64,000 nucleotides of DNA from Alphaproteobacteria bacterium (GCA_965221125.1 CBDCRW010000007.1:480001-544000), one strand, 5' to 3'; shown: positions 1-64,000, counted from the stretch's first letter. The notes: generated by a model from the letters alone, not told the origin. A program made the numbers and translations.

Positions 1-363
1 GACCACCCAGAGGGTCTGCGGCAGCCGCTCGATGATGAGGTCGACGACGGGGCTCCGCGTCGCCCAGGAGCGCACGCGCAGGCGCGACTCCGAATCGCCG
101 ATCTCGACGCCGAAGGCCTGCTCGACGAGGTTGAGCGGCTCGTTGACGAAGAACTGCTCCATCCACTTGGCGTAGCGGATGTGGAAGGGCTGCCCGAGCC
201 CGAGGGATTCGCGGATCTGCTCGCGCGCTTCCGCCGGGATGGTGAGCGGGAGCTGGCCGGTGGGGTCGTTGGGCGCGAGGTCGAGGAGGGCGAAGAGGAT
301 GAAGCTGATCGCGATCAGCGTCGGGATCGCGAAAAGCAGCCGGCGGACGATGTAGTGGGTCAT
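1..363 (-). CDS. Dipeptide/oligopeptide ABC permease (DppB-like), N-terminal part; runs off the window
   Basis: Read by hand from ATG at 363: MTHYIVRRLLFAIPTLIAISFILFALLDLAPNDP...ERLPQTL, a typical DppB N-terminus; downstream of a dppA-like gene. Confidence 0.9.
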   Translation of the reverse strand, partial: MTHYIVRRLLFAIPTLIAISFILFALLDLAPNDPTGQLPLTIPAEAREQIRESLGLGQPFHIRYAKWMEQFFVNEPLNLVEQAFGVEIGDSESRLRVRSWATRSPVVDLIIERLPQTLWVV

Positions 364-436
364 CGAATGCGCGGAGAGGGGAGGCGTAGCGCGCAAAGAA
401 ACACCCCCTCCTCACCCCGGCCCTCTCCTCCCCCGA

Positions 437-1608
437 GGATTCCTCTGCGAAAGTGGGTTTGCGGATTGGGTGGCATGTGATTCGTTGCTGCAGCGATGGG
501 GAGGTCGATTCGATGAGCGGCACGGGTCAGCTGGGGTTTGCGGAAGCGTTCATGTCTGCGGGGCTGGGGACAAACCGGAAGCTGGAGCGTCTGGACGCCC
601 TGATCGACTGGTCTCGGCTGGAGCGTCTGGCGTCGCGTGTGCGCGAGGGACGCCGGGGTCGTCCGCCCTATGCGCCGCTGGCGATGCTGAAGGCTCTCTA
701 TCTTCAGGCGCTCTACGACCTTTCGGACCCCGGCCTGGAGGAGGCGCTGCTGGACCGGCTCTCGTTCCGGCGCTTCTGCGGCTTTGCGCTGGATGGCGGC
801 ACGCCGGACGAGACCACGATCTGCCGCTTCCGCGCGGACGCGGGCGCGGTCCTGGAGGCGGCGTTCGAGGAGATCAACCGTCAGCTGGATGCCGCCGGCC
901 TGATCCTGCGCAAGGGCACGCTGATGGACGCGACGTTGGTGGCCTCGGCCTCGCGGCCTCCGCCCTACAAGGCGGGTGCGGGTGCCGGGCACCCACGGGA
1001 GAGGGGCGCGGGCTGGACGCGGAAGAAGGGCCGCGGCTTCTTCGGCTACAAGGCGCATCTGGGCGTCGACCAGGGCTCCGGTCTGATCCGTCGCTTGGTG
1101 CTGAGCTCGGCCAAGACTTACGAGAGCGAGGTTGCGGATCGGCTGATCTGCGGCGACGAGGGGGCGGTCTATGGCGACCGCGCCTACGAGGGCAAGCCGC
1201 GACGGGCGAGGCTCAAGGCCTGCGGCGTCAAGGACCGCATCATGCACCGGCGCAACAAGCATATGGCGTCGCTGCCACCCTGGCAGCAGCGCCGCAACGA
1301 TCTCATTGCCAGGCGCCGGGCGCCGGTGGAGGCGGTCTTCTCGGCGCTGAAGCGGCTCTACGGGCTGAGGCGGGCGAAGAGCCTCACGCTCGAGAGGAAC
1401 ACCGCCCGCCTCTACGCCGTTGCCACCGCCTACAACCTGCGCCGCGCCAGCCTGATTGCGGGCTGCTGACCGACCAGTGCGCCCGCAAACCGCCTCCTCA
1501 GACACGAAATCGTCCAACGACGGCAGCACCACAACCGCCTCCATCAACACCGCCCAGCGCCAAAACCTTCCCAAAACATCCCGCCGAGCCCGTTTCGCAG
1601 AGGAATCC
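437..1608 (+). mobile_element. IS5-family insertion sequence (~1.17 kb)
   Basis: Perfect 16-bp terminal inverted repeats GGATTCCTCTGCGAAA (437-452) / TTTCGCAGAGGAATCC (1593-1608) enclosing a transposase. Confidence 0.92.
513..1469 (+). CDS. IS5-family DDE transposase
   Basis: Motifs GRPPY, LYDLSDPGLEE, PDETTICRFR, MDATLV, FGYKAHLGVD, GDRAY, R.PVEAVF; GGAGG upstream of ATG 513. Confidence 0.95.
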   Translation: MSGTGQLGFAEAFMSAGLGTNRKLERLDALIDWSRLERLASRVREGRRGRPPYAPLAMLKALYLQALYDLSDPGLEEALLDRLSFRRFCGFALDGGTPDETTICRFRADAGAVLEAAFEEINRQLDAAGLILRKGTLMDATLVASASRPPPYKAGAGAGHPRERGAGWTRKKGRGFFGYKAHLGVDQGSGLIRRLVLSSAKTYESEVADRLICGDEGAVYGDRAYEGKPRRARLKACGVKDRIMHRRNKHMASLPPWQQRRNDLIARRRAPVEAVFSALKRLYGLRRAKSLTLERNTARLYAVATAYNLRRASLIAGC

Positions 1609-1785
1609 CAGGGGCGGAGAGGGGGTACGGGCGGTTCCGCCTGCGTCCCCCCTCCGCCCTTCAGGGGGGAGGGGAACAGGGGGAGGTGGGTGTCGGGCCC
1701 CTACGGCGTGCGCGCAGGGCGCGAGTCTTCCGACCTCTCGGTCGGACAGCCTCGCACAGATCATGACACTGGCGAAAATTTCTGG

Positions 1786-3498
1786 CTAACGGTGCCAGTC
1801 CGCGATGTTCCAGAGCTCCGAATCCCACGCGTTCACGCGCACGCCCTTGAGCGTGTTCGCATGAGCCGAAATCCTCGCCCGCCAGATGAGCGGGATCAGG
1901 TACTGGTTCTGCACGATGATGTCGTTCATCCGCTTGGCGATGGCGGCGCGCTCGTCGAGTGCGGCGGTCACGGCCAACTCGGCGGCAAGGGCGTCGTACT
2001 CGGCGTTGCAGACGCGCGGGATGTTGCTGCCGAGCCACTGGTTGTCGGGCCCCGGGATCTCCGAGCACAGCCAGTTGGCCATGTAGGACTCGGGGTCCAC
2101 GCCGTCGAAGTTGTTCGTGTACATCTGGATGTCGGCGTAGAACTTCATGTAGGTGTCGGGGCTCGCCGGGTCGCCGCCGAAGAAGACCGCGGCGTCGATG
2201 TTGCGAAGCTCGGTCTCGACCCCGATCTGCCCCCACATCTGCTTGATGAGCGCTTGCGTGCCCTGGCGCACGGAGTTGGTGGAGGTCTGGTAGAGGATGG
2301 AGAGGCGGACGCCGTCCTTCTCTCGCACGCCGTCCTCGCCCGGCAGCCAGCCGGCCGCGTCCAGGATGCGGTTGGCCTCCTCGATGTTCTGCGTCGCACA
2401 CGCGTCGTTCGCGTCGGATGCGTAGACGGGTGGCGCCGGCAGCACGTTGCAGGTGACCTGGCCGGCCGCGCCATAGCCGAAATCGACCAGGATCTGGCGG
2501 TCGATGGCCAGTGACAGCGCGCGGCGCACCGCCGGATCCGAGAGGAAGGGGTGCGGATTGGTGCCGTCGAGGTGGAGCGAGCGCGCGTCCTTGCCGAGGT
2601 CGGCGGAGTTGTTGGTCTGGTTCACGACCAGGCGCTCCACCATCGTGCCGAAGCCGGCGACGACCGTCCCCTTGCCGTTGGCCACCATCTGCTCCAGCAC
2701 CTCGGGCTCGATCTGCAGGTTCCAGGCGTAGTCGAACTCGCCGGTCGACAGCACGGCGCGCGCGGCGGAGGTCGCGTCGCCGCCGCCCTTGAAGGTGACG
2801 GTGGCGAAGGCGGGCTTGTCGGGCTCGCGATAGTTCTCGTTGGCCGAGAAGACGATCACGTCGTTGGCGCGGAACTCGTCGACCTTGAAGGGGCCGGTAC
2901 CGATGGGGCCGAAATTCTGCTCCGTGCAGGTCTGCGCCCTGGCGCCGGTGCAGTTCTCGAACTGCGCCTTCTGCAGGATCGGCGAGGTGGAGCCGACGAA
3001 GGGGCCGTAGGGGAAGGGCTTGGCCACGCCGAAATGGACGCGCACGGTGTGGTCGTCCAGCGCCTCGACGCCGGTGACGTCGGTGAAGCTGGAGAGGGGG
3101 TTGCAGCCCATCTCCTCGTTGAGGCAGTACGCGGCGGAGAACGCCACGTCGGCGGCGGTGAACGGCGTGCCGTCGGACCAGACGACGTCCTGGCGGAGCG
3201 GCCAGGTGATGGACATGAGGTCGGCCGCCACGCCGCCGTTCTCCACGGTGGGGATGTCGGCGGCGAGCGCGGGCACCATCGTGCCCGTGTCGTCGTAGCG
3301 GGCCAGCGGCTCGAGCACGAGGGAGGCGGCCTCGATGTCCTTGGTGCCGCCGGAGAGGTAGGGATTGACGGTGGAGACCGCCTGCCAATAGAGGATCTTC
3401 AGGTGGCCGTCGCGGCCGCGCTCGGCGAGCGCCGCAGTCGCGAGCGTCGCCGTCGCGAGCGCGGTAATCGCCAGACCCAGCAGGCATTTCCTGATCAT
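1786..3498 (-). CDS. Peptide ABC transporter substrate-binding protein (family 5)
   Basis: Signal peptide MIRKCLLGLAITALA..., WSDGTPFTAADV, GTGPFKV, VRRALSLAIDR; GGAGG RBS. Confidence 0.93.
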   Translation of the reverse strand: MIRKCLLGLAITALATATLATAALAERGRDGHLKILYWQAVSTVNPYLSGGTKDIEAASLVLEPLARYDDTGTMVPALAADIPTVENGGVAADLMSITWPLRQDVVWSDGTPFTAADVAFSAAYCLNEEMGCNPLSSFTDVTGVEALDDHTVRVHFGVAKPFPYGPFVGSTSPILQKAQFENCTGARAQTCTEQNFGPIGTGPFKVDEFRANDVIVFSANENYREPDKPAFATVTFKGGGDATSAARAVLSTGEFDYAWNLQIEPEVLEQMVANGKGTVVAGFGTMVERLVVNQTNNSADLGKDARSLHLDGTNPHPFLSDPAVRRALSLAIDRQILVDFGYGAAGQVTCNVLPAPPVYASDANDACATQNIEEANRILDAAGWLPGEDGVREKDGVRLSILYQTSTNSVRQGTQALIKQMWGQIGVETELRNIDAAVFFGGDPASPDTYMKFYADIQMYTNNFDGVDPESYMANWLCSEIPGPDNQWLGSNIPRVCNAEYDALAAELAVTAALDERAAIAKRMNDIIVQNQYLIPLIWRARISAHANTLKGVRVNAWDSELWNIADWHR

Positions 3499-3555
3499 GT
3501 CGCGGTCCTCCGGTTGGGGGGAGGGCAGCGCGCTTCGGAGCACGCGTCGCCAATA

Positions 3556-3650
3556 TTCCGCCATCACTCCGCCAGGTGACAAGCGACCTGATGGCCGGGG
3601 CGGAGCGTGCGCCATTCGGGCGGCCGCTCCGAGCACTCGGGCACAGCGAC
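3556..3650. repeat. Direct repeat copy 1: orphan duplicate of the 3' end of the dppF-like gene
   Basis: 3556-3622 is identical to 4388-4454 (67 bp); similarity continues to ~3650/4482; encodes ...[17 protein letters not shown]. Confidence 0.95.
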
Positions 3651-3760
3651 AGCGCTCGGCGTTTGCGGCCATCCTGGCTGATACCGCATCTTCCGAGGGT
3701 CAACATAGCCCACCACAAGACGTGTCCACGGAATTCGGGACTGCATCGCTGAACATTCTA

Positions 3761-4336
3761 TCAACACTCGACCACCGACATTTCGCCAATTGGCTCGAGT
3801 GGTTCGGGCATACCTTTGTCAATCAAGAACTCCGGAATGCTAACGTACCCCATGCGAATTAAGAATTCTGGCAGGTTCGAATGAAATAGATCGCATGTGA
3901 TTATGTCAAGACCATTTAGCGAGTCAAATATACGATTCTCCACTATTTCACGAGCTTTATCCTTCAGCATACCACCAGTTAGGAGGTCAAGCAACTCTTC
4001 GCTCAAATAGGCGGTATGACTAATAACATCCAACGCGGACGCCCTGTCATGCTCGCTGTATTCATCTAATTGTTTCAAGCGATTGGCGTGATATAGCTTC
4101 TGGAACAGTTCATTCTGTTCCTGTGAAATACTATCATACAGCTGCCTTACTCGAATGTAAGTGTTGAACTGTAAATCCATACTCTGTCGATCTAATGCGG
4201 TGGCTTGTTGTTCCAATGCTGTGGTTTGTCGGTCCAATGATCGCCAGTTGGCAATCAATGTTAGTACAGCAACTGTCAGCATAATCCAACTTAGAATATG
4301 ACCCGTTCTCGAGATGAGCGACGATCTCACTGACAT
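3761..4336 (-). CDS. Low-GC hypothetical protein with N-terminal membrane anchor and coiled-coil
   Basis: 191-aa ORF in AT-rich DNA with a GGAG RBS; hydrophobic ILSWIMLTVAVLTLIA then LDRQTTALEQQATALDRQ. Confidence 0.75.
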   Translation of the reverse strand: MSVRSSLISRTGHILSWIMLTVAVLTLIANWRSLDRQTTALEQQATALDRQSMDLQFNTYIRVRQLYDSISQEQNELFQKLYHANRLKQLDEYSEHDRASALDVISHTAYLSEELLDLLTGGMLKDKAREIVENRIFDSLNGLDIITCDLFHSNLPEFLIRMGYVSIPEFLIDKGMPEPLEPIGEMSVVEC

Positions 4337-4395
4337 TGCTTTGACTCCGAATTGTAATGGTCAGCGTTAAACCGGCCTCCCCGTATTTTCCGCCA

Positions 4396-6382
<1,987 letters not shown>

Positions 6383-6543
6383 CGGGCGGCTCCGTCTGTC
6401 CTCTTCGGCCGCGGTTATGTTCCGACCTCCGCGGTCTTCATGCATGCCGAGCATATGCCCTGCGATTCTAACCGTGGCGCGATCCGGCATGCTAGTCTCC
6501 CGCGCCCGGTGCGAGGCGGGCGCGGACGGATGGCGGGGCGAGA

Positions 6544-7743
6544 ATGACAGTGCGTGGCAGGGAGCGGCTCGGGTCGGCCGACATCGTGGTGGTCGGCGCC
6601 GGGATCATGGGGGCGAGCATCGCCTTTCAGCTCACGCGGCAGTCGGGCCGCAAGGTGGTGGTGGTCGACGAGCGGCCGCCGGTGGGCGGCATGTCGGGCC
6701 GCACCTTCGGGCAGATCCGCCAGCACTACTCCAACGCGCTGATGGTCGAGATGGCCATCCGGGGCTTCGAGGTGCTGAACAACTGGCAGACCGAGGTGGG
6801 CGTCGGCGATCCGGGCTACGTGAAGCTCGGCTACATGCTGCTGGTCGTCGAGGCGCAGGTGGAGGCCTGCCGGCGCAACGTCGACCTCGGCCGCCAGCTT
6901 GGCGTCGACACGCGCTTCGCGAGCCCCGACGAGATCAAGGCGCTGGAGCCCGCGCTGGTGACCGACGATCTCGCCGGCGGCGCGTGGGAGCCCAACGGCG
7001 GCTACATCGACGTGACCCGCATGGTGCTGAGCTGGCTGGGCGCGGCGCAGGCGGCAGGGGCGACGCTGCATTCCGGCCTCCGGGTGGAGGGGATCGCCAC
7101 GGCGGACGGGCGCGTGGCGGGCGTGGATACGGCCGAAGGGCGCATCGAGGCGCCTGTGGTGGTCTGCGCGGCCGGGGCGTGGAGCAGCGACCTGCTGGCG
7201 CCCATCGGCGTCGCTGCGCCGATCGAGCGCCGGCGCCTCGACATGGCCTATCTCGAGCAGCCGCCCGGCCGACCCACGATCCGCACCTGCATCACCGACG
7301 GCAACTCCAACGTGGTGATGCGCCCCGACATGGGGCCCTACCTGCTGGCGGTGGCCTACCCCAACGAGATGCCGGAGGTCGCCGACCCTGCCGCGCCCGC
7401 GCCGGCGGAGGACGAGGCGCGGCACCGGACGCGCCTCGACAAGGCGCTGGCCGAACGGCTGCCTGACTTTGTGGACGCGAAGGTCGTGCGCACGGTCTCC
7501 GGCGCCTACGACATCACGCCGGACTTCCATCCCATCCTCGGCTGGGCGCCGGGGCTCGACGGGCTCTATCTGGCGGCCGGTTTCTCCGGCCACGGGTTGA
7601 AACTCTCGCCGGCGGTGGGGGAATGCGTCGCCGCCGCCGTGCTTGAGACCGAATCGCCGTTCGACATCCGCCCGCTCAGGCCGTCCCGCTTCGCCGACGG
7701 CGAGCCGATGTACCTCGCCTACGGCCCCTCAGCCCGCGCCTGA
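6544..7743 (+). CDS. FAD-dependent oxidoreductase (DAO/sarcosine oxidase beta-like)
   Basis: VVGAGIMG, YDITPDFHPILG, GFSGHGLKLSPAVG. Confidence 0.88.
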   Translation: MTVRGRERLGSADIVVVGAGIMGASIAFQLTRQSGRKVVVVDERPPVGGMSGRTFGQIRQHYSNALMVEMAIRGFEVLNNWQTEVGVGDPGYVKLGYMLLVVEAQVEACRRNVDLGRQLGVDTRFASPDEIKALEPALVTDDLAGGAWEPNGGYIDVTRMVLSWLGAAQAAGATLHSGLRVEGIATADGRVAGVDTAEGRIEAPVVVCAAGAWSSDLLAPIGVAAPIERRRLDMAYLEQPPGRPTIRTCITDGNSNVVMRPDMGPYLLAVAYPNEMPEVADPAAPAPAEDEARHRTRLDKALAERLPDFVDAKVVRTVSGAYDITPDFHPILGWAPGLDGLYLAAGFSGHGLKLSPAVGECVAAAVLETESPFDIRPLRPSRFADGEPMYLAYGPSARA

Positions 7744-7753
7744 GCGCGCCGAG

Positions 7754-8125
7754 TCAAGGGTCGCGGCTGAGGCCGCGCTCTTCCAGCGCGTCGAGGTAGG
7801 TCTGCCAGATCGCCTCGCGATTCTCGCCCAGGTGGCGCAGGTAGGACCAGGTGTAGATGCCGGTGGTGTGCAGATCGTCGAAGTGGAGGCGGACGGCGTA
7901 GTTGCCCACCGGCTCGATCAGGGTGATGCCGACGTGGCGGCGGCCGGGGACGATGGTCTTGCCCTCGCCGTGGCCCCGCACCTCGGCCGACGGGCTCTCG
8001 ACGCGCAGCAGCTCCGCCGGCAGGCTGCAGCAGAGGTGGTCGTCGTAATCGATCTCGAGGGTCTTCTCGGCGCTCCTGTAGCGGATCTCGACCGGCCAGG
8101 GCTGATCCTCGAAGGGTGTGCTCAC
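7754..8125 (-). CDS. DUF971 (GBBH-like N-terminal) protein
   Basis: [34 protein letters not shown]. Confidence 0.9.
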
Positions 8126-8316
8126 TCGTCCTCCTCCAGCGGCCGGGCTTCGTCAGGCAGCATGATCGGGATGCCGTCCCGAATCGGGAAGGCGAGCTTG
8201 GCGCGGTCGCTGATCAGCTCCTGCCGCTCGGCGTCGTAGCGGAGCGACTCCTTGGTGATCGGGCAGACCAGGATTTCCAGCAGCTTGGGGTCGACGGTGG
8301 CGCGTTCCTCCGTCAT
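8122..8316 (-). CDS. Trm112-family protein
   Basis: [14 protein letters not shown]...[16 protein letters not shown]. Confidence 0.92.
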
Positions 8317-8330
8317 CGCAGCAGCCTCCC

Positions 8331-8996
8331 TCACTGCATCCGCGCGCGCGGCCCGGACGCGGCGTGGGCCGACATCTCGAACAGCGCTTGCATCATGGCG
8401 AGGCGCTCGCTCTCGGCCTCGCACTCCAGGAGCGCCTGCTTCTCGTTCGGCTCGAAGGGGCAGGCCATGGCGAGGCAGGTGACGAGGGCGTCGTCGTTGG
8501 CACGGTCGATCGCGTCCCAGTCGGCGGTGAGCCCGTGGTGCTCGAAATAGGAGCGGAGCGCCGGCAGCAGGCGGTCGCGGTCGACCGTGAGCGGCGCGGG
8601 CTCCGGCAGGTCGCCGGCGAAGCGGCTGTAGTCCGCGCTGACCCGGCGGTAGAGCAGGCCGTCCTGATCGATTTCGCGGGTGATGGCGAAGCGGCAGACG
8701 CCGGTCAGCGTAATCAGGAAGCGGTTGTCCGGCGTCTCGGAGAACGACGTGATGCGCCCGGCGCAGCCGACCGGGTAGACCTCGGGCGCGGCGACGTTGG
8801 CCTTGGGGTCCGCCGGCTGGATCATGCCGACCATCTGGTGCGACGCCATCGCGTCCTGCGTCATCTGCAGGTAGCGCGGCTCGAAGATGTTGAGCGGGAG
8901 CCGCCCGCGTGGCAGCAGCATCACGCCCGGCAGCGGGAAGATCGGGATGACGCGCGGCAGGTCGTCGATGCCGCCCGCTTCGTTGCCGGCGCTCAC
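8331..8996 (-). CDS. LON peptidase substrate-binding domain protein
   Basis: [11 protein letters not shown]...[17 protein letters not shown]; GTG start inferred. Confidence 0.9.
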
Positions 8997-9004
8997 GTCT
9001 CGCC

Positions 9005-9910
9005 TCAGGAGAACAGGATCGAGGAGAGCTTGCGGCGGCCGGCGACGGTGAGCGGGTCCGCGTGGCCGATGGCCTCGAACAGCTTGAGAAGCTGCTGGCG
9101 CGCCGCCTCTTCGTTCCACTGCCGATCCCGGCGGATGATCTCGATCAGCTCGTCGATGGCCTGCTCGTTGCGCCCCGCGCCGTGGTGGGCCATGGCGAGG
9201 TCGAAGCGCACCTGGTGATTGGCGGGGTCCTGGGCGAGCTGGGCCTGAAGCTGGGCGGTGTCGCCGTCGGCCTCGCCGGCCTGCTCGGCGAGCGAGAGCG
9301 CCGAAATCGCGCCTTCGACGTCGGCGTCCTTCAGCGCGTCGTCGTCGAGCCCGTCCACCAGCTCGCGCGCTTCTTCGAGATCGCCGGCGGCGACGAGGCA
9401 GCGCACCAGCCCCGCGATCGCCGCGGTCTCACCCGGCACCTGCCGCAGGATCTGGGCGTAGATGTTCGACGCGGCGGCATGGTCGCCGGCGTCCAGCGCC
9501 TGCTTGGCCTGCTCCAGGGCCTGCTCAAGCGGCGAGGGGCCCATCGGGCCGACCAGCCGCTCCACGAAGCGCTTGATCTGGCTTTCCGGCTGGGCCCCCA
9601 TGAAGCCGTCGACCGGCTGGCCCTGCTGGAAGGCGAAGACGGCCGGAATCGACTGGATGCGGAGCTGCTGCGCGATCTCCGGGTTCTCGTCGATGTTGAT
9701 CTTGACCAGCGACACCTTGCCGCCGGCGTCCCTCACCGTCTTTTCCAGGATCGGCGCAAGCTGCTTGCAGGGGCCGCACCAGGGCGCCCAGAAATCGACG
9801 ATCACGGGGGTCTGGTGCGACGCTTCGATCACGTCGGCAGCGAAGCTCTGGGTCGTCGCGTCCTTCGGCTGCGCTGCGCCGCCGGCCGCCTGGCCGATGA
9901 GGGGATCCAT
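9005..9910 (-). CDS. cnoX: Thioredoxin-TPR chaperedoxin (CnoX/YbbN)
   Basis: [14 protein letters not shown]-like C-terminus ending [11 protein letters not shown]. Confidence 0.9.
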
Positions 9911-9953
9911 ACCCGTGTGCTCCCGGCTGGAGAGTGTGCGGTTGGGCAAGAGT

Positions 9954-9982
9954 ACATGGCAGCTTGCCCCCTGCGTTGCAAG
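9954..9982 (-). promoter_or_regulatory. Possible RpoH (sigma32)-type promoter for the cnoX operon
   Basis: Minus strand CTTGCA-N16-GCCATGT resembles CTTGAA-N16-CCTATAT. Confidence 0.4.
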
Positions 9983-10086
9983 CCTGCCACGGGCATCGTG
10001 GGGGCTTCGCTCCCGAGCGCGAGAGCCGGCAGCCTGGAGGTCCGATTTCGGTTTACCGGGCCGCGCGCAGCCGATAGACCACGGCC

Positions 10087-10560
10087 ATGCCAGTTCTCCG
10101 GCAGCCGGTGCGCGCGCTCGCGCTCGTAGTCCTGTTCGCGCTTGCGGGGTTCGCGTCGCCCGCCGCGGCGGAGGGCGGCGCGCTTGAGCCGCTGACGATC
10201 GAGACCGGCGCGGGCGTCCACGCCATCGAGGTGGAGGTTGCCCGCACGGCGGCGGAGCGGGGCGTCGGCCTCATGCACCGCACGGAGCTTGCGCCCGACC
10301 GCGGCATGCTCTTCGACTTCGGTGCTGCGCGGCAGGTCACCATGTGGATGAAGAACACGCTGATCCCGCTGGACATGTTCTTCGCCGACGAAGGGGGGCG
10401 CATCGTCACCATCGCCCAGCGGACGACGCCGCTTTCCGAAAAGCGCATACCCTCGGGCCAGCCTGTCCGCTACGTGCTGGAGATGATCGGCGGCAGCGCC
10501 GAGCGGCTGGGCGTCGCGGTCGGCGACCGCCTGCGCCACGCGCTCATCGGGCAGCCATGA
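10087..10560 (+). CDS. DUF192 family exported protein
   Basis: Signal peptide, GLMHR, GMLF, MWMKNTLIPLDM.F, YVLE. Confidence 0.9.
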   Translation: MPVLRQPVRALALVVLFALAGFASPAAAEGGALEPLTIETGAGVHAIEVEVARTAAERGVGLMHRTELAPDRGMLFDFGAARQVTMWMKNTLIPLDMFFADEGGRIVTIAQRTTPLSEKRIPSGQPVRYVLEMIGGSAERLGVAVGDRLRHALIGQP

Positions 10561-10895
10561 GCGAAGCGCGGCTCAAGACCGAGGTGCTGGTGCAGGCGGG
10601 CTTCCGCTACTGCCAGCAGGCGCTGCTCGCGGCCGCGCTCAGGCGGCGGGGCGATTCGGATGCCGGCGCGCTGCTCGTCAAGGTGAGCCGGCTCGACGGC
10701 ACGGCGGCGGTGTTCGCGCGCACGCAATCGCTCGACGGCGACCTCACCTGGCGCCGCGCCACCGGAGAGGGCTGGATTCCCGAGGACGAGGCCGAGGCAA
10801 GGCTCGCGCGGGAGATCGACTTCGACCCGGACGTCTGGATCGTCGAGGTCGAGGACCCGGAGGGCCGCAACCCCTTCGCGACACTGACGGGTTGA
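10557..10895 (+). CDS. DUF1491 family protein
   Basis: MSEARLKTE...RRGD.DAGAL.VK...DFDPDVWIVEVED; ATGA overlap with the upstream gene. Confidence 0.85.
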   Translation: MSEARLKTEVLVQAGFRYCQQALLAAALRRRGDSDAGALLVKVSRLDGTAAVFARTQSLDGDLTWRRATGEGWIPEDEAEARLAREIDFDPDVWIVEVEDPEGRNPFATLTG

Positions 10896-10907
10896 GCAGC
10901 CCCCAAC

Positions 10908-12989
10908 TCATCCCGAGCGCAGGTAGCGCACCGCCATGTCGCGCTCGAAGAGATAGAGGAGCGTGCGGAGCGCCTGGCCGCGCGCGGATTCCAGCTCGGG
11001 GTCGCGCTCCAGCAGTAATTTCACGTCGTCGCGGGCGACCGCCAGAAGCGCCTCGTGGACGGCGAGGTCGGCGAGGTGAAAGGCCGGCATGCCGCTCTGG
11101 CGCGTGCCCAGCAGCTCGCCGGCGCCCCTGAGCCGCAGGTCCTCCTCGGCGATGCGGAAGCCGTCGTCGGTCTCGCGCAGGATGGCGATGCGGGCGCGCG
11201 CGGTCTCGCCGAGCGGTGCGGCATAGAGCAGCAGGCAGGTGCCGGGCTTCTCGCCGCGCCCGACGCGGCCCCGCAACTGGTGAAGCTGGGCGAGGCCGAA
11301 GCGCTCGGCGTGCTCCACGATCATGATGGTGGCTGTCGGCACGTCGACGCCGACCTCGACCACCGTCGTCGCCACCAGGATGTCGGCGCCGTTGCCGGCG
11401 AAGGCGGCCATGGCGGCGTCCTTCTCCGCCGGCTTCATGCGGCCGTGGATGAGTGCCACGCGCTCGCCGAAGGTCTCTGCCAGTCTGGCGTGGCGGTCGG
11501 TCGCGGCGGCGAGGTCCACGGCCTCCGACTCGTCCACCAGCGGGCAGACCCAGTAGACCTTGGCGCCGGCGGCGCGCGCGCGGCGCACGGCGGCGACGAC
11601 CTCCTCCAGCCGCTCCAGCGGCATGGCGCGGGTCGCGACGGCGGCCCGGCCGGGGAGGCGCCCCTCGATGCGGGAGACGTCCATGTCGCCGTAAGCGGTG
11701 AGCACGAGCGAGCGCGGGATCGGGGTTGCGGTCATCACCAGCAGGTCCGCCGCCGGCCCCTTGCGCGCCAGCATCATGCGCTGGTGCACGCCGAAGCGGT
11801 GCTGCTCGTCGACCACGGCGAGCGCCAGGTCCTTGAAGTCGACGCCCTTCTGGAACAGCGCATGGGTGCCGACCAGGATGTCGACCTCGCCGGTCGCCAA
11901 TGCCGCCAGCGTCCGCTCGCGGGCGCGGCCCGTGTCCCGTCCCGTCAGCAGCGTGAGGGAGACGCCGCTTCCCTCGAGCAGGGCGCCGAGGGTTTCCGCG
12001 TGCTGGTTCGCCAGCAGCTCGGTCGGCACCATCAGCGCGGCCTGCGCGCCGGCCTCGACCGCCACCAGCATGGCGAGCAGCGCGACCACGGTCTTGCCGC
12101 TGCCGACGTCGCCCTGGAGGAGGCGGAGCATGCGGCGCTCCTTCGCGAGGTCACCCGCGATCTCGGCGGCGGCGGCGCGCTGGGTTTCGGTCAGACGGAA
12201 GGGGAGCGCCGCCTCGATCCTGGCGCGGAGCGTGCCGTCGCCCGTGATGGCGCGGCCGCGCCCGCCCCTGGCGGAGCGGCGGACCAGCGCCAGCGCCAGC
12301 TGGTTCGCCAGCAGCTCGTCGTAGGCGAGGCGCGAGCGCAGCGGGGTGTCCGCCTCCAGGTCGGCGGCATCTTCGGGCGCGTGCGCGGCCGTCAGCGCCT
12401 CGTTCCAGGGCGGCCAGCGGCGGGCCTCGACCAGCCGGGGCTCGATCCATTCCGGCAGCGCCGGCGCCTTCGCGAGAGCGGCGCGCACGGCGCGGGTCAT
12501 CGGCTTCAGCGTCACCCCTGCCGTCAGCGGATAGATGGGCTCGACCGTCTGCACGCTGTCCCGCTCGTCGAGCGGCGCGATGTGGTCGGGGTGCGCCATC
12601 TGGATCTCGCTGCCGTAATGCTCGACGCGGCCGCTCACCACGCGCACGGCCCCCTCGGGCAGCTTCTGGCGCAGCCAGTCCCCCTTGGCATGAAAGAAGA
12701 CGAGGGTGAGCGTGCCGGTCTCGTCCGAGCAGAAGACCCTGGTCGGGCGCCGCCGGTCGGGGGAGGGCTGGTGCCGGTCGACGCGCACGGTGAGCGTCGC
12801 CGTGGCGCCGGCCTCGGCCTCGGCGACCTTGGGCGCGTGGCGCCGGTCGATCAGACCGGAGGGCAAGTGCCAGAGCAGGTGCACCACGAGCGGGCCGGCC
12901 AGCCGCTCGATGGCCGCGCGCGTGCGGGCGCCGACCCCCGGCAGCACCGTCGCGGGCGCGAACAGCGGATTGAGGATCGCCGGGCGCAT
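10908..12989 (-). CDS. recG: ATP-dependent DNA helicase RecG
   Basis: LQGDVGSGKT, VDEQHRFGV, MTATPIPR, QLHQLRGRVGRG, DGF.IAEEDL.LRG.G. Confidence 0.97.
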   Translation of the reverse strand: MRPAILNPLFAPATVLPGVGARTRAAIERLAGPLVVHLLWHLPSGLIDRRHAPKVAEAEAGATATLTVRVDRHQPSPDRRRPTRVFCSDETGTLTLVFFHAKGDWLRQKLPEGAVRVVSGRVEHYGSEIQMAHPDHIAPLDERDSVQTVEPIYPLTAGVTLKPMTRAVRAALAKAPALPEWIEPRLVEARRWPPWNEALTAAHAPEDAADLEADTPLRSRLAYDELLANQLALALVRRSARGGRGRAITGDGTLRARIEAALPFRLTETQRAAAAEIAGDLAKERRMLRLLQGDVGSGKTVVALLAMLVAVEAGAQAALMVPTELLANQHAETLGALLEGSGVSLTLLTGRDTGRARERTLAALATGEVDILVGTHALFQKGVDFKDLALAVVDEQHRFGVHQRMMLARKGPAADLLVMTATPIPRSLVLTAYGDMDVSRIEGRLPGRAAVATRAMPLERLEEVVAAVRRARAAGAKVYWVCPLVDESEAVDLAAATDRHARLAETFGERVALIHGRMKPAEKDAAMAAFAGNGADILVATTVVEVGVDVPTATIMIVEHAERFGLAQLHQLRGRVGRGEKPGTCLLLYAAPLGETARARIAILRETDDGFRIAEEDLRLRGAGELLGTRQSGMPAFHLADLAVHEALLAVARDDVKLLLERDPELESARGQALRTLLYLFERDMAVRYLRSG

Positions 12990-13036
12990 GGTGCGTGCAG
13001 CCTATCCGCGCGGTTTGCGGCGGCCAACCGCGCATG

Positions 13037-13061
13037 GAGCGCTTCCGTTTTTGCACGGAAA
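13037..13061. repeat. Dispersed palindromic repeat, degenerate copy
   Basis: GAGCGCTTCCGTTTTTGCACGGAAA resembles 49586-49609. Confidence 0.55.
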
Positions 13062-13092
13062 GGCCTTAAGGCGGGATATTCCGGCATACGCC

Positions 13093-13169
13093 GGCACAAA
13101 GTGGCACAAGGTGGCACAAGGTGGCACGAAACGGGCGGCACAAAGTGGCACAAGCTGGCACAAGGTGGC
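13093..13169. repeat. Tandem 10-bp repeat array GGCACAA(A/G)GT, 7 units (4+3)
   Basis: Units start at 13093, 13103, 13113, 13123, 13137, 13147, 13157. Confidence 0.9.
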
Positions 13170-13364
13170 CCGCCCCGGCGGCGGCAGGAGCCGGATAAAC
13201 GAGCGCCCGGCGACGAGCCGGCTCCCCGGCGCCGCTCCGGCCCGACTCCCCCGGAAGTGCGATGGTCTGCGCGCTGCATCCGCAGAGCCTGCCCCCACGC
13301 GCCCGCCCCGTGCACCGCACCATGGTGCGGAGGGCGGCCTGCGTCCGTCGAAGTCGGAGGCGGG

Positions 13365-14051
13365 CTAGAACGGCACGCCGACGGCGCGGCAGAGGAAGGC
13401 GGTGAGCTCGCTGCCGGCGCGGGCGATCGACGCGAAGCGGTCGAGGAAGTCGGGGCGGATCGCGTCGTCCTCGGGGATGTCGGCGATCGCGACGAAGTCC
13501 TTGCGCTTCAAGTCCTCGATCAGCGGGTGCTCGGGGTCGTAGCCGCGCGGCGGGCGCTTGAGCGCCTCGCCCGCGAGCCGGAAGGTCCGGCAGAAGGCGT
13601 CGGAGGCGGTAATCCGCGTCCATTCCTCCGGCCGCTCCGCGATCGCGTCCCGGATGCGGCCGAGGGTGGGGCTGTCCGGGTGCCAGACGCCGCAGCCGGC
13701 GAAGCACATGCCGGGCTCCAGGTGGAGGTAGAAGCCGGGCGCGTGCGCGTCCTTGCCCGCCTCGTGGCGGAAGTGGGCGCCGACGTTGGTCTTGTAGGGC
13801 GTCTTGTCCTTGGAGAAGCGCGTGTCCCGGTAGATGCGGAAGAGCGAGCCGCCGTTGGCCCGGGGATCGGCGCGGAAGTGCGGGCTGATCTCCGCCAGCG
13901 GCTCGGCGAAGGCCTGGATGAAGTCGAGCATGGGGTCCCGCACCTCGGCCCGGTAGCGCGCCTTGTTCGCCTCGAACCAGGGCCGCTCGTTGTTGTCCCT
14001 GAGCTCCCGCAGGAAGTCGAAGAGCGGCGGCGCGATAAGCTGTGCGGTCAT
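13365..14051 (-). CDS. DUF2461 (TIGR02453) family protein
   Basis: FLRELRDNNERPWFEANK, FRIYRDTRFSKDKTPYK, GFYLHLEPG, LKR.PRGY. Confidence 0.92.
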   Translation of the reverse strand: MTAQLIAPPLFDFLRELRDNNERPWFEANKARYRAEVRDPMLDFIQAFAEPLAEISPHFRADPRANGGSLFRIYRDTRFSKDKTPYKTNVGAHFRHEAGKDAHAPGFYLHLEPGMCFAGCGVWHPDSPTLGRIRDAIAERPEEWTRITASDAFCRTFRLAGEALKRPPRGYDPEHPLIEDLKRKDFVAIADIPEDDAIRPDFLDRFASIARAGSELTAFLCRAVGVPF

Positions 14052-14165
14052 GGACTCCTCTCCAGGCAGGGGTGCGGCGCGCGCCACCTTTGCACAGCGA
14101 AGGCGGCGGCCATAGAGCCGTGCTAGATTGACGCCAATCGATCCCCATAACGGCAGAGATTTCCG

Positions 14166-15590
14166 ATGGCCCTCGCCCAAGCGACCGCCCCGCAGCCCGA
14201 ACCCGCACCGAGCGAGCCGATCGCGCGCACGCTCGCCCGGTTTGCCCGCGAACTTTCGCTCGACGACGTGCCCGCGCCGGTGGTCGAGCGCGCCAAGCTG
14301 CACATCCTCGATGCCTTGGGCATCGGCCTCGCGGCGTCGCGCTACGACTTCAGCCACAAGACGCTGACGGCGATCCAGGGGCTCGCCGGCGACGGGGCCT
14401 ATCCCGTCATCGGCATGCCGGCGGCGCTGCCGCTGCGCGATGCGGCGCAGATGAACGGATTCCTGATCCACGGCCTCGACTACGACGACACGCACGTGGG
14501 CGGCGTGATCCATGCCACGGCGAGCGCGGTGCCGACGGTGCTGGCTGCCGGCCAGTGGCACGGCGCCTCGGGGCGGGAGACGCTCGCGGCCTACCTCGCC
14601 GCCATCGAGGGCGCGGCGCGGATCGCCGCCGCAGCGCAGGGCGGGTTCCATCGGCTGGGCTTCCACCCCACCGGCATGGTGGGCGTGTTCGGCGCCGCGC
14701 TGGCCGCCGGCCGGCTCGCGGGCATGACGGAAGCGCAGCTCGCCCACGCGCAGGGCATCGCGCTCAGCATGGCGTCCGGCAGCCTGCAGTTCCTCGATGA
14801 CGGCGCGTGGACCAAGCGGATGCACCCCGGTTGGGCGTCGGTCGCCGGGATCAGCGCTGCGGCGCTGGCTCAGCAGGGCTTCCAGGGGCCGGCCGAGCCC
14901 TACGAGGGGCGCTTCGGCCTCTACGCGCTCTACGGCGCGCACGATGCGGAGATCGACTGGCCGGCATGCACCCGCGGCTTGGGCGAGGACTGGGAGATGC
15001 TGCGCATCGGCATCAAGCCCTACCCGGCTTGCCACCTGGTCCATGCGCTGGGCGACGCGGCGCAGGCGCTCCGCGACGAGCACGGGCTCGCACCGGACGA
15101 CGTGGAGAGCGTGGATGCGCTGATCGGCGAGGGCTGCGTCAGCGTCGTCTGCGAGCCGGAAGCCGCCAAGCGCCGCCCGGCCAGCGCCTACGAGGCGCAG
15201 TTCAGCGTGCACTACATGATCGCGAGCGTGCTCGCGCGCGGTCGCTTCACCCTGGCCGAGCTGGAGCCCGAGGCCTACACCGACCCGCACGTGCTGGCGC
15301 TCTGCGACCGGATCGGCTACCGCGTCGATCCCGACTCGGCCTTCCCCACCTACTACTCGGGCGAGGTCGTGATCCGCACCGCCGACGGCCGCACGCTGCG
15401 GCACCGCGAGCAGGTGAACCGGGGCGCCGACAGCCGCCCATTGGGCGCGGACGAGATCGTGGCCAAGTTCCGCGACAACGCCGCGATGACGCTGGCACCG
15501 GACCGGGCCGAGCGCGCGCTGGATGCGATCATGGCGCTCGACGGGGACTCGACGCCTGCGGAGGTGGCGCAGCTGCTGAGCTTCGCCTGA
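14166..15590 (+). CDS. MmgE/PrpD family protein
   Basis: HGLDYDDTH, GFHPTG, KRMHPG, KPYPACH, AQFS. Confidence 0.92.
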   Translation: MALAQATAPQPEPAPSEPIARTLARFARELSLDDVPAPVVERAKLHILDALGIGLAASRYDFSHKTLTAIQGLAGDGAYPVIGMPAALPLRDAAQMNGFLIHGLDYDDTHVGGVIHATASAVPTVLAAGQWHGASGRETLAAYLAAIEGAARIAAAAQGGFHRLGFHPTGMVGVFGAALAAGRLAGMTEAQLAHAQGIALSMASGSLQFLDDGAWTKRMHPGWASVAGISAAALAQQGFQGPAEPYEGRFGLYALYGAHDAEIDWPACTRGLGEDWEMLRIGIKPYPACHLVHALGDAAQALRDEHGLAPDDVESVDALIGEGCVSVVCEPEAAKRRPASAYEAQFSVHYMIASVLARGRFTLAELEPEAYTDPHVLALCDRIGYRVDPDSAFPTYYSGEVVIRTADGRTLRHREQVNRGADSRPLGADEIVAKFRDNAAMTLAPDRAERALDAIMALDGDSTPAEVAQLLSFA

Positions 15591-15651
15591 CGGGGAGCGG
15601 GCGCGACGCAGGCCGTGACCCTGGCGAGAATTGCGGGCTAGGAGTCCGTCG

Positions 15652-16578
15652 ATGACCGAAGGCCGAGCCGACCTGTCTGCGTGGCGCGAGCCGCAGGCGC
15701 TGATCGAGACCGGCGCGCTCGAGGCGCGCCTCGCAGAGCCCGGACTTCGCATCGTGGACTGCACGACGTGGCTGAAGCCGGCCGAGCCGGGGGACGACGC
15801 GCCTTATCGTGTCGTCCCCGGCCGGGCGGAGTACGACGAGGCACATATCCCCGGCGCGGTCTTTCTCGACATCCAGGGGACGATTTCCGATCCCGACACG
15901 CGCCTCAAGTTCATGGCGCCGGTGCCCGAGCAGTTCGCGGACGCCATGGGCGCGCTCGGCATCGGGGACGACTCCCGTGTCGTGCTGTACTCGGCCGGCA
16001 GCATCATGTGGGCGACACGGGTCTGGTGGATGCTGCGCGCCTTCGGCTTCGAGGGGGCGGCGGTGCTCGACGGCGGCTGGGAGAAGTGGAAGGCGGAGGG
16101 CCGCCCCGTCTCCGCCGAGCCGGGACGCTACCCGCCGGCGCGCTTCACCGCGACGCTGAAGGCCGGCCAGTTCGTCGACAGCGCGTACGTGCGCTCCCGG
16201 CTGGGCGATGGCGGCGCCGTCATGGTGAACGCGCTCGCGCCCGAGTTTCACCTGGGCGAGGGACCGAGCCGCTACGGGCGACCGGGGCGGATTCCGGGGA
16301 GCGTCAACGTGCCCGCCGCCACCCTGCTCGATGCGGCGGCGAACGGCGCCTTCGTGCCGCTGGACGACGCGCGGCGGCTGCACGAGGACGCCGGCGTCAC
16401 GCCGGACCGCCACGTGGTCGCCTACTGCGGCGGCGGCATCTCCGCCACGATCGGCCTGTTCCTCCTGCACCAGCTCGGCTACCGTGACCTCACCCTCTAC
16501 GACGGCTCGATGGGCGACTGGGCGCAGGACTCCGCCCTGCCCATCGAAACCGGCCCGCAAGCGGACGAGACCCCATGA
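15652..16578 (+). CDS. Tandem-rhodanese sulfurtransferase
   Basis: HIPGAVFLD, RVWWML, LDGG, GRIPGS, YCGGG, LYDGSM.DW. Confidence 0.92.
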   Translation: MTEGRADLSAWREPQALIETGALEARLAEPGLRIVDCTTWLKPAEPGDDAPYRVVPGRAEYDEAHIPGAVFLDIQGTISDPDTRLKFMAPVPEQFADAMGALGIGDDSRVVLYSAGSIMWATRVWWMLRAFGFEGAAVLDGGWEKWKAEGRPVSAEPGRYPPARFTATLKAGQFVDSAYVRSRLGDGGAVMVNALAPEFHLGEGPSRYGRPGRIPGSVNVPAATLLDAAANGAFVPLDDARRLHEDAGVTPDRHVVAYCGGGISATIGLFLLHQLGYRDLTLYDGSMGDWAQDSALPIETGPQADETP

Positions 16579-17462
16579 CGCTCCGGTTCCACAAGCTCCA
16601 CCCCGTGTTCGCCGCCGAGGCGAGCGCGCTCGATCTCCGTGCCGTGCACGACGCGGCGACGCTCGAGCAGATCCGGGCAGGCATGGACGAGCACGCGGTG
16701 CTCGTGTTCCGCGATCAGGCGTTCTCGAGCGAGGAGCAACTGGCCTTCGCCATCCGGCTCGACGGCGAGCTTCACCGCAAGACCGGCATCAGCGTGCTGC
16801 ACAAGAGCCGATTCGGCGACGAAGCGCTCACGGATGTCTCCAACGTGGGCGCGGACGGCGCGCTGCTGGAGGCGCACGACCGGAAGCGCCAGTACGGCAT
16901 CGCGAACCGCCTCTGGCACACCGATGCGTCGTTTCAGGACCCGCGCGGCCGCTACTCCATGCTGGCCGCCCTCGTGCTGCCGCAGGTCGCGTCCGATACC
17001 GAGTTCGCGGACATGCGGGCCGCCTACGACACGCTGGCGGACGAGACCAAGGCGAGCCTCGAGGGCCTGCGCGTGCACCATTCGATCGCGTACTCGCGCG
17101 TGACGCTCGGCTTCGAGTTCTCCGACGAGGAGAGCGACCGGCTCAAGGGGGCGATCCAGCCGCTGGTGCTGGAGAACCCACGCACCGGGCGGCGCTCCAT
17201 CTACCTCGCCTCGCACGCCTCGCGGATCCTCGACCGGCCGGTGCCGGACGGCCGCCTCCTGCTGCGCGACCTCATGGAGCACGCGACCCGGCCGGAACTG
17301 GTCTACCGGCACTCGTGGCGCGACGGCGACTTCCTGGTCTGGGACAACCGCGCCACCATGCACCGGGCGCGCCCCTTCGACGACACGGTGCACCGGCGCG
17401 AGATGCGCCGCGTCACCACGCTCGACACCGGCGACCCGGCGCGGGTCGCGCAGGCCGTTTAG
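16575..17462 (+). CDS. TauD/TfdA Fe(II)/2-oxoglutarate dioxygenase
   Basis: WHTDASF, TEFADMRAAYD, WDNRATMHR. Confidence 0.93.
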   Translation: MTLRFHKLHPVFAAEASALDLRAVHDAATLEQIRAGMDEHAVLVFRDQAFSSEEQLAFAIRLDGELHRKTGISVLHKSRFGDEALTDVSNVGADGALLEAHDRKRQYGIANRLWHTDASFQDPRGRYSMLAALVLPQVASDTEFADMRAAYDTLADETKASLEGLRVHHSIAYSRVTLGFEFSDEESDRLKGAIQPLVLENPRTGRRSIYLASHASRILDRPVPDGRLLLRDLMEHATRPELVYRHSWRDGDFLVWDNRATMHRARPFDDTVHRREMRRVTTLDTGDPARVAQAV

Positions 17463-17514
17463 GGTTTACGCGGGCGTCGGGACTCCCCTTCCCAACTAAG
17501 GCGGGACCGCGAGT

Positions 17515-18759
17515 CTACGCGGGGCCGTCGTCGCGGAGGATGGTGCCGTCGGCTTCGAGGGCCTCGATCTCGTCCGCGCCGTAGCCCAACTCGGCGAGGA
17601 TGGCGGCGGTGTCGGCGCCGAGCGCGGGGGCCGCGTGGCGGGGCATGACGGCGCCGTCCACGGTGATGGGCTGGCGCACCATGCGCATGGTGCCGCGCTC
17701 CGGGTGCGGCACCTCCTGGACCATGCGGCGCTCGGCGGCGAAGTCGCTCGCGAGCGCGCCGGCCACGTCGTTGACGGGCGCGATGGGCAGCACGCCGCTG
17801 AGGCGCTCCAGCCATGCCTCGGTGGTCCGCGTGAGGAACACCGCCTCCAGCCGGCGCACGACCTCTTCCCGGTTCTCGTAGCGCGCGGCGAAATCCCGCA
17901 TGAGGGGATCGTCGATCCACTCCGGGCGCTCCATGGCGCGGCAGAGGGCGGGCCAGAAGTTCGCCTTGTTGGCCATGACGAAGAGCCAGCCGTCGGCGGT
18001 GCGGTAGAGCTCGCTCGGCACCAGCGAGGGATGGCCGGAGCGGGCCACGCGCTTCGGCTCGAAGCCCTCGTTGAGGTGCCAGGTCGCGGGGTAGCTCAGG
18101 TTGTTCATCGCCACGTCGTAGAGGGGCGTGTCGATGTCCATGCCCCGGCCGCTGGCGCGCGCGCGCATGACGCCCGAGACCAGCGCGAGCGCCGCGGTGA
18201 GCCCGCCCATGAAGTCGACGACGGAGAGGCCGAAGCGGGTGGGCACGCTGTCCGGCTCCCCGGTCATGGAGAGGTAGCCGGCCTCCGCCTGCATCACGTA
18301 GTCGAGGCCGGGCCAGGCGGCACGCTCGTTGTCGCGGCCGTAGGCCGAGAGGTGCACACAGACGAGGCGCGCATTGACCGGGCCGAGGCTCGCGTAGTCG
18401 AGCCCGAGGCTGCCTGGCAGGTCGCCCCGCAGGTTGTTGATGAGCGCATCGGCGCGCCTCGCCAGCCGCTCCAGAATCTCGCGGCCGCGCGGCTTCTTCA
18501 GGTCGAGCGCGATGCAGCGCTTGTTGCAGCTGAAGGTCTGGTAGAACAGGCTGTCGCCGTCCTCGGCGTAGGGCAGGACGTGGCGGCCCATCTCGCCGCC
18601 GGCCTTGTGGTTCTCGATCTTGATGACGTCGGCGCCGAGATCGGCCAGGTACATGGTGCCGAAGGGGGCCGCGCCGTACTGCTCGATGGAGACGACGGTG
18701 AGCCCTTCGAGCGGCCGGACCGGGCTTGCCGGCGCCGGCGCGGCAGCCTCGTCGCTCAC
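17515..18759 (-). CDS. CaiB/BaiF class III CoA-transferase
   Basis: LADLGADVIKIE, NKRCIALDLK, AP.LG.DT. Confidence 0.92.
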   Translation of the reverse strand: MSDEAAAPAPASPVRPLEGLTVVSIEQYGAAPFGTMYLADLGADVIKIENHKAGGEMGRHVLPYAEDGDSLFYQTFSCNKRCIALDLKKPRGREILERLARRADALINNLRGDLPGSLGLDYASLGPVNARLVCVHLSAYGRDNERAAWPGLDYVMQAEAGYLSMTGEPDSVPTRFGLSVVDFMGGLTAALALVSGVMRARASGRGMDIDTPLYDVAMNNLSYPATWHLNEGFEPKRVARSGHPSLVPSELYRTADGWLFVMANKANFWPALCRAMERPEWIDDPLMRDFAARYENREEVVRRLEAVFLTRTTEAWLERLSGVLPIAPVNDVAGALASDFAAERRMVQEVPHPERGTMRMVRQPITVDGAVMPRHAAPALGADTAAILAELGYGADEIEALEADGTILRDDGPA

Positions 18760-19925
18760 GCCGGATTACGCTCGATCAGCTGGCGCGCGATGATCAGCCG
18801 CTGGATCTCGTTGGTGCCCTCGCCGATGCAAAGGAGTGGCGCGTCGCGGTACATCCGCTCGATCGGGAACTCCTTCGAGTAGCCGTAGCCGCCGTGGATG
18901 CGCATGGCCTCGATGCTGTTCTCGAGCGCGGCCTCGGTGGCGAAGAGCTTGGCGATGCCGGCCTCCATGTCGCAGCGCTGGCCGGTCTCGTAGGCGAGCG
19001 CCGCGCGCTCGGTCAGCAGCCGCGCGGCCTCGGTGCGGGTCACCATGTCGGCGAGCTTGATCTGGATCGCCTGGTGCTGGCAGATCGCCTTGCCGAAGGT
19101 CTTGCGCTCCTGGGAGTAGCGCACGGCCTCGTCGAGGCAGGACTGGGCGACGCCGACGCCGCGGGCGGCGACGTTGATGCGGCCCAACTCCAGCCCGCTG
19201 AGCGCGTGCTGCAGGCCCTTGCCCTCGACGCCGCCGATGAGCTTGTCTGCGTCGACGCGGTAGTCCTCGAAGGCGAGCTCGGCCGTGTCGATCCCCCGAT
19301 AGCCGAGCTTCTGGAGCTTGCGGCTCACCCGAAAACCCTCGCCCTTCTCGGCGAGGAAGAGGCTCATGCCCTTGTGGCGGGGCTCGGCGTCGGGGTCGGT
19401 CTTGACCAGGAGCGCCAGGCAGGAGCCGTGGATGCTGTTGGTGATCCAGGTCTTGGCGCCGTTGATGACGTAGGCGTTGTTGCCCTCGCGCTTGGCCGTG
19501 GTGCGAATCGCCTGCAGGTCGGTGCCGCAGTCGGGCTCCGTGAGTGCGAGGCCGCCGCGCAGCTCGCCCGAGGCGAAGCGGGGCAGGTAGTCCTGGCGCT
19601 GGTCGTCGGTGCCGAAGCGCTCGACGGCGGCCGCCATGATGAGGTGCGAGTTGATGAGGCCGCTCACCGACATCCAGGCGTGGGAGAGCCGCTCGATGAC
19701 CTTGGCGTAGGTGGTGACCGGCAGGCCGAGGCCGCCGTACTCCTCGGCGATGGTGGCGCCGAAGAGGCCCATCTCCTTCATCTTCTCGACGATGTCTTCG
19801 GGGTAGATGTCGTCGTGCTCCAGCGCGGCGACGTGGGGGCGGACGTCGCGGTCCAGGAACCGCTCGATTCCGTCGAGGATCAGCGCTTCCTGCTCGGCAT
19901 CCACCGTCTCGGCCCGGTCCGCCAT
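18756..19925 (-). CDS. Acyl-CoA dehydrogenase
   Basis: LTEPDCGTD, NGAKTWITN, HGGYGY, IGEGTNEIQR. Confidence 0.94.
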   Translation of the reverse strand: MADRAETVDAEQEALILDGIERFLDRDVRPHVAALEHDDIYPEDIVEKMKEMGLFGATIAEEYGGLGLPVTTYAKVIERLSHAWMSVSGLINSHLIMAAAVERFGTDDQRQDYLPRFASGELRGGLALTEPDCGTDLQAIRTTAKREGNNAYVINGAKTWITNSIHGSCLALLVKTDPDAEPRHKGMSLFLAEKGEGFRVSRKLQKLGYRGIDTAELAFEDYRVDADKLIGGVEGKGLQHALSGLELGRINVAARGVGVAQSCLDEAVRYSQERKTFGKAICQHQAIQIKLADMVTRTEAARLLTERAALAYETGQRCDMEAGIAKLFATEAALENSIEAMRIHGGYGYSKEFPIERMYRDAPLLCIGEGTNEIQRLIIARQLIERNPA

Positions 19926-20099
19926 CGCCCTTAACTCCCGCTCCATAGTATGAGGGCCGCGAGCATATCCCGCGTGCCGGGTATAGAAAATGCTTGAGGC
20001 TGCGTGCTCTGGGCGGTATGTCAATCTGTCTTGGTATCGACGACGTTGGCCCCAAGGGGGCGGCGAGACCCCTGCGCGGGCGAAGGGACGCTGGGAGCC

Positions 20100-21227
20100 A
20101 TGGCCGAACGCGGCGATGTAGAAATCAGGGGCGTGACCAAGCGGTTCGGCCCCACGGTTGCTGTCGAGGACATCGACCTCACGATTCCCGACGGGTCTTA
20201 CTGTTGTCTGCTCGGGCCGAGCGGTTGCGGCAAGACGACGCTGCTCCGCATCATCGCGGGCCACGAGGTGCCGACCGAGGGCGACGTGCTGATCGGCGGC
20301 GAATCGGTGATCGGCAAGCCCACCGGGCAGCGCGGCACGTCGATGATGTTCCAGAGCTACGCGCTCTTCCCGCATCTGACCGTGCTCGACAACGTGGCCT
20401 TCAGCCTGAAGATGAAGGGCGTGAAGAAGGGCGAGCGCCGCGAGCGCGCCTACGAGGTGCTGCAGCGCGTGCAGCTCGACCCCCTGGCCGACCGCATGCC
20501 GGCGCAGCTTTCCGGCGGGCAGCAGCAGCGTGTCGCGCTCGCCCGCTCGCTGATCACGAATCCTAAGGTGCTGCTGCTGGACGAGCCGCTGTCGGCGCTG
20601 GACGAGTTCCTGCGCCTGCAGATGCGCGCGGAGCTGAAGTTCATCCAGATCGACCTCGGCATCACCTTCATTCACGTCACCCACACCCAGCCCGAAGCGC
20701 TGGCCATCGCCGACATGGTCGTGGTGATGGACACCGGCCGCATCGAGCAGGCGGCGACGGGGCCGGAGATCTACGACCAGCCGCGCACCACCTATGTCGC
20801 CGAGTTCATGGGCGGCTGGAACGTGTTCGCCGGCAAGGTGTCGGGCGTTCAGGACGATGTGGTGACGGTTGCGGGCACCGAAGGCGATCAGTTCCAGTTG
20901 CCGCGCAACGGCCACGAGGTCGGCCAGGAGGTCAACTTCGGCATCCGCCGCGACAAGGTGCACATGGCGGGCGGGAGCGTCGATCTGGGCCGGGGCAACA
21001 CGTTGGGCGGCACGGTCCACGCCATCGAGTATCAGGGCAACTGGGTCAAGCTCACCATGACCCGGGAGCAGAAGCGGGACCTCGTCGCGGTGATCGAGGA
21101 CCGCGAGTACTTCGCCAACCCGGCCAAGGTGGGCGACCAGGTCACCGTCACCTGGGCGAGCGAGGACGTGCGCCTGATGGATCGCGCCACCGGCGCCCAG
21201 AACCTGATCGGAGAGAGCTTCGACTAA
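20100..21227 (+). CDS. ABC ATP-binding protein (PotA-like)
   Basis: GPSGCGKT, LSGGQQQRVALAR, LLLDEPLSALD, C-terminal TOBE-like region. Confidence 0.93.
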   Translation: MAERGDVEIRGVTKRFGPTVAVEDIDLTIPDGSYCCLLGPSGCGKTTLLRIIAGHEVPTEGDVLIGGESVIGKPTGQRGTSMMFQSYALFPHLTVLDNVAFSLKMKGVKKGERRERAYEVLQRVQLDPLADRMPAQLSGGQQQRVALARSLITNPKVLLLDEPLSALDEFLRLQMRAELKFIQIDLGITFIHVTHTQPEALAIADMVVVMDTGRIEQAATGPEIYDQPRTTYVAEFMGGWNVFAGKVSGVQDDVVTVAGTEGDQFQLPRNGHEVGQEVNFGIRRDKVHMAGGSVDLGRGNTLGGTVHAIEYQGNWVKLTMTREQKRDLVAVIEDREYFANPAKVGDQVTVTWASEDVRLMDRATGAQNLIGESFD

Positions 21228-21337
21228 CGTGAATTCACTGGCGGCCGCCGGCAGCCGTCGCACTGCACCGACCGAGGAAAATCGCCCAAGCCGGCGAGGG
21301 GGCGAGCATTCGAGGAACGCAGGCGAGGGAGGAAAGC

Positions 21338-22645
21338 ATGCGCAAGACCAGTAACGACAAGAGCAAGACGGGCGTGAGCCGCCGCTCGGTCCTCAAGGGG
21401 ACGGCGGCCGCGGCCGGTGTCGCTGCGGCGACGCAGCTTAGCGGCGGATTCCCGACCGTGTGGTCGCAGGACATCAAGGACATCACCGTGCGTACAGTCG
21501 GCATGGCGGTGTCCAACATGAAGCCGCTCGAGGACATGGCCAACGAGGCTCTCGACTTCCAGGTCAGGCAGACCGCCGCCGAGATTCCGGCCATTCAGTC
21601 CCGCGCGCTGACGCAGCCCGACTCGGGCGACCTCTTCGAGCCGCCCTACATGCTCATGAAGTTCATGTGGCCGTCGGGCAACTTCCAGGCCTGGGACACC
21701 ACGAAGCTGCCCGAGTGGGATGCGGTGGTCGACCTCTACAAGGCGCCCGGCAAGATCTGGCCGGACGCCTGGTTCGGCGATGGCCAGAACCCGAGCACGG
21801 TGGCCTACACGTCCGGCATCGATGCGACCGACTTCGTCGACCCGGGCTCGACCCAGTGGATCACCAACCACCCGGTGCTGCACAATGCCGATACGCTCGG
21901 CATCAGGCCCGACCTGATCGGCCGGCCCATCGATACCTGGGCGGAGCTGATCAATCCGGAGTTCGCCGGCAAGGCGGCGCTCGTGGCCTTCCCGCAGATC
22001 GGCCTCATGGATGCCGCCCAGGCGTTCCAGGCCAACGGCGAGATCGAGTACGGCGACAAGGGCAACATGACCCGCGAGGAGATCGACTACTCCATCGACC
22101 GCCTCATCGAGCTCAAGGAGAATGGCCACTGGCGCGTCCTCTGGTCGACCTTCAACGAATCGGTCCAGCTCATGGTCGAGGGTGAGGTCGTCATCCAGTC
22201 CATGTGGTCGCCGGCGGTGACCGCCGTGCGTGAGCAGGGCGTGCCCTGCATCTACCAGGATCTGAAGGAAGGCTACCGCTCCTGGACCCTGGGGCATCTG
22301 CTGCCGAAGCACGTCGAAGGCAAGAAGCTCGGCGCCGTCTACGACTACGTGACCTGGTATCACTCGGGTCCGGCCGGCGCATTCTTCGCCCGCCAGGGCT
22401 ACTATGTGGTGACGCCCAGCAACACCCAGAAGTTCCTGCCCGAAGCCGAGTGGGATTTCTGGTTCGAGGGCAAGCCTGCCACGGTGGACATCTACAGCCC
22501 CTTCGGCAAGCTGATGGAGAAGCCGGGCGCGGTGCGCGACGGCGGCTCCTACAAGAACCGCATGGGCCGCGTCGCGGTGTGGAACTCGGTCATGGACGAG
22601 AACGAGTACCTCACCGACCGCTGGAACGAGTTCATCGCTGCCTGA
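21338..22645 (+). CDS. Tat-exported ABC substrate-binding protein (PotD/PotF-like)
   Basis: SRRSVLKG Tat motif; NADTLGIRPD, GEVVIQSMWSPAV. Confidence 0.88.
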   Translation: MRKTSNDKSKTGVSRRSVLKGTAAAAGVAAATQLSGGFPTVWSQDIKDITVRTVGMAVSNMKPLEDMANEALDFQVRQTAAEIPAIQSRALTQPDSGDLFEPPYMLMKFMWPSGNFQAWDTTKLPEWDAVVDLYKAPGKIWPDAWFGDGQNPSTVAYTSGIDATDFVDPGSTQWITNHPVLHNADTLGIRPDLIGRPIDTWAELINPEFAGKAALVAFPQIGLMDAAQAFQANGEIEYGDKGNMTREEIDYSIDRLIELKENGHWRVLWSTFNESVQLMVEGEVVIQSMWSPAVTAVREQGVPCIYQDLKEGYRSWTLGHLLPKHVEGKKLGAVYDYVTWYHSGPAGAFFARQGYYVVTPSNTQKFLPEAEWDFWFEGKPATVDIYSPFGKLMEKPGAVRDGGSYKNRMGRVAVWNSVMDENEYLTDRWNEFIAA

Positions 22646-22665
22646 GGCAGCGAGCCCGCAGTTGG

Positions 22666-22706
22666 GGGTGCGGGGCGCCGGGGCGCTCCGCACCCTCGCT
22701 TTCTTT
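22666..22706 (+). terminator. Stem-loop with T-rich tail after the SBP gene (terminator/mRNA stabiliser)
   Basis: GGGTGCGGGGCGCC-GG-GGCGCTCCGCACCC then CTTTCTTT. Confidence 0.6.
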
Positions 22707-22747
22707 GCTAAATTCCGAAGCCCAACAGTGGCGAAGAGTCAGCAATA

Positions 22748-23617
22748 ATGGCGGCGGTCAACGCTTTCTTGAAACGCTACGCGACGGCGCTGCAGATCTC
22801 GCCGCTGCTGATCACGCTGCTGTTCTTCCTCATCGGGCCGGTGATCGTGATCCTGATCATCAGTCTGTGGAATTTCAACGGCTTCATGATGGTGGAGGGC
22901 GACTGGACCTTCTCCAACTACATTAAATTGTTCTCGAAAAATCTGACTTTCGACAACTATGTGCAGACCTTGAAGATGCTGGCGATCACGCTGGCGATCA
23001 CGACGGTTCTCGGCTTTACTCTCGCCTATTTTCTTGTTTTCGACCTCATTCAACTCAGGACCAAGCTGCTTCTCTTCCTGCTTTGCGTCGTTCCGTTCTG
23101 GACCTCCGGCGTCATCCGCATGGTCGCCTGGATACCGTTCCTGGGGAAGGAAGGCATCATCAATCAGGCGGTGATGGCGGTTGGCATAACCGACACGCCG
23201 CTCCAATTCCTCCTGTTCTCGGAATTTGCGGTTTTCTTGTCTTACGTTCAGATATTCACGCTCTTCATGATGGCGCCGCTTTTCAACGTCATGGCGCGGA
23301 TCAACCGCGACCTGATCGAGGCGGCGCGCGATAACGGTGCCAACGGGATCCAGATCCTGTGGCACGTCATCATTCCGCTCTGCAAGCCGGGGCTTGCCAT
23401 CGGGGCGATCTTCGTCATCGCGCTGGTGGCGAGCGACTTCACGGCGATCCGCATCCTCAGCGGCGCGCGGGTCGGCACGGTCATGGCTTCGATGAGCAAC
23501 CAGATTTACAATGTGCAGTATCCGCCGGCGTCCGCCTCGGCCATCGTCCTGATGCTGGCCGTGCTGATTATCGTCGGCATCATCATGCGCCTCGTCGACG
23601 TGCGAAAGCAGCTTTAG
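22748..23617 (+). CDS. ABC permease (PotB-like)
   Basis: TM helices, PFWTS, EAARDNGA loop. Confidence 0.9.
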   Translation: MAAVNAFLKRYATALQISPLLITLLFFLIGPVIVILIISLWNFNGFMMVEGDWTFSNYIKLFSKNLTFDNYVQTLKMLAITLAITTVLGFTLAYFLVFDLIQLRTKLLLFLLCVVPFWTSGVIRMVAWIPFLGKEGIINQAVMAVGITDTPLQFLLFSEFAVFLSYVQIFTLFMMAPLFNVMARINRDLIEAARDNGANGIQILWHVIIPLCKPGLAIGAIFVIALVASDFTAIRILSGARVGTVMASMSNQIYNVQYPPASASAIVLMLAVLIIVGIIMRLVDVRKQL

Positions 23618-23619
23618 CC

Positions 23620-24483
23620 ATGGGCCACGAAACCAGACGAGCGCGGGGCTACTGGGCGCGCGCGACAATCTTCTACCTCTACCTTCTGTTCCTCTATGGG
23701 CCCATCATCATCATCGTGGTGCTCTCGTTCCAGGACGACGGCGCCTCGCTCTCCTTCCCGATGCAGGGCTTCTCGCTCTTCTGGTTCAAGGAGGTGATCG
23801 ACCCGTCCTACATCGGCGACTTCCGCTGGCCGTTCGGGCGCTCGCTCATCCTTGGCCTGATCGTGATGTTCCTCACCATGGGCATCTCGTTCCTCGCCGG
23901 TCTCGCGTTCCGCAAGAATTTTACGGGCAACATCGTGGTCTTCTACATCGTCGTGGCCAGCCTGATCTGCCCGTCGATCCTGATCAGCCTGGGCATCGGG
24001 CTGGGCTTCTCGAACCTGGGGATGACCAGCCAGTGGTGGTCCGGGGCGCTGGGCGCGCACCTGAGCTGGACGCTGCCCTTCGGCGTGCTGATCATGCTTG
24101 CGGTGTTCAGCCGGCTCGACCCGAGGCTCGAGGAAGCGGCCAAGGACCAGGGGGCGACCCAGTGGCAGACGCTCCGCAACGTGATCATCCCGATCACGCT
24201 GCCGGGGCTGATCGGTGTCGCGCTCTTCGGCTTCACGCTCTCCTACGACGAGTTCCCGCGCACGTCATCGGTGGCAGGCGAGTTCAACACGCTCCCGGTC
24301 GAGCTCGTGAACACGCTCACGCTGGCGGCGACGCCGGCGATCTACGCCATCGGCACCATGACGACCGTGTTCTCGCTCGTGGTGATCTTCGTGAGCTTCT
24401 TGGCTGTCTACATCATTCAGAAACGGCGGACCGGCGCCGGGTTCAACATCGCAAGGAAGGCCGGGAAGGCGTCGGACGGCTAG
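23620..24483 (+). CDS. ABC permease (PotC-like)
   Basis: FLYGP, LEEAAKDQGA, FTLSYDEF. Confidence 0.9.
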   Translation: MGHETRRARGYWARATIFYLYLLFLYGPIIIIVVLSFQDDGASLSFPMQGFSLFWFKEVIDPSYIGDFRWPFGRSLILGLIVMFLTMGISFLAGLAFRKNFTGNIVVFYIVVASLICPSILISLGIGLGFSNLGMTSQWWSGALGAHLSWTLPFGVLIMLAVFSRLDPRLEEAAKDQGATQWQTLRNVIIPITLPGLIGVALFGFTLSYDEFPRTSSVAGEFNTLPVELVNTLTLAATPAIYAIGTMTTVFSLVVIFVSFLAVYIIQKRRTGAGFNIARKAGKASDG

Positions 24484-24597
24484 GCCGGGCGGCCATCGCG
24501 GGCAGAGGCCGGCGCGGAGCCCTGAGGGCCGCCGGCCGCCGCGGCGCGCTTGCCCGGCTGCGCGCGTATCCGAACCCGGCGACCGGAAGGAGGAAGC

Positions 24598-26652
24598 ATG
24601 GCTTTTCGCTTAGGCGTCGACGTCGGCGGCACGTTTACCGATCTCCTGCTGATCGACGAATCGAGCGGCGGCACCTTCCGCGCGAAGGTGCCCTCCACCC
24701 CGCACGATTCCTCGATCGGCGTGCTCAACGGCATCGAGCGGGTGTGCGACACCGCCGGCGTCGAGCCGGCCCAGATCACCCACGTCATGCACGGCACGAC
24801 GGTCGCCACCAACACCATCCTCGAAGGCAAGGGCGCCAAGGTCGGCCTGGTGACCAGCGAGGGCTACGGGCAGATGCTGCAGATCGCCCGCTCCTTCGTG
24901 CCCGGCATCCTCGCCGGCTGGATCATCTGGCCGAAGCCCGAGCCGCTGGCGCCGCTGGAGCTGACGGTCGAGGCCAGGGAGCGCACCAGTGCGCGCGGCG
25001 AGGTCGTCCGCGAGCTGAACGAGGACGACCTGCGCGAGAAGCTGGGCCACCTCAAGGCGCAGGGGATCGAGGCGCTGACCGTCTGCCTGATGAACGCGTA
25101 TGCGGGCGGCATCCACGAGGAGCAGATCCGCGCGGTCGCTGCTGAGGTGATGCCCGGCCTGCCGGTCTCCATCTCCTCCGAGGTGCTGCCGGAGATGTAC
25201 GAGTACGAGCGCGCCATCACCACGGTCGCCAACTCCTACGTGGCGCCGGTGGTGCAGGTCTACGTCAGCAACCTGGAGCAGGAGCTGAAGCAGCGGAAGA
25301 TCGACGCCCACCTGCACATCCTGCGCTCGGACGGCGGCCTCGCCTCGGTCGACGCGAGCCGCAACTCGCCGGTGAACGTGCTGATGAGCGGCCCGGCCGG
25401 CGGCGTCGCCGGCGCGCTCTGGATCGCCAAGCAGGCCGGCTACCGCAACCTGCTCACCCTCGACATGGGCGGCACGTCGACCGACGTAGCCCTGATCCTC
25501 GACGGCGTGCCGCGCAAGCGGCGCGAGACCACGGTGGGCGACGTGACCGTGCGCGCGCCTTCGCTCGACGTGCGGACCGTGGGCGCGGGCGGCGGCTCGA
25601 TCGCCCACGTGCCCGAGATCACCCGCGCGCTCCGCGTCGGGCCGCAGAGCGCGGGCGCCAATCCCGGCCCGGCGGCCTACGGGATGGGCGGCGACCAGCC
25701 GACCGTGACCGACGCCAACGTCGTGCTCGGCTACCTGCCGAGCGAGCTGATCGGCGGCGAGATGCAGCTCGATGTCGACGCGGCCACCGACGCGGTGCAG
25801 ACCGTGGCCACGGCCCTGGGTCTCGATCTCAAGCGGGCCGCCGCCGGGATCATCGACATCGTGAACGAGAACATGTTCGGCGCGCTCCGGCTGGTCTCGG
25901 TGCAGCAGGGCTTCGATCCGCGCGACTTCGCGCTGATCGCCTTCGGCGGCGCCGGGCCCCTGCACGCCAACGCGCTCGCCAAGCTGATGAACTCGTGGCC
26001 GGTCATCATCCCGCCCTCGCCCGGCGTGCTCTGCGCCTACGGCGATGCGACGACGCGGGTCACCGACGAGGCCTCCATGAGCTTCGTGCGCCGCTTCTCG
26101 GAGACCTCCGACGCCGAGGTGCGCGGCATTCTCGACGATCTCGAGACCCGCGCCCGGCAGGAGCTGGATGCCGAGGGCATCGCGCGCGAGGACCAGTCCG
26201 TGCAGTACGAGGTGGACCTGCGCTACCACGGCCAGGGGCTGCAGCTTCCGGTGAGCTTTTCCGGGGACGAGTTCGAGAAGAACGGGCTCGGCTACCTCGC
26301 CAGGCAGTTCGACGACGAGCACACGCAGCTCTTCACCTTCGCGCTCGATGCCGAGCACGAGATCGTTACGCTGCGCGCCATCGTGCAGGGCGCCGAGACC
26401 TTCGTCGAGGCCGGCCACGTGGCGGAGGGCGGGGCCGACCCGTCGGCGGCCAAGGTTGCGAGCGGCACGGTTTACGTCGACAATCGCGACCGGGACGCCG
26501 CGATCTACGACCGCGCGAAGCTTGAGGCCGGCAACAGGATCGAGGGGCCGGCGATCGTGACCGAGATGGATTCGACCACCGTCATCCTGCCGGGCCACGT
26601 CGGCGTGGTCGACGGCTACGGCAACATCATCATCAACCCGATCGGCCACTGA
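24598..26652 (+). CDS. Hydantoinase A/5-oxoprolinase family subunit
   Basis: GVDVGGTFTD, HGTTVATN, SGPAGG, DMGGTSTD, GAGGGS, TVTDAN. Confidence 0.94.
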   Translation: MAFRLGVDVGGTFTDLLLIDESSGGTFRAKVPSTPHDSSIGVLNGIERVCDTAGVEPAQITHVMHGTTVATNTILEGKGAKVGLVTSEGYGQMLQIARSFVPGILAGWIIWPKPEPLAPLELTVEARERTSARGEVVRELNEDDLREKLGHLKAQGIEALTVCLMNAYAGGIHEEQIRAVAAEVMPGLPVSISSEVLPEMYEYERAITTVANSYVAPVVQVYVSNLEQELKQRKIDAHLHILRSDGGLASVDASRNSPVNVLMSGPAGGVAGALWIAKQAGYRNLLTLDMGGTSTDVALILDGVPRKRRETTVGDVTVRAPSLDVRTVGAGGGSIAHVPEITRALRVGPQSAGANPGPAAYGMGGDQPTVTDANVVLGYLPSELIGGEMQLDVDAATDAVQTVATALGLDLKRAAAGIIDIVNENMFGALRLVSVQQGFDPRDFALIAFGGAGPLHANALAKLMNSWPVIIPPSPGVLCAYGDATTRVTDEASMSFVRRFSETSDAEVRGILDDLETRARQELDAEGIAREDQSVQYEVDLRYHGQGLQLPVSFSGDEFEKNGLGYLARQFDDEHTQLFTFALDAEHEIVTLRAIVQGAETFVEAGHVAEGGADPSAAKVASGTVYVDNRDRDAAIYDRAKLEAGNRIEGPAIVTEMDSTTVILPGHVGVVDGYGNIIINPIGH

Positions 26653-26669
26653 GACTGGGGAGGAGCGAC

Positions 26670-28595
26670 ATGCCAGTCACTATCGTTCAGACCAACGACG
26701 CACCCTTCGAGCCGGTCGACATCGACCCGATCACTCTCGACATCATCGAGAGCGCGCTGCGCAGCGCCCGCTACGAGATGGACGCCGTGCTCTACCGCAC
26801 CGCCATGTCGCCGGGAATCCGGGAGCAGCACGACGAGTTCCCGATGATCGCGAACCCCGAGGGCAAGATGGTGGTGGGCCAGTTCGGCTCGTTCATCCAC
26901 GGCTTCAAGCGGGAGTACGACGGGACCATCGAGGAGGGCGACATCTTCCTCACCTCCGATCCCTACAGCTGCGCCGGCGCCATCAGCCACGCGCCGGACT
27001 GGCTGATCCTGCGCCCGGTCTACCGCGACGGCCGGCTCATCGCCTACGCCTCGATGTTCGGCCACATGACCGACGTCGGCGGCAAGGTGCCGGGGAGCCT
27101 GCCCACCGACGCCAACCAGATCTACGAGGAAGGCGTCGTCATCCCGGTGGTCAAGATCTACAAGAACGACGAGCTGCAGGAGGACGTGCTCAAGGTCATC
27201 CTGCACCAGTGCCGGATGCCGCAGTGGAACCGGAGCGACTTCAACGCGCTGGTCGCCGCCGTGCGCCTCGCCGAGAAGCGCATTCACGAGCTTTGCGACC
27301 GCTTCGGCGTCGATACCCTGATCGGGGCGATGGGCGAGCTGCTGGAACGCAACCGCCGCGCCATGCTGCACCTCATCCGCAACACCGTGGGCGAGGACGA
27401 GACCCTCTACTTCGAGGACTACATCTGCGACGACGGCCTCGGCATGGGGCCGTACAAGATGGCGTGCAAGATGTGGCGCGACGGCGACGTGCTGGTCTTC
27501 GACTTCGACGGCACCGATCCGCAGTCGGAAAGCTCGATCAACTTCTTCCTCAACGAGGAAATGTTCAAGATGTTCGTCGGCGTCTACATGATCAACGTCT
27601 TCGATCCGCAGATCATGTTCAACGACGGCTTCTACGACCACGTCGACGTGCGGATTCCGCCGGGCACGCTGCTGAAGCCGCTGAAGCCCGCCGCGCTCTC
27701 GTCGCGCACCCATGCGCTGGGGCGCATCTTCGACGTGCTCGGCGGCCTGCTCGGCCAGCGCGCGCCCAACCTCATGGTGGCGGCCGGTTTTTCGGACAGC
27801 CCGCACTTCATGTACTCGGGCTATTCGAGCGAGGGCGAGTGGTACCAGCTCTACCAGATCGGCTTCGGCGGGATTCCCGGCCGGCCGGCGGGCGACGGCC
27901 CCGACGGGCACTCGCTCTGGCCCTCCTTCACCAACGTGCCGAACGAGTTCCTGGAGGCGTACTTCCCGCTCCGCATCGAGGTCTACGAGACCATCGCGGA
28001 TTCAGGCGGGCCGGGGCTGCATCGGGGCGGCAACGGCGTCACCATCGGCTACCGGGCGCTCGAGCCCGGCGAGATGTCGCTGCACGACGACCGCTGGCTC
28101 ACCTACCCGTGGGGTGTGAACGGCGGCCTGCCGGGCGGGCGCAGCCGGAAGGAGATCCACCGCGCGGACGGCACATTCGAGGTGCTGCCGTCCAAGTGCG
28201 ACCACGTGAAGGTCGAGGCCGGCGACCTGCTGCTCTTCAAGACCTGGGGCGGCGGCGGCTGGGGCGACCCGTACGAGCGCGACCCGGCGCTGGTGGCGCT
28301 GGAGGTCGAGCGCGGGCTGGTCACGCGGGCCGGCGCCGAGCGCTACGGCGTGGTGCTGCGGGACGATCTGATGGTGGACGAAGAGGCGACGCAAGCGCTT
28401 CGCGAAAAGCTCCGCGCCGCACGCGGCGAGGTCAAGCTCTTCGATCGCGGCGGCACCGTGGAGGAGCTGCGCGGGCGCTGCCTGGACGAGACCGAGCTTG
28501 CGCCGCCCAAGCCGCCGGAGTTCAACCGGCGCGTGCTGCGCTTCCTGCAGGAGCGCGAAGCCAAGGCCGCCGAGGCCGGCGCCGCAGCGGAGTAG
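26670..28595 (+). CDS. Hydantoinase B/5-oxoprolinase family subunit
   Basis: DPITLDII, HAPD, HMTDVGG, DSGG.G.HRGG, GGGGWGDP. Confidence 0.94.
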   Translation: MPVTIVQTNDAPFEPVDIDPITLDIIESALRSARYEMDAVLYRTAMSPGIREQHDEFPMIANPEGKMVVGQFGSFIHGFKREYDGTIEEGDIFLTSDPYSCAGAISHAPDWLILRPVYRDGRLIAYASMFGHMTDVGGKVPGSLPTDANQIYEEGVVIPVVKIYKNDELQEDVLKVILHQCRMPQWNRSDFNALVAAVRLAEKRIHELCDRFGVDTLIGAMGELLERNRRAMLHLIRNTVGEDETLYFEDYICDDGLGMGPYKMACKMWRDGDVLVFDFDGTDPQSESSINFFLNEEMFKMFVGVYMINVFDPQIMFNDGFYDHVDVRIPPGTLLKPLKPAALSSRTHALGRIFDVLGGLLGQRAPNLMVAAGFSDSPHFMYSGYSSEGEWYQLYQIGFGGIPGRPAGDGPDGHSLWPSFTNVPNEFLEAYFPLRIEVYETIADSGGPGLHRGGNGVTIGYRALEPGEMSLHDDRWLTYPWGVNGGLPGGRSRKEIHRADGTFEVLPSKCDHVKVEAGDLLLFKTWGGGGWGDPYERDPALVALEVERGLVTRAGAERYGVVLRDDLMVDEEATQALREKLRAARGEVKLFDRGGTVEELRGRCLDETELAPPKPPEFNRRVLRFLQEREAKAAEAGAAAE

Positions 28596-28679
28596 GGCGC
28601 CCGGCCCACCTCAGCGACGACGGGCCCTGCCGGAGACGGCGGGGCCTTCGTCTGTTCCGGCCGGCTCGGAGGCGGCCGG

Positions 28680-30422
28680 TCAAGCCACCGCGGGGCGTGC
28701 GACGTCGCGTCCGCGCGCGTCCACCGCGCGCTGGTACGACATCAGCGCATGGTGCAGGCCGTCTCCCGGATAGCGGAACGCTTCGGGTATGGAGTCGTAG
28801 TGCCGCCGGGCGCGCTCGAACGACGCCTGTCGGCGGCTCCCGAATTCCTCCGCCGCCGAAGCGGGACCAGGAGCGGCCGCCTGAAATCTCTCCAGCTCCA
28901 CCCTGAGGAAGCTCAGAAAGTCGTGGATGGCGATCTGCTGACGGCCGATCCGCTCGAAGTGGTGCCCCATGGCCGCCAGGTAGATCGCGTCCCCGAGCAT
29001 ACGCGGATGGTCCCTGGTCACCTTGCCGATGAACTTAGAGAAGGCGGGGATCTGTTTGGCGGAGAGGCAGCGGCGCACGCCCATGAGGGCGCCAAAAATC
29101 TCGTCCTTGCTCCTCGGTTTGCGCAGGTGCGGGGCAGGCTTCCAGTGCCGGAACAGGGTCAGGCAGCGCTCGAAGTAGCTCTCCAGTGTGGGATCGTAGA
29201 GCGAGGCGATCACCCGCTTGTATCCCTCGATCAGCGTCCGGTAGTCCATCTCCGTCCTGAAATTGAGGGACATGGCGTTGGTGCCGATCGGCGACTCGAG
29301 AAGCCGGTTCTCCGCCTTCATGCGCTCGTACATGTCCGTGCCCTTCAGGGCGGTCAGCAGGTAGATGGGCGCCACGGGAATGCCGGTCTGCTGGATGAAC
29401 TCGATCTGGGCGTCGAACACGCCCTCGCCGTCGCTATCCAGGCCCAGGATGAAACCGCCCTGCACCTGCATCCCGCACTGCTGGATCTTGCGGACGGCGC
29501 TGAAGAGGTAGTTCTCTTCGGTCTTGCTGGTGTTCTGCTGCTTCTTGGTCTTGATCAGGGCCTCGGGGTTGGGGGTCTCGATGCCGACGAACACGGTGTC
29601 GAAGCCGGCCTCGATCATGGCGTCCATCAGCTCTTCCAGCAGCGCGAGATTGGCACTCGCTTCCGTAATCAGCGTGAACGGATACCCCTTGGCCTTCTGC
29701 CACGCGGCGATCGCCGGCAGCAGGTTCATGGCATCGCGCTTGTTGCCGATGAAGTTGTCGTCGACCAGGAAGACGGGGCCGCGCCAGCCCAGCCGATAGA
29801 GCGAGTCCAGCTCGGCCACGACCTGCTCCGGCGCCTTGGTGCGCGGCACGCGGCCGTAGAGCTTGATGATGTCGCAGAACTCGCAGTCGAACGGGCAACC
29901 GCGGGAGAACTGCACGCTCATCGTGGCGTAGATATTCATGTCGATGAGGTCGAAGCGCGGGATCGGCGTGCCGGTCACGGCCGGCTTGCCGGTCTCCCGG
30001 TAGAGGGGTTTTGCCGTGCCCTCTTCCAGGTCCCGAAGGAATTCCGCGAATATCTCCTCCACCTCGCCCAGCACGAAGTGGTCCACGCCGGGGATGTCCT
30101 CGTGAAACGTGGTCGGGTGCGGCCCGCCGGCCACCACCGGAACGCCCGCGTCGTTGCAGCGCTCGACCACGGCTTGCAGCGACAGGTGGTGCGTGATCAT
30201 CGTGGACGTGAACACCAGGTCCGCCCACGCGAGGTCGGCGTCCTGCAGGGCGGTCACGTTCATGTCCACCACGCGGAGCGCGTAGTGCGGCGGGAACATC
30301 GCGGCGACGGTCAGCAGCCCCAGAGGCGGAAAGGTCGCCTTGATCCCCGACATCTCGAGCGCGTAGTCGGCCCCCCAGAAGGTGGGCGGCTGCTCCGGGT
30401 AGACGAGCAGAGCGTTTGGCAT
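28680..30422 (-). CDS. B12-binding domain radical SAM protein (DUF4070-type)
   Basis: PPLGLLTVAA, GGPHPT, SRGCPFDCEFC (CxxxCxxC), VDDNFIGN, GFILGLD. Confidence 0.92.
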   Translation of the reverse strand: MPNALLVYPEQPPTFWGADYALEMSGIKATFPPLGLLTVAAMFPPHYALRVVDMNVTALQDADLAWADLVFTSTMITHHLSLQAVVERCNDAGVPVVAGGPHPTTFHEDIPGVDHFVLGEVEEIFAEFLRDLEEGTAKPLYRETGKPAVTGTPIPRFDLIDMNIYATMSVQFSRGCPFDCEFCDIIKLYGRVPRTKAPEQVVAELDSLYRLGWRGPVFLVDDNFIGNKRDAMNLLPAIAAWQKAKGYPFTLITEASANLALLEELMDAMIEAGFDTVFVGIETPNPEALIKTKKQQNTSKTEENYLFSAVRKIQQCGMQVQGGFILGLDSDGEGVFDAQIEFIQQTGIPVAPIYLLTALKGTDMYERMKAENRLLESPIGTNAMSLNFRTEMDYRTLIEGYKRVIASLYDPTLESYFERCLTLFRHWKPAPHLRKPRSKDEIFGALMGVRRCLSAKQIPAFSKFIGKVTRDHPRMLGDAIYLAAMGHHFERIGRQQIAIHDFLSFLRVELERFQAAAPGPASAAEEFGSRRQASFERARRHYDSIPEAFRYPGDGLHHALMSYQRAVDARGRDVARPAVA

Positions 30423-30495
30423 GGTCGTGACCGGCCCCTGTCACCTGGCCGGCTGGAATGTTAGTGCATTGCTGGCCTCCCGGCCAAGCGGTCGG

Positions 30496-31389
30496 TCACT
30501 CCACCGCCTCGGCCTCCGGGCGGGCCCAGCGGCGCTCGAAGGCCCAGACGTCCTCGAAGCCCATCAGCGTGTGCATCTCGGGCAGCGAGATCATCGGCGC
30601 ATCCACGTTGGCGGTCGAGCCGTCGCGCAGGAGCGCCTCGAACGCGCGCTTCATGGAGCCGGCCGCCGGCAGCATGCCGATGGCGGGGTAGATCGCGATG
30701 TTGAAGCCGAGCGCCTGAAGCCTGTCAGCGGGCACGATGGGGGTCTTGCCGCTGTCCACCATGTTGGCGAGCAGCGGCTTGTCGATGGTCTCGCCGATGC
30801 GCGCGATCTCGTCCTCGTTCTCCGGCGCTTCGATGAAGATCACGTCGGCGCCGGCGTCCGCGAAGGCTTGGCCGCGCGCGAGCGCCTCGTCGAGGCCGAG
30901 GCTCGTGCGCGCGTCGGTGCGCGCGATGATGAGGAAGTCGGGGTCGCGGCGCGCGTCTGCGGCGACCTTGATCTTCTCCAGCATGTCTTCGACGGGAACC
31001 ACGCGGCGGCCCGGCGTATGGCCGCATTTTTTGGGCATCTCCTGGTCTTCGAGCTGGATCGCGGAGCAGCCCGCGTCCTCGTAGCCCTGCACCGTGTGGC
31101 GGACGTTCAACAGGCCGCCGAAGCCGGTGTCGGCGTCGCAGATGAGCGGCGAGGCGGTGCCGCCCGCGATGGTGCGGACCCGGCTCACGACGTCGGCGTA
31201 GCTCGCGATGCCCGCGTCCGGCAGGCCGAGGTGCGAGGCGGCGACGCCGTAGCCGGTCATGTAGAGCGCGCGGAAGCCGATGCTGTCGGCGACCTTGGCG
31301 GAGATCATGTCGTAGACGCCGGGCGCCACGACGAAGTGGCCCTCCCGGACCGCGCCGGCGAGCGCGGCGCGCTTCTCGCTCGCATTCAT
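30496..31389 (-). CDS. Isocitrate lyase/PEP mutase family enzyme (2,3-dimethylmalate lyase-like)
   Basis: DADTGFGG, QLEDQ..PKKCGH, IIARTDA. Confidence 0.92.
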   Translation of the reverse strand: MNASEKRAALAGAVREGHFVVAPGVYDMISAKVADSIGFRALYMTGYGVAASHLGLPDAGIASYADVVSRVRTIAGGTASPLICDADTGFGGLLNVRHTVQGYEDAGCSAIQLEDQEMPKKCGHTPGRRVVPVEDMLEKIKVAADARRDPDFLIIARTDARTSLGLDEALARGQAFADAGADVIFIEAPENEDEIARIGETIDKPLLANMVDSGKTPIVPADRLQALGFNIAIYPAIGMLPAAGSMKRAFEALLRDGSTANVDAPMISLPEMHTLMGFEDVWAFERRWARPEAEAVE

Positions 31390-31453
31390 GGTCTTTCCTC
31401 CATCAAGCCCGGATCGGTCGCGATTGAGCCGGCGTTCCGGGCGGCAACGCGGT

Positions 31454-31921
31454 TCATGCGCGAGACTGGTAACTTGTAAAGTTGAATGCGGATCCGCTTT
31501 CTCTTCTTGTGGCTGCAAGATAGAGGGCGAGGTCAACGGTGATCAAGGGATTGGAGGTCGAAATGACTTCGAGAAGACCGGCATCCGTAAGTCCGAGTCG
31601 TATGAATTCCTTTCTTTGACTGGCAGCTCTGCTGGTTACCACGATTTCTTCTTGTTCTTCAATAAATATTCGAAGTGTTTCGAAAATGCGTGATCGTTCG
31701 GGTTCGCCATGTTTGTCTAACAGATTCGACGCTTCGGTCAATGTATTCGGTGTGACAAGTACCTTGTCCACGTGGCCAATTTTGTCGATCAATATGTCGT
31801 AGTCCTTCTCTTGAAACTCCTTTAGACGGCGGTGCTTGGCGATCAACTTCCTGTCGGTTGCACCGACGACAAAAAGCATCAGTAAGCCCGTGTCCAAGAA
31901 AATTCTCCTGGCGCGAATCAA
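31454..31921 (-). CDS. PIN-domain protein, low GC
   Basis: IFLDTGLL, TPNTLTEASN, LGLTDA, LITVD..L acidic PIN pattern; TTG start with GGAG RBS inferred. Confidence 0.8.
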   Translation of the reverse strand: MIRARRIFLDTGLLMLFVVGATDRKLIAKHRRLKEFQEKDYDILIDKIGHVDKVLVTPNTLTEASNLLDKHGEPERSRIFETLRIFIEEQEEIVVTSRAASQRKEFIRLGLTDAGLLEVISTSNPLITVDLALYLAATRRESGSAFNFTSYQSRA

Positions 31922-31925
31922 GATT

Positions 31926-32192
31926 CTACTCCACAGCAAAAACTCTGTTTTTTACGGATAAGATTTGACCGTCGCTATCGCGAACAAGTACAACTTTGTA
32001 AGTACGCGATTTCTCGACACCCAACAAACTGCTGAAATTCGTATTCAACGGTCTGGAAAATCCAATCGTAATTCTCCAGAACCCCTCCTCTTCTGCGTCA
32101 ATTTCTTCCAATGCGACGTTCATTATTTGCTCTTCCGCGAACAAGTCCTCCACGTATTTTCTTGCTACTTCGACAGCTTGCTTGACGTTCAT
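31926..32192 (-). CDS. Small low-GC hypothetical protein, putative partner of the PIN protein
   Basis: 88 aa, GGAGG RBS, 4 nt upstream of the PIN start; motifs LEE, W.ITIGFSRP, YKVV. Confidence 0.75.
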   Translation of the reverse strand: MNVKQAVEVARKYVEDLFAEEQIMNVALEEIDAEEEGFWRITIGFSRPLNTNFSSLLGVEKSRTYKVVLVRDSDGQILSVKNRVFAVE

Positions 32193-32212
32193 CTTCCCCT
32201 CCAGCTTTCGGC

Positions 32213-33100
32213 TCAGCCGCGGTTAGCGTCGAGGAAGCCGAGCAGGATCTCGAAATAGGCCTCCGGCTCCTCGAACATCGGCAGGTGGGACGAGTTGGGG
32301 AACACCTTGATCTGCGCGTTGGGGAGCGCATCCGCGATCTTCATGGAGCACGCGGGCGTGAGCTCGTCGTGCTGGCCGCAGACCACCAGCGCCGGCTGGT
32401 GGATGCGGTGCAGCTCGGGCAACCAGTTCTTGTCCTTGATGCTGCCGGTGTAGCAGAACTCGTTGGGCCCCTGGATCGCCTTGTAGGGCGCCATGTTCCA
32501 GTCGCCGAGCGAGCGCATGACCGGCGCCGGCCACGCGTCGAGCCGGCAGACGTGGCGGTAGTTGAGGATGGTGATGGCGGCCTGGTAGGTGGGATGCTCC
32601 AGGGTGCCCTCGGCCTCGTGGCGCTGCATCATCGCCACGGTCTCTGGGCCGAGCGCGTCCCGCAGCCGGTGCAGCTCGCTCACGAGGTGGGGGATGTCGC
32701 CGGCGCCGTCGGCAAGCGTGATGGTCTTGAAGCTCTCAGGGTACGCGAGCGCCCATTCCTGCCCGAGCCATGTGCCCCAGGACTGGCCGAGGTAGTGCAC
32801 CGGCCCGAGACCCAAAGCGGTGCGCACGGTCTCCGTCTCCTCGACGTAGCGCTCGATGGTCCAGAGCGCCTCGTCCTCGGGCCGGTCGGACTTGCCGGTG
32901 CCGAGCTGGTCGAAGGAGACGACGCGATATCCCTTGTCCGCGAGCCAGGAGTGGCTGTCCCGCAGGTAGTCGCAGGGGAGCCCCGGCCCGCCGTTCACGC
33001 AGAACAGCACCTCGTCGCCGGCGCCGAAGCTGTAGGCGACGACGGTGTGGCCGTCCACGGCGACGTCGATGGTCTCGTCCGGCGCGCGATCGTCCATCAT
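32213..33100 (-). CDS. Proline iminopeptidase-family alpha/beta hydrolase
   Basis: NGGPG, DQLG.GKS, GQSWG, GPNEF, SSHLP. Confidence 0.9.
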   Translation of the reverse strand: MMDDRAPDETIDVAVDGHTVVAYSFGAGDEVLFCVNGGPGLPCDYLRDSHSWLADKGYRVVSFDQLGTGKSDRPEDEALWTIERYVEETETVRTALGLGPVHYLGQSWGTWLGQEWALAYPESFKTITLADGAGDIPHLVSELHRLRDALGPETVAMMQRHEAEGTLEHPTYQAAITILNYRHVCRLDAWPAPVMRSLGDWNMAPYKAIQGPNEFCYTGSIKDKNWLPELHRIHQPALVVCGQHDELTPACSMKIADALPNAQIKVFPNSSHLPMFEEPEAYFEILLGFLDANRG

Positions 33101-33178
33101 GGCCCGCGTCTCCCTCCCGCTCTGGCGGGGCGGACTATTCCACATTTGCAGGGTGCCTCCAAGCCGGGCGACGGGGGG

Positions 33179-33207
33179 CTTGATGCGGGCCGCGCTTGCT
33201 TCTATAT
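33179..33207 (+). promoter_or_regulatory. Putative promoter (alphaproteobacterial RpoD/RpoH-like)
   Basis: CTTGAT-N17-CTATAT upstream of ORF 33261. Confidence 0.6.
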
Positions 33208-33260
33208 CCCCGCCGTTACGCGTGGAAGCGGATGAATGAATAAGTCGTCGAGCGAGAGAG

Positions 33261-33857
33261 ATGAGCGAAGCCAAGAGCAGCAAGAAGAAGGCCCCCAAGG
33301 CCAAGACCGAGACGGCGCCCAAGGCCGAGAGCAAGAGCGAGAGCGCTGCGCCCGAGGGTGCCGCGCCCAAGGCGGCGGCGAGCGCGGACAGCAAGCCGAG
33401 CACGGAGGCCGCGTCCTCCGACGCGAAATCGTCGGAGAGCGGCAAGGATGGCGCTAAGGAGAGCGGCAAGGACGCCGGCAAGTCCGCCCGCGAATCCGCC
33501 GGCGGCAAGTCCGACGTTCACTACGGCTACTTCTCCAGCGTGCGCACGCCCGAATACCGCAGCGGCTGGGACGCGATCTGGGGCGGCAAGAACGGCGATA
33601 ACGCCGTGGGCGGCGACAACGACGACGAGACGCCCCGGCGGCGCCGGGCGGCGGCGGCGCGCACGAGCCGGCCGGCGAAGGCGCGGAAGCGCCGCGACCC
33701 CGTCACCGTCACCCTCGACCTCGACGACCTGCCGCCGGCGCTGAGGCAAGGCCTGGTCGAGATCGCGAGCGCGCGGCTCAAGGAATCCCGCGTGAGCTAT
33801 GCGCGCCGCGACAAGGCCGGCGCCATCGACTGGCGCATCACCTGCCGCGCGGACTGA
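33261..33857 (+). CDS. Hypothetical protein with K/A/S/E-rich disordered N-terminus
   Basis: Host-like codon usage, upstream promoter, motif VHYGYFSSVRTPEYRSGWDAIWG. Confidence 0.75.
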   Translation: MSEAKSSKKKAPKAKTETAPKAESKSESAAPEGAAPKAAASADSKPSTEAASSDAKSSESGKDGAKESGKDAGKSARESAGGKSDVHYGYFSSVRTPEYRSGWDAIWGGKNGDNAVGGDNDDETPRRRRAAAARTSRPAKARKRRDPVTVTLDLDDLPPALRQGLVEIASARLKESRVSYARRDKAGAIDWRITCRAD

Positions 33858-34057
33858 GGGCGCAGCCCGAGATCGGGTGAGGGGAGGGCCGGGCCGACAG
33901 GCCCGGAGCGCGCGACCGTGCGCCGCGCGAAGCGCGTAGGCAAGCGAGCGGAGCGAGCGCCCGCCGTTGAGGGAAATGAATGAGCGCGGCCGATATTCGT
34001 TGCAAACCGGCGCGCGCCGGTCCATCTGTAAGGGGACGACTTGCGGAGGGCCGGGCA

Positions 34058-34468
34058 ATGCTGAGGATCGCCGTTTTCTGCGCCATGCTCGTCGCGGGCG
34101 CCGTGCCGCTCCATGCGGACGTAACGCAAGTGGACAGCGCCGGGCTGGAGCGGCTGCGGGCGGAGGGCGTCCCCGTCATCGACGTCCGCCGGGCCGACGA
34201 GTGGCGCAAGACCGGCGTCATCGAAGGCAGCCACCTGCTGACCTTCTACGACGCGAAGGGGAACTACGACCTGGAGCGCTGGCTGCCGGCGCTTGGCCGG
34301 ATCGCGGAAGCCGGCCAGCCCGTCGCGTTCATCTGCCGTAGCGGCAAGCGCAGCGGCCGGGTCGCGCAAATGCTGGACGAGCGGTTCGGCTACAGCCGCG
34401 TCTACACCGCGCAGGACGGCATCCTGGGATGGATCGGGGAGGGGCGGTCCACCGTGGAGCACCCGTAG
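34058..34468 (+). CDS. Exported single-domain rhodanese
   Basis: Signal peptide, IDVRR.DEW.KTG.I.GS, ICRSGKRS, GILGW. Confidence 0.88.
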   Translation: MLRIAVFCAMLVAGAVPLHADVTQVDSAGLERLRAEGVPVIDVRRADEWRKTGVIEGSHLLTFYDAKGNYDLERWLPALGRIAEAGQPVAFICRSGKRSGRVAQMLDERFGYSRVYTAQDGILGWIGEGRSTVEHP

Positions 34469-34521
34469 CGGCCGGGGCTCAAGGGCCGCCGAGACCCCAC
34501 CGTCTCACATTTATAGGGTGT

Positions 34522-34553
34522 GACAGATAGTAGGCGAGACAGATAGTAGGCGA
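34522..34553. repeat. Exact 16-bp tandem duplication GACAGATAGTAGGCGA x2
   Basis: 34522-34537 equals 34538-34553. Confidence 0.9.
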
Positions 34554-35081
34554 GAGCGCCTATCTACACACGACTATACAGCGCCGCTCCATCCTCCTTA
34601 TAATGCAGTGAATACAATGCATTGTGTCTATCGTCAAGAGTTTCTTGCAGATCGATGATGCCATAAGTTTCGACGACGCATCGCTGCGTAGTTGCACTTG
34701 GGGAAGTGAACCGGATGCTTTGTCCAGATATGCGGCAGATCTCGCTGTTGCAGAAATCACCTGTAAAACTTGGATTCAAGGAGATACAACATATATACAC
34801 CATATGCGCGGCTGCGATGCGGAACATAGGTATTCCGTAGGGGATTCTCTGTTTGTGTCGGTTTTCCTGCAGTCCGTCAGGCGTTTCATTGTATGGGTGA
34901 CGCATGGTCCACGGGAAGGCCCCGCGCGCGGGGTGACGCGCCCCGCTGTGCGCGGCTGCAAGTGTCAGGACAAAGCTAGTCGGGCCGCGAGTGTCTCTGG
35001 CGCATGAGTATGCTTGGCTGACTGTCCACCATCACAAGAGATATGATAGCCAGCCGCATTACTTGCCACCTTACTAAAGAC

Positions 35082-35100
35082 AATGCCAATCATTCTTATT
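35082..35100. promoter_or_regulatory. Possible Fur-like box upstream of bfr
   Basis: AATGCCAATCATTCTTATT resembles AATGAGAATnATTCTCATT. Confidence 0.35.
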
Positions 35101-35315
35101 GTCGAAAATGGCGAGAATGAATTTCAGGGGTAAAACTCCCATATTCTAAAATTTATGCTCGAATTCTACACGTAAGAGTACTTTTATGCTTGCGCTTATC
35201 TTCCAATTTTACCATTATGCGGATAAAGGAAGGGCGACGATCATTAGTGGACAAAGGGATAGCATCTCACCGGTGGTCGCCAACCGCGGACGAGTTGGAG
35301 CGAGTGGAGGAGAGC

Positions 35316-35795
35316 ATGAAGGGCGACGCGAAGGTCATTGAGTATCTCAATGCGGTGCTCAAGAACGAGCTGACCGCGATCAACCAGTATTTCCTGCACT
35401 CGCGGATGCTCGGGAATTGGGGCGTGACGAGGCTGGCCAAGTACGAGTACGAGCAATCCATCGACGAGATGAAGCACGCGGACGACCTGATCGAGCGCAT
35501 CCTGTTCCTCGAAGGGCTGCCCAACCTGCAGGACCTCGGCAAGCTCATGATCGGCGAGGACGTGAAGGAGATCCTCGACTGCGACCTCGCCCTCGAAAAC
35601 ATGGCGATCCCCACCCTGCGCGAGGGCATCGCGCACTGCGAGCAAGTTGACGACTACGTGACGCGGCACCTCCTGCGCGAGATCCTCCAGAGCGAGGAGG
35701 AGCACGTCGACTGGCTGGAGACGCAGTACGAGCTGATCAAGCGGATGGGCCTCGAGAACTACGTCCAGCTCCAGAGCAAGCCGGCGGAGGATTAG
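35316..35795 (+). CDS. bfr: Bacterioferritin
   Basis: [54 protein letters not shown]. Confidence 0.97.
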
Positions 35796-35830
35796 GGCGG
35801 ACGATACCGGGCGCCGAGACTGGCGAGCGC

Positions 35831-35998
35831 CTATTCGGCGGGGGCCGAACCGCCGGCGGGCACATCATCCGAGGGTGTGGCTTCGCCGGGGGGTGCGTCA
35901 TTCGCGTCGCCGCTGGGCTCCACGCCCGCAACCATGTCTCGAAGGGCGCGCGTCGCCGACACGATATCCGCCGGTTTGAGCGCGGCCCAGGCGTGCAT
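35831..35998 (-). CDS. Possible 55-aa small protein coupled to bfd
   Basis: ATG overlaps the bfd stop (TGATG); no family recognised. Confidence 0.35.
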   Translation of the reverse strand: MHAWAALKPADIVSATRALRDMVAGVEPSGDANDAPPGEATPSDDVPAGGSAPAE

Positions 35999-36228
35999 CA
36001 GGGGCGCGCGCCCTCGCGGACGGCCTCTCTCCGATCGGCCGGGAGCGGGCCGCCGCGCGGCCGGTCTTCGTGGACCCCGTCGATCAGGCCCTGAGCGAAG
36101 CTGAGGCAGCGCCCGCACTGGGGCCCGTTGCCGAGCTCCTGATACGCCTTCTTCGCGCAGCGGACGCCGGCCTGCGCCACGGCGCGGATCTCGGTGTCCC
36201 GATAGGCGTTGCAGACGCACACGTACAT
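35998..36228 (-). CDS. bfd: Bacterioferritin-associated [2Fe-2S] ferredoxin
   Basis: MYVCVCNA...PQCGRC. Confidence 0.92.
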   Translation of the reverse strand: MYVCVCNAYRDTEIRAVAQAGVRCAKKAYQELGNGPQCGRCLSFAQGLIDGVHEDRPRGGPLPADRREAVREGARP

Positions 36229-36264
36229 CGCGGCACTCCGCTTGACGCTGCCAATCCTGAAGAG

Positions 36265-36299
36265 AATGCGAACGAATGTCAATGAGAATTCGTGTCAGG
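36265..36299. promoter_or_regulatory. Tandem Fur-like boxes upstream of bfd
   Basis: AATGCGAACGAATGTCAAT and AATGAGAATTCGTGTCAGG. Confidence 0.45.
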
Positions 36300-36327
36300 C
36301 GCGTTTGCAGATGGGGAGCCTTCCACG

Positions 36328-37458
36328 TCAACTCGTTCGCGCCGCGATCAGGTGATTGTCCCAGCGAGCGCCTTCGAGGCCGCCAACGGCGAGCGGCCGT
36401 GTTGTTCCCGACTGCGCATCGATGACGACCACGCCGCCCTGCCCACTGCTCGCCAGGAATTCGCCCGGCCCCGCGCCCGGCGCCACACCGCAGCCGTCTG
36501 CAACATCAGCCGACGACAGGTAACTGCCCGCGCCGGCATCCCAGAGCGTCACCATGCCGCCGCGTGGCGCGGTGACGGCAATAATATGGCTGCTCGCGTC
36601 GAAGCACACGCTGCCGCAATAGTTCTTCATCGCGTGCAGGGTGGCGCGTGGCGCGTGCAGCAGGCGTAGCCCGCCGCCGCGCCGTTGCACGCCGACCAGC
36701 GGAACCAGATTATGCGCAGGCCCCTCGTACTGCATGGCGACGGCGACCGTGTCGTCTGGGCTCACGGCCAGATGACGGATGCTCAGTTGGTGCAGGGCAG
36801 GTTCGAGCCTGCTCTCCCGTAGCAGCGTGCCGTCGCGCCGGTCGATGTGGCAGAGGGAGGGCGCCATGGTCGGCAGGTTCAGCTTTACGCGCGGCAGGTC
36901 GGGATGCGTCGCGATGCCGCCGTTGGCGACGACGAGGGTCTCGCCGTCGGAGAGCAGCGCGATCTCGTGCGGGCCGACGCCGTGGGAGGGTATCTCGCCC
37001 ACGCGCCGGTAGTCGCGCGCCGCGTCGTAGACGCCGATGACGCCGCGCTCGCCCACAAAATCGTTCTCGGTGGCGTAGAGCAGGCGCCCATCCCGACTGA
37101 ACACGCCGTGACCGTAGAAATGGCGCTCAGGCGGCGTCTCCAGCCCGCGAACAATTGTGCCTTGCGCGAGGTTCACGACCAGCACGAAGCGGCCCGGTCG
37201 GCGGGCGAAGTGCACGGCCTCTCGACCGCCGGGGCGCACTGCGAAGGAATGACCCCGCCCCGGCAGCGGCAGATCGAAGAGCGAGGCGCCGCCCTTCGTG
37301 AAGCCGCTGATCCGGTAGCCACCGCCGGCGTCGGCGCGGGCGCTCAGGTAGAGCGGCGCGGCGGAGTCGACGCTGTCGGCGCGGAGGGATGCCGGCAGGA
37401 AAGAACCGGCAAGCCCCCCGGCCAACAGCAGCAGCGCGTCGCGGCGCTTAATCTCCAT
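36328..37458 (-). CDS. DUF1513 family Tat-exported protein
   Basis: KRRDALL, RGH, FARRPG, HFYGHG.FS.DG..LYATEND, GPHE, ANGGI.THPD, SIRHL, WDNH. Confidence 0.9.
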   Translation of the reverse strand: MEIKRRDALLLLAGGLAGSFLPASLRADSVDSAAPLYLSARADAGGGYRISGFTKGGASLFDLPLPGRGHSFAVRPGGREAVHFARRPGRFVLVVNLAQGTIVRGLETPPERHFYGHGVFSRDGRLLYATENDFVGERGVIGVYDAARDYRRVGEIPSHGVGPHEIALLSDGETLVVANGGIATHPDLPRVKLNLPTMAPSLCHIDRRDGTLLRESRLEPALHQLSIRHLAVSPDDTVAVAMQYEGPAHNLVPLVGVQRRGGGLRLLHAPRATLHAMKNYCGSVCFDASSHIIAVTAPRGGMVTLWDAGAGSYLSSADVADGCGVAPGAGPGEFLASSGQGGVVVIDAQSGTTRPLAVGGLEGARWDNHLIAARTS

Positions 37459-38539
37459 CGAGGGCGTTGAAGCCGATGGCGAGGCCGAGCGCAGGCGCCA
37501 GGCGATCCCTCACGATCTGTCTCAGCGCTCGCACCTGTTTGGCGAGTTTTTCGGCCTTCGGGCGAAGCGCGGCGTCGGCTGCGGCGTTCTCCACGGGGCC
37601 GCCGAGGGACTCCGCCGTGGCGAGGGTGAGGTGGAACGCCTTTCGCATCAGCCGGTCAAGCTTGGGGTCGGCCACGGCCGTGAGATCGCCCAGGCCGGCG
37701 CCGCCCTCGCCGAGATAGAGCGCCTGCAGCGCCTCCAGCGTCACCACGATGTTGCGCTGCGACCGCCCGCTCAGGCGGGATTCCGCCAGCACCGGGCGCA
37801 CCTGCTGCGCGCTCTCGCCGATGACCGGCTTGAGCTTCACGTCGTGGATGAGCTGCAGGCTGTCGTGCAGGCTCTGGAAGAAGGCCAGCGTGACTGCGGA
37901 ATGATCCTCGAACTGCGGATTGTCGGGACCCGGCGCCGCCATTAGGCTGGCAAACGCGCTGTCGCCTTCCCGCCAATCGGCGAGACTCCCCGCCGCCATG
38001 GTGCGCATGTTCGCCGCCACGGCCGCGAGCAGCCCGCAGCCCCTGGCGTCGGCGCCGAGGTAGCGTTCGTCGTAGAGCAGCACTTCCGCCGCCAGCAGGC
38101 CCTGGACCGCCACGTTGGCGCTCCCGATACGCGCGGCGAGCGCAGCGGCGTCCTCGTCCGCGGCAACGATCTCGGCGACGGCATCGGCCACCTTGGCGCG
38201 CGCCTGGGGCCAGAAATAGAAGCGATAGGCGCGGTTGAACGACTCGACGGGGCCGAAGCGCAGATGCTGAACGCCCAACCACGCGTCCATTGCGTCGTGG
38301 AAGCGCGCCCGAAGCGGCTCGGTCTCGCCCTCACCGGCACAGTACGTCCGCGCAGAGTCGGCGAAAGCCTCGGTCGCCGCCGCCAGGCGCTCGTAGCGGG
38401 GCAGCGCATGGGTCTCGACCAGGGCCGCGTTGACGCGCGCGTAGTCCGCCGGGCCGATCTCTTGCGCGCTCGACGCAGGCTCCGCGCAGACGAAAACCGA
38501 CAGGAACAAGGCCGCAATCACGGTCGCGCGGGTCATCAA
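37448..38539 (-). CDS. Imelysin-like (peptidase M75) protein
   Basis: Signal peptide, FGP...FWP, QGL.A.E.LL, C-terminal GFNALDGD. Confidence 0.88.
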   Translation of the reverse strand: MMTRATVIAALFLSVFVCAEPASSAQEIGPADYARVNAALVETHALPRYERLAAATEAFADSARTYCAGEGETEPLRARFHDAMDAWLGVQHLRFGPVESFNRAYRFYFWPQARAKVADAVAEIVAADEDAAALAARIGSANVAVQGLLAAEVLLYDERYLGADARGCGLLAAVAANMRTMAAGSLADWREGDSAFASLMAAPGPDNPQFEDHSAVTLAFFQSLHDSLQLIHDVKLKPVIGESAQQVRPVLAESRLSGRSQRNIVVTLEALQALYLGEGGAGLGDLTAVADPKLDRLMRKAFHLTLATAESLGGPVENAAADAALRPKAEKLAKQVRALRQIVRDRLAPALGLAIGFNALDGD

Positions 38540-38553
38540 AGCAGATCCCTCCG

Positions 38554-40113
38554 TCAGAGCGAGCGCAGGAAGGCGAGCAGCGCAGCCCGCTCCTCACGCG
38601 ACATCGAGACGACGCGCTCTTTCGCCGCCTCCGCCTCGCCGCCGTGCCAGAGAATGGCTTCGAGGAGGCTGCGGGCGCGGCCGTCGTGCAGGAAGAAGGT
38701 ATGGCCGCTCACGGTCTCGGTGAGGCCGATGCCCCAGAGCGGCGGTGTGCGCCACTCACGGCCGCCGGCCTCGCCCTCTGGCCTGCCGTCGGCGAGCCCT
38801 TCGCCCATGTCGTGGAGCAGCATGTCGGTGTAGGGCCAGATAAGCTGGAACGACTGTTCCTCGCCGATGGAATCCCGGCGGGTCACGAACTTGGGCCGGT
38901 GGCAGCCGGTGCAGTTCGCGTCGTAGAAGAGCCGCTTGCCTTCGAGCACCTGCGGATCGCCGATGTCGCGGCGTGCCGGCACGCCGAGGTTGCGCGTGTA
39001 GAAGACGAGCAGCTCGAAGAGGGCGGCGCTGGCCTCGACCGTGCTCTGCGCCGAGGCGCCGCCGTGCGGCGCGTCCCGGCATGCCTCCTGCACTGCCGTG
39101 CAATCGCCGTGCGGGCGCGGGTAGAGCGGGGTCGAGATGCCCACGTCGCCGCGAAAGGCTGCCGCCGCCTGCTGCGAGACGGTGGGCTGGCCGGCCTTCC
39201 AGCCGAAGCGGCCGAGCATGGGCCGGCCTAGCTCGTCGCTCCATACGGTGTTTGCCCGGCCCGAGATGCCGTCCCCGTCGCGGTCTTCCGGGTCGGCGCC
39301 GGCGAGGATGTCGGCATCGGAAATCGCTTCCAACAGGCCCATGCCGATGACCGGCGGCGCGACGCGAGGCGAGAGCATCGTCTCCGGGTGCAGCGGGCCG
39401 TAATGAAGACCGGAGACGCCGTAGCTGGGCTTGCGGAGGCTGACCGTCTCGCCGTCGGCCAGCGCCACCGGCACCTCCTCGTAAGCGATCGTTATGTCGC
39501 CTTCGCCCTTGATCCCCTGGATCGAGAAATTTTGAAGCTGCCCGCCGTAGGTGGGCTCGGGAACCGTGGCCTGCCGGTGCTCGCGCAGGGCCGCGCGCTC
39601 GGCCTCGGTCTGGGGCGGGATGGAGAGCCGCATGAGCATCGTCTCGGCGCGCTCCCCTGCGGCCGGCGGGCGGCCGCGGCCATCCTTCAGGTGGCAGCGC
39701 TGGCAGGCGCGCGCGTTGAAGAGCGGGCCGAGCCCGTCCGACGACGTGGTCGAGCTCGGCGACGACACCCAGATCTTCCTGAAGATGCCGTTGCCGACGT
39801 GGAAGTCGCGCTGACGCTTGAAGGGCATGTTGGCGGAGGGGTGCGAGAACGCGTCCCGGTTCAGGGGCTTGAACACCGTCGCCGCGCCTGCCGGGCGGCG
39901 CTCGTAAGGCTCGGCCTTGGAGAAATCCTGCGTCGGCTGCGTCACCGCCGCGATGCGCGCCCGCTCGTCCCCCGGTTCCGCTGCCGATAGAGCCTGGGCC
40001 GGACTCAAGAGCACGAGCGCCCCGGCCAACACGGGCACCGCGCGCCCGGCCGTTCTCGCGATCTGCGCGCGACCGAAGGCTAACGCGGCGGAGAGCAGTC
40101 GTGAGAATGCCAC
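38554..40113 (-). CDS. Di-heme oxidoreductase family protein (DUF1111)
   Basis: DGLGPLFN, CQRCH and CTGCH heme motifs, GRFGWKA, WRTPPLWG, LHDGRAR; start uncertain. Confidence 0.9.
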   Translation of the reverse strand: MAFSRLLSAALAFGRAQIARTAGRAVPVLAGALVLLSPAQALSAAEPGDERARIAAVTQPTQDFSKAEPYERRPAGAATVFKPLNRDAFSHPSANMPFKRQRDFHVGNGIFRKIWVSSPSSTTSSDGLGPLFNARACQRCHLKDGRGRPPAAGERAETMLMRLSIPPQTEAERAALREHRQATVPEPTYGGQLQNFSIQGIKGEGDITIAYEEVPVALADGETVSLRKPSYGVSGLHYGPLHPETMLSPRVAPPVIGMGLLEAISDADILAGADPEDRDGDGISGRANTVWSDELGRPMLGRFGWKAGQPTVSQQAAAAFRGDVGISTPLYPRPHGDCTAVQEACRDAPHGGASAQSTVEASAALFELLVFYTRNLGVPARRDIGDPQVLEGKRLFYDANCTGCHRPKFVTRRDSIGEEQSFQLIWPYTDMLLHDMGEGLADGRPEGEAGGREWRTPPLWGIGLTETVSGHTFFLHDGRARSLLEAILWHGGEAEAAKERVVSMSREERAALLAFLRSL

Positions 40114-40168
40114 TGAGAATCTTTCGCAATTATGTTGACGCGCATTCTAGGAACGATTATCAGTCGCA
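40112..40168. promoter_or_regulatory. Fur-like boxes and -35 element in the divergent iron promoter
   Basis: ACTGAGAATCTTTCGCAAT (40112-40130), TTGACG (40135-40140), CGATTATCAGTCGCA (40154-40168). Confidence 0.6.
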
Positions 40169-40298
40169 GGATAAGGCTGTCAACGTCGCCACGCTCGGGA
40201 TGGTAGCCGCACGACGGGGAACGCAACCCGCCGCGGCCGGTCGGCCCGCTTCCGGCCTGCGTTGGCAACACCGCTGACTGCAGCAAAGGGGACAACCG

Positions 40299-41369
40299 AT
40301 GAAGTTCACAGGTTTGACAGGAGTGGGCGTGGCGACCGTCGCAGCGCTCGGGTTGAGTGCGCCGGCGATGGCGGACGACATGGTCGAGGACAAGCTCGCG
40401 ACCATGGAACAGCGCATCAAGTACTTGGAGAAGCGTGTTGCCTCTCAGGACCAGATGATCGTCGACAAGGAGAGCGAGATCTCCGCTCTCTCCGACGGCT
40501 GGTTCAACAGCGTCGAGATCGGTGGCGTCATCAAGGTCGAGCTTATCGGCGAAAGCCCGGCCGAGGGTGACAGCGGTACCAGGACGAACTTGAGGAAGGT
40601 CGAGCTCGGCATTGCGGCTGCGATCAACGACGAGTGGGGCGGCGAGGTCGTCGTGGAGAACGACGACGGCACAATCGCGCTCGCGGACGCGTTCCTGACC
40701 TACGAGCCGGGGGGCGGGCTTTCCGCTGCGATAGGCCAGCAGACTCTGCCCTTCGGCGTTTATGACACCAACCTGATCACCGATCCGCTTACCAAGGATC
40801 TCGGCGAGACGGCCCACACCGCGATGGTGCTGGGCGGCGACGCCGCTCAATTCGGTTGGACGGTATTCGCGTACTACGCGGATGAAGAGGCGCGTGTCGA
40901 CGGTTTCGGCGCCGGAGTCGGCATGGCCATGGAAGGCGATGCCTCGGCCTTTGGCGTCGATGTGGTGTGGATCAGCGACATCGGCGACTCCAACGGGCTC
41001 AGCGGGATGTTCGACGACGATGTGCCGGGCTTGAGCGCCAGCGCCGGAGGCAGCGTTGGACCGGTCGCTGCGATGGTCGAGTTGGTGACCGCGCTTGATG
41101 CCGAGGGCGCCAACGCCGAACCGTCGGCATGGCATGCCGAAGCCGCCTACGGATTCGACCTGATGGGCAGGGAAGCAACCCTCGCCATTGCGGCCGGCGG
41201 CACTGAGGACGCCGAGGCCGCCGACCTGGCGGAGACGCTGATGCTACTCGGGATTTCCGTGGGCATCTCCGAGGGCGTCGGGATCGGCCTCGAATGGAAG
41301 CAAGAGGAAGGCTACGGCGCGAATGCCGTTGACGACGCCGTTACCGTGCAGCTCGCAGCCGAATTCTAA
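40299..41369 (+). CDS. Outer-membrane beta-barrel, LbtU-like siderophore porin
   Basis: Signal peptide, coiled-coil, GQQTLPFGVYDTNLITDPLT..LGET, terminal VQLAAEF. Confidence 0.75.
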   Translation: MKFTGLTGVGVATVAALGLSAPAMADDMVEDKLATMEQRIKYLEKRVASQDQMIVDKESEISALSDGWFNSVEIGGVIKVELIGESPAEGDSGTRTNLRKVELGIAAAINDEWGGEVVVENDDGTIALADAFLTYEPGGGLSAAIGQQTLPFGVYDTNLITDPLTKDLGETAHTAMVLGGDAAQFGWTVFAYYADEEARVDGFGAGVGMAMEGDASAFGVDVVWISDIGDSNGLSGMFDDDVPGLSASAGGSVGPVAAMVELVTALDAEGANAEPSAWHAEAAYGFDLMGREATLAIAAGGTEDAEAADLAETLMLLGISVGISEGVGIGLEWKQEEGYGANAVDDAVTVQLAAEF

Positions 41370-41396
41370 GGCTCCGGAAAAATGAGGAGACTGAAG

Positions 41397-42659
<1,263 letters not shown>

Positions 42660-42671
42660 GCGCTTTCCCGG

Positions 42672-42737
42672 CGGTCTGCCGAACCCAACGACCCGGCAGA
42701 CCGGGGCCGCCCCGCTCTACCCCCTGCGGGGCGGCCC
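42672..42737 (+). terminator. Two consecutive GC hairpins after the imelysin gene
   Basis: CGGTCTGCCG/CGGCAGACCG and GGGCCGCCCCGC/GCGGGGCGGCCC. Confidence 0.5.
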
Positions 42738-42786
42738 TCGAGCCGGCCCATCCGACGACCGTATCGCACGACGACGGAAACGCGTC

Positions 42787-43107
42787 ATGTGCGAACTTTG
42801 TGCCGCCTCCCCCTCCTCCACGGCCGGTCGGCGCCGCAAGCTCTGGGAGATCCGGCCGGACCTGCTTTGCAGCGTCCTCGGCACCTGCCTCAGCTATGCC
42901 GACCTGCTCAAGATCGGCCGCAAGTCCGGGGTCATGCCGAGCGAGACCGCCACCGAGTACGAGGTGCACAACTACTTCGCGCACCGTGCCGAGGAGCCGG
43001 ACCGTCTCGCGCGCCTGATGCACGGACAAGGGCAACGCTATTTCAGTGCCATAGCACCGCAGGTGCGCATTATAGGGTGTACATCGCACGGAACCCGCTA
43101 TATGTAG
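42787..43107 (+). pseudogene. Truncated gene resembling the N-terminus of DUF2325-domain proteins
   Basis: MCE...RRRKLWEI...L.CSVLGTCL...EYEVH; codon usage degrades after ~43020. Confidence 0.55.
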
Positions 43108-43159
43108 CGGCTGGACCGCGTTCGAGTCGCGATCGGGAACGACAGAGGAGCCGCGCGCC

Positions 43160-43447
43160 ATGAGCAGAGCCGCATTCATCGAGAACGTCGCCAAGAAGGG
43201 CAAGATGAGCAAGGCCGAGGCCAAGCGCACCGTGGACCTGGTGCTGGGCGAGATCGAGGCCGGGATCAAGAAGTCGAAGAAGGAAGGCCGCTACACCATC
43301 GGCAACTTCGGCACCTTCAGCATCGTCAAGCGCAAGGGCCGCAAGGGCCGCAACCCGCAGACCGGCGAGGCGATCCGCATTCGGGCGTCGAAGGCGCTCC
43401 GCTTCCGCCCCTCCGCCCAGCTTAGGAGAGCGGCTGGGGCGAAGTAG
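43160..43447 (+). CDS. HU/IHF family DNA-binding protein
   Basis: GNFGTF....RKGRKGRNPQTGEAI.I.AS...RFRPS. Confidence 0.93.
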   Translation: MSRAAFIENVAKKGKMSKAEAKRTVDLVLGEIEAGIKKSKKEGRYTIGNFGTFSIVKRKGRKGRNPQTGEAIRIRASKALRFRPSAQLRRAAGAK

Positions 43448-43459
43448 GCGCGGCGCGGC

Positions 43460-43783
43460 GCAACGGGCTCCAAGGTGTTCACCGACGAGTTCTGCGCGTA
43501 CAATGGGGTAGGTCAAGGCTTCGATCACGAAGCTGTCAACCACTCAGTTGGTGAGTAGGTCCCGGTCATGGTGGACACGAACGGTATCAAGTCTTTCTGG
43601 TCCATGCTCAAGCGGGCGCACAAGGGTACGTTTCACAAAATCGGCGCGAAACAGCTGCAACGGTATGTCAACGAGTTTGCCGGACGGCACAATGTGCGGG
43701 AGGCTGGCACCATCCGCCAGTTGGAGTCGGTGGTAATCTGTCTGGTCGGCAAGCGGTTGATGTATCGTGATCTGATCGCCTGA
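43460..43783 (+). pseudogene. IS1595-family transposase C-terminal remnant
   Basis: KVFTDE..AY...HEAVNHSVGE*V...TNGIKSFWSMLKR.HKGTFH...RYVNEFAGRHN...GKRL.Y.DL; in-frame TAG at 43556-43558; 5' part missing. Confidence 0.88.
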
Positions 43784-44511
43784 TGCGCACGGGCGCTTCG
43801 GCTCGCGCTCTAACCGTACAGAGCACGGGAAAACGCCGAGTCCGCAATGGTGAAGCAACCAACGATCTTGTTTTCAGCGCCTATGCAGATGGCAATGACA
43901 GGACATTTCCCCGTATTCTCGACCTATATGTGAGCGAGGGAAGCACCATCGCGGATGTGACTTTCGGCAAAGGCGTGTTCTGGCGACATGTGCCTGATGA
44001 TCGGTACGAAGTTTTAGCAACTGACATTCGAGATGGGGTGGATTGCCGCGATCTGCCCTACGAAGACTGCACAATTGACTGCGTAGTTCTGGATCCACCG
44101 TATATGCACACCCCCGGCGGGACGGCGCATAAGACTCACACACCCTTTGAAGAACACTATCGCAACAATGGGAGCGGGCGTCGGACCGCGGGTAAGTATC
44201 ACGAAGCGGTGCTCGATCTCTACCGCCAAGCAGGCGAAGAGGCATATCGGGTTTTGCGGGATCGTGGTGTTCTCATCGTCAAATGCCAGGACGAGGTGTG
44301 CTCGAACCGCCAACGGTTCACCCATGTTGAAATCATGCAAATGTACGACGATATGGGCTACGTTGGTGAGGACCTATTCGTGGTTGTGCGGAACAATCGA
44401 CCGGGTGTCAGCCGCACCATTCGCCAAGTACACGCTCGCAAGAACCATTCCTATTTCTTGGTGTTCTGGAAGCGCGGCAAGACCAAGGGGCTTTGGGAGC
44501 CACCCGCGTGA
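43783..44511 (+). CDS. Amino (m6A/m4C) DNA methyltransferase
   Basis: Motif I DVTFGKG, motif IV VLDPPY, EAYRVL...GVLIVKCQD. Confidence 0.85.
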   Translation: MRTGASARALTVQSTGKRRVRNGEATNDLVFSAYADGNDRTFPRILDLYVSEGSTIADVTFGKGVFWRHVPDDRYEVLATDIRDGVDCRDLPYEDCTIDCVVLDPPYMHTPGGTAHKTHTPFEEHYRNNGSGRRTAGKYHEAVLDLYRQAGEEAYRVLRDRGVLIVKCQDEVCSNRQRFTHVEIMQMYDDMGYVGEDLFVVVRNNRPGVSRTIRQVHARKNHSYFLVFWKRGKTKGLWEPPA

Positions 44512-45002
44512 ACCCAGTTGAGCTTTTGGTCGAGGTCATCAAGGAACATTCACCTGAAGACATTTGGCTCGACTCCCCACTCGCCGGCTACCGCAAACTG
44601 GGGAACACAAACCGAGGCGAAATTGGAGAGGAATTCATTCGACGCTACTTGCGCGCCGCTGGAATTAAGGTCAAGAATGGCGGTCGAGTCTCTGCCACGG
44701 ATATAAAAATTGGGAAACACCGTTTTGAAGTGAAAACCGCGTCTCTTGGTGCCAACGGGACCTTCCAGTTCAATCATGTGCGGTTAGACCGCCGATACGA
44801 CCATTTGCTGTGCCTTGGAATATGTCCGCATGAAATCGTCTTCAATATGTGGCGGAAGGGTGAAGTAGCCGAGGAAAAGGCCGGACGGCTAGTCAGAATG
44901 GCTGAGGGCCAAGCCGTCACTTACAAGCTCACCAAGAAGTTAGATGATATGCAACCAATTGAAGGGTTGCCCGGCGTCCTGCGCCATACGTTAGGAATTT
45001 GA
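44508..45002 (+). CDS. Putative PD-(D/E)xK restriction endonuclease
   Basis: RGEIGEEF...TDIKI...FEVKTAS; GTGA overlap with the MTase stop. Confidence 0.65.
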   Translation: MNPVELLVEVIKEHSPEDIWLDSPLAGYRKLGNTNRGEIGEEFIRRYLRAAGIKVKNGGRVSATDIKIGKHRFEVKTASLGANGTFQFNHVRLDRRYDHLLCLGICPHEIVFNMWRKGEVAEEKAGRLVRMAEGQAVTYKLTKKLDDMQPIEGLPGVLRHTLGI

Positions 45003-45056
45003 GGGAAACGCATCACCGCGAACCCAGAGCCTAATTGACGTTGGGCATTTGCCCCC

Positions 45057-45767
45057 CTAATCGATCCCTAAATCAAGGCTGAGCGTATCCACACACCGCT
45101 CATCGTCGTTCGCGGGCTTGTTGACCAGCGGGCTCACGGGGTGCGCGGTCATGGCGTCTGCCGGGTAGGGGGCGAGCGGGACCGGCTCGCCGCTTAGCCA
45201 GGGGTCGAAGGCGGCGGGCGGCAGGATCACGGGCATGCGGGGGTGGACGGGGGCCACGGTCTCGTTGGCCTGCGTGGTGAGGATGGTGCAGGTCTCCACC
45301 GTATCGCCGGGGCCAAGTTCGGCGAGGGAGCCGGTGAGCGCGAGGCCGCCCGGCACCCTCCAGCTCTCCCACAGCCCGGCGAAGGCGAAGCCGCTTCCGT
45401 CCTTCATCTGGAAGAGCCAGGGCTGCTTGGCCCGGCCCTTGGGCGCCTTGGCCCACTCATAAAAACCGTCCGCCGGGATCAGGCAGCGGCGGGCGCGGAA
45501 GGCGGCGCGGAACGAAGGTTTCTCGTGCGCGGTCTCGGCGCGCGCGTTGATCAGCCTGTAGCCGATGTCGGGCTCCTTGGCCCACGCGGGGATCAGGCCC
45601 CAGCGGAGCATGGAGAGCGTGCGGCCGCCTGCGCCTGCGCGCACCACGGCGATGGTCTGCGCCGGTGCGACGTTGTAGCGCGGCCTCACGTTCTGCACCG
45701 GGCCGATCAGGTTGAGCAGCTCCTGCAGCTCGCGCCACGAGAGGCGCTGGGTAAAGCGGCCGCACAC
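45057..45767 (-). CDS. SRAP (SOS response-associated peptidase, abasic-site processing)
   Basis: MCGRF, RYNVAP.Q, WGLIP.W, INARAET, PADGFYEW, H.RMPVIL. Confidence 0.95.
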   Translation of the reverse strand: MCGRFTQRLSWRELQELLNLIGPVQNVRPRYNVAPAQTIAVVRAGAGGRTLSMLRWGLIPAWAKEPDIGYRLINARAETAHEKPSFRAAFRARRCLIPADGFYEWAKAPKGRAKQPWLFQMKDGSGFAFAGLWESWRVPGGLALTGSLAELGPGDTVETCTILTTQANETVAPVHPRMPVILPPAAFDPWLSGEPVPLAPYPADAMTAHPVSPLVNKPANDDERCVDTLSLDLGID

Positions 45768-45797
45768 GGGCGGGGCTCCGGCGGCGGGCCGCGCGCC

Positions 45798-46553
45798 CTA
45801 CCAGGCGGTCCAGCCGAGGTCGATCATGAGGTGGGCGCCGTGCACGGCCTTCGCGTCGTCGGAGACGAGATAGGCCACCGCGCCCGCCATGTCGTCGGCC
45901 TCCGCCCAGTAGCGGCCCATGGGGGCGAGGGCGTTCATGCGCTCCTCCTTGCCGGGCTGGGCGCGGATGGCGGCGTTCATGTCGGTGACCGTGGCGCCGG
46001 GGGCGACCGCGTTGACGTTGATGCCGTGCGGCCCAAGCTCCAGGGCGAGCGCCTTGGTCAGCAGCATCTGCCCGCCCTTGGACGCGCAGTAGGCGGCGCC
46101 GGCGCTTGAGCCCACGACGCCGAGCGTCGACGTGATGTTGACGATCTTGCCCGCGCCCTTCGCCTTCATCACCGGCGCCACCGCCCTGGCCATGAAGAAG
46201 CTGCCCTTGAGGTTGATGTCGATCTGCGCGTCCCACAGCGCCTCGGTGGTCTCCTCCATCGGCAGCGGGTGGTAGACGCCGGCGTTGTTGACGAGGATGT
46301 CGATGGTGCCGAGGGTCTCGGCGACCTCGGCCGCGAGCCGCTCGCAGTCGGCGACCCTGGAGACGTCGGCCTGGAAGGGCGCGGCGCGGCCGCCTGCGTG
46401 TGCGATCTCCTGCGCCACCGCTTCGGCCTTCGCGCGCGCGGTGTGCGCGACAACGGCGACAGTCGCACCCTCCGCGCCGAGCCGGCGCGCGATGGATGCG
46501 CCGATCCCGCGCGAGCCGCCCGTGACGATCGCGACCTTGCCCTCGATCTTCAT
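45798..46553 (-). CDS. SDR family oxidoreductase
   Basis: TGGSRGIG, NNAG, YCASK, VNAVAPG. Confidence 0.93.
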   Translation of the reverse strand: MKIEGKVAIVTGGSRGIGASIARRLGAEGATVAVVAHTARAKAEAVAQEIAHAGGRAAPFQADVSRVADCERLAAEVAETLGTIDILVNNAGVYHPLPMEETTEALWDAQIDINLKGSFFMARAVAPVMKAKGAGKIVNITSTLGVVGSSAGAAYCASKGGQMLLTKALALELGPHGINVNAVAPGATVTDMNAAIRAQPGKEERMNALAPMGRYWAEADDMAGAVAYLVSDDAKAVHGAHLMIDLGWTAW

Positions 46554-46671
46554 GCCGTGCCTCCCTCTCGCTGCCGCCGGCACGATAGCATGGGGGCGGC
46601 GCGGCCTTGATCCCGCCATAATCGGCTCCCAACTGCCCAAGCCAGACGGGCTTCACACAAGGGGTTCACCC

Positions 46672-48141
46672 ATGAACGACGCCGGGCACATGACGCCGGA
46701 CGAGTTCCGCCGCGCGGGCCACGCGGTCATCGAGCGGATCGCGCGCTACATGGAGGAGGTGGAGCGCTACCCGGTGCTGAGCCGGGCGGAACCGGGGTCT
46801 GTCCGGGCCAAGCTGCCCAACGCCGCACCCGAGCGGGGCGAGTCCTTCGCCGACGTGCTGCGCGATGTCGACGAGATCGTCCTGCCCGGCATCACGCACT
46901 GGCAGTCGCCCAACTTCTACGCCTACTTCCCGGCCAACGCGTCGGGCCCCTCGATCCTGGGCGACCTGCTCACCTCGGGTTTTGGGGTGCAGGGCATGCT
47001 GTGGGCGACGAGCCCGGCCTGCACCGAGCTCGAGACCCACGTGCTCGACTGGCTGGTGGATCTGCTGGGGCTGCCGGATGGGTTTCGGTCCAGCGCGGCC
47101 GGCGGCGGGGTGATCCAGGACAGCGCGTCGAGCAGCACGCTGACGGCGCTGATCGCGGCCCGCGAGCGGGCGAGCGCGGGCGCTGCCAACCGCCACGGCG
47201 TGGGCCTCGGGCCGGAAGGCGCGGGGCCGCGGCTCACGGTCTACACCTCGCGCCACGCGCATTCCTCCATCGAGAAGGCGGTGAAGATCGCGGGCCTCGG
47301 GAGCGAGAACCTGCGGCTGGTCGATGCCGACGGGAGCCACGCGATGCGCGCCGACGCGCTGGAGGCGGCGCTCGCGGCGGACCGCGCGGCCGGTGCCCTG
47401 CCCGCGATGGTCTGCGCCACCGTGGGCACGACGTCGTCGGGCGCGGTGGATCCGCTGCGTGCCATCGGCGCGGTCTGCCGGCGGGCAGGCGTCTGGCTTC
47501 ACGTCGACGCCGCGCACGCGGGCAGCGCCACCGTCTGCCCCGAGCAGCGCGGCCTCATCGACGGGCTGGAGCTCGCCGACAGCTACACCTTCAACCCGCA
47601 CAAGTGGCTGCTCACCAACTTCGACTGCAGCTGCTTCTGGGTGGCGGATCGCGCCGCGCTGATCGAGGCGCTGAGCGTGCTGCCCGAATACCTGCGCAAC
47701 CGGGCGACGGACTCGGGCGCGGTGATCGACTACCGCGACTGGCAGGTGCCGCTCGGCCGCCGCTTCCGCGCCCTGAAACTCTGGTTCGTGATCCGCCACT
47801 ACGGGGCGGAGGGCCTGCGCGCGCACGTGCGCCACTGCGTGGCGCTGGCGGACTGGTTCGCCGCGCAGGTGGAGGCGAGCGAGGAGTTTGCGCTGGCGGC
47901 GCCGGTCTCGGCCGGGCTGGTGTGCTTCCGCCACCGCGCGGGCGACGGGTTCAACGAGGCGCTGATGAACCGGCTGAACGAATCCGGCGCGCTCTACCTC
48001 ACGCACACGAAGCTCGACGGCCGGCTGGTGCTGCGCCTCGCGGTGGGCGGCGCAGCCACCCGGCGCGCGCATGTCGAAGGCGCCTGGGCGCGCATCGCCG
48101 AGACGGCGCGGGCGCTTGCGGGCGAGGCGGCGTGCGCGTAA
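46672..48141 (+). CDS. PLP-dependent aromatic-L-amino-acid decarboxylase (group II, DDC-like)
   Basis: PGITHWQSP.F.AYFP, SPACTELE, WLHVDAA, FNPHKW, DYRDWQVPLGRRFRALKLWFV. Confidence 0.92.
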   Translation: MNDAGHMTPDEFRRAGHAVIERIARYMEEVERYPVLSRAEPGSVRAKLPNAAPERGESFADVLRDVDEIVLPGITHWQSPNFYAYFPANASGPSILGDLLTSGFGVQGMLWATSPACTELETHVLDWLVDLLGLPDGFRSSAAGGGVIQDSASSSTLTALIAARERASAGAANRHGVGLGPEGAGPRLTVYTSRHAHSSIEKAVKIAGLGSENLRLVDADGSHAMRADALEAALAADRAAGALPAMVCATVGTTSSGAVDPLRAIGAVCRRAGVWLHVDAAHAGSATVCPEQRGLIDGLELADSYTFNPHKWLLTNFDCSCFWVADRAALIEALSVLPEYLRNRATDSGAVIDYRDWQVPLGRRFRALKLWFVIRHYGAEGLRAHVRHCVALADWFAAQVEASEEFALAAPVSAGLVCFRHRAGDGFNEALMNRLNESGALYLTHTKLDGRLVLRLAVGGAATRRAHVEGAWARIAETARALAGEAACA

Positions 48142-48155
48142 GCCCCGTGCCAGCA

Positions 48156-48620
48156 ATGGCGATCTGCGACCTGAGCGCGCTGAACGACCGACTGGGGCCG
48201 GACGCGCGCCTGATGGGGCTCGATCTCGGCGCCAGGACGATGGGCGTCGCGGTCTCCGATGTGAGCCGCACCATCGCCACGGCGCGGACGACGCTGCGCC
48301 GCACCAGGCTCTCGCGCGACATCGAGACGCTGCGCGCGATGATCGAGGCGGAGGGGATCGGCGGCATCGTGGTGGGGTTGCCGGTCAACATGGACGGGAG
48401 CGAAGGCCCGCGCGCGCAGTCCGCCCGCGACATCGCCGCGCGGCTGGCCGAGGGGCTGGCGCTGCCGGTCGCCTTCTGGGACGAGCGGCTTTCCACCGTC
48501 GCCGCCGAGCGCCCCCTGCTCGACGCCGATCTCTCGCGCCGCAAGCGGGCCCGCGTCGTCGACCAGGTGGCCGCCGCCTACATCCTCCAGGGCGCGCTGG
48601 ATCGGCTTCGGGCGCGGTAG
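48156..48620 (+). CDS. ruvX: RuvX/YqgF nuclease
   Basis: GLDLG..T.GVAVSD, VVGLP.NMDG, WDERLST, VD..AA..ILQ. Confidence 0.94.
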   Translation: MAICDLSALNDRLGPDARLMGLDLGARTMGVAVSDVSRTIATARTTLRRTRLSRDIETLRAMIEAEGIGGIVVGLPVNMDGSEGPRAQSARDIAARLAEGLALPVAFWDERLSTVAAERPLLDADLSRRKRARVVDQVAAAYILQGALDRLRAR

Positions 48621-49574
48621 TTACCGGAACTCGCGGATGGCGCCGCGCTGCACCACGAAGCTTGCCGCGAGCACGATGGCGAGGCCGGGGACGGTCATCA
48701 GCGGCGGCGCGGGCTTGCCGAGCGCGAGGTCGAGCAGCAGCACGATCGCCGGCAGCGCGTAGCCGTAGGCCTGCACCCGGGTCGGGCCGAGGCGGAGCGT
48801 CGTGTACTGGGTGAGGAAGAAGGTGACGAGGGTTGGCAGGACCGCGAGGTAGACAATGCCGCCGAGGACCACCGCTTCCACCTCGGACCAGTCGGTGCGC
48901 CAGAGCTTGACGTTGCTCGCCGCGAGCAGCCAGACCGCCGCCGCCACCATCGTCCAGAAGGACTGCACCACGATCGGCTCGCCCCGGTGCAGGCGCTTGA
49001 TGAGCGAGCTGTAGACGGCGTAGCCGACGCAGCCGGCGAGGAAGATCCCGTCGCCGATGTTGACCTCGAGGTTGAAGAGACGCGCGGGATCGCCCCGGAA
49101 GATGATCCAGAGCGCGCCGATCATGCCGAGGAAGAGGGCCGCGACACGGTGGAGGCCGATCCGCTCGCCCACCAGCACCGCGCCGAAGAGCGCGGCGAGG
49201 CCCGGCACGATGGTGAAGATCGCGCTCTCGTTGAGGCCGCTGGTATAGCGCAGCGCCTCGAACATGCACCAGAAGAAGAAGGCTAATGGCCCGCCCAGCG
49301 CGAGGTAGCGGACGCACGAGCCGGCCGTCGGCAGCGCGAGCCCCTCGCGCCAGGCCACGATGGGCGCCATAAGAAGGGCGGCGAGGACGAAGCGGATGCA
49401 CATGAGCACCGCGGGGTCGAGGCCGTGGGTGATGTGCTCGCCGAGCGGGAAGGACGTGGAGATGATGACGATGATGAGGAAGGCGAGCGCGTGCGCGTGC
49501 GCCTTGCCCCCCGGCGTGGGCGCGTCCGGCTGCGCGTCCGGCTGCGAGGCCGCCTGTGGAGGCTCCCTGTCCAT
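48621..49574 (-). CDS. DMT/EamA family transporter
   Basis: About 10 hydrophobic helices, RF..A, ALRYTS, L.GERI. Confidence 0.88.
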   Translation of the reverse strand: MDREPPQAASQPDAQPDAPTPGGKAHAHALAFLIIVIISTSFPLGEHITHGLDPAVLMCIRFVLAALLMAPIVAWREGLALPTAGSCVRYLALGGPLAFFFWCMFEALRYTSGLNESAIFTIVPGLAALFGAVLVGERIGLHRVAALFLGMIGALWIIFRGDPARLFNLEVNIGDGIFLAGCVGYAVYSSLIKRLHRGEPIVVQSFWTMVAAAVWLLAASNVKLWRTDWSEVEAVVLGGIVYLAVLPTLVTFFLTQYTTLRLGPTRVQAYGYALPAIVLLLDLALGKPAPPLMTVPGLAIVLAASFVVQRGAIREFR

Positions 49575-49584
49575 GCGTCACCCT

Positions 49585-49615
49585 AGAGCGTTTCCGTTTT
49601 GCGCGGAAACGCTCT
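49585..49615. repeat. Palindromic repeat, 12-bp perfect stem
   Basis: AGAGCGTTTCCG-N7-CGGAAACGCTCT. Confidence 0.75.
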
Positions 49616-49801
49616 GAGTCTTTGTCGCTCACGGCAGTTGGCCTGCGGCCAACGCCTGCGCGGGCGCGCCGCATACGCGGCGGGCCGCGGTCGCGGCCTG
49701 TCGCGCGACCGCCAAAGTCGGACGCGCTCCGACCCGGCGCGAGGGTCAGGAAACAGCAGCGTGTTGGGGGTCGCCGGGATCGGGTCGGGAGCGAGCGGCG
49801 G

Positions 49802-50320
49802 TCAGAACGGCTGGGTGAGCATCGGGAAGCTCTGGTCGCAGTTCGTGAGGTCGACGCGCTTGCGGCGGATGCGGAGCCCGTCGCCTTCCTGCACGATGGT
49901 GTGGGCGTAGCGGCCGCCGAAGACGCGCTGCGGGTTGCCGGGGCGATCCTCCACCATCACGAACTTGGAGCGCACGAGCCAGGCGCCGTCCTCCGTCACC
50001 TCGCCGAGGCGGGCGCCGGAGATCACGCGGACGCAGGTGCTGGGCGGGCTCTGGCAGTGGATGCGGGGATGGTTGAGCCGCTGCACGCGGACCCGCATGG
50101 TCGCCTTGTCGTCGTAGAAGAGCGAGACGTGGTCGTCCCAGCTCTGCTGCTCGGGCGCGGCGGGCACCCAGTAGACGGCGTCCTCGGTGTAGAGGTCGAG
50201 CCACTCGTCGAAGCGGCGCTCGTCCAGCAGGTCGGCTTCGTGCTCGATGAAGCGGCGCAGCTCGTCCAGCGGGAGCGCGTTGGAGCCGGCGGCGGTGCGG
50301 GCCTCGGCCGTGACGCTCAT
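49802..50320 (-). CDS. Aromatic ring-hydroxylating dioxygenase beta subunit
   Basis: EADLLDERRFDEWL.LY..DA.YWVP, IRRKRVDL.NCD. Confidence 0.92.
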   Translation of the reverse strand: MSVTAEARTAAGSNALPLDELRRFIEHEADLLDERRFDEWLDLYTEDAVYWVPAAPEQQSWDDHVSLFYDDKATMRVRVQRLNHPRIHCQSPPSTCVRVISGARLGEVTEDGAWLVRSKFVMVEDRPGNPQRVFGGRYAHTIVQEGDGLRIRRKRVDLTNCDQSFPMLTQPF

Positions 50321-51600
50321 GCGCCCATCAGGTCGCGCCACGCCTCGTGCTGGGCGCGCTGGCCGATCTCGCTGGAGCGCGGGCCGAAGAGGACGCCACT
50401 GCCCTCGTCGATCTCGGCGCCGAGGCCGCGGGCGACGAGCACCCAGTCGGTGCCTTGCGCCGTGAGCCCCTCCTGGCAGCGCTCGAACGCCTCCATGTCG
50501 TCGGACTGGATGAAGGAGGCGGCGGCATGCGTCATGTTCACGAAGCGCACGAGGTCGTCGGAGATGCTCGCGGGCGCGCCCATGAGGCGGACCGGCCAGA
50601 CCTCGACCTTGGTGAAGTCCACCGCGACCGGGCGGATCACGCGCACGGAGGTCTGCGCCAGCAGGATGTCGGAGCTTGGGAAGAAGGTCATGCTGTGGCG
50701 GCGGTTCTTCAGGATGTCGGCCGTGCGCTCCTCGCCGTAGCGGGCCACCATGATGGCGCGGTAGTCGTCCCAGTGGCCGCCGGACTGCTCCTTGTCGAAG
50801 AGCGACGCCTCGGAGCTGTGGCGGTTGTTGAGGCCGCGCACGCCGGTCTGGGCGACGATGGCCTCGCCGTTCGGCGCGAAGAACGCGGCATCGCCGCCTT
50901 CGTCGCCGGCGCGGCGCTTGAACTGGCGGCCGTCGGGGCCGACGGTGGACGCGTGGCAGGCGGCGGGGTGGTACATGTCCGCCAGGTTCTCGAGCTGGAG
51001 CTTCCAGTTGCCGCGGTAGTGGTAGCGGTGGCAGCCGGCGCTGAGCGCCACCTCGCCCTCCGGCGAGCGGTCCACCAGCTCGTCGATGCCGCGCCGGGCT
51101 TCGGCCAGCCAGTCGAGCAGGGGCTCGGCGTCCGCGTTGAAGGAGGCGAAGACGAAGCCGCGGTAGCTCTCGGTCCGGGGCAGCCGCGCCATGCCGAACT
51201 GCGGGTCCGCGAGCGGCTCCTCCGGAAAATCCTTGCGCATGGGCACGCCGGCGAGCGCACCGTTCGGCCGGAAGCTCCAGCCGTGATACATGCAGGTGAA
51301 GACCTTGGCGTTGCCGCGCTCGGCGTTGAGCACCTTGGCGCCGCGGTGGCCGCAGCGGTTGAAGAGCACGCAGATGCCGTCGTCCTTGTGGCGGCTCAGC
51401 ACCACCGGCTGGCGCGCGAGGTGGGTGCAGTAGAAGTCGCCGGGGTTCGGCACCAGGCTCTCGTGGCCGACGTAGAGCCAGACCCGGCGAAAAATCTTCT
51501 CCATCTCGATCTCGAAGATCGCCGGGTCGGTGTAGATGGCGCGGTGCACCCGGTCGGGCTGCACCATCTCCCGCAACTCGTCGCGCGTGTAGCCGGCCAT
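50317..51600 (-). CDS. Rieske ring-hydroxylating oxygenase alpha subunit
   Basis: NRCGHRG...CMYHGW Rieske motif; EN..DMYH...CH and DD.EAFE mononuclear Fe ligands. Confidence 0.94.
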   Translation of the reverse strand: MAGYTRDELREMVQPDRVHRAIYTDPAIFEIEMEKIFRRVWLYVGHESLVPNPGDFYCTHLARQPVVLSRHKDDGICVLFNRCGHRGAKVLNAERGNAKVFTCMYHGWSFRPNGALAGVPMRKDFPEEPLADPQFGMARLPRTESYRGFVFASFNADAEPLLDWLAEARRGIDELVDRSPEGEVALSAGCHRYHYRGNWKLQLENLADMYHPAACHASTVGPDGRQFKRRAGDEGGDAAFFAPNGEAIVAQTGVRGLNNRHSSEASLFDKEQSGGHWDDYRAIMVARYGEERTADILKNRRHSMTFFPSSDILLAQTSVRVIRPVAVDFTKVEVWPVRLMGAPASISDDLVRFVNMTHAAASFIQSDDMEAFERCQEGLTAQGTDWVLVARGLGAEIDEGSGVLFGPRSSEIGQRAQHEAWRDLMGA

Positions 51601-51959
51601 CGCTCCCTCCGCCCGGTACGGACGCAGGAGCATCTTAGACCGGGCGTGGCCTTGCCGGGAGTCGCTCGTGGGCGCCGTCGAGCCCGGTGGTGCTGCCGAT
51701 GGCGCGCCAGGGAGACCTGAGCGTCATAGTAGCTGACGACGGTGAAGGTAATGCCGGGGTCGTAATCGCGCGAACACGTGCAGACAATACTGCGCGTGAT
51801 GCTGTCCTTCGAATCGTTGCAGGACCCCCCGGACTGCGCGCAATGGTGTCGACCCGGTGAACGCACGACCCCTCCGGCCCGTGCCTGGCATGACCGCTAG
51901 TCGCCACATGACTGTTTAAAGAAGTCTGATGCTATCGGTGAATACTGTACGAAACAGAC

Positions 51960-51990
51960 TTGACGGCAGCCGACAGAAGTTCGATAGTAT
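51960..51990 (+). promoter_or_regulatory. Putative sigma70 promoter
   Basis: TTGACG (51960-51965) then GATAGTAT (51983-51990). Confidence 0.5.
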
Positions 51991-51993
51991 AGG

Positions 51994-52180
51994 TGCCAGT
52001 ATCTTTCGGGCATCCCGCTGAGTCGGGTCGCCCGCTGAATAGAACAGCCTGATTCCGGGTCACGGTAGCTCCTTGGCCCCAGGTGAATAGGCGGGGAGTT
52101 TCTCTTAAAATTTCCTGAGAGATACTGGCAAGGCCCGACGCCAGGTCGGGCCAATGCCACTATACCGAGCGGGATGGAGG
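51994..52180 (+). ncRNA. Candidate structured cis-regulatory leader RNA, family not recognised
   Basis: 17-bp enclosing helix, internal hairpins, alternative pairing that reaches the SD (see findings). Confidence 0.55.
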
Positions 52181-52187
52181 AACTAAA

Positions 52188-52700
52188 ATGCGAACCCCTA
52201 AAAAAGTCTCAGCGGCCGTCTTGTCAGCAGCGGCCCTCGGCCTTGCCGTGATGGCATGCCAGCCGCAAGGCATGCCTGCCGCGACCGACGCGACGGAAGC
52301 CGAAGTCGAGACCGCGCCCAGTGCTGAAGCCTCGGCTACCGCCGAATCTGCCGGAGTAATGACCGCAGCCGAGATCGCCGATCTATTCGCCGGAAACACC
52401 ATTATTGGTGTTCTGGACGCGTGGAAACTGCGCTGGGCCGAGTTCTTTTCCCCTGACGGAACCTCGAAGGCATTGCTGAGGTTCGAGGGCCAGGCGGATA
52501 TGCGGATTGTCGGGAAATACTACGCAAACGATCAGGACCAATTCTGTACTTTTTACCCGGAGCTGCCCGATCAGAAAGAGTTCTGCCATGGTGTGGTGCC
52601 GTTGGGTGATGGAACGTACCAGCAGGTCTATGCTGACGGCACAAGAGGCGGAATTTACATGCAAATTCTGGAAGGCGAGCAACTCGAAGCGCTCGAATAA
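52188..52700 (+). CDS. Orphan lipoprotein
   Basis: GGAGG RBS, lipobox-like LAVMA-C, A/E/T-rich linker, small domain MTAAEIADLFAGNTI...EFFSPDG with two Cys. Confidence 0.8.
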   Translation: MRTPKKVSAAVLSAAALGLAVMACQPQGMPAATDATEAEVETAPSAEASATAESAGVMTAAEIADLFAGNTIIGVLDAWKLRWAEFFSPDGTSKALLRFEGQADMRIVGKYYANDQDQFCTFYPELPDQKEFCHGVVPLGDGTYQQVYADGTRGGIYMQILEGEQLEALE

Positions 52701-52756
52701 TCCCTCCACAATTCGCTTGCACGAGCGGATTATGGGCGGAGGCGGAGTATTGTGAG

Positions 52757-52790
52757 GGATTGGGCAGGCTCCAAGGAACCTGCCCAATCC
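52757..52790. terminator. 12-bp perfect hairpin downstream of the lipoprotein gene
   Basis: GGATTGGGCAGG-N10-CCTGCCCAATCC; no U-tract. Confidence 0.45.
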
Positions 52791-53227
52791 GACGGAGTCT
52801 AGGCCGGCCATGCGCTGGATTCGCGATCCGAGTTTTCGGACTGCTGAAACCGGCCGATGAGCTGCTACGCCCTGACCGGCGTCGGATGAGGCACGATCGA
52901 ACCCTTGCCGTTCAATGAGGCCGGAGCACGGGTCGAACGGCGAAGAGGACGTGTTGCCGACACCTGTGCTTCCTGACGGACCCGCCGGTCACGGTACGCG
53001 TTCAGCGTTGGCAGAATGTGCAACCGGCGTGACTGTGGGATTGCTGGGATAGCAAGCACGACCGGCGACACTTGGCACCTGCGGCACCCCCATGCTTCGG
53101 TTGTTTATTGGCGTCTGCCCAATGTTCGGGACGGACGGCACCGGGGTGCGCACGCCGGCACGGCGGCAGCTTCGGCGATTGGAGGCGACCCGTTCGATCT
53201 CGGGACCGTGCGCCAGGGGCAACTGGC

Positions 53228-54883
53228 CTAGTCCAGTTGCGGCCCGGTGGCCCGGCGGGCGTCGGCGAAGGTGTCGGCGAGGCGGTGGGCGGCGCGGTAG
53301 GCCAATGCGGAGATCGTGCTGGTCGGGTTGATGGCGGCGCCGGTCGCCATGACGCTGCCGTCGGTGATGTAGAGGTTGGGGCAGTCCCAGGCCTGGTGCC
53401 ACTTGGTGACGACCGAGTCCTCGGGATCGGCGCCCATGCGCGCGGTGCCGAGCAGGTGCCAGGCGGGGGGCGCGTAGACGCCGCCCGCATCGCGGAAGGG
53501 GTTGACCTTGACGTCCCAGGCGTCCATCGCGTTCGCCAGCTCCACGGCGCGGTCGATGCCGAAGCGGGCGAGGCGGGCATCGTTCTCGCACATGCCGTAA
53601 GCGATGCGGGGCGCCGGCAGCCCCGACGAATCGACCACGCTGTCGGAGAGTGTCACGCGGTTATCAGACCGGGGCAGGTCGTCGCCCACGACGAGGATGC
53701 CGATGCCGTGGCCGAAATGGCGGGCGAACCACGCATGGTGCGCCGCGCCCCAGGGCGCGACGTTGCCGGAGTGCGAACCCAAAGCCTGATAGCCCGCGCC
53801 GTTCTGGCGCACGACGTGGAGCGTGAAGCCGTTGACGAAACCGCGGGCAGTGTCGCTCTCCGCGAACTCCTCGCAGATGGCGATGGCGGAGATCAGGCCC
53901 TTGTGCGATTCGGTCGGCGCATCGACCCAGCACTCCACCATGCCGAGGGTGTGGTGCATGAGGTTGCGGCCCACCTGGTCGGAGCGGTTGGCGAGCCCGT
54001 TCGGATGCGCCGTGCTCTCCGACAGCAGCAGCAGGCGCGGCGTGCCGACGCCGTTGGCGGCGAGGATCACGACGTCCGCGGTCTGGCGGTGGCGCACGCC
54101 GGTGTTGCGCTCGACATAGACGACGCCAGTGGCGCGGCCTGCGGCATCGGTCTCGATGCGCTCGACCCGGCTGTCGGTGCGCAGCTCGACGCCCGCCGCG
54201 AGCGCCTTCGGCCAGTGCGTCACGGCCATGTCGTTGAGCGAGCCGCGCGGGCAGCCGCTCTGGCAGGCGCCGCAGTTGTTGCAGGCGAGGCGGCCGTCGT
54301 AGCCCTCGCCCAGGATGGCGCAGGGCATGGGCCACCAGTGCCAGCCGAGCGCATCGAACCCCCGCGTCACGACCGCGCCCATGGCGCCAGGCGCGCAGGG
54401 GCGGGTCTGGAAGGGGCCGCGCGGCGGCATGGCGGGATCGCCCGCCCAGCCGGAGACGCCGCAGGCCTCGTCCGCCATCTCGAAGTAGGGCGCGAGGTCC
54501 TCGTAGGTGATCGGCCAGTCGGGTGCCAGGCCGTGCTCGGTGCCCTTGCGGAAATCGGACGGGCGGTAGCGCGGCCATGTGGCGGTGTAGATGCCGGTGG
54601 AGCCGCCGACGCCGTTCCACATGAGCGTGGTCTCGTCGGTGCTGTCCACCGGGTAGTCGTGCGGCTGCGCGCGCACGTTGACGGCGATGGACCAGTCGGT
54701 GGCGCGGCGCCATTCCCAGTCGCGGCCGTGATGGGGGCGCTCGCCCGGCGGGAACCATGGGCCCTGCTCCAGGCAGACGACCCTGATGCCCCTCCGCGCT
54801 AGCACCAGGGCCGGAATGACGCCGCCAGGGCCGGAGCCGACGATGACGACGTCGGCGTGGTCGTGGGAGGTGCGCTCTGCCAC
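53228..54883 (-). CDS. GMC family FAD oxidoreductase
   Basis: VGSGPGG, GVGGST, CNNCGACQSGCP, HLLGTARMG, NPTSTISALA. Confidence 0.93.
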   Translation of the reverse strand: MAERTSHDHADVVIVGSGPGGVIPALVLARRGIRVVCLEQGPWFPPGERPHHGRDWEWRRATDWSIAVNVRAQPHDYPVDSTDETTLMWNGVGGSTGIYTATWPRYRPSDFRKGTEHGLAPDWPITYEDLAPYFEMADEACGVSGWAGDPAMPPRGPFQTRPCAPGAMGAVVTRGFDALGWHWWPMPCAILGEGYDGRLACNNCGACQSGCPRGSLNDMAVTHWPKALAAGVELRTDSRVERIETDAAGRATGVVYVERNTGVRHRQTADVVILAANGVGTPRLLLLSESTAHPNGLANRSDQVGRNLMHHTLGMVECWVDAPTESHKGLISAIAICEEFAESDTARGFVNGFTLHVVRQNGAGYQALGSHSGNVAPWGAAHHAWFARHFGHGIGILVVGDDLPRSDNRVTLSDSVVDSSGLPAPRIAYGMCENDARLARFGIDRAVELANAMDAWDVKVNPFRDAGGVYAPPAWHLLGTARMGADPEDSVVTKWHQAWDCPNLYITDGSVMATGAAINPTSTISALAYRAAHRLADTFADARRATGPQLD

Positions 54884-54895
54884 GGCGGACTTGCC

Positions 54896-55975
<1,080 letters not shown>

Positions 55976-55984
55976 GATCCGCCC

Positions 55985-56572
55985 CTAGGTCCCGCCGGCC
56001 GGGCGGCTGCCCGCGCCCCTGGCGATGGCGCCGCGGCCGGTCGCCACCGCGTCGTCCTCCGATACCGTCTCCGGCGCCAGCGGATCGGCCGGCAGCGGCG
56101 CGAGGTCGAGGCGGGCCACGTCCCCCGTCCGCACGTAGTGGCCGCGCCGGTGCGCGGGCGCCTGCAGGGGATCGCCCTCGTCGAAGGGGGCCATGACGTA
56201 GCCCGCGGGCTGCGGCGCGTCGTTGTAGACGTGGCCGAGGGCGCGGACGGCGCGCACCACGGCGGGGCTCTCGTAGTAGGCGAGGTAGGCGATCGTCCGA
56301 AGCGTCTCGAACTGCTCCGGGTGATCCGCCTCGAAGCGGCGGACGACCGCCTGCCGCTCCGCCGCGCTCAAGGGGCCGAGCGGGCCGCCGCACGCCGCGA
56401 GCGCGCGGGCCAGATCGTCCAGCGCGTCCTCGCCCGCCTGCGCCACCAGTCGGTCCGCCACCAGGCCGTGGGTGCCGGCGTCGCTCGCGGGCGGAAAGCG
56501 CCCGTCGCCCGGCAGCAGCACGTCCACCAGCGCCTTGAGCATGGCCGCGATTTCGGCGGGTTCCATCGCCAT
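55985..56572 (-). CDS. Gluconate 2-dehydrogenase subunit 3-like partner protein
   Basis: LVDVLLPGD..FP.AS, L...ERQAVV..FE, F..LR...Y.AYY; adjacent to the GMC gene. Confidence 0.65.
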   Translation of the reverse strand: MAMEPAEIAAMLKALVDVLLPGDGRFPPASDAGTHGLVADRLVAQAGEDALDDLARALAACGGPLGPLSAAERQAVVRRFEADHPEQFETLRTIAYLAYYESPAVVRAVRALGHVYNDAPQPAGYVMAPFDEGDPLQAPAHRRGHYVRTGDVARLDLAPLPADPLAPETVSEDDAVATGRGAIARGAGSRPAGGT

Positions 56573-56574
56573 CG

Positions 56575-57441
56575 CTATCTCGTGCTCCCTGCCGTCAGCC
56601 CGCGGATGAGCCAGCGCTGGAAAAACATCGCCAGCAGGTAGACCGGCACGATGCCGATGAGGGACGCGACCGACATCTGGCCGTAGCGAAGCTGCCGGTC
56701 CCCCTGGTAGAGCGAGAGGCCGACCGGCAGCGTCTGCGTGCTCTCGCTCCGGGTGAGGAACGAGGCCAGCAGGAACTCGTTGTAGGCGAGGATCAGGCAG
56801 ATGATCCCGGTGCTGATGATGCCGGGCATGAGCAGCGGCACGGTGATGCGGAAGAGCACTGAGCCGTAGCCCGCGCCGTCGATGCGGGCTGCGTCCTCCA
56901 GCTCCTCCGGCAGGCGGCGGACGAAGCTCGAGAGCAGCCAGAAGGCGACGGGCAGGTTCATCACGCCGTAGACCAGCGCCAGGCCGAAAAGCGTGTTCAC
57001 CAGCCCGATGGAACGCAGCAGGAAGAAGAGGGGAAAGAGCGCCACGATGGGCGGCGCCACGTATGTGGCCAGGATGAAGGCCGGCAGGAACTTGCCGCCG
57101 ACGCGGTAGCGCACGATGGCGTGGGTCGCGGGCACGGCGATGACGAGGGTCACCAGCGCGCCGAGCGCGGCGGCGACGATGGAGTTGCGCAGGTACGTAC
57201 CGACGGCGACGGAGTTCCACGCATCCGGGTAGTTCTGCCAGAACCACTCCTGCGGGATGAAGCCGCCGCTCGCGATGTCGGGCTGCGTCTTCAGGGAGAC
57301 CATGAACATGAAGATCATGGGGAAGATGAAGAAGAGGACGACCGCCGCGGTCCCCGCCCAGCGCGCGAGCGTCCAGAGGTCGACCGGCGCGTCGGAGAGC
57401 CAGGTGCCGCCGTCGAACTTTCTGACCCGGGTGGCGGTCAC
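56575..57441 (-). CDS. Carbohydrate ABC permease (MalG-like)
   Basis: LP.ELEDAARIDGA, YNEFL, TLPVGL; GTG start overlaps the upstream stop. Confidence 0.92.
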   Translation of the reverse strand: MTATRVRKFDGGTWLSDAPVDLWTLARWAGTAAVVLFFIFPMIFMFMVSLKTQPDIASGGFIPQEWFWQNYPDAWNSVAVGTYLRNSIVAAALGALVTLVIAVPATHAIVRYRVGGKFLPAFILATYVAPPIVALFPLFFLLRSIGLVNTLFGLALVYGVMNLPVAFWLLSSFVRRLPEELEDAARIDGAGYGSVLFRITVPLLMPGIISTGIICLILAYNEFLLASFLTRSESTQTLPVGLSLYQGDRQLRYGQMSVASLIGIVPVYLLAMFFQRWLIRGLTAGSTR

Positions 57442-58394
57442 GTGAGCCTCTTCTCGGCGACGTCGTGGGCCGTGGTGAAGGGGATGGTGACGAGGCCGAC
57501 CACCACCGCGAACATCAACGTCTGCGCCGCCGCCGCGCCGATGTCGAACTGCTGGATCGCCACCCGGTAGATGTAGAAGCTCGAGACGGTCGTGGCCTGC
57601 CCCGGCCCGCCGCCGGTCAGCACGAAGACGAGGTCGAAGACCTTGAAGGCGATGACGAGCTTGAGCACCGCGATGGCGAGCAGCGCCGGAGCCAGCATGG
57701 GGAGCGTGATGGACCAGAACATGGCAAGCCCCGAGGCGCCGTCGAGCTTGGCCGCCTCGTAGATGTCCTCCGGCAGGGTTTGCAGCGCCGCATAGGTCAT
57801 CAGCGCGATGAAGGGCGTCCACTGCCACACGTCCGCGAGGCACACGAACGGAAACGCCATGGTGGGCGAGCCCAGGAAACTCACGGGCTGGCTGAAGAGC
57901 GCCATGTCCATGAGGAAGCTGTTGAGCCAGCCGCCCTTGGGCATGAGCAGGAGCTGCCACATCACGGCGACGGTGATCGGCGGCGTCATCAGCGGCAGGA
58001 GGATCAGCGTGCGCAGGATCTGCCCGCCCTTCACCGCGCGGTCGAGGAGAAGGGCGACGACGACGCCGAGGACGAACGACGCCGCCGTGGTCATCAGCGC
58101 GAAGATGATGGAGCGGAGCAGGGATTTGGTGAACTTCGCCTGCCCGATGGAGTCCGTGTAGTTGTCTGTGCCCACCCAGCCGCGGAACAGCGTACCTAGG
58201 TTGGAATCGGAGAAGGAGAGGAAGATCAGGTAGATGAGCGGATAGACGGCGAAGACGATCAGGCCGCCGATGAGCGGCATGACCACCGCCCAGCCGATCA
58301 GCCTGCGCCGGTCGAGCGAGAGCAGGCGGTCCCAGCGCCCGGCTGCGTGCGAGCCTTCGAGCGTGCGCTGCGGCGCGGAGTCCAGCTCAGCCAT
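57438..58394 (-). CDS. Carbohydrate ABC permease (MalF-like)
   Basis: DVWQWTPF, YEAAKLDGA, FKVFD.VFVLTGGGPG. Confidence 0.93.
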   Translation of the reverse strand: MAELDSAPQRTLEGSHAAGRWDRLLSLDRRRLIGWAVVMPLIGGLIVFAVYPLIYLIFLSFSDSNLGTLFRGWVGTDNYTDSIGQAKFTKSLLRSIIFALMTTAASFVLGVVVALLLDRAVKGGQILRTLILLPLMTPPITVAVMWQLLLMPKGGWLNSFLMDMALFSQPVSFLGSPTMAFPFVCLADVWQWTPFIALMTYAALQTLPEDIYEAAKLDGASGLAMFWSITLPMLAPALLAIAVLKLVIAFKVFDLVFVLTGGGPGQATTVSSFYIYRVAIQQFDIGAAAAQTLMFAVVVGLVTIPFTTAHDVAEKRLT

Positions 58395-58464
58395 GACGGC
58401 AAGGGAGGGCGGCCGCCGCCAGGGTGCCCCCCGTGCGCGCGGCCGCCCGGCCCAAGGCTATGCT

Positions 58465-59796
58465 CTAGCTAAGGATGTCCTCCCAGGAGGCCTGGGCATC
58501 GGCCATGGCCTGCTCGGCGGTCTTGTCGCCGGCCATCATCAGGCCGAGCTCGTCAGTGAGCGACTGCATGAGCTTGGGCGATTCCGGCTTGGTCGGCCAC
58601 GGGAAGGCGTCGTCGATGGCCTGCTCCACGGCGTCCGCTTGCAGCGGCGCGAAGTCGCGGTAGGCCGGCATCGCCGAGCGCCGGGTCGGGTCCACGCCGG
58701 TCGTGTTGTCGGTGAGCACGCGGACATGAAAATCCTTGCTCGACGACATGCGCACGAACTCCCACGCCATCTCGGGATTGTGCGAGCCCGTCGAGACGCC
58801 GAAGGACCAGCCCGCGTTCATCGCCGGCCGGTTGACCGTGTTGCTGCCGGCCACCGGCATGGGCACGACGCCCCACTTGTCGACGATCTGGCTCTGGTTC
58901 GCGTCCTGCGCCCAGGTGCCGAGGTCGGTCCAGAACTCGATCATGGCCGCACCCCCGCTCAGGAACACGGGGATCGAGTTGCCGAACTCGGTCTCGAGCG
59001 GCGTCGGCACCGCAGACGGGCCGGCGTCCAGCATGGTCTGCGCGGCGCCGATGGCGGCATCGCTGGTGAGCGCCGGCGCGCCGTCGGCATCGAGGAAGTC
59101 GCCGCCGTAGCCGCCCAGCCTGTTCGCGTAGGTCGAGCAGAGGATGATCGGGAACTGCTTGCACATGAGCAGCGCGCCGTAGACGCCGTTGGCGGATTCC
59201 GCGTCCGTCACCGCCTTGGCGACCGCGTTGTACTCGTCCCACGTGGCCGGCGGCGCGAGGCCGTTCCGGTCCAGGATCTCCTTGTTGTAGAAGAGGACGT
59301 GCGTGTCGCCGTCGTAGGGCAGGCCGTAGCGGCGCCCGTCCACCAGGGTATACGAGTCGTAGAGCGCGCCCAGGAAGTCGACCGGGTCGATGTCGGCCTC
59401 CTCGGCCGCGATGCGGTCGGTGATGTCGGCGAGCACGCCGTCGCGCACCAGCGCTTCCTTGTCGACGTACCAGTACTGGAAGACGTCGATCTCATTGGTG
59501 CCGGACATCACGTCGAGCGTCGATTGCGCCGTGATCTGGTCGTAGGGGACCTTCACGCCTTCGACCGTGGCGCCGGTGAGCGCGTTGAAGCCCTCCGACA
59601 GCGGCTTGATGGAGCCCGCGTGCGGGTTGATGATCATGAAGCGCAGGGTCTCGCCAGACCAGTCCGACGCCTGAGCGCGCCCCGCGAAGGCGCCCGAGCC
59701 TGCGGCGGTCAGCGCGGCAGCGCCCGCCGCCGAGCCTTTCAGGAACGTCCGCCGCGAGAGCGGGCCGCCGAATCTGAACTTTCCGTGGTCGGTCAT
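58465..59796 (-). CDS. Tat-exported sugar ABC substrate-binding protein
   Basis: SRRTFLKG, YGLPYDGD...LFYNK, PP.TWDE. Confidence 0.92.
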   Translation of the reverse strand: MTDHGKFRFGGPLSRRTFLKGSAAGAAALTAAGSGAFAGRAQASDWSGETLRFMIINPHAGSIKPLSEGFNALTGATVEGVKVPYDQITAQSTLDVMSGTNEIDVFQYWYVDKEALVRDGVLADITDRIAAEEADIDPVDFLGALYDSYTLVDGRRYGLPYDGDTHVLFYNKEILDRNGLAPPATWDEYNAVAKAVTDAESANGVYGALLMCKQFPIILCSTYANRLGGYGGDFLDADGAPALTSDAAIGAAQTMLDAGPSAVPTPLETEFGNSIPVFLSGGAAMIEFWTDLGTWAQDANQSQIVDKWGVVPMPVAGSNTVNRPAMNAGWSFGVSTGSHNPEMAWEFVRMSSSKDFHVRVLTDNTTGVDPTRRSAMPAYRDFAPLQADAVEQAIDDAFPWPTKPESPKLMQSLTDELGLMMAGDKTAEQAMADAQASWEDILS

Positions 59797-60089
59797 CGAG
59801 TAATTCCTTCTTTCAGGCTGACTTGAGACACGCCGATTGGCGGCGTGTCGACCTTGCGTCCTGAATAGGGGAAGCGTGCCGTGCCAGCAACTCAAAACGT
59901 CGGGAATCGCTGGCTATGCGCTTGCGGCATATGCGGTTGTGCTCGCTGACCGGCCGGCGGAGCGTCGATGGCTCCTGCCGCGGGCGCTTCCGGGTCATGA
60001 GCCAGTTGGGCTATCCTTACGAGTTGGCGTGCATTTCGCGCCCGATGCCGGCGCGCACGGCGTCGAAATCAGCACCGGGACGGTGATCG

Positions 60090-61700
60090 ATGGGCAAGGC
60101 AGTCGGCGAGGGGGAGCCAGCCGCCGAAGAGGGCGAGAGCGGGCTCGAGGTCGAGCTGACGCTCGGCGGCGATGCCGCGGCCCTCGACCGAGGCTGGCGC
60201 GCGGCGGTGCCCGCAGGCGATGGCGGAACGGCGCGGCGGCTGCGCAGTGCCTACTACGACACGGGCGATTTCCGCCTGCGCCGGCGCGGCTTCACGCTGC
60301 GCGTTCGCGACGACGGGGAACGTCTGGTCCAGACCCTGAAGGCGGATGGCCCCGCCGGCGGCGGCGCCGTGCTCAGGCGCAACGAGTGGTCCCGCCCGGT
60401 CGAGACGCCGGAGCCGAGCCTCCCGGTGGCCTCTGACAAGACTGTCCGCGATGCGGTGGGGCCGCTCAGCCCGGCGGAGCTGGCGCCGGCATTCACCACC
60501 GACGTGATGCGCCGCACCGCGGTGGTGGAGGTTTCGGCGCCGGATCGCGGCAAGGCGCTGGTCGAACTGGCTCTCGACAGCGGCGAGATCAGGGCGCGGA
60601 ACAGGCGCGAGACCGTCTCCGAGCTGGAACTGGAGCTCGTCGAGGGGCCGGCGAGCGCGCTCTACGATCTCGCCATGTCGATGCAGGCCTCCGCGCCGCT
60701 CCAGATTCAGACGGCGAGCAAGGCGAAGCGCGGCTACGTCCTCGCCGGCGGGGAGGGCTATGGCGGCCACAAGGCGCCGGCCCTCGCGCTCGCCCCGGGC
60801 ATCTCGGTGGACGAGGCGCTTGCGAAGATCTTTCGTGTCTGCGCGGATCAGTGCGCAGCGAACCACGATGCGGTGCTGGCCCGCGCCGATCCCGAAGGCG
60901 TGCACCAGTTTCGCGTGGCCCTGCGGCGGATGCGCTCGGCCCTCGTGGTCTTCAAGGCGGTTCTCCCGCAGGGCGACGCCGCCTGGCTGAAGCGGGAAGC
61001 CAGCCGCCTCATCGACCTGCTGGGCCCGGCGCGCGACTGGGACGTGTTCATCACCGAGACGCTGGCGGCCGTCCGTGCGGCCCGGCCCGACGACGAGACG
61101 CTGGAGAGCGTCGCTGCGGCGGCCGAGGAAGAGCGGGCGCGGGCCTACGAGAAGGCGGAGGCGTTGCGCGCGCCCGCGCACACGGCCTTCCTGCTGCGCT
61201 TCGGCCGGTGGATCGAGACGGCGGGCTGGCGCGCGCATGCCGACCGTGCCGCGCTCGACCGGCCGCTCGTGGGCCTCGCGGCGCCCCTGCTCGACAAGCG
61301 GCACAAGCGCGTGCTCAAGCGCGGGCGCGACTTCGAGCAGCTATCCGACGCGCGCCTTCACCAGCTTAGGATCACGCTCAAGAAGCTGCGCTACGCCGGC
61401 GAGTTCTTCGCCGCGCAGTTCCCGGACGGCAAGCCGCGCCCGTACATCAGGGCGCTGCGCCGGCTCCAGGACGATCTCGGCGGGCTCAACGACGCCGCCG
61501 TCGCGGAGCATTGCCTGCGGGAACTCGTCCACGCGCGGCGCGGACGCAGCGACCTCGCGGCGCTCGGCGTGGGCGCCGGGCAGGTGATCGGCTGGCACGT
61601 CCGCGCCTCTGCGGAGGCCCGGCCGCGCATCGACGAGGACTGGCACGCCTTCGCAGCCGCCGCGCCCTATTGGCGCGCCGGCGGCGGCTCGATGGCGTGA
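60090..61700 (+). CDS. CYTH + CHAD domain protein (triphosphatase/polyP-binding)
   Basis: EVEL, YYDT.D..L, LRVR, QTLK, ELELEL, SKA.RGY; VHQ.RV.LRR.RS, LHQLRI..KKLRY, LQD.LG.LND. Confidence 0.92.
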   Translation: MGKAVGEGEPAAEEGESGLEVELTLGGDAAALDRGWRAAVPAGDGGTARRLRSAYYDTGDFRLRRRGFTLRVRDDGERLVQTLKADGPAGGGAVLRRNEWSRPVETPEPSLPVASDKTVRDAVGPLSPAELAPAFTTDVMRRTAVVEVSAPDRGKALVELALDSGEIRARNRRETVSELELELVEGPASALYDLAMSMQASAPLQIQTASKAKRGYVLAGGEGYGGHKAPALALAPGISVDEALAKIFRVCADQCAANHDAVLARADPEGVHQFRVALRRMRSALVVFKAVLPQGDAAWLKREASRLIDLLGPARDWDVFITETLAAVRAARPDDETLESVAAAAEEERARAYEKAEALRAPAHTAFLLRFGRWIETAGWRAHADRAALDRPLVGLAAPLLDKRHKRVLKRGRDFEQLSDARLHQLRITLKKLRYAGEFFAAQFPDGKPRPYIRALRRLQDDLGGLNDAAVAEHCLRELVHARRGRSDLAALGVGAGQVIGWHVRASAEARPRIDEDWHAFAAAAPYWRAGGGSMA

Positions 61701-61834
61701 ATTTGCCGGAATCCGACAAGAGCACGTCCGATAGAAGCCGAAAGTCTCCCGCTCTCGCGTGATAAGAGGGTGGGGGACGTGTGACGGCCCGGCCGCGACG
61801 CGGTCCCGGCCGCCGCAGGGGAGAGCGTGCCGCC

Positions 61835-64000
61835 ATGCCTGAAATCCTGCGCGACGAGAGCGCCGACGCTGCCGACAAGCCGCTTCCGAGCCACGCGAGG
61901 GTGGTCGTCATCGGCGGCGGCGTGGTGGGCTGCTCGATCCTCTTCCACCTCGCGAAGTTCGGCTGGAAGGACGTGATCCTGCTGGAGCGCTCGGCGCTCA
62001 CCGCCGGCTCGTCGTGGCACGCGGCCGGGATGATCCACACGCTCTCCTCCGACCCCAACATCTCCCGCCTGCAGGGCTACACGATCAACCTCTACAAGGA
62101 GATCGAGGAGACCTCGGGGCAGTCCGTTGGCCTGAACAACACCGGCGGCCTCTACCTGGCGTCGACGCGGGACTGGTACGACTACCTGAAGCGGGAGCGC
62201 TCCAAGGCGCGCTACATGGGGCTCGACCAGGAGTTCATCTCGCCGAAGGAGGCCGCCGAGCGCCATCCGCTGATCGACCCGAGGCACTACTACGCCGCGC
62301 TCTGGGACGAGCTCGACGGCGACCTCGACCCCTCCGGCGCGACCTACGCCTTCGCCAAGTCCGCGCGCGTCCACGGCGCGCAGTACTTCACGCAGACGCC
62401 GGTGGTCGAGACCAGTCAGCGCGCGGACGGCTCGTGGGACGTGGTCACGCCGCGCGGCACGGTCAACGCGGAGCAGATCGTGAACTGCGGCGGGCTGTGG
62501 GCGCGCGAGGTCGGCGACATGGCGGGCGTGGCGCTGCCGGTGCAGCCCATGGAGCACCACTACCTCATCACCGAGCCGATCCCGGCGATCGTCGAGCGGA
62601 TGGGCGAGGGCGGCGCCGGCCGCCTGCCGGGCGGCATCGACTACGAGGCCAACATCTACTTCCGGCAGGAGCGGCACGGCATGCTGCTCGGCACCTACGA
62701 GCCCAAGTCGACGCCGTGGAACGTCTCCGGCACGCCCTTCGATTTCGGCCAGGAGCTGCTGCCGCCCGACCTCGACCGCATCGCCGACCGGCTGGAGATG
62801 TCGTTCGAGCGCATACCGGCGTTCGGCGAGGCCGGGATCAAGGACATCATCTGCGGCCCCTTCACCTTCGGCCCCGACGGCAACCCCATGATCGGCCCGG
62901 TGCCGGGGGTGAGGAACTACTGGGTGGCGGTCGGCGTCATGGCCGGCTTCTGCCAGGGCGGCGGCGTCGGGCGCAGCATCGCCGAGTGGATGATCGACGG
63001 CGAGCCTTCCATCGACGTGTGGGCCATGGACATCGCCCGCTTCGGCGAGTTCGCGACGCCCGAGTGGGGCACGGTCAAGTCGGCGGAGAACTACGAGCGC
63101 CGCTTCGTGATGACCTTCCCCAACGAGACCCTGCCGAAGGGCCGGCGCCAGAAGACCACCGCGCTCTACGACCGGCTTCTCGCCAAGGGCGCGGTCATGG
63201 ACCAGGGTTTTGGGCTGGAGCACGCGCTCTGGTTCGCCGACGGGCCCGAGGACGCCCACGAGGATCCCTCCTTCCGCCGCTCCCGCGCCCACGACTACGT
63301 GGCAGAGGAGGTGAAGGCGGTACGCGAGGCCGTGGGCTGCATCGAGATCGCCAACTACTCCAAGCACGAATTCACCGGCCCCGGCGCGCGCGCCTTCCTG
63401 GATCGGGTGCTGGCCGGGCGCGTGCCGAAGCGGGGCCGCCTCACGCTCACGCCGATGCTGACGGAGCAGGGCAAGCTCTACGGCGACCTCACCGTCGCCT
63501 GCCTCGCCGAAGACCACTTCATGGTGTTCGGCTCGGGCGCGATGCAGGAGGCGCACCGGCGTTGGTTCGAGCAGCGCCTCGGCACGGGCGTCGACTACCG
63601 CAACCGCTCGGACGACCTGCACGGCATCGGCGTCTCGGGGCCGAACGCGCGCGATCTGCTGGCGCGGATCACCCGTGCCGACGTGTCGGCCGACGCCTTC
63701 CGCTTCCGCGACATCCGCCGGATGTTCGTGGGCGGCGTGCCGGTCATCGTCTCCCGGCTCAGCTTCTCCGGCGAGCTCGGCTACGAAATCTATGTCGCGC
63801 CGCAGTTCCAGATCGCGCTGGCGGAGGCGGTCGAGGAGGCGGGCGCGGACCTCGGGCTGCGCTGGTACGGCGCGCGCGCGCTGATGTCGCTCCGGCTGGA
63901 GAAGGCCTGGGGCGTCTGGACGCTCGACTATCGGCCCGACTTCACGGCGGCGGAAAGCGGCCTCGACGCCTTCATCCAGTGGGACAAGGAGTTCGTCGGC
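61835..64000 (+). CDS. GcvT-domain FAD oxidoreductase (dimethylglycine dehydrogenase-like); runs off the window
   Basis: Read by hand: VVIGGGVVGCSIL.HLAK.GW, GSSWHAAG, GPFTFGPDG, SFSGELGYEI, SLRLEK. Confidence 0.92.
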   Translation, partial: MPEILRDESADAADKPLPSHARVVVIGGGVVGCSILFHLAKFGWKDVILLERSALTAGSSWHAAGMIHTLSSDPNISRLQGYTINLYKEIEETSGQSVGLNNTGGLYLASTRDWYDYLKRERSKARYMGLDQEFISPKEAAERHPLIDPRHYYAALWDELDGDLDPSGATYAFAKSARVHGAQYFTQTPVVETSQRADGSWDVVTPRGTVNAEQIVNCGGLWAREVGDMAGVALPVQPMEHHYLITEPIPAIVERMGEGGAGRLPGGIDYEANIYFRQERHGMLLGTYEPKSTPWNVSGTPFDFGQELLPPDLDRIADRLEMSFERIPAFGEAGIKDIICGPFTFGPDGNPMIGPVPGVRNYWVAVGVMAGFCQGGGVGRSIAEWMIDGEPSIDVWAMDIARFGEFATPEWGTVKSAENYERRFVMTFPNETLPKGRRQKTTALYDRLLAKGAVMDQGFGLEHALWFADGPEDAHEDPSFRRSRAHDYVAEEVKAVREAVGCIEIANYSKHEFTGPGARAFLDRVLAGRVPKRGRLTLTPMLTEQGKLYGDLTVACLAEDHFMVFGSGAMQEAHRRWFEQRLGTGVDYRNRSDDLHGIGVSGPNARDLLARITRADVSADAFRFRDIRRMFVGGVPVIVSRLSFSGELGYEIYVAPQFQIALAEAVEEAGADLGLRWYGARALMSLRLEKAWGVWTLDYRPDFTAAESGLDAFIQWDKEFVG

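Follow-up and report, generated by a model that had tools for sequence, protein, structure and literature searches.

Our analysis identifies positions 51994-52160 on the (+) strand of the window, by which we mean the entire 64,000-nucleotide stretch of alphaproteobacterial DNA under study, as one copy of a family of structured 5' leaders of ~160 nt. That this element is a real, selected and cis-acting structured leader is, in our view, close to certain. On balance, we also lean towards the view that the region up to position 52187 constitutes a cis-acting, riboswitch-like leader, representing a new RNA family, which would control translation by means of two mutually exclusive folds. Three features by which riboswitches are recognized were found together, namely a covarying structured domain, a location in cis within the 5' UTR and exclusive pairings that touch the SD sequence.

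A structured leader family ahead of surface protein genes

The main sequence elements listed in an earlier note on this DNA were all recovered. They include the promoter-like motif TTGACG-17-GATAGT directly upstream of the leader, an outer helix (P1) that forms a single contiguous stretch of 17 pairs in the window when G-U pairs are counted (51994-52010 with 52114-52130), the two copies of TGAATAG (52036-52042 and 52084-52090), the 8-bp hairpin at 52132-52152, the SD sequence GGAGG and the complementarities GTCGGGTC/GGCCCGAC, CATCCCGCT/AGCGGGATG and TGGCA/TGCCA (Table 1). The two hairpins that had been drawn with TGAATAG at their tips are seen neither in the MFE fold nor in the comparative structure; the two GAAUAG strands are near-invariant and form the opposing sides of the internal loop that separates helix P2 from P2b. 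The predicted fold of the + strand has an energy of -90.6 kcal/mol (z = -3.96), equaled by only 1 of 200 dinucleotide shuffles, and the - strand folds not far better than chance (z = -1.81). Across the whole window, none of the 4227 models of Rfam 15, including all curated riboswitches, ribozymes, thermometers and leaders, produced a match at its gathering score. A permissive scan of positions 51850-52300 (E<=10) returned just four chance-level matches, all far under gathering, the best of which was CRISPR-DR28 on the P4 hairpin (21.5 bits, with 35 bits needed). The previous impression that this region shows no TPP, FMN, cobalamin, glycine, SAM or guanidine consensus is in line with these scans. 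Moreover, a full-text literature search, in a collection whose coverage does not extend to subscription journals, retrieved no description of the leader motif. As judged from its sequence and predicted architecture, the leader appears to be a previously undescribed RNA family.

A DNA search with positions 51940-52200 as a query found the segment 52014-52096 five more times in the same genome. The copies share a common plan, in which a TTGAC -35 box precedes a long helix whose sequence varies from copy to copy; behind the conserved core, the helix is closed by its return strand, and then come a conserved GCAACGGCCCGGCACC hairpin, the SD sequence and the start codon. A covariance model (R1; 158 positions, 40 pairs) was built from 19 aligned copies, with the structure set by hand, because MAFFT misplaced the P1 5' strand and RNAalifold, when applied to the MAFFT alignment, missed P1. 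In total, 154 distinct copies were gathered, including 75 from the genus and its sister lineage and 80 from MAGs that belong, by title, to eight phylum-level groups.

The proposal of a conserved structured leader is borne out by abundant covariation. In the alignment of 75 distinct genus sequences (A3), which, like its cross-phylum counterpart, was fitted to the model and thereby favors the model's own pairs, 90.6% of the cells are paired, compared to 74.7% in shuffles. Double changes occur at 30 of its 40 pairs (443 cells), and the covariation score reaches 0.478, compared to 0.178 in shuffles. For the alignment of 80 distinct cross-phylum sequences (A4), the respective values are 91.4% versus 69.6% of paired cells, 34 of 40 pairs with double changes (676 cells) and a score of 0.599 versus 0.193. 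None of 500 shuffles scored as high in either case, slid controls of the two alignments only gave scores of 0.06-0.10, and a model-free MI scan returned the same helices as its top results. Among the individual elements, the third pair of P2 changes from C-G to U-A in 8 sequences of A3 and 27 sequences of A4. The P3 loop occurs in at least three forms among the copies (GUAGCU, UUUGGCC and AGUCAUGA), suggesting that its sequence is dispensable. In addition, G-U cells are ~6.5-fold more common than A-C cells (302:48 and 312:47 in the two alignments), arguing for selection on the sense-strand RNA. A potential mini-hairpin, P1a (CCCG/CGGG), is still unproven, with 82.8% of its cells paired and only one double-change cell. 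Pairing of GCGGG with the first instead of the second CCCGC segment was also considered and then rejected upon inspection of the alignments by eye, because copies with CCUGC/GCAGG retain the first CCCGC.

In addition to these nested helices, the alignments reveal a conserved complementarity between GUCGGGUCG and CGGCCCGGC, which was first proposed by RNAalifold on our first alignment. Since the resulting helix crosses P1, it represents a pseudoknot. Its cells are paired to 97.4% in A3 and 94.7% in A4. In the latter, 18 of its cells show double changes, whereas shuffles average 7.2 +/- 2.0 and none of 500 reaches this value, and G-C at the last pair (48 sequences) is replaced by A-U in 16; pair 70:252 of the same helix is recovered by the unbiased MI scan. 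The bases of CGGCCCGGC are common to the pseudoknot and the 5' arm of P4, and the comparative evidence indicates that these two elements are both under selection and mutually exclusive. In this form, the notion of mutually exclusive pairings put forward in the earlier note stands, because one of the alternative pairs it described, GTCGGGTC:GGCCCGAC, corresponds to the conserved pseudoknot, the competitor of the 3' hairpin.

Table 1. Features of the leader and its surroundings in the window (A3, genus alignment; A4, cross-phylum alignment)
Feature	Position	Strand	Evidence or remark
Promoter, sigma-70-like, TTGACG-17-GATAGT	51960-51988	+	Predicted start ~51994
P1 5' strand, outer clamp and inner part	51994-52010	+	15/15 modelled P1 pairs with double compensatory changes, A3 and A4
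CCCGCUnnGUCGGG, conserved sequence; possible mini-hairpin CCCG/CGGG (P1a)	52014-52027	+	
Pseudoknot, 5' strand GUCGGGUCG	52022-52030	+	Covariation and MI scan
P2 5' strand CCCGCU, partner 52090-52095	52031-52036	+	Third pair C-G to U-A
Internal loop, 5' side GAAUAGAACA, near-invariant	52037-52046	+	Alignments
P2b 5' strand GCC(UG), partner 52080-52084	52047-52051	+	Covarying pairs 2/3 (A3), 3/3 (A4)
P3 hairpin, loop GUAGCU in the window copy	52055-52079	+	Covarying pairs 7/8 (A3), 8/8 (A4)
Internal loop, 3' side GAAUA, followed by P2 3' strand GGCGGG	52085-52095	+	Alignments, covariation
Pyrimidine-rich linker	52096-52113	+	Anti-SD AGUUUCUCU at 52097-52105
P1 3' strand, proposed switching strand	52114-52130	+	Copy-specific complementarity to the RBS region
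Pseudoknot, 3' strand	52131-52139	+	Overlaps the 5' arm of P4
Hairpin P4, 8 bp	52132-52139 with 52145-52152	+	Double changes in 6/8 pairs (A4)
P1 5'-strand mimic containing the SD	52155-52184	+	UGCCA 52155-52159; GGAGG 52176-52180
Lipoprotein gene, 170 aa	52188-52700	+	ATG at 52188; signal peptide, Cys24 after LAVMA

The position of the leader within the transcript is similarly consistent among its copies. A TTGAC motif is located 31-35 nt upstream of the model start in ~67-72 of the 154 distinct copies, compared to 2 in a control window, a spacing that places the predicted transcription start at the first P1 pairs. On the downstream side, 141 of the 154 copies are followed by an ORF of at least 50 aa on the same strand, whose start codon lies at a median distance of 18 nt from the model end (<=30 nt in 116 of the 141 cases), with a strong SD sequence in 105 of them. 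RNA-library contigs, obtained in one study from four metatranscriptome runs, which are 95-100% identical to the window and extend from ~52009/52014 to 52747, join the leader to the ORF and stop short of both flanks, although DNA carry-over is possible. No terminator-like sites were found in the region 51600-52900. With a start codon nearby and contigs that continue into the ORF, the element does not have the properties of a trans-acting sRNA gene. The 5' ends of the contigs, at 52014-52016, lie just past the P1 5' strand, exactly where the core that is common to the paralogues begins; one contig of another copy extends further upstream. We rejected these ends as evidence for a transcription start or cleavage site, because they are best explained by a break of the assembly graph at the shared core. 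The earlier note had named a match to an Rfam family or MITE, a lack of conservation or covariation, or a transcription start downstream of ~52130 as evidence against its proposal. None of these was observed, and the last one is argued against by the contigs joining leader and ORF, as obtained in that one study.

Putative sequestration of the SD sequence and the proposed switch

The determinants that may link the fold of the leader to translation were assessed by pairing segments of each leader in silico with the RBS window (-22 to +5) of the same copy and with the RBS windows of other copies and comparing the duplex energies, using start codons that were chosen by rule, with a few choices being wrong. 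The linker and P1 3' strand pair with their own RBS at -17.5 kcal/mol, as opposed to -14.7 kcal/mol with a foreign RBS (n=140, p=3e-8, a value that, like the other p-values of this energy test, is overstated because related copies are treated as independent). In the 106 copies with a strong SD sequence, the same difference amounts to -3.2 kcal/mol. Both the opening 10 nt of the linker (p=0.006) and the P1 3' strand in its inner part (p=3e-4) contribute to this copy-specific complementarity. In the same duplex test, no copy-specific complementarity to the RBS was displayed by the core, by the CCCGC segment or by the 5' strand of P1. Inspection of the duplexes reveals a pattern in which pyrimidine-rich linker sequences (CUUC, CCUC, CUCC) pair with GGAG, and inner P1 3' strands of the CCGUG type pair with CACGG immediately upstream of GGAG. 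Thus, being complementary to the linker and the P1 3' strand, the RBS region mimics the P1 5' strand.

When the P1 5' strand was blocked in silico, at least four of the six SD bases paired with the linker and P1 3' strand in 55 of the 106 copies, compared to 12 of 106 in unconstrained folds and 22% in chimeras carrying the RBS of another copy. The 3' part of the window leader, when folded alone, forms a sequestering helix (-40.3 kcal/mol) that encloses P4 and combines AGUUUCUCU (52097-52105) with GGAGGAACU (52176-52184) and UGGCA (52126-52130) with UGCCA (52155-52159). The swap of TGGCA to TGCCA that had been suggested previously is, therefore, part of this helix in the fold of the 3' part. 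In the full-length window leader with a blocked P1 5' strand, no pairing between SD and linker was obtained, so that only the isolated 3' part gave this result. Blocking the P1 5' strand costs an average of 12 kcal/mol in stability relative to the nested fold that contains P1, suggesting that ligand absence alone may not suffice for the OFF fold. The length of P1 ranges from 16 to 19 bp among the copies, and typical switching helices are far shorter than that. The pairing of CATCCCGCT with AGCGGGATG, which had been advanced as the SD sequestrator, does not hold as a general feature: the 12 nt before GUCGGG show no complementarity to the cognate RBS (p=0.47-0.58), and this pairing is either specific to the window or due to chance. 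The copy-specific signal resides in the linker and P1 3' strand instead. The original idea of a two-state switch thus persists with respect to its exclusive folds, whereas its two-hairpin core and the CATCCCGCT:AGCGGGATG pairing are not conserved. Based on these modelled energies and folds, we would give a mechanism in which two folds govern the accessibility of the SD sequence somewhat better than even chances.

In the mechanism we propose, the transcript would begin directly with the long helix P1 in the ON state. P1 would enclose a core consisting of P2, the GAAUAGAACA/GAAUA internal loop, P2b and P3, and the GUCGGGUCG segment of this core would engage CGGCCCGGC, which follows immediately on the 3' side of P1, in the pseudoknot. 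The P1 3' strand and the linker would then be occupied and P4 prevented from forming, leaving the SD sequence free. In the OFF state, by contrast, the pseudoknot would be open and P4 could form, which would bring the SD-containing mimic of the P1 5' strand beside the P1 3' strand and the linker. Pairing of the mimic with these two segments would finally occlude the SD sequence. It is conceivable that a factor bound to the invariant core stabilizes the ON fold, such that binding would turn translation on, not off. A small molecule would be the most likely factor of this kind, possibly one that serves as a second messenger or as a cue from the host or community. We consider a small-molecule trigger to be possible, with chances that stay below even.

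Distribution and downstream genes

In its own genome, the leader is represented by six copies detectable with R1, two of which are identical, flanks included. Within the genus, R1 identifies copies in 19 of 20 other genomes, with 1-13 copies each. An R1 scan of 23 genomes from nine other genera of the same family revealed no copies; one genome from a sister family of the order contains nine, and copies are found class-wide in 5 of 150 other families, each sampled with one genome. A cross-phylum scan for the exact core pattern, conducted with one genome per GTDB species, detected at least 95 stretches, with 80 loci among the matches listed, a number that represents a lower bound and is biased to near-identical cores because the pattern required the conserved core. 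R1 matches all of these 80 loci, and 80 of its 81 matches span model positions 1-158. Judging from their titles, the 80 loci among the matches listed are all derived from MAGs. Among these matches, ~38 have alphaproteobacterial and 17 have gammaproteobacterial titles (including Pseudomonadales, Arenicellales, Ca. Azotimanducaceae and Ca. Poriferihabitaceae). The other matches listed carry titles from the Ca. Binatia (6), Acidobacteriota/Bryobacterales (6), Gemmatimonadota (5), Chloroflexota/Dehalococcoidia (4), Limisphaerales (2), Rhodothermales (1) and Nitrospirales (1), with three lineages confirmed in the taxonomy and the others assigned by record names. Since several of the records are multi-megabase 'chromosome' records, binning error cannot account for all of these cases. 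In viral contigs, the core pattern had no matches.

The genes located downstream of the leader point to the cell surface. As classified by simple rules, the N-termini of the 141 downstream ORFs comprise 62 with a lipobox, 31 that are signal- or TM-like and 48 others, with the lipobox-containing ones often reading ..AAC followed by a glycine run. A Pfam search with 71 proteins from the genus, which included some wrong picks (e.g. L016 and L011) due to a looser start rule, left 54 without a family. The families recovered include rhodanese lipoproteins (four cases) and T5orf172 (three cases), as well as single instances of GIY-YIG, an inverse-autotransporter beta domain, subtilase, GT25 and methyltransferase, with three weak matches to TbpB_B_D and matches to YccF and a Zn-ribbon below the cut-off. 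The cross-phylum set was composed of 57 of 76 N-terminal fragments, with 19 spurious-looking ORFs left out. A family could be assigned to 11 of these 57 fragments, among them GT25 (three cases) and CsgG, an OMP beta-barrel, T5orf172, HTH and TylF (one each); TM2 (two cases) and a polysaccharide lyase scored below the cut-off. The cargo is, thus, mostly related to the cell envelope, with lipoproteins, exported proteins and LPS glycosyltransferases, and does not reflect a metabolic pathway, so that no ligand can be guessed from the downstream genes. The leader module ends before the start codon, and cytoplasmic proteins (GT25, T5orf172) are also encoded downstream of it. The 170-aa lipoprotein in the window has no Pfam family. 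It was previously described as an orphan, a label that no longer applies, since 17 of the 20 genus genomes encode homologues.

Alternative explanations, related systems and habitat

Several other explanations need to be weighed, three of which (a protein or sRNA partner, a stabilizer or thermometer, and a mobile cassette) are each compatible with most of the structural findings. The leader may serve as a platform for a protein or trans-acting RNA, such as a global envelope regulator, which would use the same two folds, with the invariant internal loop acting as a protein site. Such a role would fit the fact that the downstream genes are diverse yet mostly exported, as in the regulons of global regulators, and that the MI scan gave no covariation indicative of tertiary pairs for the invariant loops. 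However, given the presence of the element in eight phylum-level groups by title, its partner would have to co-travel with it or be universal, and the invariance of the core equals that of ligand-binding aptamers; we consider this scenario unlikely. It would also be conceivable that nothing specific is sensed and that the leader is constitutive or temperature-responsive, with P1 shielding the mRNA 5' end from decay and the SD helix melting with heat or after processing of P1. A core of 80 nt, near-invariant loops and a covarying pseudoknot would all be superfluous for such a function, and no Rfam thermometer family was matched, whereas the predicted transcript start at the first P1 pairs, the length and high stability of P1 and the existence of an SD-occluding helix are all in agreement with it. 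Overall, this possibility appears improbable to us.

The leader may, alternatively, be part of a mobile or recombining 5' expression cassette, made up of promoter and leader, that moves from gene to gene and among genomes sharing a habitat and serves newly acquired surface genes, with its fold being a by-product or a translation enhancer. The window copy indeed lies in a 1.3-kb islet (~51700-53050) with a G+C content of 54-63%, flanked by sequences with ~70%, and the five closest homologues of its lipoprotein (54-65% identity) lack the leader, also in searches with filters off. These two observations suggest that the leader is modular, and the window copy was probably acquired together with its gene. 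The near-identical core among cross-phylum copies is also consistent with mobility. However, the compensatory differences throughout P1, P3 and P4 argue for long selection on the fold, not recent copying, and the RBS co-varies with the P1 3' strand. Mobility and sensing are, moreover, mutually compatible, and we see little probability for the cassette as an explanation in its own right. It is very improbable that the element represents a self-cleaving ribozyme or another processed 5' UTR RNA. Features that would be expected for such an RNA include its pseudoknot, the invariance of its internal loops, its high copy number per genome and its patchy spread (5 of 150 other families in the class), as well as contigs that begin right after the P1 5' strand, but no Rfam ribozyme family was matched, and the contig ends fall at the start of the shared core, where the assembly graph branches, a point that is passed by one contig from another copy. 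A DNA-level repeat (MITE, inverton or attC-like), whose terminal inverted repeats alone would account for the helices, can be excluded: while inverted repeats of 16-19 bp do surround a conserved core in many copies, their arms vary between copies yet remain complementary, with G-U far in excess of A-C, their orientation to promoter and ORF is fixed, the promoter lies outside of the repeat, and viral contigs gave no matches.

Our preferred reading, a riboswitch-like leader that controls translation, has parallels in known systems. In the translational add adenine riboswitch, the 3' strand of the aptamer helix P1 pairs either within P1 or with the ribosome-binding site. Like riboswitches of this type, the leader has a conserved core closed by P1, a P1 3' strand complementary to the SD region and two exclusive folds, and it is positioned between promoter and start codon. 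Unlike them, it features a P1 helix of 16-19 bp and a competition between a pseudoknot and a 3' hairpin in the putative switch, it precedes cell-envelope genes rather than genes of one pathway, and it shows no similarity to Rfam riboswitches in sequence or architecture. Riboswitches of the c-di-GMP-I (GEMM-I) class are found in several copies per genome upstream of diverse genes, often encoding secreted, surface or unknown proteins. The leader is likewise multi-copy and associated with diverse genes, but it differs in its helices and conserved nucleotides and gave no GEMM-I match even at E<=10. Finally, the Neisseria thermosensors of fHbp, cssA and lst as well as the ROSE and fourU elements are simple hairpins. 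While occlusion of the SD sequence ahead of surface genes is reminiscent of the Neisseria leaders, which precede surface lipoprotein and LOS genes, the 80-nt invariant core, the pseudoknot and the compensatory evolution of the present leader set it apart from all of these thermosensors, none of whose Rfam families was matched.

Structured cis-regulatory RNA families with comparable covariation are now rarely found. The leader is unusual in combining a clamp helix of great length with a toggle between pseudoknot and hairpin and in being followed by cell-surface genes instead of a metabolic pathway. Its distribution is also uncommon, with a near-identical core in uncultured Alpha- and Gammaproteobacteria, Gemmatimonadota, Binatia, Acidobacteriota, Chloroflexota, Verrucomicrobiota, Rhodothermales and Nitrospirales (by title), yet a presence in only a few of the other families sampled in its own class. 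If the leader sensed a molecule, this would probably be a signal of life inside a host, and the RNA would provide a direct handle on how symbionts choose their surface display. It is tempting to speculate that it constitutes a new riboswitch class through which a host or community signal turns on surface lipoproteins, outer-membrane proteins and LPS glycosyltransferases, and which has spread together with its cargo by horizontal transfer across at least eight phylum-level groups sharing one habitat, by several labels marine sponges. This proposal is tentative, and we regard it as doubtful in its full extent; if true, symbionts of several phyla in one habitat would remodel their cell surface by means of this RNA sensor. 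Even if nothing is sensed, the leader marks a horizontally shared set of surface genes.

The link of the leader to marine sponges should be taken as a well-motivated lead rather than a result. One family name among the records means 'sponge-inhabiting' and appears in the abstract of a sponge genome note, and two isolate-label stems occur in sponge-symbiont papers. Several other isolate-label stems presumably stem from sponge-microbiome MAG sets. DNA runs labelled 'sponge metagenome' contain a fraction of 0.22-0.35 of the words of the window stretch, a value that we did not count as habitat evidence.

Sequence context of the window copy

The leader ahead of the lipoprotein gene lies in an islet with a G+C content of 54-63%, compared with about 70% in the flanking genes, which are placed convergently on either side. 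This islet, comprising the promoter, the leader, the lipoprotein gene and a non-coding tail of about 350 nt, looks horizontally acquired. About 60 nt 3' of the lipoprotein stop codon, there is a 10-bp hairpin (arms ATTGGGCAGG / CCTGCCCAAT) without a U tract, and the metatranscriptome contigs bridging the leader and the lipoprotein ORF stop just upstream of it.

Coordinates of the islet, the hairpin and individual leader copies
Feature	Location
Low-G+C islet	window 51700-53050
Hairpin	window 52759-52788
Insert (133 nt)	L026:1537-1669
Leader copy L004	G000:C5:6170-6333
Leader copy L003	G000:C7:88563-88726
Leader copy L034	G020:C102:12151-12309
Leader copy L053	G020:C102:15711-15866

Identical, closely spaced and interrupted copies

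Two leader copies in the window's own genome, L004 and L003, are identical in sequence, with the identity extending 90-140 nt into both flanks and the same ORF located downstream, reflecting either a recent duplication or a single region that was assembled twice. In another genome, L034 and L053 are situated on the same strand, spaced only 3.5 kb apart, and may represent a small cluster of leader-driven genes. A further copy, L026, from another species of the genus, is split between the core elements P2b and P3 by a MITE-like insertion with 22-nt terminal inverted repeats (CTAGTCACCTGA...), around which the outer helix P1 is intact.

Variation in the P3 tip and cargo

In L068, L075, L081, L082, L084, L092, L158, L169 and others, the P3 tip GGGG-UAGCU-CCCC is replaced by GGGUUUGGCCGCCC, while a second sub-group of copies carries GGG-AGUCAUGA-CCC at this position; these variants may mark sub-families of the leader. 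Two types of cytoplasmic cargo, family-25 LPS glycosyltransferases and T5orf172/MUG113 proteins, recur behind the leader across different lineages, with the copies concerned forming two groups (L011, L051, L148, L170, L176; L010, L071, L099, L115).
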